Origin: Escherichia phage CLB_P2 | Strand: one strand, 5' to 3' | DNA length: 64,000 nt | Sequence record: OL770107 | Shown here: positions 1 to 64,000 of the stretch, piece by piece | Layout: the number at the start of each line of letters is the position of its first letter | How positions within the stretch are numbered: the first letter of the stretch is position 1 | Notes under the pieces: generated by a model | What the model was told of the DNA's origin: nothing | What the model saw: only the letters and a program-made list of their open reading frames with translations | Databases searched by the model: none | Translations under genes and position numbers: made by a program

Positions 1-38
1 CGATTTATCACTTATATGTTTTAGTGTATTTGTAGACA

Positions 39-704
39 TTAACTTACTCGCTTATAGTGATATAAAGTTGTAGTTCCATTTATAGTTCCACCGGTCATAG
101 ATTCTGTAGTAGAACCTAAATATTCCCAGTATCCATAACCTGCACGAGGCTCTTGGACTATAGTTTGGGAAATGGTACATCCAGCCTGTTTAAATGGCTC
201 AAAAATATGGTTTTGGTAGTCGTTATATTTAATGTTTAAAGTAGATTGGTCCAGAGGGTCGATAGAGGTTTCTGCTAAAATATAACTATTAGCAATAGCG
301 CTTATAAAAACATCGTTAACTTTAGAAGCAACCAGAACCGAAGAATCACCCACAATAACTTCAACAGGCAAACCAAATACCTTAATTATAACCGTATCGC
401 CTAATTCGCCACCAGAAGAAATGGAGCCAGAGAAAGTTAATTTATCAGATTGTTGGATAAAGCCAGGCGCTCTGTTTTCGGTAGTAGTTACCACCGCATT
501 AACAGGAAGTTCTGCGCGGAAAGCAATATCATCAATAGCACTTTGGACTGTAGGGTAATAAACGCCTTTTCGGGTTTGGTTTGCCGATGGACCACCAATA
601 GGGCGTTGACCTGCCACTGCGGCAGGTTGATTAGTTGTAAAAGAAAATTCTAAAAAGTCGGCAAGGCGGGATTTTAACCCGCTTTTCATTTCTGTTAAAG
701 TCAT
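39..704 (-). CDS. 11: baseplate wedge subunit / short tail fibre attachment protein gp11
   Basis: 221 aa ORF; recognisable similarity to T4 gp11 as recalled (RLADFL, GLPV, GYG.W motifs); terminal position in the 53-5-6-7-8-9-10-11 order. Confidence 0.8.
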   Translation of the reverse strand: MTLTEMKSGLKSRLADFLEFSFTTNQPAAVAGQRPIGGPSANQTRKGVYYPTVQSAIDDIAFRAELPVNAVVTTTENRAPGFIQQSDKLTFSGSISSGGELGDTVIIKVFGLPVEVIVGDSSVLVASKVNDVFISAIANSYILAETSIDPLDQSTLNIKYNDYQNHIFEPFKQAGCTISQTIVQEPRAGYGYWEYLGSTTESMTGGTINGTTTLYHYKRVS

Positions 705-2515
705 TACGCAATCCTCACCCAGCGATAAACGGTTGTATATGGAGGCAATGTATTAATTGGAATAGGCGTTGTAGATTGCTGCTTGTTTATTGTAGCTTTA
801 TCTTCACGATATTTGGTATAAGCAGGACCTTGTGCATCCGGGTCTACCAAACATCCACCGATAACAATAGGGCCATTATCATCAGCAACTAATACCTTGT
901 CATCTGTATTAAGTTCAGGAACATTTTCATATTTAATCGAAATATTATGAGAACCACCTGTTCCACCTGCGGTAGATTTAGGAATACCAGAAGAATCCAA
1001 ATCGTTATTGTTCGCATTGAACAATGAATCTGCATCCGGCGACCAACCTACAAGGAAACTATCAGATAAACGTTTCCAACTACCCATACCCATATAAGTT
1101 GCAGGGTTATTAGGGTTCACCGTGTTCTCGTAAATTGTCCCTATTGGATGGAACAAATCGAACATCACTGCAGCCGTATTAATAGAAACTTCGGATTCTG
1201 CAACAGGTTCAAAGTTAGGAGAAAATGGATTATCCACATCAGTAATACGAACCTGGCCGGTTAAAGACACCGAAGGACCTTGAGAAATGTAGATATCATT
1301 TGTAGTATCCAAAATCTCATCAATAGTCATGGTAGTACCAATATCATTATTATACCAAATTACGGTAAGGATATCACCATGTTCTAATTTACGTCCAAAT
1401 TCGAATGATTCGATTTTATCGTCATCTGCAATATTCAAAATATAATCAGATTTAGATTGTGTCCATACACCACCCGAATCAGCACAAAGAGCTGCATCAT
1501 CAGTATCAACACCTTCACAATAGAAAGCAGGGAACCCTGCAGTACCAGCTTGGTGCAATAAAGTACTGTTAAGCATTACCTGGCAAGCATTAGGGTTAAT
1601 AGGGCTTGTAGGAGAAACATTTAATTCCACCGCGGTAATAGTCTGTATGGTAGAAAGGTCTAATACTACTTTAGAACCGTTAACTGTGGTTTCATGGGTA
1701 AGGGTTTTATCTAAAATAGTAATATCACGACGATTATAAGAACTACGCCATTGGGCCAATCCATCGTTATAGGATTTAATGATTACTGTATCACCGGCTT
1801 CACATGGATATTTCAAACGGATATCTTTACCGTTCAATTCAACCAATTCGCCTGGGTTAGCGCCTGGGCTACCGAACTCTGAAGTGGCTTCATCAAATAT
1901 ATCATCTACACCATAAAACAAGGTGTTACCACGTTGAATTACGCTAAGACTAGAAATATTATAGGTTAATCCTGGGAAAATATCCAAGAAATCGGTTTGG
2001 CCTTCAGTAGCAATAAACTGTTTGGTTGCTACAGTAGCGAGGTCGTTATTTGGAATACGGTTAACTTGCTTGTTCTCAACATATTCCCAGCGACCCGGAG
2101 CACAATAGACAAGTTCAAGGTCAGCAAAGTTACGGGCTATTTCAACCTGTACAGCAGAGCCTTTAATCGTATCACCTGGAGCAGGTATAATTGTTACAGG
2201 GTTAGCTTGCCAAGAAGAATAAACGTCACGCAAACGAATTACAAAGTTATATTCTGAAGGGGTACCTTTAGGAAGTTGAACGTTAATCCTTCCACCCTGG
2301 GTATTCAACGTATAGCTATGACCCATAACAGCATTAAGTAAAGGACCATCTGCAGTAGAATATTGTTTCCAGGCACCAGCAGCGTGAGGATTATCTCCAT
2401 CACCTAATTGATAGTATAACTCGTTAAAGTTATTATTGATTTTTAGACCACCTGCGCGCAGGTAATCTCCGGAGCCATCATCAACGGCCTGGCCTATTTT
2501 TAATTCTTGTTTCAT
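704..2515 (-). CDS. 10: baseplate wedge subunit and tail pin gp10
   Basis: 603 aa (T4 gp10 about 602 aa); N-terminus GDYLR.GG.KIN.NF.ELYY and central LELVYCAPGRWEYV match T4 gp10 as recalled; synteny. Confidence 0.85.
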   Translation of the reverse strand: MKQELKIGQAVDDGSGDYLRAGGLKINNNFNELYYQLGDGDNPHAAGAWKQYSTADGPLLNAVMGHSYTLNTQGGRINVQLPKGTPSEYNFVIRLRDVYSSWQANPVTIIPAPGDTIKGSAVQVEIARNFADLELVYCAPGRWEYVENKQVNRIPNNDLATVATKQFIATEGQTDFLDIFPGLTYNISSLSVIQRGNTLFYGVDDIFDEATSEFGSPGANPGELVELNGKDIRLKYPCEAGDTVIIKSYNDGLAQWRSSYNRRDITILDKTLTHETTVNGSKVVLDLSTIQTITAVELNVSPTSPINPNACQVMLNSTLLHQAGTAGFPAFYCEGVDTDDAALCADSGGVWTQSKSDYILNIADDDKIESFEFGRKLEHGDILTVIWYNNDIGTTMTIDEILDTTNDIYISQGPSVSLTGQVRITDVDNPFSPNFEPVAESEVSINTAAVMFDLFHPIGTIYENTVNPNNPATYMGMGSWKRLSDSFLVGWSPDADSLFNANNNDLDSSGIPKSTAGGTGGSHNISIKYENVPELNTDDKVLVADDNGPIVIGGCLVDPDAQGPAYTKYREDKATINKQQSTTPIPINTLPPYTTVYRWVRIA

Positions 2516-3375
2516 TATAATGGAACTCCAATAGTTTGGGTATCTACGACTTTAATTGCTAATCTCATAGGGGTTTCAGATGATGCCGTAGCCACTATAT
2601 AGTTAGAGGTATCAAATTTAAAATCGAGTTTGTAAATTTCGTCTTCATCAGTGGTCTGTCCACGACGGATAACAGCATATTCGGTGGAATATATTTTTTT
2701 AGCTTGGTTATCCATAAACAAAAGATATTCAGAAGCTTTATAAATGGTTTCATTAGCATTTACTGCGGTAACTAAAAGCTTGACCAAAGAATATTGACCT
2801 GAAAAAACCACCGGTATATCTCTAGGTACGTTAGAAATGTTATATGTTCTATTTAACGGCACTCGTTTATCACCAAACATGCTCTCAATAGAATAATCCC
2901 ATACAGCTATACCGTTGATGTCACTTACACACCATAATAGAACTCTAGTATAAGGAGTTACTATTCTTAGGGTTGATGTAGGATGGTTTAAAAACGAATC
3001 CAATATACGGATTTCAAGATAGTTGGTAGCTGAAATACTTCCATTAGAGTTAATTATTTCAATACCTTCACCTACAGCCCCTTTTACTGTGGTTAACACT
3101 ATAGAACCTGTAGAAGCATCAATATCAACCAAGGAGCCAAGGTCAACAGAACTTGCTTGGTCGGTATCGCCAAATTTTTGATAGTATCCAGTGGCATGTA
3201 ATTTCTGACCGGTAGTTTCGCCTGTAAGAGCTGCTTTACGTTGGTCACCAAAGGTATTATAGATGTTGTTTAAGTCGGTGTTTAGTTTAACACCACCGTC
3301 ATATAAGATGTCGCCGGTGCTAGCATTACCAATTTCACCAACGTCAATTAGTAATTTACCAGTTTGCTTAATCAT
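2515..3375 (-). CDS. 9: baseplate wedge protein gp9 (long tail fibre connector)
   Basis: 286 aa (T4 gp9 about 288 aa); position between gp8 and gp10; start overlaps gp10 boundary. Confidence 0.75.
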   Translation of the reverse strand: MIKQTGKLLIDVGEIGNASTGDILYDGGVKLNTDLNNIYNTFGDQRKAALTGETTGQKLHATGYYQKFGDTDQASSVDLGSLVDIDASTGSIVLTTVKGAVGEGIEIINSNGSISATNYLEIRILDSFLNHPTSTLRIVTPYTRVLLWCVSDINGIAVWDYSIESMFGDKRVPLNRTYNISNVPRDIPVVFSGQYSLVKLLVTAVNANETIYKASEYLLFMDNQAKKIYSTEYAVIRRGQTTDEDEIYKLDFKFDTSNYIVATASSETPMRLAIKVVDTQTIGVPL

Positions 3376-3401
3376 AGGTATGCCTCATTATTGATATAAT
3401 G

Positions 3402-3409
3402 TATTTATA
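3402..3409 (-). promoter_or_regulatory. T4-type late promoter (TATAAATA) upstream of gene 9
   Basis: Plus strand reads tatttata (reverse complement TATAAATA) about 27 nt upstream of the gp9 start codon. Confidence 0.55.
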
Positions 3410-3410
3410 C

Positions 3411-3432
3411 CCCCGAAAGGGCCTTGCGGCCC
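3411..3432 (-). terminator. GC-rich hairpin after gene 8 (terminator or RNA-stability element)
   Basis: Perfect stem gggcc/ggccc with 4-nt loop in the gp8-gp9 intergenic region, followed on the minus strand by TTTCGGGGG and the late promoter. Confidence 0.35.
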
Positions 3433-3436
3433 TTTA

Positions 3437-4444
3437 TTAGAATTCGAAGATAATGTTAATTTCTTCGGTTTGGTCCATGGAACGAATAACCGGAGGACGG
3501 TTTTCCATATAAATCATTTCACCGGAGTGGCGGGAGAGATCTATAACGTCATAGTACTCTTTTTCGGCTTTAATGATCGGGTCTGATGGATGGGCTTTAG
3601 CTTCCAATGGGTTGGAAATTATTGAAAGTTGTCTAAATCCTTTATTCCCCGGCAAACTAAATTCAGGGAAATAAACTGAATCTAAGAATGCTTTAAAACG
3701 AATAGTATTGCCTTTAATACGATAAATCAAGCCATAATCGTCTTGTTGCCAAGTGAGGTTATTCTCATATCCCCAACGTTCAGGGTCTTCAGCAATTTCT
3801 TCCGGCCATGGAACTACAATATATTCATTGGTACAACGGTTGATACTTACATCAGGTGGAATCTCATAAAGATATTCCCAAAGATAGCCATCACCGGTGT
3901 CTACCATACCTTCTGTATCGCCTTGTCCTGCCGGAGCTTTAACTGAAGGGACGTTTGCGGTCCATTTACCACCAAGTTTAATACACTCGGTTTTATTATC
4001 AAGAGATAAAATAGAGCATGCTCCGGATTCAGGAACATCCACACAACGATAAACCATCCAACCTGCACCAACATCAGTACGGTTTTGCGGCTGGCTATTC
4101 GCCACTACAATTTCACCAATCTGGAATGTGAAAGGATTAGGATAAGAGGTATCGCCCCAGTCTTTGCGAGGAACAACACAATCCAACATACTCTTATAAA
4201 CCTTAACACAACCCATCATGTTTGTCCAGACGTCCTCTACGCCCTCAGAATCATCTACAGGATACGGTGGAGCAAAGCCTGGGTCGTTTTCGTTAGGAGC
4301 CCATGGTTGGGCTCTCCCGAAAGATACATACATCGTGTTCTGGTCTTCACCATCACCGATTGTTCTGTAAAAGTTGTACATCTTTTCCGTTCTAAATTTA
4401 GAAGTAACAATAGAACGATATATTACTGTTGAATTAATCATCAA
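3437..4444 (-). CDS. 8: baseplate wedge subunit gp8
   Basis: 335 aa (T4 gp8 334 aa); synteny between gp7 and gp9. Confidence 0.75.
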   Translation of the reverse strand: MMINSTVIYRSIVTSKFRTEKMYNFYRTIGDGEDQNTMYVSFGRAQPWAPNENDPGFAPPYPVDDSEGVEDVWTNMMGCVKVYKSMLDCVVPRKDWGDTSYPNPFTFQIGEIVVANSQPQNRTDVGAGWMVYRCVDVPESGACSILSLDNKTECIKLGGKWTANVPSVKAPAGQGDTEGMVDTGDGYLWEYLYEIPPDVSINRCTNEYIVVPWPEEIAEDPERWGYENNLTWQQDDYGLIYRIKGNTIRFKAFLDSVYFPEFSLPGNKGFRQLSIISNPLEAKAHPSDPIIKAEKEYYDVIDLSRHSGEMIYMENRPPVIRSMDQTEEINIIFEF

Positions 4445-7400
4445 TTTTTACCTGAGTTGGGTCTTGCGGGTCTCTAGGGTTTCCTATATCAGCTTTAAGT
4501 CTGTCATCAACTAAAGCACGCCATTTTGAAAATGTTACTGCACTTTGGTCAAATAAAGGACTATGCTTTTTAATACGTTCATGAGGTAATTGGCCTTGGA
4601 ATACAGAGAAATCATTTTCTGCGTCATAATCAGCAGGAATATCAAACGGTTCACCTGCTTTAGGTCCAACGTTATAAACCGGGAGCCCTGTTCTAGGGTC
4701 TCGTTCTATATTACCATCAAATCCGATTACAGCAACTCTATCATACCATTCGGATGGAAGACCTGAGTCCCACTTATAGTTCTTAAGTATATTAATAATG
4801 GTTTCCGTGTGCTTTAATGTCAAACCGACGTTAACAAACATAGAAAGCAACGTAATCCCTATAAAACCAAATCCTACAGGGTGGACAAATCTCAATACAT
4901 CATTACGATATCGAGAAGTAGGGAGGTTGGATTTAATAGTCATAACATAATAAGAACGGTTGCGGTTAATATAATCGATATTGTTACTTAACAATTCTTT
5001 ACCGCGTACACCCTGCACTATCATACCTTTAAATGATGTGCGTTCAGATTTAATCTCTTGACCCACTATAAAACGACCTAAAAGATTATGAATGGTTAAA
5101 CGCCATTGCAATTTACCATCTTTATAATTTCGTTCTATATAAGTAACATTACTTCTTCCTGTAGGGGTATAAATTGTTTGGCCGACAATATCTTCACTGA
5201 TGTTATCAGATTCTACAATGATATCATATTCAATAGAGTTCTTAGACTCTATATCAATTTCGACATCTTCGTTATAAAGCAATTTAAACAGGAATTTATA
5301 TGAAGCTTCGGTACCTTTTGTAGACCAGAAATCCGATTGACGAGCCTGGAAGAAACGAACCACTTCGTCGCGCTTTTCTTTAGACAGGTAGATATTACGT
5401 TTATAGATTTCGGACCACAAATATTCCCACGAGTCTTCTTCACGAGGATATTGGTTACGAATAAGATTTAATAGGTTATTATAATGAGTGCCAGAGCCAT
5501 CACTAATAAACTGAAGATAATATTCGCAGAATTTTTCAAAGTTAGAATCTTGAAGCAAATAACTATCAGGGACCATTTTAACCAATAAAGGACGCAAATC
5601 AGGGTCTTGTTCACCTGTTTCTTCTTTAGGGGTCCATGGAATTTCATGCTCTTGGTTTTGGAGCTCTGCGGTAAACATTATTTCTTTAGGCTTCCAAATT
5701 ATTCTAACTTCATCTCGAACTCGATAATCGAACTCGAAATATCCTATCAATTCACCTGATGATTTGTGAATCATTATACCTGAGGAATATTTTTTAAATC
5801 CACTGAATTCAATGTTAGGGCATGTTACAGTACAAAAGCCTTTATCCCAAATTTCGCGGATAATACGCTCTGGAGAAGAACCACTGTTTAAATCAATAAT
5901 TTTCTGATATAATGCATCGTTATAAACTACCATCGCATGATTACTTGTGGTAATCCAAGAGCGGGTTCCATCGCGTCTAGACCAACTAAAGAATGGTTCG
6001 GCATAATAAGCCATTCGGCCAGGTTTGAATTCTTTAAAATCTGATTTACTGTTAGCTCTAAAACTCATCATCAGATAATGTTTATCATGAATCCACTGCT
6101 CATCCTTAACGTATTTTACGGCAGAAGCCACGATAGGGTATTCTAAAGGCAATTCGTTGTCAACTTCCACCTCGTATTTGAAGTTACTTGAGCTAAAGAA
6201 TATTTCTTCACCGTCTGTAGACATGCTGGTATAACCATGCTCAATACGACGTCTCTCTTCTTCAGTATTACCAAATACTCTGGTCCATGTATCAGTTTCA
6301 GCATCCAACCAATAAACGCCTTTAGATTCAGAATCAACCACGTTTTCTTCTTTAGTAGGGTCCATTCTTTCTTCTTTAACTTCACCCGTAATTAAGGCAA
6401 AGGTGTTTCCTTGAATAGAGTCCAATTTATAACAAACTGCTTTAGGGTTGCCGGTTATGGTCGAATATCCACTTTCAAATATTTTTTCACCATAAGTAGG
6501 AGAACCTGGGTCGGTATCAATAGGCGCATCGGTGGTTTTTGCTTTATAAACTCTGTCTCTAGCAGCCACGTAAATAAAATCGTCCGAAGCACACATTGCC
6601 TCTGCTATAGTAGAAATAGCTAATGGTAAACGGGCATAAGAACCAAAAATTTCAATTTCAAAATCAAGGTCGATATCACTACCAATTTTAGCAAATGTCA
6701 CGTCTTGTGAGCTAAAACGTACATCATCAGCAGACCATCTGATATCACTAGATTTACGTCCGTAAAATATACGGTCATAACCTAAAACATAAGTTGTGGT
6801 GTCCGTTTGGTAATGGGCCGTACGTGAAACCGGATTACCTACTCGGTCATTAAACAAACGAATATAGTGCCAGTTTTGAGCTTTGTCATTAGATACCTTA
6901 GCAGTGTTCTGAAATCTTTCTAAAAGATAAAGTACACCACCAAGCTCCATTAAAATAGAACGATTAGGGTCCTTACATACGGCTTGAATACTTCCTTGAA
7001 TCTCATGAAAGCGGTCAGCCTTTAATACATAATTAGAAATTGAAGAAAGGTGAGAATACGATGGAGTCCAAGTAAAATCCTCTGTCATCATAGAAGCCAT
7101 AATGGCATCACTATTAAAATCCACGTAATTCTGGTTATTTTTGGTAAATTTTTCTTCAATGAATTTATCGGATAAAGTGAATTCTCGCATATGCTCGAAG
7201 GTATATGCGTTGGTAGAAAATGTCTCGAATTCTTCTGTATAAACCCATTCGGATTGTTCAAATCCTTGAGCAGCTACAGCGACACGCATTTTATAAAACG
7301 AATTAGGAGAAATAAATCTTTCTTCGAACCAGTTATTGTTCGGGGTGTAACCTAAATTTCTCCAAAATAACTTATCATCGGGTATAGATTCACCCGCATC

Positions 7401-7526
7401 CTTGGTTTGGGCCAGTTCTACGAAATAATAGAAATTGGCGCCTACGTCATCCCAAAGAATACTTACATGGTTAGCCGAGAGTTTATCAATTCTCAAACTA
7501 GTAACGGAAGGCGCTTGCACAGACAT
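4434..7526 (-). CDS. 7: baseplate wedge initiator gp7
   Basis: 1030 aa (T4 gp7 about 1032 aa); synteny between gp6 and gp8. Confidence 0.8.
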   Translation of the reverse strand: MSVQAPSVTSLRIDKLSANHVSILWDDVGANFYYFVELAQTKDAGESIPDDKLFWRNLGYTPNNNWFEERFISPNSFYKMRVAVAAQGFEQSEWVYTEEFETFSTNAYTFEHMREFTLSDKFIEEKFTKNNQNYVDFNSDAIMASMMTEDFTWTPSYSHLSSISNYVLKADRFHEIQGSIQAVCKDPNRSILMELGGVLYLLERFQNTAKVSNDKAQNWHYIRLFNDRVGNPVSRTAHYQTDTTTYVLGYDRIFYGRKSSDIRWSADDVRFSSQDVTFAKIGSDIDLDFEIEIFGSYARLPLAISTIAEAMCASDDFIYVAARDRVYKAKTTDAPIDTDPGSPTYGEKIFESGYSTITGNPKAVCYKLDSIQGNTFALITGEVKEERMDPTKEENVVDSESKGVYWLDAETDTWTRVFGNTEEERRRIEHGYTSMSTDGEEIFFSSSNFKYEVEVDNELPLEYPIVASAVKYVKDEQWIHDKHYLMMSFRANSKSDFKEFKPGRMAYYAEPFFSWSRRDGTRSWITTSNHAMVVYNDALYQKIIDLNSGSSPERIIREIWDKGFCTVTCPNIEFSGFKKYSSGIMIHKSSGELIGYFEFDYRVRDEVRIIWKPKEIMFTAELQNQEHEIPWTPKEETGEQDPDLRPLLVKMVPDSYLLQDSNFEKFCEYYLQFISDGSGTHYNNLLNLIRNQYPREEDSWEYLWSEIYKRNIYLSKEKRDEVVRFFQARQSDFWSTKGTEASYKFLFKLLYNEDVEIDIESKNSIEYDIIVESDNISEDIVGQTIYTPTGRSNVTYIERNYKDGKLQWRLTIHNLLGRFIVGQEIKSERTSFKGMIVQGVRGKELLSNNIDYINRNRSYYVMTIKSNLPTSRYRNDVLRFVHPVGFGFIGITLLSMFVNVGLTLKHTETIINILKNYKWDSGLPSEWYDRVAVIGFDGNIERDPRTGLPVYNVGPKAGEPFDIPADYDAENDFSVFQGQLPHERIKKHSPLFDQSAVTFSKWRALVDDRLKADIGNPRDPQDPTQVKIDD

Positions 7527-7554
7527 TAAATCTCCTCAAAGCCTCCTAAGAGGC

Positions 7555-9513
7555 TTATATTGTAATAGGTTCTAATTCAATGGTCGTGTATTGAGGGCGG
7601 AGGTCATCTTCAAATACGATTAATGAACCATCTTTTGTAAAGATGTTATCTTGGTCAGGTCCCGCATAAAGTTCTATAGATTGAACTTCAAAACGGTCGG
7701 ACGTTAAACCAATAGCCGCGATGTCCCAGAAAATGAAATCTGAATAATAATCGATTTCACCTATAACGTAATAAACGGATTGGTCTGCAGGAGCAGGCAT
7801 TTTATCAAAGTCATTTCCTGTATATGGTTTAATATATTGGTTTTCAATTACATCTCCTGGACGGAAAGGCCCAATAACCATTTTACCATCACCACGTTCG
7901 TCTTTATCTGTAGCGGCAATTCGTACATTATATGCCGGGTGGTCTTCAGAAACGTTAGTAGGGACAAACTCAAATTCACTAGAAACCACAGAACGGTTAG
8001 TGTATTGATTATAGTATTTAATACCTGACTCAGGAGTTTTGAAAAAGTTCAATACCTCACGAACCATTGTTATGGTAGCAGAGGAGCCTAAAATACTATG
8101 GTCTGCATTATCAATATAAGTCAGCATTTTTGACTTAGCGAATCCATGGTTAAAAATTTCTACTTCATTAATATAATAACGGTCTATCTGAGAAAGAATT
8201 TGAGCCGATAGCCACTGTTCAGATTCCTGTAATTTATTCAAGGCATATGATACCTTAATTTTATGCTTTAAGAACAAATAATCAGGAGAAATAACAGAAG
8301 CGGTAATAGGGGCCAAGTTAAATTCTTTTAGATAGTCTTGGATATCTTCACGTTGGACCGCGGTCAAATATAGCCCTGATTTAGGTTTAATGGTGACAAA
8401 AGCATAACCGGGTTTATTTGGGTCTGTAAAGGTTTGTACTGCTTGCACTATAGAACCAAAACGTTCAGATACGAATGTATCATAGTCGGTTCCTGTAACA
8501 GCACGCATCTGGGCTTCACGCTTAACTACCGCCAATTCACGGATTCGTTCAATATCTTCAGGGTCACCACCACCATCAGCACCAACATAATCCGGGTCGT
8601 CATTATAGTTTTCAGTGATTTTTTCTACGGTTATATAAGCTAGTGAGTCTGCATAACTGAAGTCAACCGCGCCGTTAGCAACTTCACCATCTGTACGAAG
8701 ATATTCGATGACGATAGTAGAATCTTTAACAGGTTTTAGACCGCCGATATAATTAGCTTCCAATACTCCACCTGCAACAGATTTTTCGGCTTCACCCTCA
8801 CCAAAGAAGAATTCTGTATTACCATCTACGGTTTCACGCATATAATAAATTGTTGAAGTACTACCAGCGTGGACCATTGATTTATTAGTCCAGTTAATCC
8901 ATTCTGCACCATCAACATAAAGTCTAACTTCTTGTCTATCGATATCAGGGTCACGAATAAGAATAGGAGTTTTAGGGTCATATTTAAGTTCAGTACGAAT
9001 AATACGTCCCTGGGCCAAAGAAACAATAGGCCAATACTGATTATTAACGTCTCGCACTGCGATAACGTTATCAGTTGTCACAAAAGAATATGGGTCTGCT
9101 GATGTATCACGTGCATAAGCCAAGAATTTGGTACCTCTAGGGATACGAATATTCTTTTCATTAAGGGCTTGCGTGCATGTGAGCATTACCGTAGTTTTAG
9201 CTGCAGACTTAGAACTAGGGAGATATCCATTGTCTTGTGCAGCTTGGACAACCGAAGAACGAAGGTTTGCTGTTCCTATAAAAGATTCGTATAAAGCTGT
9301 GTTAGCAAATTGCTGCATATAAAGGGTATTATAAGCAAGCATATCAATAAGGATATTCATTCGAGAACCAACGAAATCATAATCCTTAAATTCGTCCTGG
9401 CTGGAAAGCCAGTCTATAATATTCTTTTTAATTTCTTCAAACGTAGCTCCCACAAATACTTTTGGGATAGCGTTAACGGTTCTTGTTAATTGGTAATTCG
9501 TAGGAGTAGCCAT
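7555..9513 (-). CDS. 6: baseplate wedge subunit gp6
   Basis: 652 aa (T4 gp6 about 660 aa); synteny; SD GAGGAG upstream of gp7 in the short intergenic region. Confidence 0.8.
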   Translation of the reverse strand: MATPTNYQLTRTVNAIPKVFVGATFEEIKKNIIDWLSSQDEFKDYDFVGSRMNILIDMLAYNTLYMQQFANTALYESFIGTANLRSSVVQAAQDNGYLPSSKSAAKTTVMLTCTQALNEKNIRIPRGTKFLAYARDTSADPYSFVTTDNVIAVRDVNNQYWPIVSLAQGRIIRTELKYDPKTPILIRDPDIDRQEVRLYVDGAEWINWTNKSMVHAGSTSTIYYMRETVDGNTEFFFGEGEAEKSVAGGVLEANYIGGLKPVKDSTIVIEYLRTDGEVANGAVDFSYADSLAYITVEKITENYNDDPDYVGADGGGDPEDIERIRELAVVKREAQMRAVTGTDYDTFVSERFGSIVQAVQTFTDPNKPGYAFVTIKPKSGLYLTAVQREDIQDYLKEFNLAPITASVISPDYLFLKHKIKVSYALNKLQESEQWLSAQILSQIDRYYINEVEIFNHGFAKSKMLTYIDNADHSILGSSATITMVREVLNFFKTPESGIKYYNQYTNRSVVSSEFEFVPTNVSEDHPAYNVRIAATDKDERGDGKMVIGPFRPGDVIENQYIKPYTGNDFDKMPAPADQSVYYVIGEIDYYSDFIFWDIAAIGLTSDRFEVQSIELYAGPDQDNIFTKDGSLIVFEDDLRPQYTTIELEPITI

Positions 9514-10190
9514 TATTCTGAATCCTGTTTAAATTGTTTTATCATTTTATCATAAGCCGTATTTGGAAATCCGTTTTCAATGGCTAATCGGGTCATTTTT
9601 CTCCAACCTGGCTTATCATTTTCTTTCCATAATTTGAATAAAATATCGTATGATTGCCATATGGGGTGTTTTCTATTATTAAGTTTACATAGGTCAATAA
9701 CAGATTGCGGTCTGGGTCTTTTATATAAAGGATGTTCTTCTCCTCTAACAAAAACCCTCGGTTTAGGAGGTGACTTAGGTTTTCTCCTTTTGGCCATAGC
9801 TTTTTCAAAATTTTCAATATATTCTTTACTTCGTGGTGGCTTTGACCTACCCTTCATTTTGTCTGATATTTGCTTCTTTGAAGATTCCTTATGCTTTCTT
9901 CCTCGCATACTTCCTTTGCCACCCAAATCTATATTATAATATCTATCATCATAAATTATAGATTCGTCTACTAAAAATTCTTCGTAGTCGTAAGCCTCAT
10001 CTTCAGTATCAAAAAATTTTATTATTTTTGTCTCAAACAAATCCTTTCCATATTTTTTATAAGCTTTTTTGATAAGCTCCCCTGTACCGTAATATCCATC
10101 AAACATATCATCAGTAGAATGTTTGCCTATATACTTTTTACCATTTTCTAGGTTTGTAGTTACATATACAAAATTAAATTCTTTGTTCAT
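9513..10190 (-). CDS. GIY-YIG homing endonuclease (seg-like, free-standing)
   Basis: 225 aa; N-terminal [19 protein letters not shown] ... [10 protein letters not shown] fits the GIY-YIG catalytic module; basic C-terminal half typical of I-TevI/Seg DNA-binding regions; start and stop overlap gp5.4 stop (ATGA) and gp6 start (TAATG). Confidence 0.7.
9513..10190 (-). mobile_element. homing endonuclease gene insertion between genes 5.4 and 6
   Basis: Endonuclease ORF precisely fills the gap between two conserved baseplate genes with overlapping start/stop codons. Confidence 0.55.
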
Positions 10191-10480
10191 TTTATGAACA
10201 CCTTTCCTGAAGCTTGTGCGACTGTATCACCACATGAAATCGGGTCTGCCATCTGGACAGCCTTTTTGCCTGTAACATATACCTTTGATGTTCTAGGTTG
10301 GGTTACCCCACCGTGGGTTTCATATGGTTTTTTAATTTCTGTATGAGGAGTTATTGGGTCCCCATCGACTAATACAGGAATGCCACCTGTAAATACTTTA
10401 CCCTGGGTGGCATTTATTACTGTAGGAGGCCATGCTTCATGACCTGCGGTTACGCATTGGTTATAACTTAAGCCCGACAT
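10187..10480 (-). CDS. 5.4: PAAR-repeat spike tip protein gp5.4
   Basis: 97 aa; [19 protein letters not shown] ... near-identical to T4 gp5.4 as recalled. Confidence 0.85.
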
Positions 10481-11001
10481 TATGGCCTCGCATATACATA
10501 TTCTCTGAGTTGATTAGCCCATTTGCTCCAATTACCCACTATAACCTTGGTATAAACCTTAGTAAGGGTTTTTCTTACTGGTGCTGGAGGAGGGTCGGTT
10601 TCGCTACCGGCTCTAGAATTACTTCCTCCTGAGCTCCCTGTATCACCTCCTGATGACTCTTCCTGAAAGTCATAGATTAATGTGACAGTATAGGAAAAAG
10701 TCTTCTGAAGATTACCAGGGGCTTTCCAGAGGTATAATTGAGTGCTCTTGTCCTCTGGTAAATCTTTCCATGAACCTGCTGTTTTAAATTCATCACCTAA
10801 TCGATATTTTAACGCATCTTCAGAGAATCCAAATACCGATTCATAGGTTCCGTATAAACGAGCCCCATCGACAATAATGCCTTCTGTTGGCTCATATTCT
10901 GTTATATTTATTTCAACTAATGTTTCGTTTGTTTCTAATTGAGCGGTAAACGTAACATCGATTGAGGCTCCTTCCATGGAGTCTCCTAAATCAGTGCTCA
11001 T
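10480..11001 (-). CDS. 5.1: gp5.1-like hypothetical protein
   Basis: ORF following gp5; start chosen at first Met downstream of the gp5 stop (MSTDLG); Gly/Ser-rich linker; no SD seen, so the start is uncertain. Confidence 0.45.
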
Positions 11002-11011
11002 AGGTAAAATA

Positions 11012-12754
11012 TTAGCCAATGTCAATCCTCGAACCATCAATAGTATATTGACCGGATGCAATAGAACTCATAGTCGACATAGTTTCAGACCAATTACCAG
11101 CAACAGTCATATCAACGTTTCCATTTACCGACCATTTAACGTTTCCATTTACTGTATAATCATGGTTACCTTCAACTAAGGTTTTTGCATCACCTTTAAC
11201 AGTTATATCAGCATTGCCTTCAACAATAACCGTAACATTTCCTTTAACAATAAGGGTTCCGTCGCCTTCTACCGTTTTGGTTTCGTTACCACGAATATGG
11301 ATGCTTTCAGAACCGTCAGTTTGACGTCGAACATTTGCCATATTATAATAGGTTTCATCACCACCTATATTGACTTTATTATTACCGCCAACATAAGTAT
11401 TAGAATCGCCTTGGGTCATATAATATCCGTCGGCTACGGTCTTAGAAGTTTTACGTCCATCAGGAGCAACTTCTTCATAACTACCTGTAGGGTGAATTAA
11501 TCGGTAACGTTCTTGCCCTGGTGTGTTATCGAATTCTTGGATATGCCCGCCTTCAGTTTGCATGGTTTGGACATATGGATATTCGCCTTTATAACTGGAA
11601 TCCGGCTCTTTAAAAAGAATCCTTGTATCTTCTGGAGTCCATGGGTCGGCTGGGTCTGAATTTGTAGGGGCTGCAAAGGTTTGAATCATCCTATAAGAAC
11701 GGCCATTAAATTCTCTTTCTTTAGGGGCCATAATACCGTATGATTCCATATTACCGGTAAGGATAATCATTGATACCCTTGAGGCACGTCCCTTAGTTTG
11801 GTTAAACCATACTGAATTACGAGCTTCCTCAAATGCCTTTTTATAATCGCCTATTAACATAGCACTGAGCATACCACGGAATTTAGCAAGTCCACCTAAA
11901 CCCATTTGGAAAGCCATGTTTTCAAGGGCCATTTGTCTTGAACGGTTTTCTTTATTGTAAACAGGACCTACAACACTATGCCTACCTATATCGTTTTGAA
12001 CTTTTTTAAGGTCTTCCTGGAATAACTTAGAAGCCTCGTCCATTGATATTGCACCTGGATTACCTTTAACTTCTCGACCTATTTGATTAGATAATATTTT
12101 GTTTATCTGGGTCATATCTCTAATAGGTTGTGGTGTAATAAGGTGACCTATACCAATAGTAGGATATCCTTCGGTGTCCCAATATACCTTCAGTCTAAGC
12201 CCTTCATCACGATGAAGCATGTTTTCTATTGTGAAATTAGGATTATCATCAGGCTTAACTTGGCTTAAATCCAAACCGTCAGGATTAATACCTACATCAG
12301 TGTTTGCATCTTGTATTACGTTAGAAGTGGCATCATATCCAACTTCACCACCTCGGTTTAGTGCAGCGGCATCATTACCTAAATAAAGCGGATACTGCCC
12401 TGTAGGGTCACTAAAACCTTCGTTTGGATTTGCCTTTTGTTTTGATGCTGAACCGTATGTACCGAGGACGAGCCCGTTTAATTTCCACTTATCAAGAAAA
12501 TGGCCATAAACTTGTGTACCAGGGACCATACCAGTCATGGCGGTTTGGATACCGGAAACAGAGGCAGAAGATGTAGGCATTAATACCGACATCCATGGTA
12601 AATCTTCCGTACGAAGGCCTTTTACAGGGCCCTGTACTTTTTCATACGGGTGCATACCCCATACGCGTACGCGTACACGACCTTGTTGGAGTGGGTCCAT
12701 TCGGTCTTCAACTACACCGACGAACCAACTTACGTTATCAGACATGTTAATCAT
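11012..12754 (-). CDS. 5: baseplate hub subunit and tail lysozyme gp5
   Basis: 580 aa (T4 gp5 575 aa); lysozyme-domain motif YWDTEGYPTIGIGHLI; C-terminal beta-helix repeats (VxGxxxxxV pattern). Confidence 0.9.
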   Translation of the reverse strand: MINMSDNVSWFVGVVEDRMDPLQQGRVRVRVWGMHPYEKVQGPVKGLRTEDLPWMSVLMPTSSASVSGIQTAMTGMVPGTQVYGHFLDKWKLNGLVLGTYGSASKQKANPNEGFSDPTGQYPLYLGNDAAALNRGGEVGYDATSNVIQDANTDVGINPDGLDLSQVKPDDNPNFTIENMLHRDEGLRLKVYWDTEGYPTIGIGHLITPQPIRDMTQINKILSNQIGREVKGNPGAISMDEASKLFQEDLKKVQNDIGRHSVVGPVYNKENRSRQMALENMAFQMGLGGLAKFRGMLSAMLIGDYKKAFEEARNSVWFNQTKGRASRVSMIILTGNMESYGIMAPKEREFNGRSYRMIQTFAAPTNSDPADPWTPEDTRILFKEPDSSYKGEYPYVQTMQTEGGHIQEFDNTPGQERYRLIHPTGSYEEVAPDGRKTSKTVADGYYMTQGDSNTYVGGNNKVNIGGDETYYNMANVRRQTDGSESIHIRGNETKTVEGDGTLIVKGNVTVIVEGNADITVKGDAKTLVEGNHDYTVNGNVKWSVNGNVDMTVAGNWSETMSTMSSIASGQYTIDGSRIDIG

Positions 12755-13356
12755 TAGAGGGCTTTCTCCATTTCACGAATAAGGGCAGAAATAAAAGACT
12801 CAATATCATTAGGGTCAATAATCTTTATTTCGCGCTTATATTCATTTTTACGAATGGCATCCTCGTAAATATCTACTGCGGCCAAAGGGCCCTCATATTG
12901 AGGATAACGTTTTTCTGTATCGCCTTTATCATACCAAGTATACGGATTTTCTGGTGTGTTGACAAGATTCCAGAATTTCTCACCTTTTTCGTTTACATGG
13001 TAAAGGACCTGGTTTCCGCCGTCGGTAGAATATCTTTGGATTGCCGCTTGATATGCTGCTTCTTGCCCAGTAATCCATCCATAATAAGGGTCATATATAT
13101 TGTTGCACATAAGTAGAACCCAATATAATTGGACATTGCCATAAAGAAGATGGGCCAATTCTTCTGGACGAGGGGCTCCATTGATATAATAAGTCTTTAG
13201 TGTATAATTTTTAGCCACTTTATCAAAATATTCTTTATAATTTCTAAATATATCAGTCATCGGCACGCTCAATACATCGGCATTTGTTAATGAGCCCGAA
13301 TCCGGTTTGACTGTTTTTGATTCGTAATCGATAGGATCGAAAAATGAGAAGAGCAT
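12754..13356 (-). CDS. 53: baseplate wedge subunit gp53
   Basis: 200 aa (T4 gp53 about 196 aa); divergent from gp4; late promoter upstream. Confidence 0.75.
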   Translation of the reverse strand: MLFSFFDPIDYESKTVKPDSGSLTNADVLSVPMTDIFRNYKEYFDKVAKNYTLKTYYINGAPRPEELAHLLYGNVQLYWVLLMCNNIYDPYYGWITGQEAAYQAAIQRYSTDGGNQVLYHVNEKGEKFWNLVNTPENPYTWYDKGDTEKRYPQYEGPLAAVDIYEDAIRKNEYKREIKIIDPNDIESFISALIREMEKAL

Positions 13357-13368
13357 AGGGCCTCCGAG

Positions 13369-13376
13369 TATAAATA
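13369..13376 (+). promoter_or_regulatory. late promoter for gene 4 (TATAAATA)
   Basis: TATAAATA 27 nt upstream of the gp4 ATG; divergent from the gene 53 late promoter. Confidence 0.55.
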
Positions 13377-13383
13377 ATATTAA

Positions 13384-13391
13384 TATTTATA
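13384..13391 (-). promoter_or_regulatory. late promoter for gene 53 (TATAAATA)
   Basis: Reverse complement of tatttata lies 28 nt upstream of the gp53 ATG. Confidence 0.55.
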
Positions 13392-13402
13392 AGGAGGCAA
13401 CT

Positions 13403-13852
13403 ATGGCTTACTCAGGGAAATTTAAACCTACAAACTTACAAAAATATAAAGGTGACTGGAAGAAAATCCAATATCGTTCCTCTTGGGAAGCATGGCTAAT
13501 GAGATGGCTTGATAATCATCCTAATGTAGTCCAATGGAATTCAGAAGAGGTTGTGATTCCATATTTTTGTAATGCTGAAGGAAAGAAACGTCGATATTAT
13601 ATGGACTTCTGGGTTAAGTTTGATAATGGTCAACAATTCTTTTTTGAAGTCAAACCTTTTAAAGAGACCCATCCTCCAGCGATTCCAGTAAAAATGACCA
13701 CTGCCGCTAAAAAGAGATATATCAACGAACATTATACTTGGTCTGTGAATAGTGACAAGTGGAAAGCCGCTAAAGCTACCGCAGATAAAATGGGCATCAA
13801 CTTTAGATTGATTACCGAACATTCACTGAAAAAATTAGGATGGAAAGGATGA
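13403..13852 (+). CDS. 4: head completion protein gp4
   Basis: 149 aa; [26 protein letters not shown] matches T4 gp4 as recalled. Confidence 0.8.
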
Positions 13853-14676
13853 GTATATTTTCCTACATCAATGAGGCCACTGAAACCACAAAAGGTTCTA
13901 AGCCTACTCGTTCAGAGCAACAATGGATAGCTTTAGGTGTTGAATATGCCAAAGCTAAGGCCAAAGGTGTCTCGTCTAAGAAATTCGCTGAAGATAAAGG
14001 CATTAAGTATTCTAGCTTTACATCTGCGATGTCTCGATACTCGAGTCGAATTAAAACTGCCGTACAGGTCGAAAAACTTCAGAAGAAACCTGGCAATAAA
14101 TTGACCAAAGCCGAACGTCAATTAATTTTGGTGAATAGTTTTAGAAAGAGTATTCGTGATAAGATTGCTAACGAAGGCGCTGCTGTAAACAATAAATCAG
14201 CTAAATGGTTTACAGAAACATTAAAGAAAGGAATTCGTGGACACCAGGTATCTAAACCATCTCCTGGTAAGCTTTATGCTTATATCTATGATGCTAAACA
14301 CAAGGACACATTACCCTACTGGGACAAATATCCTTTAATCATTTATCTTGGGCTAGGTAAGCATAATCTGATGTATGGATTGAACCTACACTATATTCCG
14401 CCTAAAGCACGCCAACAATTTCTAGAAGAATTGCTGAAGCAATACGCGAGTACGCCTACCATTACGAACTCTACCAAATTAAAAATTGATTGGAGTAAGG
14501 TAAAAGGATTTGCTGGTGCTGACGCGATGATTAAGGCTTATATCCCTGGAAATATCAAGGGACCTTTAGTAGAGATAAAACCTTCTGATTGGGCTAATGT
14601 CGTAATGATGCCTCTCCAGCAGTTCATGTCTAAAGGTAAGCGTTACTCAGCTCAGAAAGTATGGAAGAACGCATAA
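13840..14676 (+). CDS. 2: DNA end protector protein gp2
   Basis: 278 aa (T4 gp2 about 274 aa); synteny 4-2-3-1. Confidence 0.7.
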
Positions 14677-14758
14677 TCTATTATCCCAGCCAGTTATTGA
14701 ATGGAATAGACCTAGGACCATTATACACTGTCTGGGACTTAAGCAATATAGGAATCCT

Positions 14759-15349
14759 ATGAACGGTTTATTTAACCAAACTAACACTACCAACTTTATC
14801 TTAGAGGTTAGTGACTCAGGAATGACGCAGTCATTCAAATTGAACGTACAAGATGTAACACTACCGGGTATCCATATTCCTATCTCAGACGTCCCCGGAT
14901 CGACCCAGGGCATACATCGTGCTAAGCTGCCAGGTTCTACAGTAGAATTCGACCCCTTGATTGTAAACTTTCTTGTAGACCGTGAGCTGAAATCATGGAT
15001 GGACGTTTATAAATGGATGCTATCATTAAACAACTATGTAACACATGAATCCGAAGCCTGGCATCCTAAAGGCTTGCCTGAAGCGATTACCCTCCATATC
15101 CTTGATAACAACAAACAGAAAATCGTAATGAGCATTCATTACTACGGCGGTTGGCCATCCGACTTATCGGAAATCCAATACTCGTATAAAGAAGATTCTG
15201 ACCCTGCTATAATCGCTACGGCAACATTCAACTTCAAGTCGTTTGCTGTAGAAATAGATGGTACAATAGTTACAGGTCGTCCACAAATTGATTCGTATGC
15301 CGAACAACGTGTGGCTCGTATGTCTATGCATCCATCTATGAGAAAATAA
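14759..15349 (+). CDS. 3: tail completion and sheath stabiliser gp3
   Basis: 196 aa; synteny between gp2 and gp1; SD AGGA before ATG. Confidence 0.6.
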   Translation: MNGLFNQTNTTNFILEVSDSGMTQSFKLNVQDVTLPGIHIPISDVPGSTQGIHRAKLPGSTVEFDPLIVNFLVDRELKSWMDVYKWMLSLNNYVTHESEAWHPKGLPEAITLHILDNNKQKIVMSIHYYGGWPSDLSEIQYSYKEDSDPAIIATATFNFKSFAVEIDGTIVTGRPQIDSYAEQRVARMSMHPSMRK

Positions 15350-16102
15350 TGAAACTAATATCAATTGTAGGAATCAAACGTAGCGGTAAGGATACCGTTG
15401 CTAACTATGTAATTGAGAATATGGATTCCATAAAATTCCAACTCGCTGGTCCTATTAAAAAGTATCTGGCTGAAGCTTATGAATACATATCTGATGACCC
15501 TGTATTCGACCGTAGCTATATGCCTAAATTAGATTTTAATTGTTTTGAAGGTATCGGTTATGACCGTGAAGAAATAATTCCTTTAAAACCGTATGATGTG
15601 GTTGATATTTTTGAACATGCTATTGTTAAGCTGAATAATATCCTTCCTATTCCAGGAATTGATGTTCGTATCGCATATCATTATGGTCTTACCCCGGTCC
15701 AGTATCTGTCTGAAGAAACAAAAGACCAGCTATTTGAAGTAATAAATAAAAATAACAATTGGTCAGTACGTCGTCTCATGCAGACCCTTGGGACTGATAT
15801 TATTGTTAACCAATTTGATAAGATGTATTGGGTTAAGTTGTTCGCTTTAGACTATTTTGATAAAATATACTCTGATGCGAAATACTATGTCGTACCTGAT
15901 GTTCGTCAAACACACGAAATTGATTCGCTCAGAGCGATGGGTGCTACGATTATTCATGTAGTTCGCGCTGAAACCGGTCAAGTACAAGACTCGCACATCA
16001 CTGAAGCGGGTCTACCAATTTTACCTGGTGACGTTGTTATTGAAAATAACGGCACTCTTTCTGAACTATACACTACTATTGATAAATTATTAGGAAATAA
16101 AA

Positions 16103-16110
<8 letters not shown>
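15349..16110 (+). CDS. 1: deoxynucleoside monophosphate kinase gp1
   Basis: 253 aa; P-loop GIKRSGKDT near the N-terminus; synteny before 57A. Confidence 0.75.
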
Positions 16111-16994
<884 letters not shown>

Positions 16995-17003
16995 TTTAAA
17001 AAT

Positions 17004-17045
17004 GTTTTACAAAGGGCCTTAGTGATGATACTATAGGCCTATCAA
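17004..17045 (+). promoter_or_regulatory. early promoter / stem-loop cassette (PeSL-like)
   Basis: GTTTTAC -35-like element, about 18-nt spacer, TACTAT -10; inverted repeat flanks the -10. Confidence 0.45.
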
Positions 17046-17072
17046 AAACAAACTAACCAAATGGAAATCAAA

Positions 17073-17351
17073 ATGAAAACTTATCAAGAATTTAGTAAAT
17101 CTCAAAAAGTGGCTCCTATCAATGAAGCCAGTGTTATGAGTGAAGTTATAGCCCTAAACAAAGGCCGTGAAGGTAAACCGGTTATCGGTCTTAATGGTGA
17201 TGAACTTAAAGGTACTGTTTATCTGGGCGACGGTTACCATGCTAAAAAAGACGGTGGGAGCATTGTTATTTCCCCGGCTCAAGAATCTTCTGTAATGAAA
17301 ACCGTTTACATCGCCACCAAGCACTTTGATATTTTGAAAAAAGCACTTTAA
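17073..17351 (+). CDS. ipI: internal head protein, ipI-locus type
   Basis: Starts MKTYQEF (T4 internal-protein capsid-targeting leader); 92 aa; located between 57B and the tRNA cluster as ipI is in T4. Confidence 0.6.
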   Translation: MKTYQEFSKSQKVAPINEASVMSEVIALNKGREGKPVIGLNGDELKGTVYLGDGYHAKKDGGSIVISPAQESSVMKTVYIATKHFDILKKAL

Positions 17352-17356
17352 AGTTA

Positions 17357-17396
17357 TTTACAACGGGCTCTAGTGATGATACTATAGCCCTATCAA
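17357..17396 (+). promoter_or_regulatory. early promoter / stem-loop cassette (PeSL-like)
   Basis: TTTACA -35, GATACTAT -10, inverted repeat gggct/agccc around the -10; conserved leader GAGTGATTGGAGAATAAAATG. Confidence 0.5.
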
Positions 17397-17421
17397 AACA
17401 AATGAGTGATTGGAGAATAAA

Positions 17422-17607
17422 ATGAAACGTTGTGAATTAATTAGAAATGTTACTGCACTGGCCGCCGTTACTGCTTTTGGCTTTAGTATGTTTGCAGGAT
17501 TCATGTTGGATTTGCTTACAACTTCCGAGAATACAATCTCTTTAGTAGTGGCATTCTTAATTGGTTCAATCTCTTTTGTTATGGATAAAATCTCTAAAGG
17601 TGAATAA
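17422..17607 (+). CDS. small membrane protein
   Basis: ATG after conserved leader GGAGAATAAA; two hydrophobic segments. Confidence 0.4.
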   Translation: MKRCELIRNVTALAAVTAFGFSMFAGFMLDLLTTSENTISLVVAFLIGSISFVMDKISKGE

Positions 17608-18008
17608 TGAACGTTGAATATTATGTATATGCGGATTACGAAAATAATCCGTCTAAAGATGAAGATAATCGTTTAGGTGTAGATGCTTTCGATTCCCCTG
17701 CTGCGGCATGGCAATGGGTTGAAAGTACTGATATTCCTTACCGTTATATTGAAGTGGTAGACCATGCAGGAAACAAGTATCCTAAGGAAGCATATGTTCC
17801 TTCCGGAAAGGTAAATTTCCTTTTGTTCGCAGGTGATAATTATTATCCACGTGGTGGGTATACCGATTTAATCGCTAAAGCATTCTCTGAAGATGAACTG
17901 CGCGATATCATTAAAGAAAATGAGAATAAACCTCTTTATGGTTTCGATCGTTTTGACTGGTGGCAGATTGTTAATGCCAATACCCACACTATTGTAGACG
18001 AGGGTTAA
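17607..18008 (+). CDS. hypothetical protein
   Basis: 133 aa ORF, ATGA overlap with upstream gene; no recognisable motif. Confidence 0.45.
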   Translation: MNVEYYVYADYENNPSKDEDNRLGVDAFDSPAAAWQWVESTDIPYRYIEVVDHAGNKYPKEAYVPSGKVNFLLFAGDNYYPRGGYTDLIAKAFSEDELRDIIKENENKPLYGFDRFDWWQIVNANTHTIVDEG

Positions 18009-18299
18009 ATGTTATACGTTAAGGTTACTAATCCAGAGAATGGCTATAAATCCGATCAGGTTGCTGCTGAGCTGTTGATTCGAAATTACGGCAAAGATGC
18101 TGTGCTTAATGTTCAACAGGTTAATATTGGCCGTAGTTCAAGCGATGTTAAACTCAAAGTTAACGGCCAACGCTATAATTCTGTTAACTTTACTTTTTAT
18201 ACTGCAACTGAAAACGGACTGGTCGAATACGACATCTTTAAAAATCCTTTGAAGATTGCTTCTATTAAACTTGATTATATTAATATGTGGCCGCAATGA
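18009..18299 (+). CDS. hypothetical protein
   Basis: 96 aa ORF starting 1 nt after the upstream stop. Confidence 0.45.
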   Translation: MLYVKVTNPENGYKSDQVAAELLIRNYGKDAVLNVQQVNIGRSSSDVKLKVNGQRYNSVNFTFYTATENGLVEYDIFKNPLKIASIKLDYINMWPQ

Positions 18300-18772
18300 A
18301 TATTAAATTTGGACAAGTTATTCCTAAAGGGTATGTTCTTGAAATCGAAACCTGGGAAAATGATGGCGATAACTATAAAACCCAGACTATATTTGGCGTA
18401 GAAGAACACGAAATCCAACAGTACAAATATATCTTAGAACTTTTCCATGGTTCGCATTGCAACAGCCCGGATAAATGTGGTAATTCGGAATGGGACGTAG
18501 TTAAGCACTTGGTTATTGCCCACATTGAATCAGGTGTAAAATCAGGTCAGTTGACTCCTGAATTTTTAGATAAAGTCCTTGGTATCCAAGACTTAGAAGC
18601 TTTGCTGAATGACGATGAAGAAGAATACTACTTGAATGAAGCCCTTACTGAACTCCTCGGTATGGCTTGTGAATATGATGGCGATTTTATCCGTGTAATT
18701 TCTTATGTCAAGCTGTATATCATTGAAGAAGAAATTAAAATTCCTGATGTGAAAGCACTTGATATGCTTTAA
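18296..18772 (+). CDS. hypothetical protein
   Basis: ATG at 18296 overlapping upstream TGA (ATGA); 158 aa; acidic C-terminal half. Confidence 0.45.
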   Translation: MNIKFGQVIPKGYVLEIETWENDGDNYKTQTIFGVEEHEIQQYKYILELFHGSHCNSPDKCGNSEWDVVKHLVIAHIESGVKSGQLTPEFLDKVLGIQDLEALLNDDEEEYYLNEALTELLGMACEYDGDFIRVISYVKLYIIEEEIKIPDVKALDML

Positions 18773-18857
18773 GAATTATGTGATATTATTACTCTATCAT
18801 TAATACCCTCTATTACCAAAGGTTCTTCCCTCAAAGAGCCTTTCATAATAGAATTAA

Positions 18858-18931
18858 GGCCCTGTAGCTGGACGGTCAAGCGAGCGACTCATAATCGCTG
18901 GATGGTGGTTCGATTCCACCCAGGGCCACCA
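18858..18931 (+). tRNA. tRNA with CAT anticodon (Met, or Ile if lysidine-modified)
   Basis: 74 nt cloverleaf: 7-bp acceptor stem ggccctg/cagggcc, anticodon loop cTCATAa, T-arm ggtgg-ttcgatt-ccacc, encoded CCA. Confidence 0.75.
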
Positions 18932-18935
18932 ATTT

Positions 18936-19010
18936 GGATGTGTAGCTCAGCGGTAGAGCAGTTGACTGTTAATCAATTGGTCCATGGTTCGAATCCATGC
19001 ATGTCCGCCA
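18936..19010 (+). tRNA. tRNA-Asn (GTT)
   Basis: 75 nt: acceptor stem with two G-U pairs, anticodon loop cTGTTaa, T-arm catgg-ttcgaat-ccatg, encoded CCA. Confidence 0.7.
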
Positions 19011-19014
19011 AATA

Positions 19015-19090
19015 CGAGGCATAGCTCAGAAGGAAGAGCAAGGACCTTCTAAGTCCTGGGTCGTAGGTTCGATCCCTACTGTCTCGACCA
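19015..19090 (+). tRNA. tRNA-Arg (TCT)
   Basis: 76 nt: acceptor cgaggca/tgtctcg (one G-U), anticodon stem aggac/gtcct with loop cTTCTaa, T-arm gtagg-ttcgatc-cctac, CCA. Confidence 0.75.
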
Positions 19091-19257
19091 AACAAGAAAC
19101 CGGGTCGCTACCGGTAAGTCGTCGGACTGAAGTTCCCTGAATAAGACCCGACTTTAAGGCGTACATGAGTTCCTCTTAAAGTCCCTTATCTCACAGCTGA
19201 AACGGCGCACCGAACACTTGCCTAGCAGGTGGAACCCCGACAAGGTTACCCTAGGTT
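19091..19257 (+). ncRNA. candidate small stable RNA downstream of the tRNA cluster
   Basis: About 170 nt non-coding stretch with several local hairpins between the last tRNA and a strong terminator; no canonical T-loop; T4 encodes stable RNAs of unknown function in its tRNA region. Confidence 0.3.
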
Positions 19258-19288
19258 AAAGGCCCTTCCGAAAGGTTGGGCCTTTTTT
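19258..19288 (+). terminator. rho-independent terminator
   Basis: Stem ggccc/gggcc followed by TTTTTT. Confidence 0.6.
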
Positions 19289-19289
19289 G

Positions 19290-19297
19290 TATAAATA
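19290..19297 (+). promoter_or_regulatory. late promoter (TATAAATA)
   Basis: TATAAATA 29 nt upstream of the 19326 ATG. Confidence 0.5.
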
Positions 19298-19325
19298 GAT
19301 AAGTTAATTAACACAGGAAACAATA

Positions 19326-19949
19326 ATGAAAACTTACAATGAATTTTTGAACGAAAGCGTTCTGACTGAAGCCAGCGTGCGCATGACTAAAGATATGTGG
19401 CAAGCTGCTTATGATAAAATTTCCGGGACTAAAACCACTACCGAGTTCTTTAAAAACGTTTATGATATGTATGGTTTTGATACTAGTAACCAGAAAGAAT
19501 ATTACAAAGCTTCCAAAGCTTTTAAAGATATCGTAGCCGGTGGCGCTACTAAGCCCGCTAAACCAGCTAAAGCTCCTGTTGCTAAACCTGCAGCCCCAAC
19601 CAAAGTTGCACCACCTAAACCTGCTGCAGCGCCTAAAGCAGCGCCTGTAAAAGAAGCTCCTAAACCTAAAATCAAGTTCGACACCAGCACTATTGTTAAA
19701 AAATATAACCAACTGGCCTCTTTGGTTTCTGAAATCGAATCCGAAACTAAACATCTTGTTCGTGAATTCAACACTCTTCGTAATGGTCAACACATTAACA
19801 ACCTAGATACCCCGGACCTTTATCGTCTCTATCTGACGGTTGAAGGCCTTAAGTACACCCAGCCTATGCGCGAAGAAATTGATAACAAACTTCGTCAAGC
19901 ACGCCGACTGGCTGGTGACGCAGCTCAGTTCGAAAAGACCCGTAAATAA
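19326..19949 (+). CDS. internal-protein-like protein with capsid-targeting leader and Ala/Pro/Lys-rich linker
   Basis: N-terminus MKTYNEFLNE resembles the internal-protein leader; central PAKPAKAPVAKPAAPTKVAPPKPAAAPKAAP low-complexity basic segment; own late promoter. Confidence 0.55.
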   Translation: MKTYNEFLNESVLTEASVRMTKDMWQAAYDKISGTKTTTEFFKNVYDMYGFDTSNQKEYYKASKAFKDIVAGGATKPAKPAKAPVAKPAAPTKVAPPKPAAAPKAAPVKEAPKPKIKFDTSTIVKKYNQLASLVSEIESETKHLVREFNTLRNGQHINNLDTPDLYRLYLTVEGLKYTQPMREEIDNKLRQARRLAGDAAQFEKTRK

Positions 19950-19952
19950 TGA

Positions 19953-19976
19953 AAGGAGACTTCGGTCTCCTTTTAG
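19953..19976 (+). terminator. rho-independent terminator
   Basis: Hairpin ggagac-ttcg-gtctcc followed by TTTT. Confidence 0.55.
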
Positions 19977-20007
19977 GGGGTTTAATCTAAAAATAATTTC
20001 ACAAAGT

Positions 20008-20050
20008 TGTTTACACCTCCTTTAAACGTGATACTATAGACCTATCAAAA
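20008..20050 (+). promoter_or_regulatory. early promoter / stem-loop cassette (PeSL-like)
   Basis: GTTTAC -35, GATACTATAGACC -10 region, conserved leader ending GGAGAGTAAAATG. Confidence 0.55.
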
Positions 20051-20072
20051 CAACAGAGTGAAGGAGAGTAAA

Positions 20073-20336
20073 ATGGATAATTATGGTGAATTGTTTAATT
20101 TCTTTATGAAATGCGTTCCTGAAGAATTTGGTGCTACTGTTAACGATATTAAGGTTATAGGTGATGACCATCCCATATTTGAAACCTACGCAGTAATGGG
20201 TAATGACGATGGGCAGTGGTATACTGTAAAGGTTGTGGTTAATATGTTTGCTGCCGAAGGTTACGTCAAATTGTCTACCAAAGTTTATCACGATAACGAT
20301 TTTGATGCGGAAGATTATTTCAATAATATGAAATAA
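20073..20336 (+). CDS. hypothetical protein
   Basis: ATG 7 nt after SD AGGAG (track ORF begins at an upstream GTG); 87 aa. Confidence 0.45.
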   Translation: MDNYGELFNFFMKCVPEEFGATVNDIKVIGDDHPIFETYAVMGNDDGQWYTVKVVVNMFAAEGYVKLSTKVYHDNDFDAEDYFNNMK

Positions 20337-20338
20337 TT

Positions 20339-20376
20339 GTTTACATGGGCTCATGATTGAGATATTATGAGCCCGT
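20339..20376 (+). promoter_or_regulatory. early promoter / stem-loop cassette
   Basis: GTTTAC -35; inverted repeat gggctcat/atgagccc enclosing TATTAT -10. Confidence 0.5.
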
Positions 20377-20393
20377 AATTTGAGGAGAGCATA

Positions 20394-20792
20394 ATGAATA
20401 TCGAAGATAAAGAAATGCAAGAGTTGTATAATTCATTAACACCTGAGCAACAAAAAGCTGCCAAAGAATTAGAGAAAGCTCTTACTTTCAGCTTGGCAAA
20501 AACTGATTGGGCCGCCATGTATGAAGAAAAAAGGAGATCGGAAATTGAAGCTGTCGAGAGAAATGAATGGATTGTAGAAACCAAGATTTCTGATGGTGGT
20601 TGCTCTGTTGAGGTGTCAGCTGTGGTTAAAGGTACTCATGGTGAAAAATCACTAGGTTGGCATAATGAGGCAAACAAATATATTGTTCTCTCAACGTCAA
20701 AAACTTACGGCCAAAGGGTTCCTGTATCCAAAGCTATTATTAAGCAAGCTCAATGGGAAGCCAATGAAATTTGCCTCGCAAAAATGAAATAA
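20394..20792 (+). CDS. hypothetical protein
   Basis: 132 aa ORF with SD GAGGAG upstream. Confidence 0.5.
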
Positions 20793-20795
20793 AAT

Positions 20796-20835
20796 GTTTA
20801 CAACCCTCAGAGGACAGGGTATAATGTCCTCATGG
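20796..20835 (+). promoter_or_regulatory. early promoter / stem-loop cassette
   Basis: GTTTAC -35, TATAAT -10 inside inverted repeat gaggaca/tgtcctc. Confidence 0.55.
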
Positions 20836-20868
20836 ATTACAAAATACCAACCTACTGAAGGAAATACT

Positions 20869-21462
20869 ATGAATACTTTAAAGAAAATTGTTGAATTCAT
20901 CCGTTCTAAACTGGGTACCGCGATGACTCAGAACCTGTCAATCGAAGACCAGTATACTAAAGCTGCTTCTACCCTGATTGATAAAATTACTGAACTCCAG
21001 ACTGCTCATGTTAAGTCGGTGAATGAAGAAAAACGTATTCGTGAACTTGCTAACGAAAAAGACCAGCTCGCTGCTTCTAAAGAACGTGAAATTCGTAAAC
21101 TGATTAAAGAAGGCGCCGATGTCCAGGTGCATGCTAAACTTGGCCTCCTTTATCGTCGTACCGCTAATCAACTTCGTAAGAAAGCAGACGATTATATCGA
21201 AATGCGTAATGAAATTAAACTGAAGGTCAAGGAACTTGATGACTCTCGTCAAGAACTGGCTGTTAAGCTCGAGTACATCCGTGAAACTCGTAATATGGCT
21301 GCCCTTGGTATTGCTACTGCCGATGATGTGGTTGAAATCGCTGCACTGACTAAGATTGATATTGAAGATACCCTGCTGCGTGTAGAAACGTTTAAAGGCC
21401 CACAAGTTGGAATGGATACGACTTCAGCCGATATCGAAGACTACATTAATTCACTTAAGTAA
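20869..21462 (+). CDS. coiled-coil protein, PspA/IM30-like (tentative)
   Basis: 197 aa, heptad-rich helical sequence with charge pattern reminiscent of PspA/Vipp1; start at ATG after SD AAGGA. Confidence 0.35.
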
Positions 21463-21467
21463 TATTA

Positions 21468-21492
21468 CCGGGAGACTTCGGTCTCCCTATTT
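21468..21492 (+). terminator. rho-independent terminator (weak U-tract)
   Basis: Hairpin gggagac-ttcg-gtctccc followed by TATTT. Confidence 0.45.
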
Positions 21493-21510
21493 GGAGGAGA
21501 GGAGAATATT

Positions 21511-22053
21511 ATGAGTTTATATGATAACCTTATATCAAATATTGATTGGTTTAAAAATAGTGGTCTTTCCCATGAAACCAATTCAGTTCTTTATAGAATT
21601 CGCCAAGACCTAGGCTATTCAAACGATTTCTTAAGCAGAACATCTAGCCGTGGCGATACTACCAAATTACCTTTTATTTTTGCTTTAGCTGAAGACCTTT
21701 CTTTTGAAGATGCTTTGGAAATTATTGACGTAAATCTGGCTATTCAACGAGTGGAATTCGCTGGACTACGTTATTCAGTATATTCTTTAAATGAGAGCAA
21801 TGATTGTGTGCTTCTTAATATGGCAGACGATGATTACCATTTAGTATGCTATGTGGCTTTAGAAAATGGTGATGTATTTGGAATGGTCGACCGTCGACCA
21901 TCTTACACTGATATTAAAAATTATGATAAAGCCGAGCTTGGTATCTTAACTGCTGAGTACACATTAGAAAGTCGTAAACAACAACGGAAGCTTAATCGCT
22001 TTATTGCTGAATGCCGTGAATACGCTAAAGAGGTCCAAAATGGAACGGCCTAG
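21511..22053 (+). CDS. hypothetical protein
   Basis: 180 aa ORF with SD GGAGGAGAGG upstream. Confidence 0.5.
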   Translation: MSLYDNLISNIDWFKNSGLSHETNSVLYRIRQDLGYSNDFLSRTSSRGDTTKLPFIFALAEDLSFEDALEIIDVNLAIQRVEFAGLRYSVYSLNESNDCVLLNMADDDYHLVCYVALENGDVFGMVDRRPSYTDIKNYDKAELGILTAEYTLESRKQQRKLNRFIAECREYAKEVQNGTA

Positions 22054-22393
22054 TCTTTCATCGCATGTTTATCAATTGGCTGAATATGATATTGCTATTT
22101 CCTTATTCACGGGAATTGTCACAGGTATGCTCGGCGGTCTGGTTGGTCTGGTAATGACCACAGTTATGGCTGCAATCGAAGGAGTCATGCCTATTGAGAT
22201 GGGTTTCTATATGATAATTGCTCCGGCTGTCGTGGCTTATTTTATCCCTCTCGTGTATGATATTTGCCATACAAATGCTTTGAATGCTCCCATCCGTAAG
22301 AGATATGCTTTAGAGATGGCTAATTATAATGAGTATGTAAAACAAACCAAACGTAATGACCTTGAAACCTTTATTAAGGAATGTAAATCATGA
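22040..22393 (+). CDS. membrane protein (paralogue of 26944-27531)
   Basis: Two or three hydrophobic helices; C-terminal TKRNDLETFIKECKS matches TKKNTLNSFIEECRK of the 26944 protein. Confidence 0.45.
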   Translation: MERPSLSSHVYQLAEYDIAISLFTGIVTGMLGGLVGLVMTTVMAAIEGVMPIEMGFYMIIAPAVVAYFIPLVYDICHTNALNAPIRKRYALEMANYNEYVKQTKRNDLETFIKECKS

Positions 22394-22680
22394 ATAAAAT
22401 TGAAATTGAAATCCCTGAATACAACGACGAGAAATCTGCAGAAAAAGCTATCTATGCCCTGCTCGGTAAAGTAGATATCATCGAATCCAAATGTGAAGCT
22501 ATTGCCGATAAGTACGGTATTCAATTCGGAACAGGTGATTATGGCTCAGGACGTACCTACTACCCTGTTGGTTATGAATGCTCCCAGTGGTTTAAAGATG
22601 AAATTGAAAACAATGGCGGTGAAGTTGAAAATGGCGTCGTTACAGTTGGTGCCTGGGTCTCCTCTTCGGCAATGTGCTAA
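22390..22680 (+). CDS. small protein, W-x-SS-x-C family member 1
   Basis: 96 aa; C-terminus GAWVSSSAMC; ATGA overlap with upstream gene. Confidence 0.5.
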   Translation: MNKIEIEIPEYNDEKSAEKAIYALLGKVDIIESKCEAIADKYGIQFGTGDYGSGRTYYPVGYECSQWFKDEIENNGGEVENGVVTVGAWVSSSAMC

Positions 22681-22689
22681 GGAAAAGCT

Positions 22690-22971
22690 ATGATGAATGA
22701 TAATCATAACCATCCAGAGCTTCTGGCCGCAGTAAAAGAAATTCATGAAGCTATTCGTCGTGCCGAGGAAATTGCAGACAAATATGAGACTCATTTTAAT
22801 ATATACCCTGCTCGCGGTATGGGCGGTGACTATTATTCTCCTGGCGCCTTGAAAGCTGACCTTGCCCATTGGGAAGAAGATGGTCATCCTGAATGGGCTA
22901 TTGTTAATACTCATGACTATACAACTGACCTCGCAACTGGCGGTTGGGTGTCCTCTTCTTCTGAATGTTAA
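22690..22971 (+). CDS. small protein, W-x-SS-x-C family member 2
   Basis: 93 aa; C-terminus GGWVSSSSEC; shares ADKYxxxF segment with member 1. Confidence 0.5.
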   Translation: MMNDNHNHPELLAAVKEIHEAIRRAEEIADKYETHFNIYPARGMGGDYYSPGALKADLAHWEEDGHPEWAIVNTHDYTTDLATGGWVSSSSEC

Positions 22972-22980
22972 GGAAATATT

Positions 22981-23178
22981 ATGTCTCGTGAATTAGATTG
23001 TGCAATCCGAACTGCCGCTGCGGCAATTGAAAACGTTATTCAAATTTGTAAAGAAGAACGCGAAGAAGCTGATATCTATATTGATGGTGCTCGTGACTTA
23101 GAACGACATATAACGCTTTATAACGGTTGTATTACTATTAGTGGTACCTCTTGGGTGTCCTCCTCTTACGAATGCTAA
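22981..23178 (+). CDS. small protein, W-x-SS-x-C family member 3
   Basis: 65 aa; C-terminus TSWVSSSYEC. Confidence 0.5.
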   Translation: MSRELDCAIRTAAAAIENVIQICKEEREEADIYIDGARDLERHITLYNGCITISGTSWVSSSYEC

Positions 23179-23187
23179 GGTAATAAA

Positions 23188-23400
23188 ATGACTATTGATG
23201 AAATTGAAAAACAAATCCGTGAATTAGTACGTAAAGGTCAGTCCGTGGCTGACGAAACAGGTGAAGAGTTCCATGTTTCCGGCCGTGGACAATACATTTC
23301 CCCAAAGAATCCGGAATATGATGATTACGAATGGGTCCGTGATGATTACGGTATCCCAGATGGTGAAGGTTTCTGGTTTACATCCTCTATGTCTTGCTAA
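23188..23400 (+). CDS. small protein, W-x-SS-x-C family member 4
   Basis: 70 aa; C-terminus GFWFTSSMSC. Confidence 0.5.
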   Translation: MTIDEIEKQIRELVRKGQSVADETGEEFHVSGRGQYISPKNPEYDDYEWVRDDYGIPDGEGFWFTSSMSC

Positions 23401-23409
23401 GGTGATAAA

Positions 23410-23634
23410 ATGTCTAATATTAATGAATTAGAAAAAGCAGCTCTTGAACTGGCTGCGCTGTATAAGAAAGTAAAAGATATGGCTTCTGCTCAGGATTTTG
23501 GTGTTGAGCTTGATGATTATGATGGTGAAGTTCGTCTTGAAGATTGGCTGAATAGCTCTTGTTATGGTGAAGAAGCTGGTCGTACCTTCGTTGCTCGCTC
23601 CGATGGTAAAATCTGGTACCCGAGCTCATGCTAA
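23410..23634 (+). CDS. small protein, W-x-SS-x-C family member 5
   Basis: 74 aa; C-terminus KIWYPSSC. Confidence 0.45.
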   Translation: MSNINELEKAALELAALYKKVKDMASAQDFGVELDDYDGEVRLEDWLNSSCYGEEAGRTFVARSDGKIWYPSSC

Positions 23635-23855
23635 AATTAAAGAAAAGATACATTCATAAAATAAACGGTCTTCGCGATTATGCCAAAGGTTGGCCGTTAA
23701 GTATTATTATGGCTGATAGACACCCACGTTATAATACTGAGATGGTCTATTATAAAAAGTATGATTCATATTGCCGGTCTAAAGCAGGTCGTTTAGATGG
23801 TTCTTATGAAGAATACTTTGGTAAAAAACCTACTCGTATTTCGTTAGGAAAATAA
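23628..23855 (+). CDS. hypothetical protein
   Basis: 75 aa ORF overlapping the end of member 5; start uncertain. Confidence 0.3.
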   Translation: MLKLKKRYIHKINGLRDYAKGWPLSIIMADRHPRYNTEMVYYKKYDSYCRSKAGRLDGSYEEYFGKKPTRISLGK

Positions 23856-23885
23856 TTTAGCCACATGGATGTGGTAGGAGGACTT

Positions 23886-24215
23886 ATGCACAAAGATTCA
23901 GTATTCAAATATCTTTTGAAAACAGATAAAGAATTCTATATGAATGGGCAAGCTTTCTTGTTCGTTCGTGGTAAACGTGAGATGTTTTATAAGTGCGACC
24001 TCTCAATGCACCATCATATGTATCATACCCACGGCGAGCCTATACTAGGGTTCTCCGGTGACGAGACTAGACACATAGCCATGTACTACGACCATTTTAA
24101 GCTCAATGATTGTGGTGACAACGCTCTGGTCTGGAATCCATCTTGGCGGCGTTGGGATACAGTAGACAGCGATAAATTATTTTTAGAATATTGCAGAAGT
24201 GATGTACAACTCTAA
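23886..24215 (+). CDS. hypothetical His-rich protein
   Basis: ATG preceded by SD AGGAGG; contains HHHMYHTH stretch. Confidence 0.45.
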   Translation: MHKDSVFKYLLKTDKEFYMNGQAFLFVRGKREMFYKCDLSMHHHMYHTHGEPILGFSGDETRHIAMYYDHFKLNDCGDNALVWNPSWRRWDTVDSDKLFLEYCRSDVQL

Positions 24216-24259
24216 AAACTTGTGTTACTATTACCTTACACAAACATGAGGAGAACATT

Positions 24260-24499
24260 ATGTGGTATTACTCTCCACTGTCTGATAAGTCTGATGAGCC
24301 GGTACGCATTAGTCGTGCCAAGTTTAAAAAGATTTATGGCTTTGCCTATAAGAAGTCTGATTATGGTGTTCGTTTTGAAGACGCTCACTGTATCAACGAC
24401 CCTTATGCCGAAGAAATCTCTAATGAGATAATTCCTATCATTAAGAATAATTCTGATGATATGTGGGAATTGCATAACGATTACGTTGCTGAAATTTAA
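24260..24499 (+). CDS. hypothetical protein
   Basis: 79 aa ORF with SD GAGGAG upstream. Confidence 0.45.
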   Translation: MWYYSPLSDKSDEPVRISRAKFKKIYGFAYKKSDYGVRFEDAHCINDPYAEEISNEIIPIIKNNSDDMWELHNDYVAEI

Positions 24500-24520
24500 G
24501 TTTACTCTGAGGAAAATATT

Positions 24521-24673
24521 ATGTATAATGTTCTTATTGTTTTTGTTACTCACCCACAAGGTGGCGTAAGGCAGAATACTTCCCAAGTGGTCCAATTTTC
24601 TTCACTAGAGGCTGCTAATCTAGCCGCAACGCGTATTGAAGCAAAAAATCTGAACTGGGTAAATATGAAGTAA
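24521..24673 (+). CDS. small hypothetical protein (50 aa)
   Basis: ATG after conserved GAGGAAAATATT leader; below the track length cutoff. Confidence 0.3.
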   Translation: MYNVLIVFVTHPQGGVRQNTSQVVQFSSLEAANLAATRIEAKNLNWVNMK

Positions 24674-24700
24674 CTCGTCTTTATTAATGAGGAAAATATT

Positions 24701-25660
24701 ATGATGCTAGTTATTGGTTCTCGTGCACTGCACCACGCTGGTCTGATTGAAAGTAAGTATATCGAAAATTCTGATTGGGATTTCATTGCCGACCAAGGCT
24801 CATGGAATCAATTTAAAGCCCGGATGTTCGGCGCCCATGTTCCTGTGGATAATCCAGATGTCCAGGCCTTTAAATGCATGCACAACGGTAAAGAAACCTA
24901 TTTTGAAGCTTATATCGTCCGGGCCCTGACTAACGTACGAGAAATCACCGGTGAGCTTCAGGACGAAGATTTCACCTCAAGTTATCGTCTTCTGAAATAT
25001 GCCGAAAATCATATTAAAAAGGACCGTCTTACGGGTTTCTATTGGGCCACACCTGATATCTGTCTGGCCATCAAAATGAGCCATCGTTATTTGAAGAACA
25101 ACCCTTTCTTTTTGAAGACGATGTCCCACATCAAATACCTTCGTAATAAAGGTGTAACCTTGAATGAAGAGCTCCAAGAAATCATGCTGCAACGTCAGAA
25201 AGAAACGTTGAGCTATTCTCATCCTAAATTAGATGTAAACAAATCATCGTTCTTTAATGATACCATCTATACATTAGACCACGACTCTATTCATGAAGCT
25301 GTGGCATTAGCCGGACGCCCAGCGTATACCTTTTATATGAAAGATGGTTCTGAAGTCATGACCTCTCGTGAGAAGTTTGAAGCTTTGCCTGAAGCTATTA
25401 AACTGGCAGGGGTTTATGAAGAAGCATGTGTACTTGCTCTAGAGCGTTCGCAGGTTCCTAATGACTTTAATATCCCAGCTGCTACAAGTTTCTATATGGC
25501 TCTTGAGAAAGTGTGCACCTCAATCACTTCAGGTTGGTTCCGTGAGTATGCCTGGGAAAACTACCAAGCTGTAGTGAATATGTATAGGACCCTAGGTGAA
25601 AGTGACTACATCAACCGGTTTAAGCGTAATCAACATTTAATTCGTCCTTTCGAAAAATAA
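24701..25660 (+). CDS. hypothetical protein, possible nucleotidyltransferase-fold N-terminus
   Basis: 319 aa; N-terminal IGSRA...SDWDFI loosely fits the G[GS]...D.D nucleotidyltransferase signature, but spacing is longer than typical. Confidence 0.4.
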   Translation: MMLVIGSRALHHAGLIESKYIENSDWDFIADQGSWNQFKARMFGAHVPVDNPDVQAFKCMHNGKETYFEAYIVRALTNVREITGELQDEDFTSSYRLLKYAENHIKKDRLTGFYWATPDICLAIKMSHRYLKNNPFFLKTMSHIKYLRNKGVTLNEELQEIMLQRQKETLSYSHPKLDVNKSSFFNDTIYTLDHDSIHEAVALAGRPAYTFYMKDGSEVMTSREKFEALPEAIKLAGVYEEACVLALERSQVPNDFNIPAATSFYMALEKVCTSITSGWFREYAWENYQAVVNMYRTLGESDYINRFKRNQHLIRPFEK

Positions 25661-25673
25661 TTGCATAAAACAG

Positions 25674-25712
25674 TGTACAAGGTCTATAGGTGTGATACTA
25701 TAGACCTATCAA
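25674..25712 (+). promoter_or_regulatory. early promoter / stem-loop cassette (PeSL-like)
   Basis: GTGTAC -35-like; inverted repeat ggtctatag/ctatagacc around GATACTAT; conserved leader. Confidence 0.5.
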
Positions 25713-25738
25713 AACAACAGAGTGAAATGGAGAATAAA

Positions 25739-25951
25739 ATGAAACTTTCTAACCAAGCAATCAACATGTTAAACGAAGTTCGTGCAGCTGGTGCTAAATG
25801 TCTGATGGTTAACACTCGTGACGGTGACCTTCGTCAAGCATTTGGTGAATTGAAATCTGCTGACCTGGTTAAATGTTCGGTTGGTATCGGTAATGCACTT
25901 CGTGTATCCTTATCCCCTAAAGGTAAAATGTACTTTTTCAACAAAAAGTAA
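25739..25951 (+). CDS. hypothetical small protein
   Basis: ATG after conserved leader GGAGAATAAA; 70 aa. Confidence 0.45.
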   Translation: MKLSNQAINMLNEVRAAGAKCLMVNTRDGDLRQAFGELKSADLVKCSVGIGNALRVSLSPKGKMYFFNKK

Positions 25952-26016
25952 TATACATTCTCGTAAGATATGTTATTATAGACCTATCAAAACAAATGAG
26001 TGAATTGGAGAATAAA

Positions 26017-26247
26017 ATGAAAGCCATCATGAGTGTTTTAGCCCTGAGCTTGGTTGCTTTAGCTGCAGTTCCTTTTATTGTTGATGTTGGAGACGAAACA
26101 CAAGTTGAATCCTCAATCGTTGTCAGTAAAGATGGTACATCGGTTAAGATCGGTAATAATCTCCATATGAATCCTAATGGTACTTTAGGTGTTCAGCTCG
26201 GTAACACATGTGTAAGCACAACTGGTAAAGTTAATACTTGCTTCTGA
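26017..26247 (+). CDS. small secreted or membrane-anchored protein
   Basis: N-terminal hydrophobic signal-like segment; preceded by a near-duplicate of the 25674 promoter-leader cassette. Confidence 0.45.
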   Translation: MKAIMSVLALSLVALAAVPFIVDVGDETQVESSIVVSKDGTSVKIGNNLHMNPNGTLGVQLGNTCVSTTGKVNTCF

Positions 26248-26257
26248 GGAAAATATT

Positions 26258-26944
26258 ATGAACAGCCCAAAAACTTTTAATTCTCAAGCTCGTGCAGTAG
26301 GCGGTTTCGCTGGTAAAATTTCTAACGATAAAATCAAAAACGAAACTATGTTCTTCAACAGCTCATTGGCTTTCGCTTTTGATAATGGTGGTCCTATTAC
26401 TCGCAGCTTCATCATGAACCTACCAGATGAGTGGAACACTGACCAGGTTGTATTTGATTCCCGAGTTCATATGCTTATGCCTGGTTGGTATCCTGCTATC
26501 CCAGGTTATCACCATGATGATGTACCACGTCCGGATATTCCGGTTGGTCAACACTTTATTACTGCAGGGCAACCTGATTATGATAACCCTCGATACCATT
26601 CTGAACATATTCTTGGTCTTGTTAACGCTGATGTGTGTCCTACTTATTTTGCAACCGGAACTGCACAATTTAGCCAGATTCCTGAAGGCGAACTTATCTA
26701 TCGCCAGTGGCATAAAGAAGTTCTGGAAAAAATTGAGTCCAATGAATTAACCAAGTGGGATGCTCCTGACCGTACATTGCTCCAGTTTGATTGGCAGACA
26801 TGGCATACAGGTTCCCGCGCAGTAAGTAACGGTTGGCGTTGGTTTGGCCGTGTGTCTCGTAATACCGACCGTGTTAAAAAGATTACAAATGAAATCCGCG
26901 TTAATGCTCAAGTATATCTGGAATTCCCTATGGAGGGCTGGTAA
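26258..26944 (+). CDS. hypothetical protein
   Basis: 228 aa ORF; Trp- and His-rich; no motif recognised. Confidence 0.5.
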   Translation: MNSPKTFNSQARAVGGFAGKISNDKIKNETMFFNSSLAFAFDNGGPITRSFIMNLPDEWNTDQVVFDSRVHMLMPGWYPAIPGYHHDDVPRPDIPVGQHFITAGQPDYDNPRYHSEHILGLVNADVCPTYFATGTAQFSQIPEGELIYRQWHKEVLEKIESNELTKWDAPDRTLLQFDWQTWHTGSRAVSNGWRWFGRVSRNTDRVKKITNEIRVNAQVYLEFPMEGW

Positions 26945-27531
26945 TGGCCCTTTATGAACCTGGTTGCATGGGTGTTGATGTAAACTTCATCCGTCGGTCT
27001 GAAAATGCCGGAATCATTATCCCAAGTGGTGAGAATATGATTATTAAAAAGTCCTGGCGAAATATTGATGATGGTGATGAAGGAATTTCAGCCAGTACAG
27101 TAGATTGGTCAGGTTGTACTGCTGAAATGAAACAACTTTTAATTGAGGAATATAAAATGGGCTATATCATAAATGGTTGGCAACCGGAACCCCATAAAGA
27201 ACAGACACCAGACCCATTGATTTGTTATAGCAAAAAATACGGCTTTCGTACATGGAGTGATGAATACGACAAATTAGTGAGTTCTAGGTTCTATGTTTGG
27301 ATGGGGATATTATTTTTCCCACTCCTAGGGTTTTTCCTGACAACGGATAATGACCTGCCTATTACGCTATTTGCTTCAGCGATGTCTGCGGCTATCTTAG
27401 GACTTATCGCATCATTTTTATGGACTGCAGTTGTTGAAGTACCTTTTCGTATTTCTAAAGTTAAAAAGGTATATGACGATATCACTAAGAAAAATACATT
27501 AAACTCTTTTATTGAGGAATGCCGTAAATGA
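26944..27531 (+). CDS. membrane protein (paralogue of 22040-22393)
   Basis: C-terminal hydrophobic helices and shared C-terminal TKKNTLNSFIEECRK motif. Confidence 0.5.
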   Translation: MALYEPGCMGVDVNFIRRSENAGIIIPSGENMIIKKSWRNIDDGDEGISASTVDWSGCTAEMKQLLIEEYKMGYIINGWQPEPHKEQTPDPLICYSKKYGFRTWSDEYDKLVSSRFYVWMGILFFPLLGFFLTTDNDLPITLFASAMSAAILGLIASFLWTAVVEVPFRISKVKKVYDDITKKNTLNSFIEECRK

Positions 27532-27764
27532 GTATTGCGATTTATATTAAATCCGAGTCATGCGATTCTTATCTGTATTCCTACGACACAGGAACATCAG
27601 AAGAGAAAATCAAAGAAGATTTAGAAAGCGACTTGGATATGTTCTGTCCTATTTCTGATTATATGGTTCAATTGTCAGATAGTGAAAGCCCATCAACAGA
27701 AACACGTCTTGAAATTATTATACGAGATATTTTTGAACAATCATGGAAACGAGACGATGAGTAA
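27528..27764 (+). CDS. acidic small protein
   Basis: 78 aa, Asp/Glu/Ser-rich. Confidence 0.4.
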   Translation: MSIAIYIKSESCDSYLYSYDTGTSEEKIKEDLESDLDMFCPISDYMVQLSDSESPSTETRLEIIIRDIFEQSWKRDDE

Positions 27765-28203
27765 AGTTAAAGAATTATCAGCCGGCATTTTGTTCATGAC
27801 TGTCGATAAAGAGCTAGTCATGGGACGTGTAACAGGCTCTCGTAATCCAGAAAATATGCGCCATAAGTGGGACATCCCTAAAGGCCATGTTGAACCAGGC
27901 GAAGAGCCTATTCAAGCAGCAATGCGTGAAACTGAAGAAGAGATTGGATTCACGGCATACGATCCTGCGTTCCTGAAAGACCTAGGTGAGTTCAAATATT
28001 CTAGCAATAAGAATCTACACCTGTTCTTATATACTGTGCCTGTCGAACACGAGCAGTTCAAGAATTGCAAATGTACGGCTTACCATACGTTCCCTGATGG
28101 TCGTACGATTCCGGAATTCGACGCTTTCGCTTTGATTAAACGTCCGCAATGGGAATATGTCATGGGCCCGTCGATGTTTAAGGTTTTAGATTCGCTCTTT
28201 TGA
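27757..28203 (+). CDS. nudE: Nudix hydrolase NudE
   Basis: Nudix box GHVEPGEEPIQAAMRETEEEIGF; position immediately upstream of e as in T4; start at ATG overlapping upstream stop. Confidence 0.75.
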   Translation: MSKVKELSAGILFMTVDKELVMGRVTGSRNPENMRHKWDIPKGHVEPGEEPIQAAMRETEEEIGFTAYDPAFLKDLGEFKYSSNKNLHLFLYTVPVEHEQFKNCKCTAYHTFPDGRTIPEFDAFALIKRPQWEYVMGPSMFKVLDSLF

Positions 28204-28211
28204 TATAAATA
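28204..28211 (+). promoter_or_regulatory. late promoter upstream of lysozyme gene e
   Basis: TATAAATA immediately upstream of a hairpin (cctcct/aggagg) that contains the SD. Confidence 0.55.
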
Positions 28212-28233
28212 CCTCCTATACTCAGGAGGTATT

Positions 28234-28722
28234 ATGGATATTTTTGATATGTTACGTCAAGACGAAGGTCTTGATTTAAATCTTTATAAAGACACCGAAG
28301 GTTATTGGACTATTGGTATAGGCCAGTTAGTTACCAAGAACCCATCTAAAGATGTTGCTCGCGCTGAACTTGATAAGCTTATGGGTCGAGTTTGTAATGG
28401 TCGTATTACTATGGCTGAAGCTGAACAACTCTTTAATCGTTCAGTGGAAAATGCTCGTAGAGCTATAATGCGCAATCCTAAATTAAAACCGGTTTATGAT
28501 GTGCTGGACGAAGTTCGTCGTTGTGCATTGATTAATATGGTCTTCCAAATGGGTGAAGCTGGTGTAGCGGGATTTACCAACTCTCTGCGTATGCTCCAAC
28601 AAAAACGTTGGGATGACGCCGCAGTTAACCTGGCGCAGTCTCGTTGGTACAAGCAAACCCCGAATCGTGCCAAGCGTGTTATCGCCACCTTTAAAACAGG
28701 TACTTGGGCCGCTTATAGATAA
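28234..28722 (+). CDS. e: endolysin (T4 lysozyme e)
   Basis: 162 aa; [17 protein letters not shown] and [30 protein letters not shown] match T4 lysozyme. Confidence 0.9.
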
Positions 28723-28727
28723 AAGCA

Positions 28728-28770
28728 GTTTACATCTCCGGTAGGCATGATACTATAGACCTATCAACTA
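28728..28770 (+). promoter_or_regulatory. early promoter / stem-loop cassette (PeSL-like)
   Basis: GTTTAC -35, 17-nt spacer, TACTAT -10; inverted repeat flanking; leader CAACTACAGGAGATTAAAATG. Confidence 0.55.
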
Positions 28771-28782
28771 CAGGAGATTAAA

Positions 28783-29199
28783 ATGACTCGTATCAACCTT
28801 ACCTTAGTATCTGAATTGGCCGACCAACACCTTATGGCTGAATACCGTGAATTACCACGTGTTTTCGGTGCAGTTCGTAAGCATGTTGCTAACGGTAAAC
28901 GTGTTTGTGATTTTAAAATCAGCCCTACTTTTATCCTTGGTACAGGCCATGTTACATTCTTTTATGATAAGCTTGAATTTTTATGTAAGCGTCAAATTGA
29001 GCTTATAGCTGAATGTTTAAAACGTGGCTTTAATATCAAGGATACTACAGTCCAGGACATTAGTGATATTCCTCAGGAATTCCGTGGTGATTATGTTCCT
29101 CACGAAGCTTCTATCGCTATTTCACAAGCCCGTTTGGATGAAAAAATTGCACAACGTCCTACCTGGTACAAACATTATGGTAAGGCGATTTACGCATAA
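28783..29199 (+). CDS. denV: endonuclease V (pyrimidine dimer DNA glycosylase)
   Basis: 138 aa; [40 protein letters not shown] ... essentially identical to T4 endonuclease V as recalled. Confidence 0.9.
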
Positions 29200-29337
29200 G
29201 GGAGCAACCTGGACCTCACAATTCTGTGAGGGACTCCCGCCAACCTGTAATAAGGTCGAGCCCAAGTGCGGTAATGGGTAAATGCAGAAAGGGACGAATT
29301 AATGTGCCAAGGAACGGCCCACAACTAAGAGACAACT

Positions 29338-29865
29338 ATGAAATTTTTAACCCCCATTTATCTAACCTTAATGCACGCCTTCGCTGAACGCGCCATTGAA
29401 CGTTTAGACTCAGACCAATATACCTGGTATGAACCTACTTCAAGAATGCAAGAGTTTGGTACTCTTCGACTTGACGGCGGGCGTCAAACAGGTAAAACAA
29501 GTGCCATCGCCCAGTTCGCGGCGGATTGGGTTTCCAAGGGTAATGATGTGATTGTTATGTCAAGTTCTTCGCATCGCTCACGAGAAATCTGTAATATAAT
29601 AAAAAGGGTTTCTAAGGCCCAACCACACCTTCAAGTAGAAGGTCCTGGGTTTGTTGTGTATGATACCGTGCGTTCATTTTTAGACGAAGATAACTTCCAT
29701 AAGTATCGTGGACTGTCTGTTACCCGATTATTGATTATTATTGAAGAGCCTATTCGCCTACCAGCGATGGATAAGTTCTATGAAGCTTACCAGGTAATGA
29801 TGAATAAATTTATGTGCCAGGGTTCTAAACCTCTGCCACTGTTCTTTGTGATAGGAATGCAATGA
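29338..29865 (+). CDS. hypothetical protein with P-loop-like motif
   Basis: GGRQTGKTS Walker-A-like segment; 175 aa. Confidence 0.45.
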   Translation: MKFLTPIYLTLMHAFAERAIERLDSDQYTWYEPTSRMQEFGTLRLDGGRQTGKTSAIAQFAADWVSKGNDVIVMSSSSHRSREICNIIKRVSKAQPHLQVEGPGFVVYDTVRSFLDEDNFHKYRGLSVTRLLIIIEEPIRLPAMDKFYEAYQVMMNKFMCQGSKPLPLFFVIGMQ

Positions 29866-30158
29866 TGACTGATGAAGAGCTTTTTGAGTTCTGTTATTTC
29901 TCACGTAAGGTTCGAAGAGAGGACCTTACTACAAATTTCGAATATGCTTATTTCTATCCATTAGAATATGTATTCATGTCAGGGCCCTTTAAGGGCTCTC
30001 GTTTTAGATGCCACGCCCCAAGCATCCGATTAATGAAACAGGTTCCTTACTTCACTCTCGAGTTCATCTCTGGGCCGTGTAAGGGTATTATTACTCGCAG
30101 TCTCTTGACGTATGACCAAGAGATTCATATGATTTCTGACTGGAAAAAATATGTCTAA
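29862..30158 (+). CDS. hypothetical protein
   Basis: 98 aa ORF, ATGA overlap. Confidence 0.4.
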   Translation: MMTDEELFEFCYFSRKVRREDLTTNFEYAYFYPLEYVFMSGPFKGSRFRCHAPSIRLMKQVPYFTLEFISGPCKGIITRSLLTYDQEIHMISDWKKYV

Positions 30159-30369
30159 ATTGACAATTGAAGGCTCTGATGAAGCTCTGAAGAGATTTGT
30201 TGAATGGTTTAATGGGCCGGGTGAACAAGACTTTCTGGAAGTCTGGGACGGTGGTCAGTGGAATGGTAAAGAAGTGGTTTACCCAACTACTTATATCTCC
30301 GTGCAAGGTTGGACTGAAGGCCTTCGTTTGGTGGAATATGATATCGCAACTGGCGAGGAAGTGAAATGA
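30151..30369 (+). CDS. hypothetical protein
   Basis: 72 aa ORF. Confidence 0.4.
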   Translation: MSKLTIEGSDEALKRFVEWFNGPGEQDFLEVWDGGQWNGKEVVYPTTYISVQGWTEGLRLVEYDIATGEEVK

Positions 30370-30644
30370 TTGAAGACATCAAAGGTTACAAGCCACATAC
30401 CGACGATAAAATCGGTAAAGTGAATGCCATTAAAGATGCTGAAGTTCGATTGGGCTTAATCTTTAAAGCATTAGAAGAAGAATATGTTGAAGCCTTTACA
30501 TGCTCCGGTGTTGATAAAATGAGTGATGAAGAATTCGACCTTACTCATGAACGCCTCGCCCAGATTCGTACGGCAATCGAACGCTTGAAAGAAGCATCCA
30601 TGTGGGCCTGTCGTTCCGTTTTCCAACCTGAGGAAAAATACTAA
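30366..30644 (+). CDS. hypothetical protein
   Basis: 92 aa ORF in the interval corresponding to T4 vs.3-vs.8. Confidence 0.4.
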   Translation: MIEDIKGYKPHTDDKIGKVNAIKDAEVRLGLIFKALEEEYVEAFTCSGVDKMSDEEFDLTHERLAQIRTAIERLKEASMWACRSVFQPEEKY

Positions 30645-30649
30645 AAGCA

Positions 30650-30692
30650 GTTTACATCTCCTGTAGACGTGGTACTATAGACCTATCAACTA
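30650..30692 (+). promoter_or_regulatory. early promoter / stem-loop cassette (PeSL-like)
   Basis: GTTTAC -35; inverted repeat cctgtag/ctacagg around GGTACTAT; near-duplicate of the 28728 cassette. Confidence 0.55.
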
Positions 30693-30706
30693 CAGGAGAT
30701 TACAAA

Positions 30707-31165
30707 ATGTCAGAAATTAATTCAGAAGTATTCATCCGCCGCAACAAATTACGTCGTCAGTTCGAAACCGAATTTCGTGAACTTAACGCGTCCATCAAAA
30801 AAGCCGCCATTAAGAGCGGTGTCCCAGCTTTCTTTATTAAGTACTCTAATCACTTGTTGGACCGTGCTATCCAACGTGAAATTGACGAAAAATATGTTTT
30901 CTCTTTGTTCAAGAAGCTCCACAATCATGTTAAAGAAATCCATGAATTTTTAATCCAGGAGCCTCTTCCTGACATAGAATCTGAAATTGTCCCAGGTAAA
31001 GTGTATCGTCCACTGCGTCTCGAGATTACCGATAAAACCTTATGGTTGGGTATGACCGTAGATCGTAAACATCCTGATAAAGGATATTCATTAAAATGTC
31101 GTATGGCATTTGTTAATTCTAAACGTTTAGAAGGTAAAACCAGCACGAAAGTAATCTATCTTTAA
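30707..31165 (+). CDS. regB: RegB site-specific endoribonuclease
   Basis: 152 aa; VFIRRNKLRR.FE.EFR and HLLDRAIQREIDE.YVF match T4 RegB as recalled. Confidence 0.8.
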   Translation: MSEINSEVFIRRNKLRRQFETEFRELNASIKKAAIKSGVPAFFIKYSNHLLDRAIQREIDEKYVFSLFKKLHNHVKEIHEFLIQEPLPDIESEIVPGKVYRPLRLEITDKTLWLGMTVDRKHPDKGYSLKCRMAFVNSKRLEGKTSTKVIYL

Positions 31166-31177
31166 TAATGAGGTCTC

Positions 31178-31717
31178 ATGAAAAAAGTATTAGCCACTTT
31201 ACTATTGACAGTTAGTATGTCTGCCTATAGCGTAGAGCCTACTTTCAGTAATGAACAACTCGATAATTTACATTATGCGTATGCTTTCGGTGAACAATAC
31301 CAAAAGTCGGGAAAGTTCAAAGAAAACCCTAATCAAAAAGGATTAGGATATATAATGGCCGGATTATTATGGCAGGAATCATCTGCTGGAATTAATCAAG
31401 GTTTAAATAAAGATAAGCACCATGCTTATGGCATGTTCCAAAATTACTTGCCTACGTTAAGAAGTCGTGTTCAACAGGTAGGTTGGAAGATGTCAGACAA
31501 AGAAATAATTCGCATGGTCCAAAAACGACAGAACAGTGCCTCTTGGGCCTACATTGAGCTGTCTTATTGGATTGATGTTCACAAAGGTGACCTGAGAAAA
31601 GCGATTGCTTCTTATAATGCGGGCTGGAATGTCAAAGCAGGCAGTAAATATGCTTCCGAAGTTCTAGAAAAGGCCAATTACCTAAAATCTAAAAAGATGT
31701 TTGAGGCGGTATATTAA
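31178..31717 (+). CDS. lytic transglycosylase-like protein with signal peptide
   Basis: N-terminal signal sequence; SLT-domain motifs LLWQESSAG and AIASYNAGWN. Confidence 0.5.
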   Translation: MKKVLATLLLTVSMSAYSVEPTFSNEQLDNLHYAYAFGEQYQKSGKFKENPNQKGLGYIMAGLLWQESSAGINQGLNKDKHHAYGMFQNYLPTLRSRVQQVGWKMSDKEIIRMVQKRQNSASWAYIELSYWIDVHKGDLRKAIASYNAGWNVKAGSKYASEVLEKANYLKSKKMFEAVY

Positions 31718-32074
31718 ATGATTAAACAGATGACTATAGCGCTTATGTTGATTGCTCCGGGAGTATTAGCATCACAGGTTGATGATACAAATAATTCAAT
31801 TGTCGAGTATGCCACCCGTACAGCAAAAGATTATTGTCATCCGAGTAATACTGAATGCGTTATTGAATTCAGTTCAAAAATAACAGCTGCTTTTAAAGAT
31901 GGACAGAACGACGTCGAGCATCGCCGAATGAAAGAGAAAACTCTTTCTAAAAGATACGAGCAACGTCTAAACGTTACTGAATGTGTTCCGTCTGATAAAA
32001 AGTACAAAGAAATGTGCGCGTCTATGGTAGACAGACTCGTTGACTCTTACAACCGAGGGCTAAACTCTAAATGA
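31718..32074 (+). CDS. small secreted protein
   Basis: 118 aa; N-terminal signal-like hydrophobic segment. Confidence 0.4.
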   Translation: MIKQMTIALMLIAPGVLASQVDDTNNSIVEYATRTAKDYCHPSNTECVIEFSSKITAAFKDGQNDVEHRRMKEKTLSKRYEQRLNVTECVPSDKKYKEMCASMVDRLVDSYNRGLNSK

Positions 32075-32544
32075 TTATTGATTATATTAAGGGCGATATC
32101 GTCGCCCTGTTTCTTCAAGGTAATATTATTGCACACGGGTGCAACTGTTTTCATACTATGGGTTCAGGGGTGGCTGGTCAATTAGCAAGGGCCTATCCTA
32201 AAATATTAGAAATTGATAAGACCACTACTGAATATGGTTCTCGTGATAAATTAGGTGACATGTCTATTGTTTTTAAACATAAGCCTACTGGGTTTGGTAT
32301 GTGTTATAATTTGTACACCCAATACGAACCAGGCCCTAATCTTGATTACGGTGCTTTAGTAAACTGTATGATAGAATTAAATCTACAAGCAAATGACCTT
32401 TTGTTTAAACCAAGAATTTATATTCCGCGCATAGGTTGTGGTATTGCTGGTGGTGATTGGGACAAGGTTTCTAAATTAATCGACATGTTTACTCCTGATA
32501 TTGATTTAATAGTGGTGGATTATGAGTCAAGTGCGAATTCTTAA
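32071..32544 (+). CDS. macro-domain protein (ADP-ribose binding/processing)
   Basis: 157 aa; HGCNCFHTMGSGVAG and IGCGIAGGDW correspond to the macro-domain Gly-rich phosphate-binding motifs. Confidence 0.55.
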   Translation: MIIDYIKGDIVALFLQGNIIAHGCNCFHTMGSGVAGQLARAYPKILEIDKTTTEYGSRDKLGDMSIVFKHKPTGFGMCYNLYTQYEPGPNLDYGALVNCMIELNLQANDLLFKPRIYIPRIGCGIAGGDWDKVSKLIDMFTPDIDLIVVDYESSANS

Positions 32545-32728
32545 AACGGCCAAATGTGAAAAATGTGAATGGCCTGTAATCGCAGCTTTATGCAACGATG
32601 AAATGAATTGCGAATATGATTACTGGTGGTATTGCTCTAATAAAGGCTGCTCTAATCATAAGGGTGAAGGTTTTCATTCTGGTTATTGCGAACATCCTAA
32701 ATTTGTGCGATATGGTGAACCTAAATGA
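32522..32728 (+). CDS. Cys-rich small protein (putative zinc-binding)
   Basis: 68 aa with several CxxC pairs. Confidence 0.4.
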   Translation: MSQVRILKTAKCEKCEWPVIAALCNDEMNCEYDYWWYCSNKGCSNHKGEGFHSGYCEHPKFVRYGEPK

Positions 32729-32910
32729 GTTTAAGTATTAGTCAGAAAAGTAGATTGTTTGAGCTTATCCATGAGCTTTTGGATGAGCATACAGAAGCAA
32801 ACGCTTTTTACGATGAATACGGCCCAATAGATGCCGAACATCAGGAAGAATTTGCTAATAGATTTGATGCGAAAGAAAACGAATTAATTGCTTATGTGAA
32901 TAGTCTTTAA
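32725..32910 (+). CDS. hypothetical small acidic protein
   Basis: 61 aa ORF. Confidence 0.35.
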   Translation: MSLSISQKSRLFELIHELLDEHTEANAFYDEYGPIDAEHQEEFANRFDAKENELIAYVNSL

Positions 32911-32919
32911 GAAGGTAAT

Positions 32920-33492
32920 ATGGCTCAACTTTATTTTCACTATGCGGCAATGAACTCAGGTAAGACCGCTTCATTGCTAACGGCGGCTCATAACTACAAA
33001 GAACGTGGTATGGGCGTGCTCCTTTTAAAGCCTGCGATAGACAATAGAGAATCAAGCCATACCATTTCGTCTCGTATAGGGATTAGTCAAGAGGCTAATG
33101 CAGTGACTCCGGATATGGACCTATACGAGTTCTATCGTTGGGCTGAATCTCAAAAAGATATCCACTGTGTGTTTGTGGATGAAGCACAGTTCTTAGAACC
33201 TGCACAGATAAAACAACTGGCAAAGATAGTAGACAATTATAATGTTCCAGTTATGTGCTATGGGCTAAGAACTGATTTTCAAGGTAAACTGTTTCCTGGT
33301 TCTGCTGAATTACTCGCTACAGCAGATAAACTCGTTGAGTACAAAGGTGTGTGCCATTGCGGCCGTAAAGCTACTATGACTGCTAGGGTCCAAGATGGTA
33401 TCGCAATTAAGGACGGAGCCCAAGTTTCTATAGGTGGCAACGATTCTTACGTGTCATTGTGCAGGAAGCACTGGATAGAAATAACGAGTTGA
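32920..33492 (+). CDS. tk: thymidine kinase
   Basis: 190 aa; P-loop MNSGKT, FVDEAQF, C-terminal zinc ribbon CHCGRKAT...LCRKH. Confidence 0.85.
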   Translation: MAQLYFHYAAMNSGKTASLLTAAHNYKERGMGVLLLKPAIDNRESSHTISSRIGISQEANAVTPDMDLYEFYRWAESQKDIHCVFVDEAQFLEPAQIKQLAKIVDNYNVPVMCYGLRTDFQGKLFPGSAELLATADKLVEYKGVCHCGRKATMTARVQDGIAIKDGAQVSIGGNDSYVSLCRKHWIEITS

Positions 33493-33501
33493 GGGTATAC
33501 T

Positions 33502-33780
33502 ATGGACCTAAATTCAAAGATTTTAATTCTAGCGTTCGCTGTGGCCATCTCTTATATTGTTCTTTCGCCCATCATGGATGATGCGGCTTACAAAAGAGAG
33601 ATAGAAGTTGTAGCAGCTACGTATAATGCTAATAATAAAGAATGTCCTAATAAAAATGGAATGGATTTAATTAAAGCACATTATATGCTTTCCATTACCT
33701 CGCCTATACAGAGGAATTGGGTTGAATATAATTTTAACGACGTGTTCTATTCGTATTGTCGTAAGCTTAAAAAGCTATAA
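33502..33780 (+). CDS. small membrane protein
   Basis: N-terminal transmembrane helix; 92 aa. Confidence 0.4.
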   Translation: MDLNSKILILAFAVAISYIVLSPIMDDAAYKREIEVVAATYNANNKECPNKNGMDLIKAHYMLSITSPIQRNWVEYNFNDVFYSYCRKLKKL

Positions 33781-33873
33781 ATAATAATACTAACCGTAGA
33801 GCTTTAGCTTTTGGTAATCGCTATCGGTTAAGGCCGAAAGGCAAATTCGTATAAAATAACAAAGGACTTTTGT

Positions 33874-34167
33874 ATGGGTATTTTCCGTACAGTGGCTTGT
33901 ATCCTTATGATTGGATGTTTAAGCCCGACATCTTCACTAGCAAACAAATCCGACCCTAAATTGATGGATGCCTTTGCTAGTAGTGCGATGCCAGTTTATG
34001 CGCAAATGAGTAAACCTAGTGTAAAGGCTTCCGAAGACTACTGGGCTTATGTAACTGCTTCTTGGAAAATTTCAAATTGCAATACAATAGAGTCTTGCTC
34101 GATTGAAGGTCGGGCTATCGGAGAACGATACGCTAAACTAATGAAGGTAGATGATGAAATTCAATGA
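33874..34167 (+). CDS. rI: lysis inhibition regulator RI-like (antiholin)
   Basis: 97 aa (same as T4 RI); N-terminal signal-anchor; C-terminal pattern C..ESC.IEGRA.G..YA..M resembles T4 RI. Confidence 0.5.
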   Translation: MGIFRTVACILMIGCLSPTSSLANKSDPKLMDAFASSAMPVYAQMSKPSVKASEDYWAYVTASWKISNCNTIESCSIEGRAIGERYAKLMKVDDEIQ

Positions 34168-34537
34168 TTTCGTACTTAGTCGAGGGACTGAAGTAGATTC
34201 TTATATTGGCTGGCTGTTGGTTTCTTTAGCCTATTTTAAGTCAGCCCATTTGGAAACCAAAAGCTATGCAAGACACAAAGCATATGACTTCTATTATACA
34301 GAAGTTCAAGGACCACTAGACCAGTTCAGTGAACAGTATTTAGGATTTAGTGGCAAAGAATATAAAGCATCACTACCATCTGCTTCAGAACTGCCTAAAG
34401 ACCCCATAGATTTTCTTGATGAACTTATTAAAGCGTCTGATAAAATCTACAAAAATCTTCCTAAGGCCATCCAATCGACTTTGGACGACATCACTGGTGT
34501 CTTTTACCAGACTAAGTATTTGTTAACGTTAGAATAA
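34151..34537 (+). CDS. hypothetical protein
   Basis: 128 aa ORF. Confidence 0.4.
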   Translation: MMKFNDFVLSRGTEVDSYIGWLLVSLAYFKSAHLETKSYARHKAYDFYYTEVQGPLDQFSEQYLGFSGKEYKASLPSASELPKDPIDFLDELIKASDKIYKNLPKAIQSTLDDITGVFYQTKYLLTLE

Positions 34538-34540
34538 TCA

Positions 34541-34570
34541 AAGGTCTCACTTCGGTGGGACCTTTTTTCG
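34541..34570 (+). terminator. rho-independent terminator
   Basis: Hairpin ggtctcac-ttcg-gtgggacc followed by TTTTTT. Confidence 0.6.
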
Positions 34571-34577
34571 TTTTAGT

Positions 34578-34620
34578 GTTTACATCCTCTAGGAACGTGA
34601 TACTATAGACCTATCAACTA
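34578..34620 (+). promoter_or_regulatory. early promoter / stem-loop cassette (PeSL-like)
   Basis: GTTTAC -35, GATACTATAGACC, conserved leader. Confidence 0.55.
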
Positions 34621-34634
34621 ATGAGGAGAATAAA

Positions 34635-34865
34635 ATGAAAACCACCACCAACCTGAAAGTTATCGATATCGCTAAAGCTTCTAAAGCACTTAAAGTTAAA
34701 GCTGAAGATTTTGAAAACGCTACCTTTGCTATTATCGAACAAAATGGTAAAGTAACCGGTTTAGAAGTTTATGAAGCTACTAAGTTCCAATCACAGCCTA
34801 AAATGGTTATTGGTACTAAATCTGTAACTATCGAAAAAGCTTTAGCATTATTCGAAAAAATTTAA
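34635..34865 (+). CDS. hypothetical protein
   Basis: 76 aa ORF after promoter cassette. Confidence 0.45.
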   Translation: MKTTTNLKVIDIAKASKALKVKAEDFENATFAIIEQNGKVTGLEVYEATKFQSQPKMVIGTKSVTIEKALALFEKI

Positions 34866-34878
34866 TGAGGAGAAAGTT

Positions 34879-35061
34879 ATGTTAACTACTGAACAGATTG
34901 AGAAAATTATCAAACTCGCCCAGCACATTGAAAACGCATCCAATGACCTGGCTGTTGAATATTGTGAAGGTTATTCGTATTCTGGAATAGAGCAGTGTAA
35001 ACGAGATTTGGCTAACTCTAAAGCAGCCTTGGTTGAGTATCTTAATGGGTTGAAAGCATAA
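34879..35061 (+). CDS. hypothetical protein
   Basis: 60 aa ORF with SD GAGGAG. Confidence 0.4.
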   Translation: MLTTEQIEKIIKLAQHIENASNDLAVEYCEGYSYSGIEQCKRDLANSKAALVEYLNGLKA

Positions 35062-35318
35062 TGGCCGTTGGATTTGCTAAGGACGGGGCCGAACAGCTCG
35101 AAATGGAAGCGGTCGTACAGGCCGCTATAGTACACGCCCGTAAGCAAGTAGCAGTTGAACGTGAATCGGCTAAATATTGTTTTGATTGTGATGAAGAGAT
35201 TCCTGAAGCACGACGTCAAGCTATTAAGGGTGTGATATACTGTGTAGGTTGTCAGTCAATGCATGATGAAATTTTTAAACGTGAGCCACGTAACTGTTGG
35301 CATAGGAGCATGAGATGA
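35061..35318 (+). CDS. DksA/TraR-family C4 zinc-finger protein
   Basis: CFDCDEEIPEARRQAIKGVIYCVGCQ, i.e. C-x2-C-x17-C-x2-C typical of TraR/DksA. Confidence 0.5.
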   Translation: MAVGFAKDGAEQLEMEAVVQAAIVHARKQVAVERESAKYCFDCDEEIPEARRQAIKGVIYCVGCQSMHDEIFKREPRNCWHRSMR

Positions 35319-35409
35319 TTTACTATCTTGAACCTTGGGCTTGGCTTACAATGCTTATTGGTCCAGTTTTAATAGGTTTATTCTTTTCACGGTTAGCGAG
35401 GAAACTGTA

Positions 35410-35619
35410 ATGTTATACGACCCGAGTGGTAATTCTGAAGATGGTGTTATTGTTTTGAAACCTGAAACATTAGCAGGTTCAGGTGATGATATGACTGTTG
35501 AAGTGGTAGAGTGGAATCTTATTAAAGGCGGAATTGTCCTAGAACAAGATGACGAAGTCATTTATCTGGATGCAAGCCAAGTCGAAGAGCTTTATAGTAT
35601 TTTAAAACATAACCGGTGA
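35410..35619 (+). CDS. hypothetical small acidic protein
   Basis: ATG after SD GAGG; 69 aa. Confidence 0.35.
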   Translation: MLYDPSGNSEDGVIVLKPETLAGSGDDMTVEVVEWNLIKGGIVLEQDDEVIYLDASQVEELYSILKHNR

Positions 35620-35622
35620 TTT

Positions 35623-35805
35623 ATGAAAACCAAAGAAAAGCACTTAAAGCTTGAAGAGCTTATCGAGGCCTATGCTGGTACAGTTGCCAGATTCGAAACA
35701 GCATTTTGTCACCATTACTCGGTTGATGATTGTACTAGGCTTTCTAAAGAAGAAGATAAAGCTCTTAAAGAGTTGTTAAATTTTATTAAACAAAATGTGA
35801 AATGA
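35623..35805 (+). CDS. hypothetical protein
   Basis: 60 aa ORF. Confidence 0.35.
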   Translation: MKTKEKHLKLEELIEAYAGTVARFETAFCHHYSVDDCTRLSKEEDKALKELLNFIKQNVK

Positions 35806-35815
35806 GGAACGGAAA

Positions 35816-36376
35816 ATGATTATTGAAACATCTGGGCTGTTTGGTGACCTGACTGCCGAAGTAGTTGATAATGCAATTGTGCTTTCACAAGAAGACGATA
35901 AAATCGTACTGACTATCCAAGATATTAAACCGCTTTATGATTTAAAGGTTTTGAACAAACACGAATATCTTAATGGTAGTTTTAGAGGTGTATTTGATAT
36001 TAATGACGATATGTGGGCCCAGATTTATAACCATGACAAAGGGTTTAATTTGGAAACAGATGAAAAATGTCTGAGCATTAGCGATTCTGATAAATTCTTT
36101 AAATGTATTTTTAAACTGTTCCAGGAAGAATGCAAGCCAGAAGTTGAATGGAAAGTTCCAGGTCAAGATGCGGTGATTAGTTCTAGTGAAACATTTGAAG
36201 GTGATGAAGAAGAACTGGATTATGATACCGAATTAACTGTATATCAACACCAGGGTCGCGATTTGCTATCCTTGGTCCAAAGACACGACGGTGAAAATGA
36301 AGTTGTATTTACGAAGGACGAGCTAAAAGTTTTAGTATCTTATCTGAACTCTGTTATCCCAACTATGAACCCTTAA
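35816..36376 (+). CDS. hypothetical acidic protein
   Basis: 186 aa ORF with SD GAGGAACGG. Confidence 0.45.
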   Translation: MIIETSGLFGDLTAEVVDNAIVLSQEDDKIVLTIQDIKPLYDLKVLNKHEYLNGSFRGVFDINDDMWAQIYNHDKGFNLETDEKCLSISDSDKFFKCIFKLFQEECKPEVEWKVPGQDAVISSSETFEGDEEELDYDTELTVYQHQGRDLLSLVQRHDGENEVVFTKDELKVLVSYLNSVIPTMNP

Positions 36377-36385
36377 GGAAATATT

Positions 36386-36838
36386 ATGATTATCAATGAA
36401 AACTCTTGGCACGTTAAATTACACGACCGTTTTTATGCCAGCTATTCACGTCCGCGCTCATTATGCGCATACTTCTGGAAAATGGTTTGGGTGTGCTTTA
36501 TGTGTTCTGTGCTTGCAGGTAGTACTATTTTCGGCTTAACTGTTGCAGGTGCCGGTATATTGGAGCAGTTCTTTGTATTGAGTACTCCTGTTGGTTTAAG
36601 TTTAGGTTTTATTTTAGGACTGATTATAATAGCCCTTATTCTAGCGGTAGCTTTTGGTTTGGTGTATGGTCTAATGAATTTATGGGCCCGGTACGATTTA
36701 CGTAAAGAAGAAAAAGAATGGGAACGCATTAAAGCTAAACGTGAAGGAAAGGAAATTAAAGAAAATGTTTTCATTCAATATATTAAAGCTCGTAAATCTA
36801 AGATGTGTCCGGTAATCCATTTTGAGGCTAAGAAATGA
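36386..36838 (+). CDS. membrane protein
   Basis: Two long hydrophobic helices followed by a basic tail. Confidence 0.45.
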   Translation: MIINENSWHVKLHDRFYASYSRPRSLCAYFWKMVWVCFMCSVLAGSTIFGLTVAGAGILEQFFVLSTPVGLSLGFILGLIIIALILAVAFGLVYGLMNLWARYDLRKEEKEWERIKAKREGKEIKENVFIQYIKARKSKMCPVIHFEAKK

Positions 36839-37845
36839 GAACAGTTATGAAAGGCTACTTCGGTAGCCACCTTTATGGAACAAGCACCCCAGAATCTGAT
36901 GTCGATTTTAAAGAAATCTTTGTTCCACATCCGCGCGATATTCTGCTCGGAACCGCGATGAACCATACCAACCTGAACACGAATAACACTGCTTCCAAAA
37001 ACACTAAAGATGATGTTGACCATGAGCTTTACAGCCTGAAATATTTCTTTAAACTGGCTGCTGAAGGCGAAACCGTTGCTCTGGATATGCTCCACACTCC
37101 ACCTGAAATGGTGGTTAAATCTGATTTACCTGATGTATGGAAATTTATCCAAGATAACCGTTCTCGGTTCTATACAACCAACATGAAAGCCTATTTAGGG
37201 TATGTCCGTAAGCAAGCTTCTAAATATGGTGTTAAGGGTTCTCGTCTGGCTGCTCTGCGTGGTGTACTGGCTATCGTTAACCAGATTCCTGAACAGTGGG
37301 TTGATTATCAAGAAGATGGTTCCGTTAAGCAACGTCGAACTAAGGTAGAAGATATTAAGCACCGACTCCCTGAAAACGAGTTCTGTGAATGGGTATTTCA
37401 TAACCATGAGAAAACAGGTCCTCAAACGTTCTATACTGTTCTCGGTCGTAAATACCAAACTACTTTGTCATTAATCGAGCTTAAGCAATCTCTTAATAAG
37501 CTTGATGCCGAATATGGTGAACGTGCTCGTAAGGCCGAAGCCAATGAAGGTATTGATTGGAAAGCTCTGAGCCATGCTTATCGTGCTGGATATCAGTTGA
37601 AGGAAATCTATATGACTGGCGACCTTCAATATCCTTTACGAACGGCACCATTTATCCTTGAAATCAAACAAGGGCTACATGCTTTTAAAGATGTACAGGC
37701 TGAGCTAGAAGCTATAGTTGATGAAGTCGAAACCAATGCCATCTGGGCAGCTAAGAACGGTATGCCTGATAAGGTGGATATGAAGTTCTGGGACAAGTTC
37801 GTCGAAGAGGTGTATCTTGACAACCACAACTCTTATTACCGCTAA
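36835..37845 (+). CDS. nucleotidyltransferase-fold protein (Pol-beta superfamily)
   Basis: 336 aa; GSHLYGTSTPESDVDF fits the G[GS]x9-13 D.[DE] signature, with a candidate third acidic residue in TVALDML. Confidence 0.5.
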   Translation: MRTVMKGYFGSHLYGTSTPESDVDFKEIFVPHPRDILLGTAMNHTNLNTNNTASKNTKDDVDHELYSLKYFFKLAAEGETVALDMLHTPPEMVVKSDLPDVWKFIQDNRSRFYTTNMKAYLGYVRKQASKYGVKGSRLAALRGVLAIVNQIPEQWVDYQEDGSVKQRRTKVEDIKHRLPENEFCEWVFHNHEKTGPQTFYTVLGRKYQTTLSLIELKQSLNKLDAEYGERARKAEANEGIDWKALSHAYRAGYQLKEIYMTGDLQYPLRTAPFILEIKQGLHAFKDVQAELEAIVDEVETNAIWAAKNGMPDKVDMKFWDKFVEEVYLDNHNSYYR

Positions 37846-38041
37846 AGAAGAAATCAAGGTTTTCCTGTCATATGGAAGACCTCATAAAACCTGTCGTTGG
37901 TATCTTGAAGTAGTTTGTAGAGAAACCGGTAGACGAATCAATTTCAAGTACGTATGCAAGCCTACGTCTAAGCAGATAAGACGGTGTATTAACTGGGCTA
38001 TCAATAATATCCGCTTCCATAATTATTGGAGCGCAATTTAG
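37817..38041 (+). CDS. hypothetical Cys-containing small protein
   Basis: 74 aa ORF overlapping the end of the previous gene; followed by a terminator; start uncertain. Confidence 0.3.
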   Translation: MTTTTLITAKEEIKVFLSYGRPHKTCRWYLEVVCRETGRRINFKYVCKPTSKQIRRCINWAINNIRFHNYWSAI

Positions 38042-38064
38042 GACCCTTCGGGGTCCTTTTTTGG
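38039..38064 (+). terminator. rho-independent terminator
   Basis: Hairpin ggaccc-ttcg-gggtcc followed by TTTTTT. Confidence 0.65.
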
Positions 38065-38081
38065 GTTTAGTGCAAAAAAGA

Positions 38082-38125
38082 GTTTACCCTCTCGTAGAGC
38101 ATGTTATTATGGACCTATCAAATCT
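38082..38125 (+). promoter_or_regulatory. early promoter / stem-loop cassette
   Basis: GTTTAC -35, TATTAT -10, conserved leader GAGTGAAACGGAGAATATAATG. Confidence 0.5.
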
Positions 38126-38147
38126 ACTGAGTGAAACGGAGAATATA

Positions 38148-39128
38148 ATGTTAACTATCAAAATCAACAAAGGTATCTATCGCGGTAATGAAATCTCTGG
38201 TACGTTCATGAGTTCAGGTAAAACCTGGTTCCCTAATAAAATTCATGAATCTGAAGCTCACCTCGGTGATGGCAAGGTATTCGTACAGATTGATGGTGTT
38301 GAACGTGGTGTGTGGGTGTTCAAATGTGACGTTGAAATGGAAGGTGCTGAAGCTCCTGTAATGGTTACCGAATCCTCTGAAGAAATGAAACATCGCATCA
38401 ACAAACGTTTTAAAGTAATGAACATGATGACTAACGGAATCATCGATGGTAAAATTCGTTCCCTTATCATCTCTGGTGCCGCAGGTATTGGTAAAACCTA
38501 CTCTTTGGATAAAGCATTACAAAATGCCCACGAAAATGAAACTATCGAATATAAATCAATCAACGGAAAGATTAGTGGAATCGGTCTTTACGAGCAGCTT
38601 TGGAATAACCGCGGCCCTAATAGTGTTCTTCTTATTGATGATGTTGATGTATTCTCTGACATGGATATCCTGAACCTTCTTAAAGCCGCATTGGATACCG
38701 GTGAGAAACGTAAGGTGTGCTGGAGCACTTCAAGTTCTTATCTCGATGATAAAAATATCGATAAAGAATTCGAATACGAAGGCACCATCGTGTTCATCAC
38801 CAACGTTGACATTGACCGTGAATTAGAGCGTGGAACTAAACTTGCTCCACACCTCCAGGCTTTAGTATCTCGTTCGGTTTACTTAGACCTCGGAGTTCAC
38901 TCGAATGAAGAGATTATGGTTCGTGTTGAAGACGTTATCCTGTCCACTGATATGATGCAAAACCGAGGTCTGACTGATGCTGAGACTTATCAAGCTCTAG
39001 CATGGATGAAGGCCAATGTATCTCGTCTTCGTAACGTATCATTACGCACGGCTCTTTACCTGGCGGACTTCATTGCCACCGATAAAAATGACTGGAGCGA
39101 AATCGCTGAAGTTACACTTCTGAAATAA
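38148..39128 (+). CDS. P-loop NTPase (AAA-like ATPase)
   Basis: Walker A GAAGIGKTYS and Walker B VLLIDDVD; start at ATG after conserved leader. Confidence 0.55.
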   Translation: MLTIKINKGIYRGNEISGTFMSSGKTWFPNKIHESEAHLGDGKVFVQIDGVERGVWVFKCDVEMEGAEAPVMVTESSEEMKHRINKRFKVMNMMTNGIIDGKIRSLIISGAAGIGKTYSLDKALQNAHENETIEYKSINGKISGIGLYEQLWNNRGPNSVLLIDDVDVFSDMDILNLLKAALDTGEKRKVCWSTSSSYLDDKNIDKEFEYEGTIVFITNVDIDRELERGTKLAPHLQALVSRSVYLDLGVHSNEEIMVRVEDVILSTDMMQNRGLTDAETYQALAWMKANVSRLRNVSLRTALYLADFIATDKNDWSEIAEVTLLK

Positions 39129-39138
39129 AGGTGAAATT

Positions 39139-39480
39139 ATGTTCGAACAATTTAGTTATGACCTTATAAAAGCAGAGTTGAAATACTCTAATGCCATGAA
39201 ACAGTCTATTGAAGACTATGATAATGAATTTAAACACCAATTCGCTGAGAAGGTTTACAAAACCGATTGTGAAGAAGGAGACTACAAGAGACTGCTCTTG
39301 GCAGCGAAGACCCAAGCCTTAATAAATCTAGACCGTAAGCAGGTTAAGTTGGCAGGCGACTTCAGAGATGAACTCTGTGCCATCAGGAATGAATACCTTA
39401 TTCGTATTAAACATCAACGGAAAGAGAACACCCAATCCGCATGGTTTAGTGGACAAGCCGGTGAAAAAAGTTTTTATTAG
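39139..39480 (+). CDS. hypothetical protein
   Basis: 113 aa ORF. Confidence 0.4.
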   Translation: MFEQFSYDLIKAELKYSNAMKQSIEDYDNEFKHQFAEKVYKTDCEEGDYKRLLLAAKTQALINLDRKQVKLAGDFRDELCAIRNEYLIRIKHQRKENTQSAWFSGQAGEKSFY

Positions 39481-39482
39481 TT

Positions 39483-39525
39483 GTTTACATCTCCAGTAGA
39501 AATGATACTATAGACCTATCAACTA
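39483..39525 (+). promoter_or_regulatory. early promoter / stem-loop cassette (PeSL-like)
   Basis: GTTTAC -35; inverted repeat ccagtag/ctactgg around GATACTAT. Confidence 0.55.
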
Positions 39526-39537
39526 CTGGAGGTTATC

Positions 39538-40062
39538 ATGAACGCTAAAGATATTTTTTCACTGATTAATTTTAACAATGGTAATTTCAAATCCGAAAAA
39601 CAAAGCAAGTTCTTTAATGACGTTGCTTGTGGTAATGAGATTACCGTATCTGGAGGAGAGATTTACAAAAGCCGTTGGAACTGGATTGCTGTCATCGATT
39701 CAGTTGGTATTGTAGAGCTCTACAAAAACACCAACAAAAAACGTACTCTTCACTGGAGTCGTGAAACCAACCAAGCTTATCAAGCTGAGCGTAATAAACG
39801 TTTAATGCCTACTGAATCTGACCTGGCAAACGTTAAATCAGATATCGCTTATTTTGATAACTTAATTGCCAAACAACAAGCGGTTATTGATAAGTTTGAC
39901 GAAATCAAAGCTTGTAAAGAGATTCCTGAATTTATGCGGGAATCAGTAAACGAACAGTACGCCCTCACTTCAGGTCGTATCGAGCAGTACAAATCACAAC
40001 GAGCTGAACGCCAAGCTCTGCTTCAGAAATTTGAAGAGCGTTTAAAGACGGTTCTCGCATAA
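39538..40062 (+). CDS. hypothetical protein
   Basis: 174 aa ORF; C-terminal helical region. Confidence 0.45.
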   Translation: MNAKDIFSLINFNNGNFKSEKQSKFFNDVACGNEITVSGGEIYKSRWNWIAVIDSVGIVELYKNTNKKRTLHWSRETNQAYQAERNKRLMPTESDLANVKSDIAYFDNLIAKQQAVIDKFDEIKACKEIPEFMRESVNEQYALTSGRIEQYKSQRAERQALLQKFEERLKTVLA

Positions 40063-40090
40063 ACGCTTTATACCAAGGATGGTATAATGG
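40062..40090 (+). promoter_or_regulatory. candidate MotA-dependent middle promoter
   Basis: CGCTTTA (MotA-box-like) then 12-nt spacer and TATAAT. Confidence 0.4.
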
Positions 40091-40125
40091 TTCTAGGTTC
40101 TTAATTACTTACTGAGGAAATTATT

Positions 40126-40971
40126 ATGTCACAAGCAATTAATCAAATTCGTTCTGAAGTTAAAAAAGTTGTTAAATTTGGTCGTATTCCTAGTTCTAAA
40201 GAAGTGGTTGAAAAGGTCCTATATATGATGTGGGACAAGTTCAATGTTTGTACTGTTAAAGATGACTTTATTAAAATCTTTGACAAGACTAAAGGTTCGT
40301 TTACGTTAGAAGACCGGGTCATGAAAACTCTTCGTAAAACAGGTATGTTGTCTCGTGCTAATGCCAAAATTATTCTTAAAAATTATAACAAAGGCTACGA
40401 CCTTTATGGTCGTTTAATCCCGGCGATGTCATTTGGTGAAGTTGTTCAAGACCTTCATGCCAACCAACGACGTCTACTGGCTCTTGGCGCTCGACTTGCA
40501 AAAGGTCTTGATAAACAAATGACATTTAAGACTAACGGTTCAGGTGATTGGATTATCTTTAATATTGTTAACCACCCTGGAAATGAAAATGAGTATACCA
40601 TTTCAACTTTTAGTGGTTGTCAATATGACAACTGGAAGTTCCATCTGCGCTTGGCCCTGTCTGAATTAGAACAACACGGTGTTCTTAGTTTTGGTGATGC
40701 TGAAACTGGAGTAGGCCAACGTATTAAACTTTATAAAATTAAAGACCTGGCTGAAGAGCATTCAGAACAAGCTCCTAAAATGGAACCTGTACCAGTGCGC
40801 AGCAATGAGAAACATCAAGCCCAGATTGAGTATTTTAGCAATTTGCTTACTTGCTTGAATGTTACAATCCAACAACAAGATGATGAGATTTTCCGACTCT
40901 CTGGTCTGAATGCCAAAGCTAAGGCTGAACGCCGGAAATATATCGATATCCTAAATCTTCTTAAGGATTAA
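40126..40971 (+). CDS. hypothetical protein
   Basis: 281 aa; shares leader and first codons MSQAI with the 47491 gene. Confidence 0.45.
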   Translation: MSQAINQIRSEVKKVVKFGRIPSSKEVVEKVLYMMWDKFNVCTVKDDFIKIFDKTKGSFTLEDRVMKTLRKTGMLSRANAKIILKNYNKGYDLYGRLIPAMSFGEVVQDLHANQRRLLALGARLAKGLDKQMTFKTNGSGDWIIFNIVNHPGNENEYTISTFSGCQYDNWKFHLRLALSELEQHGVLSFGDAETGVGQRIKLYKIKDLAEEHSEQAPKMEPVPVRSNEKHQAQIEYFSNLLTCLNVTIQQQDDEIFRLSGLNAKAKAERRKYIDILNLLKD

Positions 40972-41055
40972 TTATGGAATGGCTCGCTGTTCTTGGATAT
41001 GTAATCGTAGCCACGGGTGTTCTGTGGCTAATTTTCTCAAACATTATAGGTTAAT

Positions 41056-41271
41056 ATGGAAATCTTAGGTTTTATTCTCCTTTACTTTGTGCTAGGATTT
41101 ATGACGACCTTTATCATTCATAAATCAGGTGATTGGAATCCAATCGAAATTGAATCAAGCTATGATGCAGTATTCATTACACTAGTATGGCCCCTACTTT
41201 GGGTTGTTTTGGTCATTATGATGGTGTTTTGGCCTATCGCTAAATTCTATGAAAAATTATTTGGACTTTAA
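41056..41271 (+). CDS. small membrane protein
   Basis: 71 aa, two hydrophobic helices. Confidence 0.4.
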   Translation: MEILGFILLYFVLGFMTTFIIHKSGDWNPIEIESSYDAVFITLVWPLLWVVLVIMMVFWPIAKFYEKLFGL

Positions 41272-41272
41272 T

Positions 41273-42142
41273 ATGAATATTAAAACACGTAAAGAATACT
41301 CTATATACGACCATGACACGACTCGTCGTATCGCTATCGATCGGCTAGCTGACTTTGGTCATATTTGTAATGGTAATTATACTTATGGCGTAGGTCGTAA
41401 AGGAACTTATATTTCTTCTTTGAACGATTATTGCCGTCGCCCAGCCCACCTGTTTGGTGCAACATTACGAGCTAATATCAAAGACCTCTTGGCTACCGCA
41501 GGACGTATTTCTACGGTTCCTGTTAATATCAAGAATATTAATTTTACGGCTCGTAACCTGGTCATTAATATTCTGGCTGACGGTATCCAAGTTCGTTTCC
41601 GTCCTACCTCAAAAGGTAATAAGGCCCTTCGTGAAGCATTCGAAACCTTATTTAGGGAAGCAATGACCCGTATTAAGGCAGTAGAATCATATAAAGTTAC
41701 AACCGATGAATATGCCGATTGTTCAGGGCAAGCCGATGCAGTGTATATAAGAGTTAAACTAACTCGCGAATATCTTTTATCTTATGCCCCTTATCAATCC
41801 CAACAAAAGGACCCACAAATGGAACGTCGTATCTCTGCAGTATCATGTGACAGCGTAGGCCAGTATGCAGCCTATGACAAATTCAAAACCACCGCGGTGC
41901 CCAGTCCATTCAATTCCGAACCGTATCATTGGAAAATTAAACCCGATAATTCTTTGGTTGTTACTAACCCTACGATGAAACCTATTGAGACCTATTATGC
42001 AGATAGCATCCAGGAATCAATCCATCGTTTAAATGGCCAGATTGAAGATGAGAAAAAGAGTATTCAAGACGTTCTTAATCGCATCAAGAATATGGAAAAC
42101 CAGCGTGACAAGCTTCGCGCGGCACTATTAGCTCTAAAATAA
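41273..42142 (+). CDS. hypothetical protein
   Basis: ATG at 41273 overlapping upstream stop; 289 aa. Confidence 0.45.
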   Translation: MNIKTRKEYSIYDHDTTRRIAIDRLADFGHICNGNYTYGVGRKGTYISSLNDYCRRPAHLFGATLRANIKDLLATAGRISTVPVNIKNINFTARNLVINILADGIQVRFRPTSKGNKALREAFETLFREAMTRIKAVESYKVTTDEYADCSGQADAVYIRVKLTREYLLSYAPYQSQQKDPQMERRISAVSCDSVGQYAAYDKFKTTAVPSPFNSEPYHWKIKPDNSLVVTNPTMKPIETYYADSIQESIHRLNGQIEDEKKSIQDVLNRIKNMENQRDKLRAALLALK

Positions 42143-42143
42143 T

Positions 42144-42180
42144 GTTTACATCCAAGGACGGATGGAGTATAATCCTTTTA
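42144..42180 (+). promoter_or_regulatory. early promoter / stem-loop cassette
   Basis: GTTTAC -35, GGAGTATAAT -10 inside inverted repeat aagga/tcctt. Confidence 0.55.
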
Positions 42181-42201
42181 TCAACTACTGAGGAGAATAT
42201 C

Positions 42202-43212
42202 ATGACCCGTACTGAATACATCAATGCCTTTACTACGTATATCACTGACAATACCCCTCCATTAACCCCATATGAGGTGATAGTTTCTAATATCAATAAA
42301 TGGGTAGACCAAATTGACGAAGATTTGTCGCTGTATTTTAAATCTGAAATAGAAAAGATTGCAGGGCGTTTGTTTATCCCTGATATCATAGATACATTTA
42401 AAGGTTCTCGACTGCTTTCGCGGCTGGTTAATAAGGATATCCTTTCAGAGTTTGGCAAAGAGAAACACCCAGGTTCCAGCCACGTTGTTAGCTACCAATG
42501 GTTTGGTGATGTTTTAAAAAGCTATATCAAAATGAAAGGTATGGATCCTAGTGGTCTATTTCCACAGCGTTGGACTAGCGAATTTAAGGCTAACTCTGCA
42601 TTAATTCTCAAAGCGGCCTCTAAAACCATAGTTTCTGGTGATTCCCGTACTATTCACCCTATGGCTAATTGCATGATTAAAACAAATAGTTATAAAGGAA
42701 AAGCTATTATTTCTGTTATTTGGTCACCTAATAGGAAACCTAAAGATGACGCGGAAGTTGTAAAGTATCAAGATATTGCTTACGACACCTTGAATATTAT
42801 CGAACAAGCCTTAGCTTTTATGGATACAGTAGAGAAATATGAGACTCAAGAAGTAAAACATTTCTATGGCTGGAAAGGATACGAGGTCTTAGTAAAAGTC
42901 CGCGAAATCAAATGTCCTGTTCCAAAAACCGATGCTGAAATTTACCAAGAAAAATGTGAGGAAATTGTGAACACCGATAAAGAGCCTGCTACATTAGAAG
43001 ACTTGATTAATGACTTGAATAGCCCTATCATGGCTCCTACACCAATTACTAAATCCAAGTTACCGGAAATCGTTGCCTTAGAAAAAGCGTATAAAGATGC
43101 CCTTGCTATTAACAAAAAACTGACTGGCCAATATACCGCTGCCAAGAAACTTTGGGAAGAGTCTACCAATCGTTTAGACCGTCTTGAACAAGCTCTGGAG
43201 CTGTTGAAATGA
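42202..43212 (+). CDS. hypothetical protein
   Basis: ATG after SD GAGGAG; 336 aa. Confidence 0.45.
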   Translation: MTRTEYINAFTTYITDNTPPLTPYEVIVSNINKWVDQIDEDLSLYFKSEIEKIAGRLFIPDIIDTFKGSRLLSRLVNKDILSEFGKEKHPGSSHVVSYQWFGDVLKSYIKMKGMDPSGLFPQRWTSEFKANSALILKAASKTIVSGDSRTIHPMANCMIKTNSYKGKAIISVIWSPNRKPKDDAEVVKYQDIAYDTLNIIEQALAFMDTVEKYETQEVKHFYGWKGYEVLVKVREIKCPVPKTDAEIYQEKCEEIVNTDKEPATLEDLINDLNSPIMAPTPITKSKLPEIVALEKAYKDALAINKKLTGQYTAAKKLWEESTNRLDRLEQALELLK

Positions 43213-43430
43213 AATATCAATTAGCCGATGATATCGACCAAACTATTCCTGATTGGAATCAAATTATTAAAATTGTCGAACGTCGCGAACGAGCTTCTAA
43301 GAATGTTCCAAATTGTCCTGAATGTGGAACTGAACAGGTCCAGTTGATTCAATGGCGTCATAATCCGCTTCAGTATAAATGCCGTCATTGTAAGCACAAA
43401 TTTGAGCGAGACGAAAATGGCAAAGCGTAA
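43209..43430 (+). CDS. zinc-ribbon small protein
   Basis: CPECG...CRHCKH (C-x2-C ... C-x2-C). Confidence 0.4.
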
Positions 43431-43653
43431 AGAATATGTAGAGGCCGCCGATAAGGCGGTTCGCGAACTTACTTTGGCTTATTATAAAGAGCATGGTAAA
43501 TTCCCGGACAGTTATTCAGTATTGAAATCTGCTTTAACTCGTTCGTATAATAATATACTATCTGATGTTTATGATTTAAAATACGAACACCTCGAAAAAT
43601 ATGGAACAGAACTTGACCGTTCTGAAGCATTCAAACAAGTATTAGGAATTTAA
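43417..43653 (+). CDS. hypothetical protein
   Basis: 78 aa ORF; start at ATG after GAGACGAAA. Confidence 0.4.
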
Positions 43654-43654
43654 A

Positions 43655-43918
43655 ATGTTTAAAGTTTATGGTTACGATTCAAATATTCACCGTTGTGTTT
43701 TCTGTGATAATGCCAAACGTCTACTTGATGTTAAGAAACAACCTTACGAATTCATTAACGTGATGCCGGAAAAAGGTGTATTTGATGATGAGAAGATTGC
43801 TGAACTCTTGACTGCTCTTGGTCGTGAATCTCAAGTAGGTTTGACTATGCCTCAGGTATTTGCTCCTGATGGAACTTCTATTGGTGGCTTTGACCAACTG
43901 CGGGCGTATTTCAAATGA
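43655..43918 (+). CDS. nrdC: thioredoxin/glutaredoxin NrdC
   Basis: 87 aa; MFKVYGYDSNIH.CV.CDNAKRLL ... MPQVFAPDG near-identical to T4 NrdC as recalled. Confidence 0.85.
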   Translation: MFKVYGYDSNIHRCVFCDNAKRLLDVKKQPYEFINVMPEKGVFDDEKIAELLTALGRESQVGLTMPQVFAPDGTSIGGFDQLRAYFK

Positions 43919-44087
43919 CCAAATTTGATATGGCCTATAAAACCTGTGCAGGAGAGTTTGATACTCCTGCCCCTAGTAAAGAAACCGTATTAGCAAATCT
44001 CCCGGATTGGTTAAAAGAAGAAGCCAACGAATGGGGTTGGACTGATACTTGTGTACGCGACCAGTTATTTGAATTTATGGTGGAATT

Positions 44088-44396
44088 ATGATTGGGTTAA
44101 ACGAACAAACCATTTTTCTAGGTGATGGCACCGAAGACGACCTAGAATATAAACTCTATGAATACATGGTTTGGTTGGCTAAAGCAGAAGGTATTGACTT
44201 TGCTGTGGCTAATCCGTATGGTGAGAATACTGTTGTAATTGGTGGCACTGCTTATGAAGTTCAATGGCAATACGTCGGGCTCGAATCCGAAGAATTTGAA
44301 GAAGATGAGCATGGTGATTGGCATCCGGTTGGCCCTTGGTATTGGGAAAACGGCGAGCCTGATTTTGAAGTAAGTAGTTGGTGGTGTGACCGTTAA
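44088..44396 (+). CDS. hypothetical acidic protein
   Basis: 102 aa ORF. Confidence 0.4.
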   Translation: MIGLNEQTIFLGDGTEDDLEYKLYEYMVWLAKAEGIDFAVANPYGENTVVIGGTAYEVQWQYVGLESEEFEEDEHGDWHPVGPWYWENGEPDFEVSSWWCDR

Positions 44397-44442
44397 GCCG
44401 TGGTATGTCGCTCGGTGGGAAACTACCGAGCCAGAGGAACCG

Positions 44443-44475
44443 GTTTACAACGATTCCGAAATAGAGTATAATGAA
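44443..44475 (+). promoter_or_regulatory. early promoter (sigma70-type)
   Basis: GTTTAC, 17-nt spacer, GAGTATAAT. Confidence 0.55.
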
Positions 44476-44897
44476 CCTTCAAACAATGATTTAATCGATA
44501 TGGAGTTTGGATATGAGTACCAAAATTGAAATTGGCCGTCATAAAGGCCGTCTGATTGAACATTCGCTTTACGAGTTATCGGATTCGGGTTCTTTACCTG
44601 ACCTAGAGTCTGATTTGATTAAAGCTGCAGCCGATTATATCCATTGGCTTGAAGCGCAACTCCGCTTTTCTGACGAGGTCTTCTGATGAAAACTAAATTA
44701 GTCTATACCGAAAAGTTAAATGGTGACAAGGTCTGGAAACTTCTTATCAAAGGAAGTCCTACTGACCAGTTTATGGCCACTTGTGTAGGATTATATACCC
44801 GTCCTACCAAAAAGATGATTCGTCAATTTAAAAGGTTGCATCGCTCATTTTATAACGTTTAATAAATACCCTTATCTAATAATGGTAAGGGTTTATT

Positions 44898-45371
44898 ATG
44901 TTGTTGACTGGCAAACTATACAAAGAAGAAAAACAAAAACTTTATGATGCACAACATGGTAAGTGTTTGATTTGTAAACGTGAATTAAACCCTGATGTTC
45001 AAAGTAACCACCTTGACCACGACCATGAATTGAACGGGCCAAAAGCCGGTAAGGTTCGTGGTTTACTATGTAACCTGTGCAATGCTGCAGAAGGACAAAT
45101 GAAGCATAAGTTCAACCGTTCTGGTCTTAAAGGTCAAAACGTTGACTACCTCGAATGGTTAGAGAATTTGCTGGTCTATCTAAAAGCTGATTATACCGAA
45201 AACAATATCCATCCTAATTTCGTTCCTGATAAAACCAAAGAGTTCAGTAGATTAGGTAAGGAAGAAATGATTGCTGAAATGCTTTCACACGGAATGACTT
45301 ATAATGAATCTGATACCAAAAAACAAATGGTTGATTCATTTAAAAAACAACTGAGGAAATCGCTTAAATGA
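44898..45371 (+). CDS. 49: endonuclease VII (Holliday junction resolvase gp49)
   Basis: 157 aa; MLLTGKLYKEEKQK.YDAQ.GKCLIC.RELNPDVQ.NHLDHDHELNGPKAGKVRGLLCNLCNAAEG matches T4 endo VII. Confidence 0.9.
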   Translation: MLLTGKLYKEEKQKLYDAQHGKCLICKRELNPDVQSNHLDHDHELNGPKAGKVRGLLCNLCNAAEGQMKHKFNRSGLKGQNVDYLEWLENLLVYLKADYTENNIHPNFVPDKTKEFSRLGKEEMIAEMLSHGMTYNESDTKKQMVDSFKKQLRKSLK

Positions 45372-45480
45372 TTAATTTTTATGGCTACACATTCTATGCT
45401 CTAGTTGAATCTCTGAACGATGCAGTGCGTATTATGGGTGTTGAGTATCCTGCTCAATGGTTATTTGTTGTAACTAATAT

Positions 45481-45708
45481 GTGGGTTCTTTAATGAATAA
45501 ATTTCGTAACGCTGTTTCTGATATCCTGGCCAATATTACATTTGTCCTGTTTATTGTGTGTCTTTTAATCCTGGCCATCCCATTCGGATTGCTGTTTGTG
45601 ATGATTGGTGCGCTGAGTACTGAAAAGGGTCTTGAAGAGTCTGAGTTCGAAAAACGAATCCAGTCTGTCCATAGTGTTATTTCTAAAATGATGAAGGTTA
45701 AAGAATGA
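45481..45708 (+). CDS. small membrane protein
   Basis: 75 aa; central transmembrane helix. Confidence 0.4.
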   Translation: MGSLMNKFRNAVSDILANITFVLFIVCLLILAIPFGLLFVMIGALSTEKGLEESEFEKRIQSVHSVISKMMKVKE

Positions 45709-46001
45709 AACGTTTTGAAGAATATGTAGCTACTGATTGGGGTGCTTGGGACAAGTTTGGCCAAGAATGGTACTTCCATGACTGTGACCTGAACCCAGAA
45801 TTCTTTAAAGATAAGGAAGATGACCTCAAGGACATCTATGCTCTGTCAGAGATTCACGGTATTAAACCTACGGTCTACTTCTCTTTTGATGATACCGGGT
45901 TCCTTATCCAGATTTACATCCCATATGGAACTAATGAAGACGAAGTTATCAAAACTTGGGACTACCAAGGAGTTATTTCCTGTGGACCAAAAGTTAACTA
46001 A
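45705..46001 (+). CDS. hypothetical protein
   Basis: 98 aa ORF, ATGA overlap. Confidence 0.4.
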   Translation: MKRFEEYVATDWGAWDKFGQEWYFHDCDLNPEFFKDKEDDLKDIYALSEIHGIKPTVYFSFDDTGFLIQIYIPYGTNEDEVIKTWDYQGVISCGPKVN

Positions 46002-46299
46002 AATTGAGATTTACGGTATACCTGAGACAGTCATGCGCTGTCCAGGGTGCATTGCAGTTCTATCGCTCCTAAATTCCCTTTCTATCCCACATACTTTCTA
46101 TCCTGTGATTAATCAGACGCCGTCAGGCGCAGTATATGACAAGCCTCTTATAGTATCATTGGCCAAACGTGCAGGCTTCAAGAGCTTAGCTATACGCTAT
46201 CCTGTAATCTTTGTTGATAATAAGAAAATAGAAAATATTCCTGCCTTCAAATCCCTTTTGATTGAGCTTGGCTATGACCGAGATTTAATTGAAGATTAG
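45982..46299 (+). CDS. glutaredoxin-like protein (NrdH-like), GTG start
   Basis: CPGC active-site motif after an N-terminal beta-strand KIEIYG; C-terminal YPVIFVDNKKI; SD AGGAG 8 nt before GTG. Confidence 0.4.
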   Translation: MDQKLTKIEIYGIPETVMRCPGCIAVLSLLNSLSIPHTFYPVINQTPSGAVYDKPLIVSLAKRAGFKSLAIRYPVIFVDNKKIENIPAFKSLLIELGYDRDLIED

Positions 46300-46300
46300 T

Positions 46301-46345
46301 GTTTACTTCCTCTCCTCACGTGTTATAGTCTATCCTATCAACACA
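46301..46345 (+). promoter_or_regulatory. early promoter / stem-loop cassette
   Basis: GTTTAC -35; inverted repeat ctcctcacgtg/cacatgaggag. Confidence 0.5.
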
Positions 46346-46531
46346 TGAGGAGAACATTATGACTATCCAAGATAAAGAAATTAAAGTCAACCAGTATTAT
46401 TCAATCAACGGCAAAGCTGTTCTAGTAACTGAAATATCTAGCCTGGACGTGTGGTATACCATAATTGACCTTAATATTAAAATGATTTGTGACCGTGGTG
46501 TATTTTGTTCGATAGCTAAGGAAATTAAATT

Positions 46532-46786
46532 ATGAGCCTGAAATTGCATTCAATGAAAAATGTCATCACCCTTAATCTTGATGATGAACGTTTGATTTTT
46601 CTCACCGTCACTGATAAGAATATTGAAATTGCAAATGGTCCTAAGACTTATTGCTGCCCAGTGAAGAATTGGAAGCATGTAACCTTTTTGACCCTGGCCG
46701 ACCGTCTGAAAGACCTTAAGTTGGATTTGGATATCAAAGATATCCAGTATATTAAAAATCTTATTGGATACAAACTGTTGAGGTAA
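46532..46786 (+). CDS. hypothetical protein
   Basis: 84 aa ORF. Confidence 0.4.
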   Translation: MSLKLHSMKNVITLNLDDERLIFLTVTDKNIEIANGPKTYCCPVKNWKHVTFLTLADRLKDLKLDLDIKDIQYIKNLIGYKLLR

Positions 46787-46788
46787 CT

Positions 46789-47082
46789 ATGGGTAAAACT
46801 ATCCGTCGTAAAGAATTGTCTGTAAAAGATTTTTATTATTCCGGACGCCGTAAAGCACCAGATGGCGTAAGTCAGGAACGAGTTGAAGAAAATATCTTCC
46901 GATCTGACAAGTGGAAACGTATGCGTGGCGTTGATTCTGAAGTTAAGAATGAAATGAACCGCCAACTTCGTAAAGAAGTAAGAAAACTGAAAAAAGATGT
47001 TTACAGCGACGATGAACCTGATTACAATACTTCTCATCGAGTTGCAAAACGTAAATCAAACGAATGCTATCGTTACAGCTGA
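46789..47082 (+). CDS. hypothetical basic protein
   Basis: 97 aa, Lys/Arg-rich. Confidence 0.4.
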   Translation: MGKTIRRKELSVKDFYYSGRRKAPDGVSQERVEENIFRSDKWKRMRGVDSEVKNEMNRQLRKEVRKLKKDVYSDDEPDYNTSHRVAKRKSNECYRYS

Positions 47083-47221
47083 GGAAAATATGAATATCAA
47101 ACGTATGCTTTTTAAACAAGGATTATACACTTTAAATGTTGCTCCAAAAGGCGATACGACTAAGTGGTCAGTAAATGACTGGATTGAATTTATTGATGAA
47201 AACGGTAACTGGAAAATTTAA

Positions 47222-47422
47222 ATGAATCCTGAATCTAAATTATCACAACGAATTGCTGAAGCTCGTCGTCAGTTCTTTGAAAATATGATAGCTCAAGGTA
47301 TTGATGACGAAGTTTTTCTAAACTGGTTTTGGAATAACAAATATTCAAAATGCTCAGGAGCAATATTAATATCGGCCGCGATGATGTATGAAGGTTGGAA
47401 AGGTGCATTAGCACAAAAATAG
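47222..47422 (+). CDS. hypothetical protein
   Basis: 66 aa ORF. Confidence 0.4.
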   Translation: MNPESKLSQRIAEARRQFFENMIAQGIDDEVFLNWFWNNKYSKCSGAILISAAMMYEGWKGALAQK

Positions 47423-47460
47423 TTTACAAACTCTTGGGACCAGAGTATAATGGTCCCACG
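47422..47460 (+). promoter_or_regulatory. early promoter / stem-loop cassette
   Basis: GTTTAC, 18-nt spacer, TATAAT inside inverted repeat gggacc/ggtccc. Confidence 0.55.
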
Positions 47461-47490
47461 GATTATAAATTTTAAACTGAGGAAATTATT

Positions 47491-47820
47491 ATGTCACAAG
47501 CTATTAAAAACGTACTGAACTCTTTCGCTTTCGATAAAGTTAACGAACTGATGAAAACCGGCTTTGTAACTCCTCAGGTTCTTGACCAATGGGTTGCTGA
47601 ACTGTTACCAATCATGCACTCTAAAGACCAAAAAATTGGTAAGAACGGTATTCGTGAAATCCTGGTTCAATATATTCTCGACGAATTTGATGTGGCCGCC
47701 TTTGGTGTCGAATCTAAAGCTTGGTGCCCGGGTGAAATCACGGACAAAACCATCCGTCGTATGAAGAATCAACGTAAGAAAAAATTCGTTGACCTGAAAA
47801 TTGTTAAGGCTGCTAAATGA
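47491..47820 (+). CDS. hypothetical protein
   Basis: 109 aa; same leader and MSQAI start as the 40126 gene. Confidence 0.45.
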   Translation: MSQAIKNVLNSFAFDKVNELMKTGFVTPQVLDQWVAELLPIMHSKDQKIGKNGIREILVQYILDEFDVAAFGVESKAWCPGEITDKTIRRMKNQRKKKFVDLKIVKAAK

Positions 47821-48065
47821 GTAATTTGCCTGAAGATGTATCGGTTATAATAGTCCTTAAAGCTTTAGCCGGTTTCCAACGTACCCCTATGATGAATAAT
47901 AGTGAAACTATTATAAAAGCGGCTAATATGTTAAGTGGAAGTCATCGCGATTTCAGAATATTTCCTATAAGCTCTAAGACCACTTATATGAAAATGCCCG
48001 ATCCTAAAATAGCTTGGGACGAAGGCATGACATTAAATGAATTTGAGGATTATTTAAATGATTAA
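47817..48065 (+). CDS. hypothetical protein
   Basis: 82 aa ORF, ATGA overlap. Confidence 0.4.
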   Translation: MSNLPEDVSVIIVLKALAGFQRTPMMNNSETIIKAANMLSGSHRDFRIFPISSKTTYMKMPDPKIAWDEGMTLNEFEDYLND

Positions 48066-48324
48066 AATAAAACTCTCTAATTACGATAAAAACTTGGAAA
48101 TGATTGCTATGAAAGAAGAACTCCTGAATGATGTCCGCTTTACTGGTTATGCAGTTCAATTTAATAGTGATGGGGTTCTCCAGATTGAGGGCGACCACTT
48201 TATTATTGAATATGAATTTAAACAGTACTGGCTATACGCTAAAGATGAGGTCGGCGGTATTGATTACGTTGATGAGTTTGATAATCTTGATGATGCACTA
48301 GAAGGAGCCCGATTCCTACAATGA
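48058..48324 (+). CDS. hypothetical protein
   Basis: 88 aa ORF. Confidence 0.4.
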   Translation: MIKIKLSNYDKNLEMIAMKEELLNDVRFTGYAVQFNSDGVLQIEGDHFIIEYEFKQYWLYAKDEVGGIDYVDEFDNLDDALEGARFLQ

Positions 48325-48584
48325 CGCCTGTATCCATAACATTAGCTTATGAAGGCTTAGGATTTTTCTTAATAGATAACTATATGAATGTTGAGTTTAT
48401 TTGCGGAGAGACTTCTGAAGTGTGGAAGTCTCATATTTCCAAATACAACCAATCCGAATATTTAGTCCTTTACCAACAATTCTGCCTTTATATTCAAAGC
48501 CAAGGATTTGAAGGAGCCCCTTCCTTCGAAGAGTTCAAAAAAATTCTTGAAACAGTATTTCAGGCTTATTGCTTACTCCGTTGA
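48321..48584 (+). CDS. hypothetical protein
   Basis: 87 aa ORF. Confidence 0.4.
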   Translation: MTPVSITLAYEGLGFFLIDNYMNVEFICGETSEVWKSHISKYNQSEYLVLYQQFCLYIQSQGFEGAPSFEEFKKILETVFQAYCLLR

Positions 48585-48620
48585 TGCTTTAAACAGGTCT
48601 TCAAATACTATGATATAATA
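48585..48620 (+). promoter_or_regulatory. promoter upstream of gene 55 (MotA-box-like TGCTTTA plus -10 region)
   Basis: TGCTTTA followed by TACTAT/TATAAT elements and an inverted repeat ggtct/agacc. Confidence 0.4.
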
Positions 48621-48650
48621 GACCTATGATTTGAGTTATCTGAGGTAACA

Positions 48651-49208
48651 ATGACCGAAATTAAACTGACTAAAAATAACTATGTAAATAATAAGGAGCT
48701 TCTGAAAGCCATTACCCAGTGGAAAACAGAGCTCCGAGAAAATACCGATCCTAATAAAATAGTTCGTCAGAACGATGTTATCGGCTTGGCTATTATGCTC
48801 ATTGCTGAGGGCCTTTCTAAGCGTTTCAACTTCTCCGGGTATACCCAATCCTGGAAGCAAGAAATGATTGCTGATGGAATCGAAGCTTCTATTAAAGGTC
48901 TTCACAACTTCGACGAAACAAAATACGACAACCCACATGCATATATCACTATGGCTTGTTTTAATGCCTTTGTTCAGCGTATCAAGAAAGAACGTAAAGA
49001 AATGGCAAAGAAATACAGCTACTTCGTCCATAACGTTTATGACGCTAATGACGACGACATGGTAGGTATCGCAGATGAAACTTTTATCCAGGATATTTAC
49101 GACAAAATGACTCAGTATGAAACCTCTTTAGTTAAAGCGCCAGGGTCTGATAAGAGCGCCGAATCTAAAGTTGGTGAGCTGGATTTTTTATATGGAACTC
49201 AAGATTAA
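48651..49208 (+). CDS. 55: late-transcription sigma factor gp55
   Basis: 185 aa, same length as T4 gp55; position upstream of 47/46. Confidence 0.8.
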
Positions 49209-49419
49209 CCTGGTAGGCCTTTTAGAAGAAGTAGATGGAGAGTATTCGGCAATTCCTTATGTTCTTAAAATGTATCTTAAGGATATTGCCAAGCTTCCTA
49301 TTGTAATAGACCCAAAACACCCTGATTCGGTAGAAATTAAAGCTGAAAAAGGAACATTAACTTATAACTATCACGTTACCGACGAAGATTTTTATATAAA
49401 ACTGAATTACAAGGATTAA
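49192..49419 (+). CDS. hypothetical protein
   Basis: 75 aa ORF overlapping the end of gene 55. Confidence 0.35.
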
Positions 49420-49420
49420 T

Positions 49421-49732
49421 ATGCAAAGCACCGACATTTCTCAATTGACCGAAGAGCAAATTGAAGAAGCCCAGAAGCGTTTAGAAGAGAATAATGCTAA
49501 AGAAGCCGCTTCTCAAGCTGCCAAAATTCTTAAAAAGAATGCCCGTGAAATTAAGCGTCTTAATACACATGCTCAGGGCGCTGTTCTCGAAAACAATTTC
49601 GAAGCTTACAAATATGCTATAATTAAATTACGTGGTATTTACCGTCAACCGACTACTGACGAAATCGTTAGAGTTATGTGGGAAACTACGCGTAAACAGA
49701 TTTGGGAAATTATCAATGGCGCTAGTAAATAA
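49421..49732 (+). CDS. hypothetical protein
   Basis: 103 aa helical ORF. Confidence 0.4.
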   Translation: MQSTDISQLTEEQIEEAQKRLEENNAKEAASQAAKILKKNAREIKRLNTHAQGAVLENNFEAYKYAIIKLRGIYRQPTTDEIVRVMWETTRKQIWEIINGASK

Positions 49733-49916
49733 ACCCTTTAAACGGCTTCTTATTGGAGCCGCCTTCAGACTTCGCTCATACGGTAATATTTGTATTAAGC
49801 AGTCCGAAACCGAATATAAAATGAGTGGGCAATATTCCGATGAAATTTTTCGGATTGAGCCTGTAGCCAAGGTTTGGGTGGATTCACACCAACTTAAGAA
49901 ATGGTGGCAACGATGA
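49716..49916 (+). CDS. hypothetical basic protein
   Basis: 66 aa ORF. Confidence 0.3.
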   Translation: MALVNKPFKRLLIGAAFRLRSYGNICIKQSETEYKMSGQYSDEIFRIEPVAKVWVDSHQLKKWWQR

Positions 49917-49935
49917 TAACATGGACAGGTGGCTA

Positions 49936-50027
49936 ATGAAAGACGAACATCCGGATTTTTAAGCTATGAATGACGAATACGAAAAAGTTTAAGAGGTTTT
50001 ATGAATGACGAATTCGACGGATTTTGA
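49936..50027 (+). repeat. three tandem roughly 30-bp units, each an 8-codon mini-ORF
   Basis: ATGAAAGACGAACAT..TAA, ATGAATGACGAATAC..TAA, ATGAATGACGAATTC..TGA at 49936, 49966, 50001. Confidence 0.5.
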
Positions 50028-50178
50028 TAAGATTAAATCTGACAAAAATGAGATGATACTTAAATTTGAAGCCGCTCGTATTAAAGCGGAAAAAGAAGGT
50101 ACTATTACTCATAAGAAAATCAAGTTCACGTCTAATCGCGAACCTCTGTATGGTGTATTAGTTGGTAAAGGAGCTTAG
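50005..50178 (+). CDS. small hypothetical protein (57 aa)
   Basis: ORF below track cutoff, ends in terminator hairpin. Confidence 0.3.
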   Translation: MTNSTDFDKIKSDKNEMILKFEAARIKAEKEGTITHKKIKFTSNREPLYGVLVGKGA

Positions 50179-50191
50179 GCTCCTTTTTTTG
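50168..50191 (+). terminator. rho-independent terminator
   Basis: Hairpin ggagc-ttag-gctcc followed by TTTTTTT. Confidence 0.65.
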
Positions 50192-50215
50192 CTTTATTCA
50201 TGGCGGAGTATAATA
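50190..50215 (+). promoter_or_regulatory. MotA-dependent middle promoter
   Basis: TGCTTTA, exactly 12-nt spacer, TATAAT. Confidence 0.55.
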
Positions 50216-50235
50216 GTCTAAACTGAGGAGAACAT

Positions 50236-50379
50236 ATGGAATTATTTTTAGGATATGTCGTGTTATTCATGGCATTCTACACATTCACAAGAGCTTGTTG
50301 GATAGGATTCTTTTCCACTCCTGACGGGTTCATTTCAATAATTTTATTTTGCACTGCGATAACGGCGCTTGGCTTATGA
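50236..50379 (+). CDS. small membrane protein (47 aa)
   Basis: Hydrophobic ORF with SD GAGGAG; stop overlaps gene 47 ATG (ATGA). Confidence 0.35.
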   Translation: MELFLGYVVLFMAFYTFTRACWIGFFSTPDGFISIILFCTAITALGL

Positions 50380-51398
50380 AAATATTAAACACAGGTGACT
50401 GGCACCTTGGAGTTAAGGCCGATGATGTATGGGTACAGAATATCCAACGTCAAGGTATCCAAGACGCTATCAATTATTCTAAAGCAAATGGCATTACTGT
50501 ATGGATTCAATACGGTGATATCTTTGACGTTCGTAAAGCAATTACCCATAAGTGTATGGAATTCGCTCGCGAAATCTCTGATTTGCTTAAAGCTAACGGC
50601 ATTACCATGTATACCGTTGTTGGTAATCATGATATGCACTACAAAAATACCTTGACTCCTAACGCTGCTTCTGAAGTTCTCGGCAAATACGACCATATCA
50701 AGGTTATTGAAAAACCTACTACGGTTAACTTTGATGGCACCGAAATTGATTTGATTCCATGGATGTGTGAAGAAAACACAACTGATATCATGGACCATAT
50801 CAAAAATACAACGGCAGATTTCTGTATTGGCCATTGGGAATTAAATGGTTTCTATTTCTATAAAGGAATGAAATCTCATGGTTTAGAACCTGATTTCCTT
50901 AAAAAGTATAAGCAAGTTTGGTCAGGCCACTTCCACACTATTTCTGATGCAGCAAACGTTAAGTACATTGGTACTCCATGGACCCTTACTGCAGGTGATG
51001 AGAACGACCCTCGTGGTTTCTGGATTTTCGATACCGAAACTCATAAAATGGATTTCATCATTAATGAAACCTGTTGGCATCGTAAGATTCATTATCCTAA
51101 CGCGACTATCGATTACAAAGATTTTACAAATATCGCAGTTCGTGTTATAGTCGATAAAATTGATGACGGCCTTACTAAGTTCGAATCAGAGCTTGAAAAG
51201 GTTGTTCACTCTTTACGTATTGTGTCTAAGGTAGATAATAGTGTTGATACCGATGATTCTGAAGAGGAAGACGAAGTTAAATCCCTCTTGGATATGATGT
51301 ATGATTATATCGATGCCCTGCCTGATGGCCACACTGAAGCCGATGTTAAGGCCCTCAAAACTATGGCTGCACAACTTTATAATGAGGTTACACGATGA
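50376..51398 (+). CDS. 47: recombination endonuclease subunit gp47 (Mre11-like)
   Basis: 340 aa; N-terminal MKILNTGDWHLG phosphoesterase motif; GNHD motif. Confidence 0.85.
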   Translation: MKILNTGDWHLGVKADDVWVQNIQRQGIQDAINYSKANGITVWIQYGDIFDVRKAITHKCMEFAREISDLLKANGITMYTVVGNHDMHYKNTLTPNAASEVLGKYDHIKVIEKPTTVNFDGTEIDLIPWMCEENTTDIMDHIKNTTADFCIGHWELNGFYFYKGMKSHGLEPDFLKKYKQVWSGHFHTISDAANVKYIGTPWTLTAGDENDPRGFWIFDTETHKMDFIINETCWHRKIHYPNATIDYKDFTNIAVRVIVDKIDDGLTKFESELEKVVHSLRIVSKVDNSVDTDDSEEEDEVKSLLDMMYDYIDALPDGHTEADVKALKTMAAQLYNEVTR

Positions 51399-51658
51399 CT
51401 TTAGATGAATTCAAAAAATCAGGACTTGAACTGGAACACGACTGTATAGTTATTGATGATGATGGTCAACCTAGTACAATTAAGTTCTGGTTTGAAGCTG
51501 TGAGCAATCGTGATACCGACGAGCTTATTAAAGTTTATGTTGCTACCGATTGGGCTGTGGAATTTAGCTTTAATGTAATGGTAGACGATACTCCAGAAAC
51601 ATTAATTCATATGGCTGAATCATGCATCAAGGATGCTTATAATGATGAAAATGTATAA
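51395..51658 (+). CDS. hypothetical protein (46.1-like position)
   Basis: 87 aa ORF between 47 and 46. Confidence 0.4.
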   Translation: MTLDEFKKSGLELEHDCIVIDDDGQPSTIKFWFEAVSNRDTDELIKVYVATDWAVEFSFNVMVDDTPETLIHMAESCIKDAYNDENV

Positions 51659-51857
51659 ACATGATTTTCATATTGGCGATGGCTGGTTCGGTAATGTAGA
51701 ATGGGACGTGGATGGTTCTTGGTATACCGGAACTATGTATGTCACTTCTGAATATTCTGAAGGTGTTTCATGGGCCATGGAACTTGACGACGTGTTTGCT
51801 TCTTCCGAAGAAATGCTAGAATATGCTGAACAAACAATTCGTGAGAACAATACATGA
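51633..51857 (+). CDS. hypothetical protein (46.2-like position)
   Basis: 74 aa ORF between 47 and 46. Confidence 0.35.
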   Translation: MLIMMKMYKHDFHIGDGWFGNVEWDVDGSWYTGTMYVTSEYSEGVSWAMELDDVFASSEEMLEYAEQTIRENNT

Positions 51858-53536
51858 AAACGTTTAAGTTAAAGAAAGTAACGTATAAAAATATTATGTC
51901 GGTAGGCCAGCAGCCTATTACAATCCAACTTGATAAGGTCCAAAAGACCTTAGTCACTGGTAAAAATGGTGCAGGGAAATCAACATTCCTTGAAGCTGTA
52001 ACATTTGCTCTGTTTGGTAAGCCTTTTCGTGATGTTAAGAAAGGGCAGTTGATTAACTCAAGTAACAAGAAAGACCTTTTGGTCGAACTGTGGATGGAAT
52101 ATGATGGCAAAGAATACTATATCAAACGCGGGCAAAAACCCAACATTTTTGAAATCTCTTGTGACGGTGAACGTCTTGATGAATCTGCCAGCAGTAAAGA
52201 CTTCCAAGCGGAATTTGAACAGCTTATCGGAATGTCCTATGCAAGCTTCAAACAAATTGTCGTACTCGGCACAGCTGGATATACCCCTTTTATGGGCCTA
52301 TCCACTCCTGCAAGAAGAAAACTCGTCGAAGACCTCTTAGAGGTTTCTGTATTAGCGGATATGGATAAGTTGAACAAATCTTTGATTCGTGAGACTAATA
52401 GCCAAATCCAAGTAATAGATGTTAAGCAAGATTCTATTACCCAACAAATTAAAATTTATAACGACAACGAAGAACGTCAACGTAAATTATCCGGCGAGAA
52501 CGCTGCCCGTCTACAATTAATGTATGATGAGCTCGTTAAAGAAGCCAGGACTGCGAAGGCGAGCATAGAATCCCTGACTGATGAATTACTCAATGTTATC
52601 GTAGATGATGACCCTAGCGACTCCATGAGTGACCTGAGTAATAAAGGATTTGCAATCAAAAATGATATGGCAACCTTTACAAAGGTAGTTAAGTTATACG
52701 AAACCGGCGGCCATTGTCCTACGTGTATGCAAGGGTTGGAAGAGCATGGTAATATCCTTACTAAAATTAAGGATAAAAACTTTGAGCTTCAAAAATCTTT
52801 GGATAAGATTAATGAGCAATACCAAGAGCTCAAGCTTATTAAAGACCAAGTAGCAGAACAACGCAATAAAGCGTTGGCTATTAAATCTCAGATAGCTACT
52901 CATAAACAGCAAGCCATTACTGCTGTAGAGAAAGCTAAAAAGGTTAAGGTATTAATTGAGCAGGCAGCAGCTGAGTTCGTAAGTAATGCCGAAGAGATTG
53001 CTGCGCTTCAAGCAGAGCTTGATAAAATCGTCTCTACCAAATCGTCCTTGGTAATGGAAAAATATCATCGTGGAATTCTGACAGAAATGTTGAAGGATAC
53101 TGGTATTAAAGGTTCCATTATTAAGAAATACATTCCTATCTTTAATAAGCAGATTAATTCTTATTTGAAGATTATGGAAGCGGACTACGTCTTTACTCTA
53201 GACGAAGAATTCAATGAGACGATTAAATCACGTGGACGTGAAGACTTTAGTTATGCTTCATTTTCACAGGGTGAGAAAGCACGTATTGATATCGCACTTC
53301 TTTTTACATGGCGTGATATTGCTTCTAGGGTATCAGGTGTTAATATATCCACACTGATTCTTGATGAGGTATTTGACAGTGCAACTGACGCTGAAGGCGT
53401 TAAGAGCATTGCAACCATCTTGAATAGCCTTGAGGATACGAACGTGTTCATTATCTCTCACCGAGACCATGACCCACAAGCTTATGGCCAACATCTCCAA
53501 ATGAAGAAAGTTGGACGATTCACGGTGATGGAATGA
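51854..53536 (+). CDS. 46: recombination endonuclease subunit gp46 (Rad50/SbcC-like)
   Basis: 560 aa; Walker A GKNGAGKST, central coiled coil with CPTC zinc hook, C-terminal signature/Walker B LILDEVFD. Confidence 0.85.
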   Translation: MKTFKLKKVTYKNIMSVGQQPITIQLDKVQKTLVTGKNGAGKSTFLEAVTFALFGKPFRDVKKGQLINSSNKKDLLVELWMEYDGKEYYIKRGQKPNIFEISCDGERLDESASSKDFQAEFEQLIGMSYASFKQIVVLGTAGYTPFMGLSTPARRKLVEDLLEVSVLADMDKLNKSLIRETNSQIQVIDVKQDSITQQIKIYNDNEERQRKLSGENAARLQLMYDELVKEARTAKASIESLTDELLNVIVDDDPSDSMSDLSNKGFAIKNDMATFTKVVKLYETGGHCPTCMQGLEEHGNILTKIKDKNFELQKSLDKINEQYQELKLIKDQVAEQRNKALAIKSQIATHKQQAITAVEKAKKVKVLIEQAAAEFVSNAEEIAALQAELDKIVSTKSSLVMEKYHRGILTEMLKDTGIKGSIIKKYIPIFNKQINSYLKIMEADYVFTLDEEFNETIKSRGREDFSYASFSQGEKARIDIALLFTWRDIASRVSGVNISTLILDEVFDSATDAEGVKSIATILNSLEDTNVFIISHRDHDPQAYGQHLQMKKVGRFTVME

Positions 53537-53724
53537 GTGATTTTATAACAGGCCAGCATTTGTTGGCCGTTCCGGAAATAAAGAGATATGTTTTAGTTAA
53601 CAACTTCTCTGGAGACGAACATCTTGTTACTGAAGATTATCTCCAAAATGCTTTTAAGTCAGAATATGATAAAATCATGTCAAATAGAAATCCAGCATGG
53701 TTTGTCTACGAGTACTTTGATTAA
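53533..53724 (+). CDS. hypothetical protein
   Basis: 63 aa ORF. Confidence 0.4.
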   Translation: MSDFITGQHLLAVPEIKRYVLVNNFSGDEHLVTEDYLQNAFKSEYDKIMSNRNPAWFVYEYFD

Positions 53725-53726
53725 AT

Positions 53727-53751
53727 TGCTTTAAAATATTGATTTATAATA
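53727..53751 (+). promoter_or_regulatory. MotA-dependent middle promoter
   Basis: TGCTTTA, 11-nt spacer, TATAAT. Confidence 0.5.
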
Positions 53752-53765
53752 CATTTACCAACCAA

Positions 53766-54200
53766 ATGAGAGAAAATATTATGTTTGCTACTTCTAATGG
53801 CGTTACAGTTAAAGATATCCAAGTTAAAACCATCCGTACTGATTCCAACCCGCATAATCAGAACCGTATCCGTAAATCATGGGTGCTGAATATTGATACC
53901 AACTCTGCCCGTCGACTGCAGTCTCTTCCACAAGAAACTAAGTTCATGCTCTACGGTATTATTGATAACGACGTATCTGATAAGTGGGTAGAAATCATGC
54001 GTCGCCATTATAATGATTCACTGGCCGCAGGTGCTAAACTTGTTATCGACCGCGACGGTTCTGAACGTTTAGAAGATGATTATTGCGTCGACCCTGATGA
54101 GCAGTTGCTTGAAGCCGGTGCTATGGTTGCTTCCCAGATTCCAGAGTATATTGAATCTCTGCCTGAATCAATCCGTAAACAAATGATCGTAATTGCTTAA
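53766..54200 (+). CDS. RpbA-like protein (by position between 46 and 45)
   Basis: Start placed downstream of the promoter; assignment by synteny only. Confidence 0.35.
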   Translation: MRENIMFATSNGVTVKDIQVKTIRTDSNPHNQNRIRKSWVLNIDTNSARRLQSLPQETKFMLYGIIDNDVSDKWVEIMRRHYNDSLAAGAKLVIDRDGSERLEDDYCVDPDEQLLEAGAMVASQIPEYIESLPESIRKQMIVIA

Positions 54201-54222
54201 TTTGACTTGATAAGGAAACATT

Positions 54223-54921
54223 ATGAAATTCTCTAAAGAAACCCTGAACATTCTTAAAAACTTCTCTGGTATTAACCCAGGCATTATGCTTAAACCAGGT
54301 AACACCATTCTGACCCGATCTGTTACCGGTGCAAGTTATGGTGAAGCTACTGTAAGTGATACCTTCGATATCGAAGCAGCAATCTATGATTTGAATGGCT
54401 TCTTAAGTATTCTGTCTTTGGTATCAGAAAGTGCTGAAGTTTCGGTAAGTGAAGACCAAACCACATTAATTATTAAAGACCAACGTTCAACAATTAAGTG
54501 GCCTATTGCTGACCCAAGCACAATCGCATTCCCAAGTAAAGCTATCCCGTTCCCTGTGGCTGAAGTTATTTTCGACCTGAAAGCCGAAGATTATCAACAG
54601 TTGATGCGTGTGTCCTCTGGTCTGAGTATTGATACATTTGCAATCACTGTAGACGATGGTAAAATTGTTATCAACGGTTATAAACAAGTCGACGATAAAG
54701 AATTAACTCGTCCACTGTATTCTTTGGTAGTAGCCGATCATGACGGTCCTGACTTTAAGTTCATCATTAACAAAACCAATATGAAAATGATGCCAGCCGA
54801 TTATCATGTATTGCTATGGGCTCGTGGTGAAGGTCAGGATGCTCGATTTGCAGCTAAGTTTGAAGGTACACAAGCTTCTTATGTATTAGCTATGGAAGCA
54901 GGCTCAAGCCACTCGTTCTAA
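54223..54921 (+). CDS. 45: sliding clamp gp45
   Basis: 232 aa; LKNF..IN.GIMLK, AIYDLNGFL, IAITV..GKIVINGF match T4 gp45. Confidence 0.9.
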   Translation: MKFSKETLNILKNFSGINPGIMLKPGNTILTRSVTGASYGEATVSDTFDIEAAIYDLNGFLSILSLVSESAEVSVSEDQTTLIIKDQRSTIKWPIADPSTIAFPSKAIPFPVAEVIFDLKAEDYQQLMRVSSGLSIDTFAITVDDGKIVINGYKQVDDKELTRPLYSLVVADHDGPDFKFIINKTNMKMMPADYHVLLWARGEGQDARFAAKFEGTQASYVLAMEAGSSHSF

Positions 54922-54982
54922 AGCATAGGGAGGAATTTCCTCCCTTGGAGTATAATGTAAAAACAAACCTGAGGAAATTAAT

Positions 54983-55942
54983 ATGCTTACAGTAAATAAT
55001 AATGAATTCATGTGGGAACAGAAATATCGTCCAGGTACTTTATCTGAATGTATTCTGCCTGCTCATGATAAAGAAACTCTCCAAGCCATTGTTAATAAGG
55101 GCCTAATCCCTAACATTATCCTAGTCTCTGCTTCACCAGGCACAGGTAAAACTACCGTGGCTAAAGCATTGTGTGCTGATACAAATTCAGACATGTTGTT
55201 TGTTAACGGTTCCGACTGTCGTATTGATTTCGTTCGTAACGAACTTACTCGTTTTGCATCTTCTAAATCTATCGAAGGTAAACGTAAGGTAATTGTTATT
55301 GACGAATTCGACCGTGCTGGTGTTGCTGAAGCTCAACGCCACCTTCGTTCATTCTTAGAGGCCTATTCCTCAAACTGTTCTGTAATTATTACAGCAAACA
55401 ATATTGACGGTATTATCGGTCCACTTCAATCTCGTTGTCGCGTAATTAAATTTGGTGAAGCCACTCCAGCTGACCAAACAACCATGATGAAAGAAATGAT
55501 TCATCGTGCAGTAGCAATTTGTAAAAACGAAAATATCGAAGTCGAAGACCTTAAAGTTATTGCTGCTTTAGTTAAACAAAACTTCCCTGACTTCCGTAAA
55601 ACAGTTAACCAACTAGACCGTTATTCCTCAAGTGGTAAAATCGATACAGGCATTTTGAGTATTGTAATGAATACCAATTCGCCTATTGATGAAGTAGTGG
55701 CTGCACTGAAAGATAAAAACTTTAAAGAACTCCGTGCATTAGCTCCACGTCATGTCAATGATTATACCAACTTTATTATGACATTGGCTAACGAACTCTA
55801 TGGTAAATTGCCTGGGCCAAGCATTGTTAGAATGTATGAAATCGTCGGTGAAAATAACCAATACCATGGTATTGCTGCTAACCCAGAAATTCACCTGACA
55901 TATCTGTTTATCCAACTTGCTCTGGAGCTCCAATGGCTATAA
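54983..55942 (+). CDS. 44: clamp loader large subunit gp44
   Basis: 319 aa; EQKYRP, SPGTGKTT Walker A, VIVIDEFDR, ITANNIDGII, C-terminal EIVGENNQYHGIAAN match T4 gp44. Confidence 0.9.
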   Translation: MLTVNNNEFMWEQKYRPGTLSECILPAHDKETLQAIVNKGLIPNIILVSASPGTGKTTVAKALCADTNSDMLFVNGSDCRIDFVRNELTRFASSKSIEGKRKVIVIDEFDRAGVAEAQRHLRSFLEAYSSNCSVIITANNIDGIIGPLQSRCRVIKFGEATPADQTTMMKEMIHRAVAICKNENIEVEDLKVIAALVKQNFPDFRKTVNQLDRYSSSGKIDTGILSIVMNTNSPIDEVVAALKDKNFKELRALAPRHVNDYTNFIMTLANELYGKLPGPSIVRMYEIVGENNQYHGIAANPEIHLTYLFIQLALELQWL

Positions 55943-56505
55943 GTCTTTTTGATGATGACGTTGAACTGAATGAACATGAAGTTGCTTGGAAACAACGTAA
56001 CGACGCTGCTATTCAAGCCTTGGCCGATTCATTTAAAGAAAAGGCTGAAAACGAATTGTTTGCCATTATGAACGATATCACATACGGTAAAAAACAACGT
56101 AACCTGGCTCAATCAGAAAACTATAATCAATTTTGGATAGATAATAGTTTGAGCCAACACGTAGATTGCATTATGCAAGCCGCGATGGTTAACTGTCTTA
56201 AACTTGACGACCAAAGTCACTTCAACTATCTTTTACATGCTGTTCCTAAGGGTAAGAGATTTGGTAAATGGGCTAAGGCCCATGATGATGAAGTTAGTGT
56301 AGTTTTTATTACTCGTTTATTGATGAAATACCATTCAATTAATAATGATGACGCTTATCGTTATCTCGAGACTTATAAAATTAAAGGCCATCTTCCGGCA
56401 ATGCTTAAGAAGATGAAAGGGTTGGTTACGGACGAGTTCCTGAAATCCGTAACTAAAAATGTGAAAGAACAAAAAGACTTGAAAAAGAAAGCATTGGAAT
56501 GGTAA
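55933..56505 (+). CDS. 62: clamp loader small subunit gp62
   Basis: 190 aa; position between 44 and regA; ATGA-type coupling. Confidence 0.8.
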   Translation: MAISLFDDDVELNEHEVAWKQRNDAAIQALADSFKEKAENELFAIMNDITYGKKQRNLAQSENYNQFWIDNSLSQHVDCIMQAAMVNCLKLDDQSHFNYLLHAVPKGKRFGKWAKAHDDEVSVVFITRLLMKYHSINNDDAYRYLETYKIKGHLPAMLKKMKGLVTDEFLKSVTKNVKEQKDLKKKALEW

Positions 56506-56511
56506 ATTAAA

Positions 56512-56874
56512 ATGATTGAAATTACTCTGAAACAACCTGAAGACTTCCTAAAAGTGAAAGAGACCCTGACTCGTATGGGTATCGCTAATAATAAAGAAAA
56601 GAAACTATATCAATCCTGCCACATTTTGCAAAAGCAAGGACGGTATTATATTGTCCACTTTAAAGAGATGTTGCGTATGGACGGCCGCCAGGTAGATATC
56701 GATGGTGAAGACTATCAACGCCGCGATTCTATAGCCCAGCTTCTTAAGGATTGGGGACTTATTGATATTGTAGACGATTCTGAATTGTTCGAAATTACTA
56801 ATAATTTCCGTGTCATTTCCTTTAAACAGAAAAATGACTGGGAACTATTGTCTAAGTATACCATTGGTAATTAA
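56512..56874 (+). CDS. regA: translational repressor RegA
   Basis: 120 aa; MIEITLK.PEDFLKVKETLTRMGIANNK ... NNFRVISFKQK match T4 RegA. Confidence 0.9.
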   Translation: MIEITLKQPEDFLKVKETLTRMGIANNKEKKLYQSCHILQKQGRYYIVHFKEMLRMDGRQVDIDGEDYQRRDSIAQLLKDWGLIDIVDDSELFEITNNFRVISFKQKNDWELLSKYTIGN

Positions 56875-56875
56875 T

Positions 56876-57091
56876 ATGATTCTTGAAATTGAAATGTGTG
56901 AACGTCTTAAAGAGGTGTACGGGCTTTCACCAACTCAAACTGTTTTTGACCTTTCCGAAGAGCTCCAAATAGAATTTCAAAAGGACCTCCATAAGTTACT
57001 ACATCCAGGTCAGCAAGTCTTCCAGGCTATGGTTAGAACTAAAGGCGAAGATGGCAATCCGATTATTAAACGTTTGACAATAGAAATTTAA
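56876..57091 (+). CDS. hypothetical protein between regA and 43
   Basis: 71 aa ORF starting 1 nt after regA stop. Confidence 0.35.
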   Translation: MILEIEMCERLKEVYGLSPTQTVFDLSEELQIEFQKDLHKLLHPGQQVFQAMVRTKGEDGNPIIKRLTIEI

Positions 57092-57094
57092 GCA

Positions 57095-57117
57095 AAGGGA
57101 CTTCGGTCCCTTTTTTG
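57095..57117 (+). terminator. rho-independent terminator
   Basis: Hairpin gggac-ttcg-gtccc followed by TTTTTT. Confidence 0.65.
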
Positions 57118-57174
57118 GAGTATAATTATTCATCAACAAACAAAAGACAATCACTCGTCTATAAAGGAAATGAA

Positions 57175-59886
57175 ATGCAAGAATTCTATTTGACAGTCGA
57201 ACAAATCGGTGATAATATTCTCGAACGTTACATCGATAAAAATGGTAACGAACGTAGTCGTGAAGTTCCTTACAAGCCTACAATGTTTATGCATGCTAAC
57301 CCAGAGCAAGCCGTAAAATATATTGACATCTACGGTAAGGGCTGTGTTAAGAAAGAATTCAATTCAATGCGCGATGCTTCTCAGTGGATGAAGCGCATGG
57401 ACGATATGGGTCTCGAAGCCCTTGGTATGGATGACTATAAATTAGCCTATTTGTCTGATACCTATCGTAAAGAAATCAAGTATGATTCTTCTAAGATTCG
57501 TATTGCTAACTTCGACATCGAGGTAACATCTCCTGATGGATTCCCTGAACCTGCCCAGGCTAAACATCCTATCGATGCCATTACTCACTACGACTCGATT
57601 GATGATAAATTCTATGTATTCGACCTTTTAGTTTCACCTTATGGTACGGTCGAAGAGTGGTCGATTAAAATCGCTGAGAAACTCCAAGACGAAGGTGGTG
57701 ACGAAGTTCCACAGGAAATCATTGACAAAATCGTTTATCTTCCGTTTAATTCTGAAGAAGAAATGATGCTTGAGTATCTTAATTTCTGGCAACAGAAAAC
57801 TCCTGTGATTTTGACTGGATGGAACGTTGAATCATTTGACGTGCCATACGTTTATAACCGTCTGAAAAATCTGTTTGGTGAGAACACTGCTAAGCGATTA
57901 AGCCCGCATCGTAAGACTCGTGTTAAAGTTATCGAGAACATGTACGGCGCTCGCGAAATTATTACACTGTTCGGTATCTCTGTTCTGGATTATATCGACC
58001 TTTATAAAAAATTCAGCTTTACCAACCAGCCTTCTTATTCTCTGGATTATGTTTCTGAATATGAATTGAAAGTAGGTAAGTTGAAATATGATGGCCCTAT
58101 CTCCAAGTTACGTGAGACGAACCACCAACGATATATTTCCTATAACATTATCGACGTATATCGTGTTGTGCAGATTGATATGAAACGCCAGTTCATTCTT
58201 CTTAGTCTGGACATGGGTTACTATGCCAAGATGCAGATTCAGTCGGTGTTCAGTCCAATTAAGACTTGGGACGCCATTATTTTTAATAGCCTTAAAGAAC
58301 AGGGTAAAGTTATTCCTCAGGCCAAATCGCATGCGGTTCAACCTTATCCGGGTGCTTTCGTTAAGGAACCTATTCCTAACGCGTACAAATATGTAATGAG
58401 TTTCGACCTTACATCTCTGTACCCGAGTATCATTCGACAAGTGAATATAAGCCCAGAGACCATCGCAGGCACATTCGCCAACGCACCGATACATGAATAT
58501 ATTGCCGGAACTGCTCCGCGTCCTAGCGACACCTACAGTTGCTCTCCTAACGGCATGATGTACTATAAAGACCGTGATGGTGTGATTCCTACAGAAATCA
58601 CGAAGGTGTTCTTACAACGTAAAGAACATAAAGGTTATATGCTTGCAGCTCAACGTAATGGTGAGTTAATTAAAGAAGCATTAGAAAATCCTAATCTGTC
58701 TGTTGATAGTCCATTGGATGTTGATTATCGTTTCGACTTCTCTGACGAAGTCAAAGCCCAGATTAAAAAATTGTCAGCATCTTCTTTAAAAGAAATGTTG
58801 TTCAAAGCCGAACGTACTGAAGTCGCAGGTATGACTGCTCAGATTAACCGTAAATTGCTTATCAACTCCCTTTATGGTGCACTTGGTAACGTATGGTTCC
58901 GTTACTATGACCTCAGGAACGCAACTGCAATAACATTGTTTGGTCAAATGGCCCTCCAATGGATTGAACGTAAGGTTAACGAATATCTGAATGGCGTATG
59001 TAAGACCGAAAACCAGAAGTTCGTGCTTTATGGTGATACTGACTCCATTTATGTTAAGGCTGATGCAATTATCAATAAAGTAGGCGAAGACAAATTCCGT
59101 GATACCAACCACTGGGTTGACTTCTTAGATAAATTTGCACGTGAACGTATGGAACCAGCTATTGATGCAGGCTTCCGTGAGATGTGTGAATACATGAACA
59201 ATAAACAGCACTTGATGTTCATGGACCGAGAAGCTATCGCTGGTCCTCCACTTGGTTCTAAAGGTCTTGGTGGATTCTGGACAGGCAAGAAACGTTATGC
59301 ACTGAACGTTTGGGACATGGAAGGTACTCGTTATGCCGAACCACACTTGAAAATCATGGGTCTCGAAACCCAGAAATCAAGTACACCTAAAGCGGTTCAG
59401 AAAGCTCTGAAAGAATGTATCCGTCGTATGCTTCAAGAAGGCGAGGCCTCTTTGCAAGAATATTTCAAACAGTTTAATAAGGAATTTAACGAACTAGACT
59501 ATGTAAGCATTGCTGCAGTATCCAGTGCTAACAACATCGAGAAATATAATGAAGGCGGTTTCCCTGGTTCTAAATGTCCGTACCACATCAAAGGTTGCTT
59601 AGCTTACATGCGTGCTTCTGCTGGTGATTTGACTATGCCTCGTATCGTTGATGGTGAAAAGGTATATGTACTACCACTTAAAGAAGGCAACCCGTTCGGT
59701 GAAGCTTGTATGGCATGGCCGTCAGGTATTGAACTTCCGATTCAGATTCGTGACCAAGTCCTCCGTTGGATGGACTACAACGTATTGTTCCAAAAGACCT
59801 TTATCAAACCTCTGACCGGTTTTACTGAGTCTGCTAAAATTGACTACGAGAAAAAAGCAACATTATTTGACATGTTCGACTTTTAA
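57175..59886 (+). CDS. 43: DNA polymerase gp43 (family B)
   Basis: 903 aa from MQEFY; exonuclease motifs (FDIE, YNIIDV), polymerase motifs SLYPSII, KILINSLYGALG, YGDTDS match T4 gp43. Confidence 0.9.
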   Translation: MQEFYLTVEQIGDNILERYIDKNGNERSREVPYKPTMFMHANPEQAVKYIDIYGKGCVKKEFNSMRDASQWMKRMDDMGLEALGMDDYKLAYLSDTYRKEIKYDSSKIRIANFDIEVTSPDGFPEPAQAKHPIDAITHYDSIDDKFYVFDLLVSPYGTVEEWSIKIAEKLQDEGGDEVPQEIIDKIVYLPFNSEEEMMLEYLNFWQQKTPVILTGWNVESFDVPYVYNRLKNLFGENTAKRLSPHRKTRVKVIENMYGAREIITLFGISVLDYIDLYKKFSFTNQPSYSLDYVSEYELKVGKLKYDGPISKLRETNHQRYISYNIIDVYRVVQIDMKRQFILLSLDMGYYAKMQIQSVFSPIKTWDAIIFNSLKEQGKVIPQAKSHAVQPYPGAFVKEPIPNAYKYVMSFDLTSLYPSIIRQVNISPETIAGTFANAPIHEYIAGTAPRPSDTYSCSPNGMMYYKDRDGVIPTEITKVFLQRKEHKGYMLAAQRNGELIKEALENPNLSVDSPLDVDYRFDFSDEVKAQIKKLSASSLKEMLFKAERTEVAGMTAQINRKLLINSLYGALGNVWFRYYDLRNATAITLFGQMALQWIERKVNEYLNGVCKTENQKFVLYGDTDSIYVKADAIINKVGEDKFRDTNHWVDFLDKFARERMEPAIDAGFREMCEYMNNKQHLMFMDREAIAGPPLGSKGLGGFWTGKKRYALNVWDMEGTRYAEPHLKIMGLETQKSSTPKAVQKALKECIRRMLQEGEASLQEYFKQFNKEFNELDYVSIAAVSSANNIEKYNEGGFPGSKCPYHIKGCLAYMRASAGDLTMPRIVDGEKVYVLPLKEGNPFGEACMAWPSGIELPIQIRDQVLRWMDYNVLFQKTFIKPLTGFTESAKIDYEKKATLFDMFDF

Positions 59887-59888
59887 GT

Positions 59889-59935
59889 GTTTACATACCA
59901 CATGGAATGTGGTAGTATCCTTCCTATCAACTACA
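59889..59935 (+). promoter_or_regulatory. early promoter / stem-loop cassette
   Basis: GTTTAC -35; inverted repeat ccacatgg/ccatgtgg; TAGTAT -10. Confidence 0.5.
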
Positions 59936-59948
59936 TGAGGAAATTATA

Positions 59949-60185
59949 ATGGAAGCTTTAATCGTTAGTGCTGGTGTTTTAGGATTCGGTTCTCTGGTTA
60001 TTATGTTCATTGGTTACTTTTTACCATGGATTCTGGCTCTTCTGCGAGGCACTCGTAGCAATGTCGGAATCTTCTTCCTTAATCTTCTGTTAGGATGGAC
60101 GATGATTGGTTGGGTAGTGGCTTTAATCTGGGCTATCGTCGCCGAACGTAAATCAAACGCACAAATCATTATCGTTAAACAATGA
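59949..60185 (+). CDS. membrane protein, Imm-like by position
   Basis: 78 aa with two transmembrane helices immediately downstream of gene 43 where T4 has imm.1/imm. Confidence 0.4.
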   Translation: MEALIVSAGVLGFGSLVIMFIGYFLPWILALLRGTRSNVGIFFLNLLLGWTMIGWVVALIWAIVAERKSNAQIIIVKQ

Positions 60186-60319
60186 AAATAATTATTTTAT
60201 TTCTTATAATGGCCGCCTTTACCATTTATTGGGCAGTGGCAATTCCACCAATGATTCCAACATTAATCATGGGATGGATTATTCTTATAGCACAAATTAA
60301 GTATAACTGTTTTAATTGA
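60182..60319 (+). CDS. small hydrophobic protein (45 aa)
   Basis: ATGA overlap with the upstream gene; almost entirely hydrophobic. Confidence 0.3.
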   Translation: MKIIILFLIMAAFTIYWAVAIPPMIPTLIMGWIILIAQIKYNCFN

Positions 60320-60326
60320 GGATATT

Positions 60327-60827
60327 ATGAAAAAGTTAATTATCGCAATGAGTATGCTCCTATCAGGTTGCGCGGTCCAATACGGTGATGCGGTTTCGGC
60401 TGATGAAGTTGGTAAAGCTCGTATTGCAGCTGAACAGAAACAATTCGACGGCGAGATGAAATTCCATGCCGGTTCTGGACTTGTGTATACCCGAGCTAAT
60501 AATCAATGTGGTAATAACTGTGCAAAATATGCTCAAAGGGAAATCGAATTCCAACGTGAACAAGAGTCTAAGCGTGAAGCGGTACTAGCCAAACACCAGG
60601 CAGAAATGAAGCGCCAAGATGATTTGTACAAAAAGCAGAAACTGTATGCTATGTGTGTAAACCATATCAATTTACAGATTTCCGTCCACGAGGCTCGTTA
60701 TTACGAAATGCTCGAAACCGAGAGCTTCGATAAGGCTCGTGATTATAAGAAACAAATCAACAAGCTTAAGACCAAAGTGCCTGCTGCAGTAGAACAGTGC
60801 ATGGAATACGGTAAAGATAAGATTTAA
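60327..60827 (+). CDS. lipoprotein
   Basis: Signal peptide with lipobox LLSGC; 166 aa. Confidence 0.5.
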   Translation: MKKLIIAMSMLLSGCAVQYGDAVSADEVGKARIAAEQKQFDGEMKFHAGSGLVYTRANNQCGNNCAKYAQREIEFQREQESKREAVLAKHQAEMKRQDDLYKKQKLYAMCVNHINLQISVHEARYYEMLETESFDKARDYKKQINKLKTKVPAAVEQCMEYGKDKI

Positions 60828-60887
60828 GCAATAGAAATTTATTAAAAATAGTGTATAATGTACCTACATTCACTTGAGGAACAGATA

Positions 60888-62561
60888 ATGAAAAAGGTTG
60901 TTATTTTAGGCGCAGGTCTTGGCTCACGGTTGTATCCAATTACTAACGAAATCCCGAAGGTATTGGTTAACTACAAACAACATACGGTATTAAAGCATTT
61001 GTATGATTTGTATAGTAACCAATCAGATGAAATTATTCTGGTTATCCACAGCAAATTTAACGACCTCGTTAAAGGCTATATTAAATCCATTAACATGATT
61101 ACTGGCGATAAGCCTAAATTCACTATTCGTAACGTTGATGTTGCTAATGGTTCGGCCCATGCTATCGATTGCATTGCCGAAGATATCATTGGCCATAATG
61201 TCTTGTTTAACTGGTGTGACATCATTCCTATCGGTCATAAAGTTGAATGGGGTAACGACTACTGTTATACCTATGGAACCGACTGTCGTTTTACATTTGA
61301 AGAACCATACTTACGTGAAATTGGTACCGGTGGTGGCGTAGTTGGTTTGTATCAGGTAGCCAATTGGACAGGTTTCGACCGTTCTAATTATGGTGAAGAC
61401 CTTGCTGATAACCTGGATTCAATGGTCTATTTGACTGAACGTAAACTGGACTTTGTAGTTGATGTCGGTGACAAATTGAAACTGGCTAAGGCCCATGAAG
61501 AATCTGAAATTAACCGTGAATTTAATAAATTAGAGTTCACCGAGAATCTGGCTATTAAAGTACCAACTAACGAATTAGGTAAAGAAATTCAATCTAAAGA
61601 AATCAATTGGTATAATTCTATTGATTCTGAATTTGTTCCTAGCATTGTGGACTTTTCTCCAGGCGAATTCATTAAAATGGAACGTATCTTTGGTCGTACC
61701 ATGGCAGATGCCTACCGGTTTATGTCCAAAGAAACTAAAGTCCTCATGGTTTATAAGGTCATTAGTGCATTACGTTCATTTGGTGGAACTATTGATAATC
61801 CGTCCGATGAACAATGGTATTCTGATGTTAAGAAAGAAGTATTGGACAAGGTCCTTATTCGTAATGCTTCTATTGCTGGATTGATTGAAGGCTTTGCTCC
61901 ACAAGGCATTACCCACGTTAACGATTTCAAAGTAGGCGACCCTGAAAAACTTCTCCGCCATGCACTAGAAATTCTGTCTGAACATAAAGAACCATACCAA
62001 CTTATTCATGGCGACCCGCACTACAGTAATATTATGCTGTCGGACGAAGGTGATATTAAAATCATCGACCCACGCGGTTATTTCGGTAATAGTTCTAAAG
62101 GCCCTGCGATTTATGATGAAGCTAAGGTGCTTTATTCTATCGATGGCTATGATAAATTTAACTCAGACCCTCTATGGGGTGGATTAACTCGTAACGGAAC
62201 TCGTGTATTCGTCGATATCGAAAAGGTTATGCCTTTAGACGATATCCCTATGTGCACATTTAAGCACAAGCTCTGGATTGCTGTTATTTGGATGGCGCTG
62301 GCAGGTTACTTTAAGAATAACCCTCTGAAAGCTCTGGGTGCTTATTATAATGGTTTGTACCAACTGAGTGTGCTGCTGAAGCGGCATCCTCGTAAGCGTA
62401 AGCTTATTACGGGTGAATTTGTCGATGAAGTTCGTGACCCTATTACGGCTCAAATTATTACTCGTTGTCCTGATAAGTGGGTTTTGCTTGACCAGGAAAC
62501 TGGTGTAAAATATAAACCTACAGGTTCTACTGAACTCCACAAACAATGGAAGAAAATTTAA
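60888..62561 (+). CDS. bifunctional sugar-phosphate nucleotidyltransferase / kinase-like protein
   Basis: N-terminal ILGAGLGSRLYPIT..PKVLV (LicC/RmlA/MurU-type nucleotidyltransferase signature); C-terminal HGDPHYSNIM ... IIDPRGY (APH/choline-kinase-like catalytic motifs). Confidence 0.6.
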   Translation: MKKVVILGAGLGSRLYPITNEIPKVLVNYKQHTVLKHLYDLYSNQSDEIILVIHSKFNDLVKGYIKSINMITGDKPKFTIRNVDVANGSAHAIDCIAEDIIGHNVLFNWCDIIPIGHKVEWGNDYCYTYGTDCRFTFEEPYLREIGTGGGVVGLYQVANWTGFDRSNYGEDLADNLDSMVYLTERKLDFVVDVGDKLKLAKAHEESEINREFNKLEFTENLAIKVPTNELGKEIQSKEINWYNSIDSEFVPSIVDFSPGEFIKMERIFGRTMADAYRFMSKETKVLMVYKVISALRSFGGTIDNPSDEQWYSDVKKEVLDKVLIRNASIAGLIEGFAPQGITHVNDFKVGDPEKLLRHALEILSEHKEPYQLIHGDPHYSNIMLSDEGDIKIIDPRGYFGNSSKGPAIYDEAKVLYSIDGYDKFNSDPLWGGLTRNGTRVFVDIEKVMPLDDIPMCTFKHKLWIAVIWMALAGYFKNNPLKALGAYYNGLYQLSVLLKRHPRKRKLITGEFVDEVRDPITAQIITRCPDKWVLLDQETGVKYKPTGSTELHKQWKKI

Positions 62562-62944
62562 TGTCGCATCGAGTAGAAAATAAGCCACATTTATGTTTTG
62601 ATATCGATAACACAATCACGATTTGGAACCATGACCGTGATTATGAGAACTTTAAACCGGACACCGAAATGGTGTCCATGATTAATAAGCTTTATGATGA
62701 AGGGTACGAGATTACATTGTTCACTGCCCGTGGCATGACTTCATGTGGCCCAGGTCGAATCTTGGTTGAAGTAGTTCCTGCATTGGTTAAGAATCTTGAA
62801 AAAATTGGATTGAAATATCACAATTTGCTTACACACAAGCCGAGTTATACTTTTATCATCGATGACCGAGCAATCCGTCCTGACCACTTTAAAGAATTGG
62901 TTCGTGAAGGAACTCTTGATAGTTATAAGGCCTATCATCCATGA
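62561..62944 (+). CDS. HAD-superfamily phosphatase-like protein
   Basis: FDIDNTIT (HAD motif I DxDxT); TAARG-like motif II; start overlaps upstream stop (TAATG). Confidence 0.5.
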   Translation: MSHRVENKPHLCFDIDNTITIWNHDRDYENFKPDTEMVSMINKLYDEGYEITLFTARGMTSCGPGRILVEVVPALVKNLEKIGLKYHNLLTHKPSYTFIIDDRAIRPDHFKELVREGTLDSYKAYHP

Positions 62945-63477
62945 ATCCAAAAATCATTGTTATAGACGGCCCGGATAATTCCGGGAAGTCCACTTTAATT
63001 AAAAATCTGTTATCCAATAAGAAATACCGCCTTATTGATTTTCCTAAAAAGATTAATGGCAAGTGTATTTCATTAGGAACTGATAACGATAAGGCTTTAG
63101 TTGAAACTCTGTATAAGTTTTTAGACCCTAATTTCGTTTATATCCTTGACCGTGGTTATCCAAGTAATATTGTTTACTCAGGATTCCTTCGTGGTGAAAT
63201 GGACCCTTATGTAGAACTGGAAGATTGGAAAGGGTTTAAATCTGAATTTAACGTTATCGAGGTTATTTTAACTCGTAATCCATTAGACGAAGACTTCGAA
63301 GATGACCTTATTAAATTAACCAAAGATGAGTTCAACCTAACTATCCAGCAATACGAAACATGTTTTGAAAACGTGTTTAAAATCTTAAACCATGACGGCC
63401 ATAATAATTTGCTTAATGTTGATATGGTAGAATTAAAACGTCTGAACGAATATATTGAAAATAAGGTGAATAAATGA
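62941..63477 (+). CDS. P-loop nucleotide kinase (thymidylate-kinase-like)
   Basis: IVIDGPDNSGKSTL Walker A and LDRGYPSNIVYSG (DRY-like motif). Confidence 0.5.
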   Translation: MNPKIIVIDGPDNSGKSTLIKNLLSNKKYRLIDFPKKINGKCISLGTDNDKALVETLYKFLDPNFVYILDRGYPSNIVYSGFLRGEMDPYVELEDWKGFKSEFNVIEVILTRNPLDEDFEDDLIKLTKDEFNLTIQQYETCFENVFKILNHDGHNNLLNVDMVELKRLNEYIENKVNK

Positions 63478-64000
63478 AACACATTACCGCTGTTAGTTTT
63501 GAAAACGCATTTAAACAAATGAACGAAGAAATCCTGGAAGCTCCACAGTTTGCAGTTGATTCTCGTATCGGACGTTGTTATGAAATTGGTTCTGCTTCAG
63601 TAGAAGTACTGGATGCCAGCACCTATAAATTCACCGACCCACGTATCAATCGTATCAGTTATGAATATGCCGAATCCTTTTGGAAATTTATGATTTCTGG
63701 TGGTACTGACGCTGCCGAAGCATTTAAGGAATACCCTAATGTTGCTAAGTTCATTGATAAGCCGAAAAGTGACGTATTGCCTGCAAACTTCAACACTTTC
63801 TATGGACCTCGAATTGTGGCCCAACTCCCAGCCCTACTTAAAGAACTTAAAGAAAAGGCTAACTCGCGAAGAGTTGTGTTCCAGATTCTCCAAGAACAAG
63901 ACCAAGCCCTCCTTGATTCTGACGAATCCTTAGAATATCCGTGCACCGATTCGGTAACATATTATATTCGTGACGGACGTTTGTATGCACATACCCATAT
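63474..64000 (+). CDS. 42: dCMP hydroxymethylase-like (thymidylate synthase fold), 3' truncated by window end
   Basis: Open frame from ATG 63474 to the window end, not in the ORF track; NSRRVV and EYPCTDSVTYYIRDG align with T4 gp42 DSRRGI and FMCTNTVQYLIRD as recalled. Confidence 0.55.
   Translation, partial: MKHITAVSFENAFKQMNEEILEAPQFAVDSRIGRCYEIGSASVEVLDASTYKFTDPRINRISYEYAESFWKFMISGGTDAAEAFKEYPNVAKFIDKPKSDVLPANFNTFYGPRIVAQLPALLKELKEKANSRRVVFQILQEQDQALLDSDESLEYPCTDSVTYYIRDGRLYAHTH

Follow-up and report, generated by a model that had tools for sequence, protein, structure and literature searches.

A shared C-terminal tail unites the neighbouring early genes e.5 to e.2 around an old, mostly conserved gene block in Escherichia phage CLB_P2

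The window analysed here is a 64,000-nucleotide stretch of Escherichia phage CLB_P2 (OL770107), a JS98-like T4-type phage (Dhakavirus CLBP2). The interval of interest is the e.6-to-nudE part of its early-gene "hyperplastic" region and contains the following features, in window coordinates.

20869..21462, plus strand: e.6 orthologue, 197 aa when read from the T4-type start; its frame is open from ATG 20794
21511..22053, plus strand: e.5-like soluble protein, 180 aa, phrog_8788; tail RKLNRFIAECREY, with FIAECR codons at 22000-22017 (motif scan)
22026..22047, plus strand: repeated junction of a Shine-Dalgarno (SD) sequence and the next gene's ATG, site of e.4 cassette loss
22040..22393, plus strand: e.3 orthologue, 117 aa; two-transmembrane (TM) hairpin, K/R-rich cytoplasmic helix, tail FIKECKS
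22390..23634, plus strand: five small paralogues (96, 93, 65, 70 and 74 aa) ending W-x-x-S-S-(x)x-C; conserved core
23628..24673, plus strand: four small ORFs (23628-23855, 23865-24215, 24260-24499 and 24521-24673) with PHROG matches, function unknown
24701..25660, plus strand: DUF7277 and DUF7275 protein, 319 aa (Pfam E 4.7e-27 and 2.6e-78); conserved core
25664..25951, plus strand: early-promoter/leader cassette 1 (25664-25744) and small ORF s1 (25739-25951); repeat family D1/D2
25952..26244, plus strand: indel module of early-promoter cassette 2 (25942-26022) and ORF s2 (26017-26247)
26258..26944, plus strand: R132, RB69 ORF132c family, 228 aa; most conserved gene of the interval
26944..27531, plus strand: e.2 orthologue, 195 aa; tail FIEECRK, preceded by a conserved N-terminal part, a two-TM hairpin and a cytoplasmic helix

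The ORFs at 22040-22393 and 26944-27531 are orthologues of T4 e.3 and T4 e.2, respectively. The former matched phrog_2330 (E 2.7e-46), the known PHROG of e.3, and T4 e.3 itself (BLASTP E 4e-8 over 121 aa), and its orthologue in phage VR7 carries the annotation e.3. The latter matched phrog_2203 (E 1.1e-70), the known PHROG of e.2, as well as T4 e.2 (BLASTP E 3e-14) and RB6 e.2 (33% identity across 84% of its length). By hydropathy, each ORF has two hydrophobic stretches and, after them, a C-terminal part rich in K/R, and the tails read TKRNDLETFIKECKS and TKKNTLNSFIEECRK, confirming the original prediction of two membrane proteins with similar tails after their TM segments. That prediction had also called the proteins paralogous, which is shown for the tail alone. 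BLASTP of the pair gave E=2e-4 with 28% identity over 58 aa, and hhalign of the two families (10 sequences per family, drawn from six or seven genera) gave 90% probability and E=1.4e-6 over the last 20 columns only; since the alignment is restricted to these residues, full-length paralogy of e.3 and e.2 is not established. The e.2-like protein has an N-terminal part of about 115 aa unrelated to e.3, and the TM hairpins of the two proteins do not align. Furthermore, e.3 is paralogous to e.4 across 74 columns (hhalign 95%, E 3.3e-8), making these two true paralogues with a two-TM hairpin plus tail, and the bodies to which e.2 and e.5 attach this tail are unrelated. Across genera, e.3 and e.2 retain only about 20-35% identity. 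The AlphaFold2 (AF2) model of e.2, which is of low confidence (pLDDT 60), places helices at 105-133 and 140-194, with TM2 running on into the tail.

The tail has the consensus Φ-x-x-F-[IV]-x-x-C-[RK] and a shared length of 13-20 residues. It had been taken as the mark of just two bracketing genes, duplicates of each other. Instead, it also ends the e.5-like protein, in which hydropathy detected no TM segment, and the flanking genes have only this tail in common, which is likewise found on e.4 and other bodies; ORF 23865-24215, ending KLFLEYCRSDVQL, is probably the fourth tail bearer in the window. When the complete 171,787-bp genome was scanned, F[IVL]..C[RK] occurred five times within the C-terminal 25 aa of ORFs, where shuffled sequence gave 0.37±0.61. 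One of the five matches lies antisense within a 580-aa gene and the other four are all at 21.5-27.5 kb of the window; at real gene ends, the motif is confined to one 6-kb stretch of the 172-kb genome. Across Tevenvirinae genera, the tail marks the families of e.2 to e.5; it was present in Kanagawavirus, Marfavirus, Moonvirus, Aeromonas phage 31 and three metagenomic T4-like phages. Lineage-specific extra bearers include gp249 in phage ST0 and probably ORF 23865-24215 in the window. The genes e.5, e.4, e.3 and e.2 are neighbouring early genes with the tail as their sole unifying feature. In four alignments, tail residues make up the invariant columns or nearly all of them, and three families keep tail residues without change across genera: the e.5 alignment has five invariant columns, the tail F, C and R among them, and the tail C and R are the sole invariant columns of e.2. 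The x positions are unconstrained (FIAECR, FIKECK, FITECR, FIKGCR, WIKGCR, FINSCR and FVDQCR all occur), and direct reading of the sequences puts the following ATG 6 to 66 nt from the Cys codon; together these point to selection acting on the peptide. In many e.3/e.4-type members Cys is substituted by V, M, S or L, so any thiol chemistry would not extend to all members.

Between e.3 and e.2 lies a 4.5-kb block, syntenic and highly conserved in its core, that is common to six genera (Dhakavirus, Gaprivervirus, Mosigvirus, Kanagawavirus, Moonvirus and Marfavirus), in all of which the five-paralogue array, the DUF7277/7275 protein and R132 lie between e.3 and e.2. The array is real, its members sharing the W-x-x-S-S...C end (phrog_899 for four and phrog_4882 for the third), and has orthologues in all six block-bearing genera. 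The DUF7277/7275 protein retains 66-98% identity in every block-bearing genus examined, and R132 74-90% across them. R132 has no match in Pfam or NCBIfam. We found it in 472 phage records, among them Aeromonas (including T4-like phages), Klebsiella, Mycobacterium, Gordonia and Bacillus phages, with approximately 30% identity in actinophages; R132 and DUF7275 are old T4-superfamily genes. Among the four small ORFs at 23628-24673, a presence/absence matrix showed the first, second and fourth to be lineage-restricted and the third widespread. The block had been described as variable as a whole; its core is in fact the best-conserved portion of the region, far above its flanks. Among the genera examined, only Tequatrovirus (T4, RB6) lacks the block as a unit: there e.3 and e.2 are adjacent with a 4-nt overlap, no block genes occur at that locus, and record counts indicate that T4 has none outside the 11-kb locus either. 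The block is therefore old and mostly conserved rather than freshly inserted cargo, and its loss in the Tequatrovirus lineage is the parsimonious reading, given the accepted genus relationships.

Members of Dhakavirus differ from one another in this interval by single-gene cassettes, not by the unit as a whole. The 22-nt junction at 22026-22047 aligns twice in phage dhaeg (positions 3500-3521 and 3845-3866 of its locus, L002), where a 324-nt e.4 gene, missing from the window, lies between the two copies. At the ATG, the window sequence passes from matching the copy at the end of e.5 to matching that at the end of e.4. The e.4 cassette was thus removed via a crossover between repeated SD-ATG junctions that follow successive tails. 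The two near-duplicate promoter-leader cassettes noted earlier, at 25664-25744 and 25942-26022, are also real, and represent two of the ten window copies of the phage's generic early-promoter core (the 14-mer TATAGACCTATCAA, 10 copies versus 0.7 expected). ORF s1 was found in all Dhakaviruses examined; s2, a small signal-peptide-like ORF, was found in the window and dhaeg only, among the loci examined. Its module (25952..26244) is precisely missing from JS98 and ABTNLsp5, with 1 nt of microhomology at the junction.

The gene e.6 lies directly upstream of the tail-bearing genes and outside the interval of the original prediction. It is 74% identical to T4 e.6, and its AF2 model (pLDDT 74) consists of a0, a long hairpin, and then a4 and a5. 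The top nine Foldseek matches in the PDB are all Vipp1/PspA (E 6.5e-3 to 7e-2, none reaching E 0.001), and a broad e.6 family profile matched Vipp1/PspA in the PDB colinearly from residue 1 (E 3.4e-4 to 3.4e-3). The window protein had no match in Pfam; one family member matched PF04012 at E 1.3e-4, short of the cut-off, and an independent annotator labelled the phage EI orthologue "shock protein A". From these profiles and models, e.6 is probably a PspA/Vipp1-like protein, with sub-threshold scores and a long helical hairpin of the kind that draws spurious matches. In 10 of 11 distinct lineages examined, a tail-bearing protein immediately follows e.6. The next protein lacks the tail in L023, the most distant e.6 homologue examined, and in another distant relative (L024) the tail-bearing genes form a contiguous tandem array directly after e.6. 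VR7 retains e.4, e.3 and e.2 with tails in a locus that lacks both e.6 and e.5.

On balance, we favour a reading in which a tail-unified e.5-e.2 set surrounds an old block, turnover proceeds by single cassettes, and the tail is a putative docking or assembly motif with e.6 as candidate partner. The tail would lie on the cytoplasmic side, ending a basic helix that extends from the last TM segment, and would itself form an amphipathic helix with the F, I/V and C/V/M residues on one face. Early in infection, it may gather the membrane hairpins, the e.2 N-domain and soluble e.5 on a single partner at the inner membrane, for which the PspA/Vipp1-like e.6, encoded directly upstream, is the leading candidate. 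The membrane-embedded parts appear to diversify fast, as independently assorting alleles with approximately 50% identity within a genus, while the tail stays fixed.

It is possible, if rather less probable, that the tail is a protein motif serving another purpose, namely homo- or hetero-oligomerisation among family members (e.g., tethering soluble e.5 to the membrane hairpins), or lying on the membrane surface, or binding a host protein, in which last case the set might act in superinfection exclusion or counter-defence. An amphipathic tail would suit such roles, fast-diversifying and independently assorting alleles are expected of host-interaction genes, and VR7 keeps its tail genes without e.6. 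This reading leaves unexplained why a tail gene follows e.6 across deep divergence, although the cluster's shared ancestry could yield the same neighbourhood.

The original interpretation, that duplication of a membrane "anchor" gene was followed, in the CLB_P2 lineage, by insertion of a mobile cargo block between the copies, is improbable. The cross-phage comparison does show presence/absence exactly at the predicted boundaries, e.3 and e.2 being directly adjacent in T4 and RB6; within Dhakavirus, single cassettes differ and not the unit. Further, uninterrupted tail-gene arrays in distant relatives such as L024 suggest that a contiguous state probably existed once, and other genes probably came between copies of a duplicated set at some remote time. 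Recent insertion here does not fit a block whose position is unchanged in six genera and whose core is much more strongly conserved than what flanks it, nor the age of R132 and DUF7275, nor the cross-genus identity of R132, and e.3 and e.2 align in the tail alone. We found neither integrase nor transposase in the interval, where the only flanking repeats are the 20-nt tail homology, and nothing in it hints at mobility. The original observation is thus partly confirmed and its interpretation partly supported.

Conservation of the tail at the nucleotide level, as the translation-initiation region of the downstream gene or as a recombination substrate keeping cassettes exchangeable, seems more doubtful still. 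Each tail does lie just upstream of, or overlaps, the next gene's start, and direct reading shows that the e.2-like codons ATT GAG GAA supply the downstream SD; the e.4 deletion joint falls in the repeated SD-ATG junction adjoining a tail. However, that crossover is in the SD-ATG, outside the F..CR codons, the Cys-ATG spacing is far from constant, and F, C and R are retained across genera in which the intervening residues and flanking DNA have wholly changed. The e.5-like and e.2-like tail codons are identical at 19 of 22 positions (family D6), a further point in favour, but the shared TTT, ATT and GAA codons are attributable to A+T-rich codon bias. Finally, chance resemblance of two lysine- and glutamate-rich C-termini, which the short match and the modest BLASTP score of a single comparison might suggest, is refuted by the profile-profile E value, the localised motif counts and the invariance of tail residues across genera in three families.

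The closest known counterparts are T4 e.2, e.3, e.4 and e.5, which are uncharacterised and resemble the CLB_P2 genes in lengths and in position between e.6 and nudE. T4 e.3, e.4 and e.2 have the same two-TM hairpin, and e.2-e.5 the same C-terminal tail (e.3 ...EFVIDCRKIK, e.4 ...KFVKESRCKSQS, e.5 ...KFVKECREYVK; RB6 e.2 ...NFITECRKLK). CLB_P2 is nonetheless very divergent, with 21% identity to T4 e.3 and approximately 30-34% to T4/RB6 e.2, and the body of its e.5-like protein, whose Dhakavirus PHROG is phrog_8788, gave no BLAST match to T4 e.5. The four genes are contiguous in T4, whereas CLB_P2 lacks e.4; two frameshifts interrupt e.2 in the T4 reference.

Hyperplastic regions and modular shuffling by promoter-early stem-loops (PeSL) have been described in T4-type genomes (Arbiol et al. 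2010, PMC2839356; Comeau et al. 2014, PMC4122927). As in those regions, the interval contains non-essential early ORFans and differs between close relatives by whole-gene cassettes, and s1 and s2, the ORFs that differ, lie beside repeated early-promoter cassettes (TTTACA-N16/17-TAYTAT). Unlike PeSL, a terminator scan found no stem-loop beside the cassette promoters, the s2 indel joint shows only microhomology and no promoter-promoter crossover, and exchange of the e.4 cassette used a coding-end/SD-ATG repeat instead of a promoter. Hyperplasticity of this kind is ordinary, and the modestly new elements are the tail family and its link to e.6.

In cells, PspA homologues typically have small TM partners encoded alongside them, as in the Psp/Lia envelope-stress modules, where PspA occurs with PspB/PspC and LiaH with LiaI (PMC11237479, a survey in which viruses are not mentioned). 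The phage genes differ in that the PspA-like character of e.6 is only just recognisable, they include no regulator and the interaction is hypothetical; e.2-e.5 have no detectable sequence relationship to PspB, PspC or LiaI and no Pfam or NCBIfam matches. Like the cellular modules, the PspA/Vipp1-like e.6 adjoins several small membrane proteins with cytoplasmic C-terminal helices, and by analogy the candidate pairing of e.6 with the tail would parallel that of cellular PspA homologues with their small membrane partners.

Over the 6.8 kb around the two membrane-protein ORFs singled out in the original prediction, identity was 100% to Dhakavirus CLBP2 and 92-98% to JS98, dhabil, dhaeg and other Dhakaviruses. 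Downstream lie the following genes:

28234-28722, + strand, lysozyme e (nudE and denV likewise lie on the + strand 3' of the interval)

Given this identity and these neighbors, the interval corresponds to the e.8-to-e.2 early-ORF stretch of T4, between the tRNA cluster and nudE. The first ORF (22040-22393, 117 aa; hereafter e.3L) matched phrog_2330 over its full length (E 2.7e-46, residues 1-117 against 1-122/122) and T4 e.3 by BLASTP (E 4e-8 over 121 aa). Its start overlaps the end of the upstream e.5-like gene by 14 nt, the same gene order was found in ten other genomes, and the VR7 orthologue carries the annotation e.3. The second ORF (26944-27531, 195 aa; hereafter e.2L) matched phrog_2203 (E 1.1e-70), as well as T4 e.2 (E 3e-14) and RB6 e.2 (33% identity over 84% of the query), with the N-terminal W-x-x-L-D-D...V-D-W-x-G-C part included in the match. 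It is separated from nudE by one 78-aa ORF, and in RB6 e.2 adjoins nudE. By profile, sequence and position (upstream of nudE for e.2L), we assigned the two proteins to the T4 e.3 and e.2 families, respectively. Pfam and NCBIfam scans of the interval ORFs, including e.2L, e.3L, the e.5-like protein and R132 (RB69 ORF132c family), returned no match except for the 319-aa DUF7277/DUF7275 protein; the Pfam copy scanned did not include the PF26896 model, which is precomputed for all close relatives of e.2L. PHROG scans gave family numbers only, every one of unknown function, and literature searches for e.2-e.5 found nothing relevant. Since word-indexed protein searches with e.3L and e.2L returned close relatives only, we turned to fetched phage loci to build the cross-genus alignments. 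Relatives with as little as 45% identity keep the 31-residue N-terminal extension of e.2L (MALYEPGCMG..., 26944-27036), albeit with in-frame indels, so that in Dhaka- and Gapriverviruses the upstream start at 26944 looks genuine. A shorter form is annotated in JS98 and VR7, and the extension is absent from Mosig-, Tequatro- and Kanagawavirus.

The two ORFs had been read as paralogous membrane anchors on account of a common C-terminal tail. They were as described: in each, a pair of hydrophobic segments (residues 17-52 and 48-77 in e.3L, 116-134 and 137-168 in e.2L) is followed by a C-terminal segment with eight K/R, which is predicted to be cytoplasmic in both proteins by the positive-inside rule. 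BLASTP aligned e.3L with e.2L over 58 residues (E=2e-4). Family alignments, drawn from loci of Dhaka-, Gapriver-, Mosig-, Tequatro-, Kanagawa-, Marfa- and Moonvirus, were matched by hhalign with 90% probability (E=1.4e-6) over the last 20 columns only (101-120 against 168-187), and the alignment did not extend through the TM hairpin. The similarity of the tails is therefore real, and paralogy of the two proteins over their full length is not supported. Moreover, the tail, Φ-x-x-F-[IV]-x-x-C-[RK], is also found on e.4 and e.5. Families e.4 and e.3 aligned over 74 columns (95%, E 3.3e-8) and are paralogous from TM2 through the basic helix to the tail; e.5 aligned with e.2 or e.3 over 13 tail columns only. 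The soluble e.5-like protein (21511-22053) also ends in the motif (RKLNRFIAECREY), as do e.3, e.4 and e.5 of T4.

Across genera, the invariant columns are confined to C and R of the tail in the e.2 family, to the tail F, C and R and two other positions in the e.5 family, and to F, E, R and one other position in the e.4 family. Variants of the tail were FITECR, FIKGCR, WIKGCR, FINSCR, FVDQCR and FIKHCR, with the Cys replaceable by V, M, S or L in e.3/e.4-type members. When compared with RB6, the T4 reference e.2 (fetched locus L003, NC_000866, 4492-4961, minus strand) proves to be split by two frameshifts that compensate each other; its annotated product of 102 aa ends within the first TM segment, and T4T annotates e.2a and e.2b. 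This product lacks the tail only because of the split: further downstream, the original frame still encodes NLNNFITECRK, and RB6 has an intact e.2 of 162 aa. Additional bearers are a 101-aa protein between e.3 and e.2 in Mosigvirus ST0 (...NLENFIKECRGK) and, in Klebsiella phage EI, two e.2-like genes; ORF 23865-24215 of the window (...KLFLEYCRSDVQL) is probably another. We then reassembled the whole CLBP2 genome and scanned 622 ATG-ORFs of at least 40 aa for F[IVL]..C[RK] within the last 25 residues. Five ORF ends matched, against 0.37±0.61 in shuffles, and four of the five fall within 21.5-27.5 kb of the window; the ORF at 11297-11500 was rejected as a fifth bearer, being antisense within a 580-aa gene. 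On this sequence evidence, the tail marks a gene family and is not special to e.3L and e.2L.

The original prediction had further described the approximately 4.5 kb between e.3L and e.2L (hereafter the block) as a variable unit, inserted as cargo between the copies of a duplicated anchor gene. A presence and identity matrix of the block genes over 15 loci indicated otherwise. The order e.6, e.5, (e.4), e.3, [P-array, o3, DUF7277/7275, variable slot, R132], e.2, nudE was kept in Dhaka-, Gapriver-, Mosig-, Kanagawa-, Moon- and Marfavirus, with e.6 and e.5 missing from VR7, the Gaprivervirus representative. Cross-genus identity was 74-90% for R132 and 66-86% for DUF7275, and fell to about 20-35% for e.3 and e.2; conservation in the region is highest in the block core, and the block changes by single cassettes rather than as a whole. 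Relatives of R132 occur in 472 phage records, among them those of Aeromonas T4-likes (about 79%) and actinophages (about 30%). The predicted presence/absence polymorphism at the boundaries was borne out by the comparison of related phages, as T4 and RB6 have no block genes here, and in both phages e.3 and e.2 share a 4-nt overlap. Among Escherichia-phage records, 492 contain e.2 against 200 with R132, which suggests, from record counts rather than a genome scan, that Tequatroviruses lack R132 altogether. Given the accepted genus relationships, loss of the block in Tequatrovirus is the parsimonious reading. A crossover between the two tails was rejected as the origin of the T4 arrangement, because it would leave e.3 joined to the tail of e.2 and remove the e.2 body, and T4 and RB6 keep both genes whole.

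More distant relatives have other arrangements. Locus L025 has three tail-bearing TM genes, then R132, then one more; L022 has e.2-type genes upstream of R132; L024 has an unbroken row of five tail-type TM genes after e.6; and in Aeromonas phage 31 DUF7275 lies on the opposite side of e.6. The remote starting point was probably a contiguous array of paralogues, within which the other genes came to lie long ago, and in that limited sense the original idea holds. The boundaries first proposed were right, and the nature and direction of the event, duplication followed by insertion of cargo, were probably misjudged.

Within the block, the slot between DUF7275 and R132 has different content in almost every genus. 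In phage 005 (L014 5195-5845) and VR7 (L006 7608-8258), which belong to different genera, a 216-aa gene annotated as HNH endonuclease occurs between the DUF7275 gene and R132; it may be a free-standing homing-type insertion. The annotated DUF7275 gene of phage 005, at 864 nt instead of 960 nt, is shorter by about 100 nt. The P-array (22390-23634) comprises five tandem paralogues, each ending W-x-x-S-S-(x)x-C right before the stop, with the motif present twice in the fifth (WLNSSC...WYPSSC); orthologous arrays of 2-7 copies were found in every block-bearing genus. R132 (26258-26944, 228 aa) has about 30% identity to proteins of Mycobacterium, Gordonia and Bacillus phages, and its H-H-D-D...W-H-T-G pattern might indicate a metal-binding enzyme.

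Changes among close relatives involved single genes. An e.4 gene of 324 nt, present in dhaeg, is missing from the window; window positions 22026-22047 match both ends of that gene, and the sequence follows the copy at the e.5 end as far as the ATG and then the copy at the e.4 end. Crossover in the repeated Shine-Dalgarno/ATG junction removed one gene unit, ATG to ATG, leaving the e.5-like protein with its tail and the downstream gene still coupled. This is a clean example of how repeated overlapping stop/start junctions permit exact in-frame removal of one gene. An apparent 1.8-kb size difference from dhaeg was an artefact of a joined repeated promoter match; the true difference is the 324-nt cassette. 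JS98 and ABTNLsp5 lack a 293-nt unit that the window has at 25952-26244, consisting of an early promoter, a leader and ORF s2, with 1-nt microhomology at the joint. ORF s2 (26017-26247) has strongly hydrophobic first 26 residues, like a signal peptide or membrane anchor, and Edwardsiella phage PEi20 has a 65-aa lipoprotein-like ORF in a similar placement (L008 8128-8325). In addition, e.3 and e.2 alleles within Dhakavirus are only 50-57% identical and assort independently: phages 04086 and 005 combine the other e.3 allele with the e.2 allele of the window, and ABTNLsp5 has both other alleles. The variable part of e.2 is the TM hairpin, and one allele type resembles T4/RB6 e.2.

As to what the tail may do, in the low-confidence AF2 model of e.2L (pLDDT 60, and below 50 for the N-terminal 52 residues) a single helix (140-194) runs through TM2 and the tail. 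Arranged as a helix, the 13 tail residues give a high hydrophobic moment and place Φ(-3), F, I/V and C on one face. The distance from the Cys codon to the next start codon ranges from 6 to 66 nt; as this distance varies and the motif residues are kept while neighboring residues and DNA change, selection on the tail appears to act at the peptide level. The presence of one peptide on membrane hairpins and soluble bodies suggests that the tail would serve a common docking or assembly site at the cytoplasmic face of the inner membrane. The candidate partner is e.6 (20869-21462), encoded immediately upstream. A tail-bearing protein directly follows e.6 in 10 of the 11 distinct lineages examined, the exception being L023, and VR7 keeps tail genes without e.6.

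A relationship of e.6 to PspA/Vipp1 (ESCRT-III superfamily) is probable and not established. The e.6 of the window had no match to PF04012 at E<=0.1 and no Pfam match at all; a distant family member, P0122, scored 22.1 bits against PF04012 (E 1.3e-4), below the gathering cut-off of 33.9. Against PDB sequences, phmmer and a narrow e.6 profile gave no PspA match, and a broad whole-family profile matched Vipp1/PspA chains colinearly from residue 1 (E 3.4e-4 to 3.4e-3). In the AF2 model (pLDDT 74), an N-terminal helix precedes a long hairpin and short C-terminal helices, an arrangement that fits the ESCRT-III-type pattern of a0, a1-a2/3 hairpin, a4 and a5, and its top nine Foldseek matches in the PDB were all Vipp1/PspA (E 6.5e-3 or weaker, TM 0.45-0.53). 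The family is small, with 46 cluster representatives that are all about 200 aa long, and the orthologue in phage EI is labelled 'shock protein A'. Literature searches for phage PspA yielded nothing relevant, and no paper describing T4 e.6 as PspA/Vipp1 was found.

Cellular PspA homologues are typically encoded with small membrane partners, PspB, PspC and LiaI among them, in a survey that makes no mention of viruses (PMC11237479). By analogy with such pairings, it is conceivable, if rather unlikely, that the e.6-e.5-(e.4)-e.3...e.2 cluster is a phage counterpart of the Psp/Lia membrane-stress modules, in which a PspA/Vipp1-type e.6 (ESCRT-III superfamily) and fast-diversifying adaptors, each plugging into e.6 by its C-terminal F-[IV]-x-x-C-R helix, would manage the inner membrane early in infection. 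Two modestly new and testable leads are the common tail of e.2-e.5 and the association of that tail with a PspA-like e.6. A tail on unrelated bodies offers a concrete handle, through point mutants and tail swaps, on T4 e.2-e.5, genes without assigned function; if the identity of e.6 is confirmed, the cluster would include a universal membrane-repair system in phage-borne form.

The two promoter-leader cassettes noted in the block do exist:

25674-25701, + strand, early promoter of cassette 1 (GTGTACA...GATACTAT, read from the repeat alignment)
25952-25979, + strand, early promoter of cassette 2 (found by scan: TATACA, 16 nt, TATTAT)

They are copies of a generic early-promoter core and not a pair peculiar to the block. 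The 14-mer TATAGACCTATCAA, covering the end of the -10 box and the leader start, occurs in ten + strand copies between 17032 and 39522 of the window, against 0.7 expected, and several copies share a further leader of about 30 nt (AAAACAACAGAGTGAA-GGAG). Early transcripts of the phage would thus begin with a near-identical 5' end. Cassette 1 also has a perfect 9-bp inverted repeat (25681-25706; GGTCTATAG, 8 nt, CTATAGACC) overlapping the -10 box, the left arm of which is absent from the other cassette copies.

PeSL cassettes are recognized by an early promoter (TTTACW-N17-TAYWAT), an adjacent stem-loop terminator and differential ORFans (Arbiol 2010, PMC2839356; Comeau 2014, PMC4122927), and the same literature describes PST/T4-type stem-loops as weak. 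The cassettes of the window differ in that no adjacent stem-loop terminator was found; a simple scan of 19981-29500, which could miss weak stem-loops, returned no terminator-like site. They resemble PeSLs in having a T4-type early promoter, and in that s2 with its promoter differs between close relatives (absent from JS98 and ABTNLsp5) and is flanked by cassettes. The finding as first stated is a known phenomenon, in that T4-type hyperplastic regions hold non-essential early genes and gain or lose cassettes, and the locus is an ordinary member of these regions.

What the first reader, a model, noticed from the sequence alone, without database searches (positions are those of the whole stretch)
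22390..23634. Five tandem small paralogues ending in a conserved W-x-SS-x-C C-terminus
Five consecutive genes of 65-96 aa, each separated by about 10 nt carrying its own SD, end in GAWVSSSAMC, GGWVSSSSEC, TSWVSSSYEC, GFWFTSSMSC and KIWYPSSC. The N-terminal parts are helical and divergent; members 1 and 2 share an ADKYxxxF segment. A tandem array with a conserved C-terminal tail ending in Cys suggests a diversifying family that shares a targeting, modification or degradation tag. I do not recognise this family.
Basis: seen in the sequence. Interest (0 to 1): 0.7.

Follow-up and report, generated by a model that had tools for sequence, protein, structure and literature searches.

The report
Small Cys-tailed proteins partnering a phage nucleotidyltransferase
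Five neighbouring small genes of a T4-like phage belong to an old, uncharacterised family of acidic proteins that all end in Trp-x-x-Ser-Ser-x-x-Cys and that are almost always encoded just upstream of one uncharacterised viral nucleotidyltransferase, so the two probably work together as a module nobody has studied.

Summary
Five co-oriented genes (96, 93, 65, 70 and 74 aa) sit 9 nt apart, and each ends in W-x-x-S-S-(x0-2)-C-stop. The fifth carries a second, internal copy of the motif. Conservation is at the protein level: Ser codons switch between TCN and AGY, and dN/dS is 0.08-0.39.

The array is not a recently diversifying one. The five subtypes are orthologous across T4-like genera, and related copies occur in Phapecoctavirus, jumbo Xanthomonas phages and many metagenomic phages.

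The main new result is a gene linkage. The small genes are tied to a ~310-aa protein (window 24701-25660; Pfam DUF7277 plus DUF7275).
- 27 of 27 IMG/VR loci with a type-5 small gene carry this protein downstream.
- 78 of 80 loci with this protein carry 1-5 tail-bearing ORFs. Of these ORFs, 213 of 216 lie upstream, and none of 4688 opposite-strand segments shows the tail.
- T4 lacks both genes.

My best reading, which is inferred, is that the small proteins are the enzyme's cognate partners and place their invariant tail in its active site, as regulators or as acceptor substrates. No function has been shown. I found no literature on either family.

The parts
22390..22680 (+). m1, 96 aa, type-1 member. 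N-terminal helix segment ...EAIADKYGIQF, GDYGSGRTYYP loop, tail GAWVSSSAMC-stop. Its ATG overlaps the stop of the upstream e.3-like gene (ATGA).
   Evidence: (phrog_899, E 1e-22)
22690..22971 (+). m2, 93 aa, type-2 member. EEIADKYETHF, YPARGMGGDYYSPG loop, tail GGWVSSSSEC-stop. The terminal Cys is its only Cys.
   Evidence: (phrog_899, E 1e-18)
22981..23178 (+). m3, 65 aa, type-3 member (MSRELDCAIRTA...). It lacks the YG-G loop. Tail TSWVSSSYEC-stop.
   Evidence: phrog_4882, E 2e-36; family HMM E 6e-12
23188..23400 (+). m4, 70 aa, type-4 member. Tail GFWFTSSMSC-stop. The terminal Cys is its only Cys.
   Evidence: (phrog_899, E 3e-14)
23410..23634 (+). m5, 74 aa, type-5 member with two motif copies: internal DWLNSSC-YGE (aa 45-54) and terminal IWYPSSC-stop. 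W46, S49, C51, Y52, G53, E54, W69, S72 and C74 are invariant in 20 type-5 sequences.
   Evidence: (phrog_899, E 4e-10)
22681..22689 (+). First of four 9-nt spacers. The others are 22972-22980, 23179-23187 and 23401-23409. Each carries an AAGG(A/T) Shine-Dalgarno that overlaps the preceding TAA, which suggests translationally coupled genes of one transcript.
   Evidence: No convincing promoter or terminator lies inside the array.
24701..25660 (+). 319-aa nucleotidyltransferase (Pfam DUF7277, aa 2-101, plus DUF7275, aa 120-305; phrog_2141). This is the conserved downstream partner gene. Catalytic-type residues are G6-S7, D25-x-D27 and E69. K125, H128, K139, H194, D195, H198, E240, E241, E248 and R249 are invariant.
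20797..20825 (+). Best sigma-70-like promoter match upstream (TTTACA-17-TATAAT, 11 of 12). It is a candidate early promoter for the unit that contains the array. This is a consensus match only.
   Evidence: The late-promoter box TATAAATA is absent between 19297 and 28204.

Best explanation
Shown: the five genes are members of an old, phage-restricted superfamily of small acidic proteins (median about 80 aa, pI about 4.4). Each ends in an invariant W-x-x-S-S-x-x-C-COOH or W-x-x-S-x-C-COOH. Together with a downstream pol-beta-type nucleotidyltransferase (DUF7277-DUF7275) they form a two-gene-family module that moves as a unit between unrelated phage lineages.

Inferred: the small proteins are the enzyme's cognate protein partners. 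By analogy with MenA1/MenT1, the closest solved relative of the enzyme, each partner would dock on the enzyme's active face through its N-terminal amphipathic helix. It would then insert its C-terminal tail into the catalytic cleft. In this picture Trp acts as an aromatic, base-like anchor, the invariant Ser hydroxyl sits where an acceptor hydroxyl would, and the terminal Cys thiol and carboxylate lie near the Mg2+ site.

I favour a regulatory, pseudo-substrate (antitoxin-like) role that gates or redirects the enzyme early in infection. The 2-5 paralogues per phage, and the two-motif type-5 protein, would then give different or bridging modes of control. Whether the tail is actually nucleotidylated or phosphorylated is open.
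For: Family and selection:
- searches support one family under protein-level selection.

Linkage:
- The NTase lies at most 1.1 kb downstream on the same strand in all 10 first loci with the small genes.
- The same holds in Phapecoctavirus, Acinetobacter Ac42, Xanthomonas XbC2, a Variovorax phage and metagenome contigs, in different genomic contexts.
- 27 of 27 IMG/VR loci found through the type-5 gene carry the NTase.
- 78 of 80 loci found through the NTase carry 1-5 tail ORFs. 216 of 3304 plus-strand segments have the tail against 0 of 4688 minus-strand segments, and 213 of the 216 lie upstream.
- Across 7 lineages only these two families co-occur.
- T4 lacks both.

Enzyme:
- AF2 gives pLDDT 91.3 and pTM 0.85.
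- GS, DxD and E sit on the expected strands and are invariant.

Precedent:
- MenA1 is a 68-aa protein encoded upstream of MenT1. Its N-terminal helix blocks the active face and repositions a Ser/Thr hydroxyl towards the bound nucleotide (PMC10435456, PMC11375011).

Tail properties:
- 94% of the small proteins are acidic.
- 77 of 194 have the terminal Cys as their only Cys, so it acts alone rather than in an intramolecular disulfide or a multi-Cys metal site.
Against: - No physical or functional link has been shown. The case rests on gene linkage plus fold analogy.
- I could not model any small protein with an alignment or as a complex. The one single-sequence model is poor, so 'helix docks, tail enters the cleft' is untested.
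- The small family has no sequence similarity to MenA1 or to any PDB chain.
- One inhibitor would suffice, so stable retention of 2-5 distinct paralogues fits substrates or adaptors at least as well.
- Distant NTase homologues (28-34% identity or less: Vibrio, Gordonia, Alteromonas phages; giant viruses share only the fold) lack the small genes in the three loci examined. The enzyme therefore has a function that does not need them.
- The enzyme is not basic (pI 6.4), which gives no support to an RNA-binding, acidic-mimic picture.
Confidence: 0.45

Rival explanations
1. Acceptor substrates (RiPP-like or protein-modification logic). Several paralogous precursor-like genes lie upstream of one enzyme. 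The NTase would nucleotidylate or phosphorylate the invariant Ser of the tail. The modified proteins would then be the functional product. Alternatively, the activated Ser could be eliminated and captured by the terminal Cys to form a thioether (lanthionine- or AviCys-like) ring.
For: - Multiple conserved paralogues per enzyme (1-5, mode 2) is the classic precursor-plus-modifying-enzyme pattern.
- The invariant residues are exactly a hydroxyl (Ser) and a thiol (Cys), at i+2 or i+4 from each other (S-x-C and S-S-x-x-C; in the longer tail the adjacent Ser gives the i+3 spacing of epidermin's S-x-x-C), while the spacers vary.
- The nearest structural relatives transfer NMP to hydroxyls (ANT(2''), LnuA).
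- MenT enzymes can phosphorylate a Ser/Thr hydroxyl (PMC11375011).
- 40% of members have only the terminal Cys.
Against: - No dehydratase, cyclase, HFCD decarboxylase, protease or exporter is conserved with the module.
- The proteins look like folded domains of 65-100 aa with conserved internal motifs, not leader-plus-core peptides.
- Distant homologues of the enzyme exist without the small genes.
- Nothing explains why the Cys must be the last residue, except AviCys-type chemistry, for which no enzyme is present.
Confidence: 0.22
2. Independent early host-takeover or anti-defence proteins. The tail would be a structural element of their own fold (last strand of a beta-hairpin plus a reactive Cys for intermolecular disulfide or metal binding, or a mimic of a host C-terminus). 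Linkage to the NTase would reflect co-regulation or a shared pathway rather than direct contact.
For: - The gene set lies in the early, hyperplastic e.x region and is strongly acidic, like many phage host-takeover proteins.
- The pattern G-x-W-h-S-S after a short hydrophobic run looks like a beta-hairpin (my reading).
- In type 5 the motif also works internally, without a free carboxylate.
Against: Co-transfer of just these two families into at least 7 unrelated genomic contexts, with fixed order and strand and with co-absence in T4, is hard to explain without a direct functional tie.
Confidence: 0.2
3. One reading: a diversifying family that shares a targeting or degradation tag, for example capsid targeting or protease recognition.
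For: The C-terminal position and the invariance of the tail.
Against: - Selection is purifying, not diversifying.
- T4-type capsid targeting signals are N-terminal (established knowledge), and known bacterial C-degrons are non-polar, of the LAA type.
- There is no late promoter in front of the array.
- No protease or structural gene is linked to the family, whereas the NTase is.
Confidence: 0.07
4. Not real genes: similarity created by repeated stop/RBS DNA.
For: The spacers are similar.
Against: Synonymous codon turnover occurs in the tail, including TCN/AGY Ser switches and different stops and flanks. dN/dS is 0.08-0.39, and 194 distinct homologues exist.
Confidence: 0.01

Closest known systems
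MenAT1 (MenA1-MenT1) toxin-antitoxin system of Mycobacterium tuberculosis (PDB 8AN4/8AN5; PMC10435456, PMC11375011)
   Different: - There is no sequence similarity between the small proteins and MenA1.
- MenA1 has no conserved C-terminal tail; its C-terminus is disordered and dispensable.
- MenAT1 has one antitoxin, whereas this module has 1-5 paralogues.
- The NTase here is 319 aa with a large extra helical domain and belongs to other Pfam families (DUF7277/DUF7275, not DUF1814).
- The setting is a lytic phage operon, not a chromosomal TA locus.
AbiE / MenAT3 / MenAT4 (COG5340-DUF1814) and HepT-MntA type VII toxin-antitoxin systems
   Different: Their partners are large wHTH-domain antitoxins or HEPN RNases, not small acidic proteins with a Cys tail. 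There is no sequence-level membership.
Aminoglycoside and lincosamide nucleotidyltransferases, ANT(2'')-Ia and LnuA
   Different: They are small-molecule resistance enzymes with no partner proteins, and their identity to the window's enzyme is 8-11%.
RiPP precursor arrays (lanthipeptides; AviCys peptides such as epidermin, ...S-F-N-S-Y-C-C)
   Same: Several paralogous small genes lie upstream of one enzyme. A C-terminal Ser...Cys motif is present, with the Cys as the last residue (my recollection for epidermin).
   Different: No LanB, LanC, LanM, LanKC or LanD-type gene is linked. The proteins are longer and have conserved folded-looking cores. No leader-cleavage or export genes are present.
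PHROG 899 / PHROG 4882 (small proteins), PHROG 2141 and Pfam DUF7277/DUF7275 (enzyme)
   Same: The window's genes are clear members.
   Different: These are unannotated clusters. None records the tail motif, the link between the two families, or a function. I found no paper that mentions them.

Membership tests
PHROG 899 / 4882 small phage proteins | Significant match to the family HMM | tested here: met
   m1 1e-22, m2 1e-18, m4 3e-14 and m5 4e-10 to phrog_899; m3 2e-36 to phrog_4882
W-x-x-S-(S-x-x|x)-C-COOH small-protein superfamily (defined here) | ORF under 200 aa ending in W-x-x-S-x(1-5)-C-stop, acidic, on the same strand as and upstream of a DUF7277/DUF7275 gene | tested here: met
   All five window genes qualify. 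216 ORFs in 78 of 80 NTase loci qualify, and 184 of 194 distinct sequences form one BLAST cluster.
Pfam DUF7277 + DUF7275 (enzyme) | Scores above the Pfam gathering thresholds | tested here: met
   DUF7275 262.7 bits (cut-off 27) and DUF7277 95 bits (cut-off 27)
pol-beta nucleotidyltransferase superfamily (enzyme) | hG[GS] ... [DE]h[DE]h ... h[DE]h catalytic pattern on the beta1-alpha-beta2 and later strand of the fold | tested here: met
MenT / AbiEii (DUF1814) toxins | Sequence membership in Pfam DUF1814/AbiEii | tested here: not met
   None of 14 homologues gives such a hit, even at E up to 10.
MenT / AbiEii (DUF1814) toxins | Adds nucleotides to tRNA 3' ends; toxic when expressed alone | not testable with these tools
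   Needs a toxicity assay and tRNA 3'-end sequencing.
MenT / AbiEii (DUF1814) toxins | Conserved Ser/Thr phospho-acceptor two residues before the catalytic Asp (T39-x-D41 in MenT1, S78-x-D80 in MenT3) | tested here: not met
   Two residues before D25 is the unconserved N23, and two residues before D27 is D25 itself. The nearest Ser, S24, directly precedes D25 and varies as S, M, V or K in the alignment.
MenA1-type antitoxin | Sequence similarity to MenA1 (chain in 8AN5) | tested here: not met
   A profile of 33 members against all PDB sequences at E up to 10 returned only designed helical proteins.
MenA1-type antitoxin | Small gene immediately upstream of the NTase gene | tested here: met
   213 of 216 small ORFs lie upstream on the same strand. 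In the window the last small gene ends 1066 nt before the NTase start.
MenA1-type antitoxin | Long N-terminal helix that binds the NTase and neutralises it | tested here: inconclusive
   The single-sequence AF2 model of m2 gives helix 9-31 at pLDDT about 76, with the rest below 50. Binding was not testable.
Lanthipeptide / AviCys RiPP precursors | Linked dehydratase/cyclase (LanB/C, LanM, LanKC/L) or HFCD decarboxylase (LanD) | tested here: not met
   No Pfam hit among the neighbours. No third gene family is conserved across lineages.
Lanthipeptide / AviCys RiPP precursors | Ser/Thr ... Cys core at the C-terminus | tested here: met
   S-S-x-x-C or S-x-C with a terminal Cys in 110 distinct tails
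C-terminal degradation tags (ssrA-like) | Non-polar C-terminal LAA-type end recognised by ClpXP/Tsp | tested here: not met
   The tails end in polar S/x/C. Turnover itself is not testable here.

The most novel reading that the evidence does not exclude
A virus-encoded protein-tail modification system. A MenT-like nucleotidyltransferase would nucleotidylate or phosphorylate the invariant Ser of a family of small carrier proteins. The activated Ser would then either serve as a transferable or signalling group, or be eliminated and captured by the terminal Cys to give a C-terminal thioether ring. That would be a new, NTase-driven route to lanthionine/AviCys-like chemistry, or a new kind of protein tag, in lytic phages.
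Probability: 0.08. Interest if true: 0.9.

Novelty: new variant of a known kind. Interest (0 to 1): 0.62.

Why it matters
The module occurs in hundreds of sequenced phages of Escherichia, Klebsiella, Enterobacter, Aeromonas, Acinetobacter, Pseudomonas and Xanthomonas, including therapy candidates, and in many metagenomic jumbo phages. Every component is annotated 'hypothetical'.

The closest structural relatives of the enzyme are tRNA-modifying toxins that bacteria use in abortive-infection and TA systems. A phage-borne relative with its own set of small partners could therefore be a host-translation takeover device, a counter-defence, or a new protein-modification chemistry.

The invariant W-x-x-S-S-x-x-C-COOH end gives an immediately testable handle through point mutants and mass shifts. 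The near-perfect gene linkage tells experimenters which two components to express together.

Tried and rejected
- AF2 of m2 without an alignment gave a poor model (pLDDT 51). This used one of the two structure jobs, so no small protein could be modelled with an alignment or in complex.
- Pfam, NCBIfam and PADLOC scans of m1-m5 gave only sub-threshold noise, such as FYRN, CSD2 and MTase_II.
- PDB sequence searches with the NTase, its profile and the small-family profile found nothing real.
- The word-indexed protein search with m2 found only close relatives.
- The exhaustive profile search of 1.84 billion representatives found only 12 hits. One of them, P0070 (373 aa, repeats), is a compositional false positive.
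- Literature searches for DUF7275/DUF7277, RB69ORF134c/136c/137c/139c and the PHROG ids returned nothing. General term searches returned nothing relevant. The RB69 arabinosylation paper does not mention these genes.
- I considered T4 nrdC.3 (308 aa, next to small genes) and T4 nrdC.11 (annotated nucleotidyltransferase) as possible T4 counterparts. Neither matches the NTase HMM.
- The search for related loci with the mixed alignment A3 failed for lack of a conserved stretch, so I used the type-5 alignment instead.
- A basic, RNA-binding enzyme that would fit an 'acidic mimic' idea was not found: the NTase pI is 6.4.
- A plasmid search for the NTase gave 3 distant hits only.
Full report
**1. The observation**

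The window is a Dhakavirus (JS98-like, T4-type) genome. It is 100% identical to Dhakavirus CLBP2 and 99.9% identical to phage dhabil over 2 kb. On the + strand, five ORFs occupy 22390-22680, 22690-22971, 22981-23178, 23188-23400 and 23410-23634.

The spacers are 9 nt, and each has an AAGG(A/T) Shine-Dalgarno that overlaps the TAA of the preceding gene. m1's ATG overlaps the stop of the upstream e.3-like membrane-protein gene (ATGA), and the ORF after m5 overlaps m5's last codons. The genes therefore form part of a tightly packed unit. No convincing internal promoter or terminator was found, and no late-promoter box lies between 19297 and 28204. The best sigma-70-like site is upstream at 20797. 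I infer early expression from this; it has not been shown.

**2. The signal is real and acts at the protein level**

- Only these five of 308 long stop-to-stop segments in the window carry the tail pattern.
- A family HMM separates them from everything else in the window, at E 6e-12 to 6e-22 against 0.12 for the next segment.
- Across 33 homologues from 11 phages, W, the Ser three residues later and the terminal Cys are invariant.
- The tail codons turn over freely. Ser is TCN 66 times and AGY 29 times, Cys is TGT 17 and TGC 16 times, all three stop codons occur, and the downstream DNA is unrelated.
- dN/dS against orthologues in SP18, PhAPEC2 and Klebsiella phage F48 is 0.08-0.39 for all five genes.

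**3. What the family is**

m1, m2, m4 and m5 fall in phrog_899, and m3 falls in phrog_4882. Both clusters have unknown function. Pfam, NCBIfam, PADLOC and PDB sequence searches give nothing.

The common architecture, read from the alignment, has four parts:
- an N-terminal helical segment of about 25 aa ending in h-A-(D/E)-x-x-G;
- a short strand (x-F-x);
- in most types, a (D/C)-Y-G-x-G-x-T-Y-Y-P loop;
- a variable region, then G-x-W-x-x-S-S-(x0-3)-C-stop.

The five window genes represent five subtypes that are orthologous across genera. They are not a recent local expansion. Phages carry 1-5 of them, and types 1 and 5 are the commonest pair.

All members are acidic. In the first 33 sequences the pI is 4.05-5.25, and 94% of 194 distinct sequences have pI below 5.5. 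In 77 of those 194 the terminal Cys is the only Cys. That argues against an intramolecular disulfide or a multi-Cys metal site.

Among 110 distinct tails there are two main classes: W-x-x-S-S-x-x-C (79) and W-x-x-S-x-C (24).

The family is small and phage-restricted. An exhaustive profile search of 1.84 billion representatives found only about a dozen clusters, although that profile was dominated by type 5.

**4. The key finding: a fixed partner gene**

In every locus I fetched that holds the small genes, a ~305-322-aa homologue of window ORF 24701-25660 lies at most about 1 kb downstream on the same strand. These loci come from Gaprivervirus, Mosigvirus, Marfavirus, Mosugukvirus, Tegunavirus and Karamvirus, from two Aeromonas phage lineages, and from Pseudomonas phage PsgM04F.

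The pairing persists where the genomic context is entirely different:
- Phapecoctavirus, between a phosphatase and a methyltransferase;
- Acinetobacter Ac42, between gp41 and gp61;
- an Aeromonas phage, between nrdD and nrdC;
- the jumbo Xanthomonas phage XbC2;
- a Variovorax phage and metagenome contigs.

Clustering all ORFs of 14 loci from 7 lineages shows that only these two families travel together.

Two IMG/VR scans quantify the link:
- Starting from the type-5 gene, 27 of 27 loci have the large gene downstream.
- Starting from the large gene (37-96% identity), 78 of 80 loci have 1-5 tail-bearing ORFs. One of the two exceptions has only 686 b of upstream sequence.
- In those 80 loci the tail occurs in 216 of 3304 plus-strand segments and in 0 of 4688 minus-strand segments. 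213 of the 216 lie upstream of the large gene.

Whole-genome T4 has neither family. More distant homologues of the large protein (28-34% identity or less: Vibrio ValKK3, Gordonia and Alteromonas phages) are not accompanied by the small genes. BFVD also shows fold relatives of the large protein in giant viruses.

**5. What the partner is**

The large protein matches Pfam DUF7277 (N-terminal) and DUF7275 (C-terminal) and phrog_2141. The family has more than 2500 members in the protein database. I found no paper on it.

With a 91-sequence alignment, AlphaFold2 gives pLDDT 91.3 and pTM 0.85. G6-S7 after strand 1, D25-x-D27 on strand 2 and E69 on a later strand form the canonical pol-beta nucleotidyltransferase triad. 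All are invariant or nearly so. The C-terminal 200 residues are helical and carry many invariant polar residues (K125, H128, K139, H194, D195, H198, E240, E241, E248, R249).

Foldseek also puts MenT1 first.

There is no sequence-level membership in DUF1814. The Ser/Thr phospho-acceptor of MenT toxins has no conserved counterpart here. I therefore file the protein as a pol-beta NTase that resembles MenT-type and small-molecule NTases, not as a MenT.

**6. How the module most likely works (inferred)**

MenT1 is controlled by MenA1, a 68-aa protein encoded upstream. MenA1's N-terminal helix lies across the active face of two enzyme molecules and pushes a hydroxyl towards the bound nucleotide (PMC10435456, PMC11375011).

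The phage module has the same gene order and a small helix-first partner, but it adds an invariant tail. The simplest model that gives every invariant residue a role is as follows. The helix docks, and the tail enters the catalytic cleft. Trp serves as an aromatic anchor, the invariant Ser sits at the acceptor-hydroxyl position, and the terminal Cys thiol and carboxylate lie near the metal site.

That model makes the small proteins either pseudo-substrate regulators (my preference, 0.45 including the general partner claim) or true acceptor substrates (0.22). The type-5 protein has two motifs and could bridge two enzymes.

Three points count against the regulator version. One inhibitor should be enough. 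The enzyme is not basic. Distant relatives of the enzyme exist without the small genes. The last point does suggest that the small proteins are accessories to a pre-existing enzyme rather than its only substrate.

A third possibility (0.2) is that the small proteins are independent early effectors and the tail is part of their own fold.

Selection is purifying, no protease or structural gene is linked, and known bacterial C-degrons and T4 capsid-targeting signals look different.

**7. Novelty**

The gene clusters exist in PHROGs and Pfam as unknowns. The tail motif, the superfamily's breadth, the near-obligate linkage to the DUF7277/DUF7275 enzyme and that enzyme's NTase/MenT-like fold appear undescribed in the literature I could search.

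I class the finding as a new variant of a known kind, namely a small-protein plus NTase module. A low-probability reading remains in which it is a new protein-tail modification chemistry.

**8. Limits**

No experiment and no complex model supports the proposed contact. IMG/VR loci overlap partly with GenBank phages, so the counts are not fully independent. The tail search uses a regular expression on stop-to-stop segments; its controls were the minus strands and the whole T4 genome.

Noticed in passing
window 23410-23634 (aa 45-54 of m5): m5-type proteins carry a second, internal W-x-x-S-x-C directly followed by an invariant Y-G-E. The internal Cys aligns with the Asp of the GDYG loop of type-1 proteins. 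Type 5 therefore looks like a motif joined to a YG...WSSC unit.
   Followed up: partly
window 23628-24673: Four small ORFs lie between m5 and the NTase: 23628-23855 (phrog_7065), 23865-24215 (phrog_9796), 24260-24499 (phrog_3723) and 24521-24673 (phrog_20278). All have unknown function. They are not conserved with the module outside close relatives; in Aeromonas phages, Phapecoctavirus and Ac42 the small genes abut the NTase.
   Followed up: partly
window 22004-22393: An e.3-like predicted membrane protein (phrog_2330) has a stop that overlaps m1's start codon (ATGA). It gives weak sub-threshold holin-like hits (Pfam Phage_holin_3_3, E 0.04; phrog_9407 holin, E 0.004).
   Followed up: no
window 18858-19090: A cluster of tRNA-Met(CAT), tRNA-Asn(GTT) and tRNA-Arg(TCT) lies 3.3 kb upstream of the array. 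The NTase's nearest structural relatives act on tRNA 3' ends, and in Gordonia phage PhinkBoden the distant homologue also sits next to a tRNA cluster. This may be coincidence.
   Followed up: no
BFVD hits of model me04369827fe9: DUF7275-domain proteins with the same fold occur in giant eukaryotic viruses (Sylvanvirus, Satyrvirus; TM about 0.7, 17-22% identity). The enzyme family therefore spans phages and nucleocytoplasmic large DNA viruses.
   Followed up: no
L105 2352-2813, L108 1550-2011, L111 2095-2559, L113 2646-3164, L107 1307-1759, L112 1642-2097: Environmental phages have 150-173-aa members with a large extra N-terminal domain and tails such as ...NSDW(N/D)SSRC or ...DWDSSSMYC. This matches the 221-position phrog_899 profile, of which the window proteins cover only the last ~90 positions.
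   Followed up: no
L076 (IMGVR_UViG_650627040, NTase 64% identical) and L128 (39%): These are the only assessable NTase loci without a convincing tail-bearing small ORF. L076's one regex match (FESRYTSSC) is not supported by the HMM. They could be losses, frameshifts or divergent partners.
   Followed up: no
L025 5435-6445 (T4 nrdC.11) and L024 48933-49859 (T4 nrdC.3): T4 encodes another protein annotated as a nucleotidyltransferase (NrdC.11, with YGS...SDVDF) and a 308-aa NrdC.3 next to small genes. Neither is related to the DUF7277/DUF7275 enzyme by HMM.
   Followed up: yes
L013 3431-4666 (Acinetobacter phage Ac42): The Ac42 NTase homologue is 411 aa, with a ~100-aa N-terminal extension that is absent elsewhere. 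Its upstream small partner Ac42p070 is also extended (143 aa).
   Followed up: no
window 28204-28211: The T4-type late promoter box TATAAATA sits 23 nt before the ATG of the 162-aa ORF at 28234-28722. That ORF sits where the lysozyme gene e lies in SP18 (just downstream of nudE). This is consistent with late expression of e, in contrast to the array.
   Followed up: no

Follow-up and report, generated by a model that had tools for sequence, protein, structure and literature searches.

The closest described system is the translational timing of the lysozyme gene e in phage T4. Longer early T4 transcripts that run into e fold an inhibitory structure, which sequesters the translation initiation region and cuts lysozyme synthesis about 100-fold, and both the read-through transcripts and their poor translation have been demonstrated (PMC3014915). 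T4 e is served by two late promoters, the second of which is located in the loop (PMC3014915), and 5' ends of T4 e transcripts are reported in Fig. 5 of that review. The same 2010 review predicted, for closely related T4-type phages, leaders of a similar kind in which the region encoding the 5' strand contains a T4-type late promoter (Uzan and Miller, PMC3014915, Figure 5A). In devices of this type, an RBS-masking hairpin folds on long early or middle RNAs, and a late promoter inside or adjoining the 5' strand yields a shorter RNA that can be translated. The same device has been described for I-TevI, I-TevII, I-TevIII, segB and mobE, with soc, e, 39, 25 and 26 also listed (Edgell et al., PMC2988022), and the late genes located in early regions for which it is described include soc and 49 of T4, as well as mobE of Aeh1 (PMC3014915, PMC2988022). 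The device is therefore already known, being textbook material in T4 and noted in the leaders of related phages in 2010. Since similar leaders have been noted for T4 relatives, the e leader considered below is not new.

We analysed a stretch of 64,000 nucleotides from Escherichia phage CLB_P2 (sequence record OL770107), referred to here as the window. A megablast search with positions 27400-29300 returned 99.7% identity to Dhakavirus CLBP2, and 95-97% identity to dhabil, dhaeg, JS98 and JS10, and by this sequence similarity the window DNA is classed as Dhakavirus, a JS98-like member of the Tevenvirinae. Genes annotated nudE, e and denV are present in the matching Dhakavirus-type records, and the lysozyme orthologue is annotated as e or soluble lysozyme in JS98, dhabil and other records. 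The CLB_P2 lysozyme is 74% identical to T4 e over its full length of 162 aa. The upstream nudE reading frame is open from a GTG at 27682, with the ATG at 27754 as the likely start. It is the co-oriented gene through which any early or middle read-through into e would pass, and the nudE-e order is also found in T4 and in the records of relatives. On the other side, denV directly follows e (28722-28783), and it appears to have its own early promoter downstream of e, since the match at 28728-28756 falls in the 60-nt e-denV gap. JS98 carries extra sequence in the e-denV neighbourhood, where its match is split into 4 pieces over 4.8 kb. The features of the locus are collected in Table 1.

Table 1 Features of the CLB_P2 lysozyme locus and early-promoter matches in the window
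Feature	Position	Strand	Basis
Strict early-promoter matches	20009, 28728, 30650, 34578, 38082, 39483	+	Pattern search
nudE (e.1), NUDIX hydrolase gene	27754-28203	+	Pfam NUDIX, E = 6.9e-15; ORF list
Late promoter octamer TATAAATA, T4-type (gp55-type, -13 to -6)	28204-28211	+	Exact match
Hairpin 5' arm, anti-Shine-Dalgarno, AATACCTCCT	28208-28217	+	Perfect 10-nt inverted repeat; MFE structure
Predicted late transcription start	28217-28218	+	-13 to -6 geometry rule applied to the sequence (inferred)
Hairpin loop ATACTC	28218-28223	+	Inverted-repeat search
Hairpin 3' arm AGGAGGTATT, Shine-Dalgarno AGGAGG (28224-28229) and entire spacer	28224-28233	+	Sequence, inverted repeat, fold
Gene e, soluble lysozyme (endolysin), 162 aa	28234-28722	+	Pfam Phage_lysozyme, E = 6.5e-13
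Early promoter, T4-type, GTTTACA-N13-TGATACTAT	28728-28756	+	Strict pattern match
denV	28783-29199		Pfam Pyr_excise

The sequence of region 28200-28239 is ttgaTATAAATAcctcctatactcaggaggtattATGgat. The late promoter octamer abuts the nudE stop codon TGA (28201-28203), and shares four bases, AATA, with a perfect 10-bp stem, in which AATACCTCCT and AGGAGGTATT are separated by a 6-nt loop. Four nucleotides separate the nudE stop from the stem, and the 3' arm ends at position -1 of the e ATG (28234). A preliminary description of the window had placed the octamer at 28204-28211, where the + strand indeed carries an exact match, and had reported a hairpin CCTCCT-atactc-AGGAGG. This hairpin is present, but it is only the upper part of the structure, the stem of which comprises 10 bp and not 6. 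The description had further taken the 3' arm to be the Shine-Dalgarno sequence of gene e, and the arrangement of AGGAGG (28224-28229), ATG (28234) and a downstream Phage_lysozyme domain agrees with this assignment.

The local fold has a free energy of -14.1 kcal/mol (z = -3.9 relative to dinucleotide shuffles), and an equally good fold was obtained for 1 of 200 shuffles. The window contains 2 perfect hairpins with stems of 10 bp or more, versus 0.58 expected. A search of 27500-29000 against Rfam gave no family match, even at E ≤ 1. Together with the preceding T, the loop reads TATACTCA at the place where T4 carries its second late promoter TATAAATA, and this second promoter is therefore absent in CLB_P2. 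Tandem late promoters, which are a particular of T4 and do not define the device, were thus not found at the CLB_P2 e leader.

In the late-promoter geometry of T4, the octamer spans -13 to -6 (PMC1524935). Applied to CLB_P2, this puts the predicted +1 at the 6th-7th nt after the octamer, where 28217 is the last base of the 5' arm and 28218 is the adjacent A opening the loop. The 5' arm at 28208-28217 is present only on transcripts that start upstream. As a test of geometry only, a start at 28217/28218 would therefore remove the 5' arm from the late RNA. A late start inside the hairpin had been proposed in the preliminary description, and the predicted +1, at the junction of arm and loop, fits that proposal.

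The octamer TATAAATA is not enriched in the 64-kb window, with 6 sites observed versus 7.9±2.8 in shuffles; enrichment was thus dropped as evidence, in favour of where the sites lie with respect to gene starts. Every one of the exact sites (6/6) is located 22-90 nt upstream of a co-oriented gene start. Two of the genes behind them are homologues of the T4 late genes 53 (baseplate wedge) and 4 (head completion); the others are a gene for a baseplate wedge/tail fibre connector, an rI-like lysis inhibition gene, one unknown gene, and e. Since all six sites precede co-oriented starts, TATAAATA appears to behave as a promoter in CLB_P2 and not as random AT-rich sequence. The bases 3' of the other TATAAATA sites in the window are unrelated to CCTCC, which indicates that the anti-Shine-Dalgarno sequence is not a feature of the promoter.

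Elsewhere in the window, divergent late promoters form a palindromic pair, with TATAAATA at 13369-13376 (+) and at 13384-13391 (-). This pair would drive the gp4-like head completion gene (13403-13852, +) and the gp53-like baseplate wedge gene (13356-12754, -), and the leaders of the two genes are partly complementary to one another.

The ORFs between about 17.6 kb and 28203 are closely packed, and without exception they lie on the + strand. The strict early-promoter pattern GTTTAC-N14-18-TGNTAYWAT has 6 matches on the + strand of the window, versus 0 expected, and two further early-like promoters are found at about 25665-25700 and 25952-25980 (+). A terminator scan of the + strand over 20000-28203, which is simple and can miss sites, predicted no terminator-like site. 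On the basis of the co-oriented genes, the early promoters and the lack of a predicted terminator, read-through into e is expected, as in T4.

Several other elements were observed in this upstream region. The early-like promoter regions at 25660-25745 and 25950-26035 (+) have near-identical leaders, TA(C/T)TATAGACCTATCAAAACAA...GAGTGAA.TGGAGAATAAAATGA, and are apparently followed by small paralogous genes; the first of these promoters overlaps a perfect 10-bp hairpin, AGGTCTATAG/CTATAGACCT (25680-25707). At 19952-19973, just after the ORF 19326-19949, AAAGGAGAC ttcg GTCTCCTTT forms a perfect hairpin of 9 bp around a UUCG loop. This hairpin is terminator-like on both strands, and the early promoter at 20009 follows immediately. 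A tRNA cluster at 18858-19090 (+), containing Met-CAT, Asn-GTT and Arg-TCT, lies upstream of the e.x block, like the tRNA region of T4.

The timing of lysozyme could instead be purely transcriptional, with the late promoter acting alone, early transcripts stopped or processed before e, and the hairpin having no translational effect. A terminator could have been overlooked by the simple scan used here. However, the promoter begins directly after the nudE stop and nothing resembling a terminator separates the two, and in T4 the read-through RNAs and their poor translation are experimentally established (PMC3014915). Comparison of the leaders of relatives, given below, bears further on this alternative.

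The cost of exposing the Shine-Dalgarno sequence was calculated as an opening energy, defined as the ensemble free energy required to make it single-stranded, and the same script was used for T4. For early-length RNA, with starts 60-300 nt upstream, the opening energy is 11.8-12.8 kcal/mol in CLB_P2 and 12.5-14.1 kcal/mol in T4. For late-length RNA it is 3.1-3.8 kcal/mol in CLB_P2 (starts 28216-28219) and 3.3-3.5 kcal/mol for the upstream promoter of T4. RNA from the T4 loop promoter, a promoter that CLB_P2 does not have, gives a value below 1 kcal/mol.

Folding of early- versus late-length leaders was the check proposed in the preliminary description, and the predicted values come out on the expected sides and near those of T4. 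The claim that read-through RNA keeps the Shine-Dalgarno sequence paired is in line with its high, T4-like predicted opening cost. The companion claim, that late RNA frees the Shine-Dalgarno sequence, is borne out in part: the predicted cost falls, but 3-4 kcal/mol remains on the late RNA, on which the Shine-Dalgarno sequence is predicted to pair weakly with the U-rich codons 3-5 instead. Because this weak pairing persists, the ribosome site of the late RNA is predicted to be freer, but not fully free.

Gene starts across the window were also ranked, using the opening of -15 to +3 within a context of -100 to +60. The e start has a value of 12.8 kcal/mol, compared with a median of 5.6 kcal/mol, and ranks 6th of 70. 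Since it is only sixth, the rank alone does not single out e. Several of the higher-ranked starts are probably not transcribed as modelled; this applies to those at the divergent promoters of 53 and 4, and to one gene located directly behind an early promoter. As the octamer count is not above chance and the opening-energy rank is high but not unique, weight was placed on the exact geometry of the leader and on its conservation in relatives.

To compare the leader among relatives, IMG/VR was scanned with the lysozyme, giving 80 loci, of which 21 are T4-like (64-100% protein identity). All 21 carry NATAAATA at the equivalent place, and immediately behind it, in this order, the anti-Shine-Dalgarno arm, the loop and the Shine-Dalgarno arm. 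The same layout is present in the annotated records of Gaprivervirus RZ, Marfavirus R3_1, Mosugukvirus PM2, Karamvirus PG7, Jiaodavirus ValerieMcCarty05 and Yersinia phage MHG19. Across the relatives, the predicted +1 coincides with one of the final three bases of the 5' arm or with the first base of the loop. The comparison set comprised 14 distinct variants of the leader, all of which keep this layout and which represent at least ten lineages of T4-like phages, including the Mosigvirus-like Escherichia phage Av-05, Serratia phage CHI14 and Citrobacter phage CF1. In these 14 variants, the predicted cost of opening the Shine-Dalgarno core is 7-14 kcal/mol for early-length RNA, versus 0.25-3.4 kcal/mol for late-length RNA.

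A MAFFT alignment of the leaders was rejected for pair counting, as it misaligned the anti-Shine-Dalgarno arm from one lineage to another (ACCTCC versus ACTCC), and pairs were tabulated by anchoring on the Shine-Dalgarno core. Five core pairs form in 14/14 variants, with one U-G pair in T4. Within the Shine-Dalgarno pairing, a double-sided, compensatory change from T-A to C-G is found in two lineages, Gaprivervirus and MHG19 (GGGG/CCCC). The remainder of the stem has been rebuilt in lineage-specific ways. It is extended downward (AATA/TATT) in Dhakavirus, T4, Av-05 and Gaprivervirus, and upward (CCTATC/GATAGG), with an unpaired GTCCT spacer, in the Karamvirus, Marfavirus, Jiaodavirus, CHI14 and CF1 types. 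Despite this rebuilding, the overall stem length is 7-12 bp. Both the stop-to-stem distance and the identity of the upstream gene vary among the lineages.

These observations weigh against purely transcriptional timing. An anti-Shine-Dalgarno arm is present in every lineage examined, while the rest of the stem is rebuilt and a compensatory change has occurred in the Shine-Dalgarno pairing. Selection on the pairing is favoured, because the retained arm, the rebuilt stem and the compensatory change are hard to explain otherwise, and we consider it very unlikely that the late promoter alone accounts for the timing.

Outside the Straboviridae, the lysozyme leader of phi92 has no such hairpin. A match in 44RR was rejected as an outgroup for e, since it corresponds to the lysozyme domain of the baseplate protein gp5. 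Among more distant lysozyme homologues (45-65% identity, from metagenomic and genomic viral contigs), CCTC-type anti-Shine-Dalgarno hairpins that pair with the Shine-Dalgarno sequence were observed, at loci L020:1420-1495 and, at about 1430-1500, L031 and L033-L036. In these homologues, the two arms flank an xTAAATA motif (CTAAATA, TTAAATA or CATAAATA), which thus lies downstream of the anti-Shine-Dalgarno arm. Outside the Tevenvirinae, lysozyme leaders may therefore follow the same logic in another geometry.

The hairpin might also act mainly at the level of the RNA, as a terminator or attenuator of the early nudE transcript, a stabiliser or a nuclease shield, rather than as a translational mask. 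A stable G+C-containing stem right after a stop codon would suit such a role; in one version, the element would protect GGAG from RegB-type cleavage, and the Shine-Dalgarno sequence does contain GGAG, the RegB target motif (PMC3014915). In CLB_P2, however, the stem is followed by ATGGATATTTTT, with no T-run, and the hairpin is not called by the terminator scan, and a terminator reading was therefore rejected. The hairpin cannot form on the late transcripts, which are those that need to be expressed, and is thus not a stabiliser of late RNAs. In all lineages the 3' arm corresponds exactly to the Shine-Dalgarno sequence and its spacer, which points to ribosome access. A role chiefly in RNA stability or termination is accordingly rated as less likely still than purely transcriptional timing.

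A further alternative is translational coupling, in which ribosomes ending at the nudE stop melt the base of the hairpin, giving a low, nudE-dependent level of early lysozyme, such that the leader tunes expression and does not block it. The short distance from stop to stem, 4 nt in CLB_P2 and 7 nt in T4, would favour this. A terminating ribosome is, however, estimated to open only the first 1-3 A-U pairs, which would leave 7-9 pairs including all G-C pairs. In addition, no conserved coupling geometry is evident, because the stop-to-stem distance and the upstream gene identity differ from lineage to lineage, and coupling was judged the least probable of the three alternatives. All three are unlikely, since the Shine-Dalgarno pairing has been kept by different sequence solutions and terminator features are lacking.

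The leader of e is most probably, with high confidence, the CLB_P2 orthologue of the translational timing switch of T4 gene e, as judged from its sequence and by analogy with T4. In the proposed mechanism, host RNA polymerase would start at the upstream early promoters during the early and middle periods, and read through the e.x genes and nudE into e. On these long RNAs, the anti-Shine-Dalgarno strand AAUACCUCCU (28208-28217) would pair with AGGAGGUAUU (28224-28233), forming a 10-bp hairpin in which the Shine-Dalgarno sequence and all of the spacer as far as the AUG would be hidden, so that 30S binding would be poor and little lysozyme would be made. At late times, gp55-directed polymerase would use TATAAATA (28204-28211), starting at about 28217-28218. 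The late RNA would lack the 5' arm, its Shine-Dalgarno sequence would be free, and lysozyme would be translated.

For CLB_P2 itself, the analysis gave the sequence elements and their arrangement, the identities of the genes, the conservation of the leader and its predicted energetics. The start site, the read-through transcripts and the translational effect at CLB_P2 e are those expected from the T4 experiments (cited in PMC3014915) and from calculation. The preliminary description had recognised the T4 timing mechanism in this leader, and at the level of sequence its reading is supported by the orthology of e, the hairpin, the octamer, the opening energies and the 14 variants.

One possible departure from T4 was considered, in which the Dhakavirus form, with its perfect 10-bp stem, no loop promoter and the nudE stop 4 nt from the stem, is a tightened, single-promoter switch, and early lysozyme is set in part by nudE-terminating ribosomes that transiently melt the hairpin base. 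This would be a coupling leak not described for T4, and we regard it as highly doubtful.

The value of the finding is mainly for annotation, as it marks e as a late-translated gene inside an early transcription unit, and it raises no new question. T4-like genera have retained the lysis-timing safeguard of T4 down to individual base pairs, and have rebuilt the stem in different ways, and this retention supports selection against premature lysozyme synthesis. In phage engineering, moving or re-promoting e without its leader would alter lysis timing.

A second case of the device was observed in the window at 44861-44897, in the leader of gene 49, one of the T4 cases listed in PMC3014915. The ORF 44898-45371 (+) encodes endonuclease VII (gene 49; Pfam Endonuclease_7 and Endonuc-dimeris). 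The octamer AATAAATA at 44861-44868 (+) is located inside a 14-pair bulged hairpin, composed of AAUAA..ACCCUUAUC, a loop, and GGUAAGGGU UUAUU. This hairpin has a free energy of -12.7 kcal/mol (z = -3.7), and ends at -1 of the ATG at 44898.

Among known systems, the CLB_P2 leader most closely resembles that of T4 e, the sequence of which is TATAAATACCTTCTATAAATACTTAGGAGGTATTATG. The two precede orthologous genes with the same upstream neighbour, nudE, and share the octamer TATAAATA, the AATA of which also belongs to the 5' arm, as well as an identical 3' arm, AGGAGGTATT, that extends to position -1 relative to the ATG. Their computed opening energies are nearly equal for both early- and late-length RNA. 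They differ in that T4 has a second TATAAATA in the loop, whereas CLB_P2 has TATACTCA there and a single late promoter. The CLB_P2 stem is perfect, having C-G at the position of the U-G pair of T4, its loop comprises 6 nt compared with 8 nt in T4, and the nudE stop is 4 nt from the stem compared with 7 nt. Downstream, ipIII and ipII are located between e and denV in T4, whereas in CLB_P2 denV is next to e. In the e leaders of other Tevenvirinae, NATAAATA is directly followed by the anti-Shine-Dalgarno arm, as in CLB_P2; the promoter frequently begins with A or G, unlike in CLB_P2, and the stems of the Karam-, Jiaoda- and Marfa-types are without the AATA/TATT base found in CLB_P2. The devices of soc, 49, I-Tev, segB and mobE follow the same logic as the e leader, but in different genes and with unrelated hairpin sequences, and are analogous to it rather than homologous.
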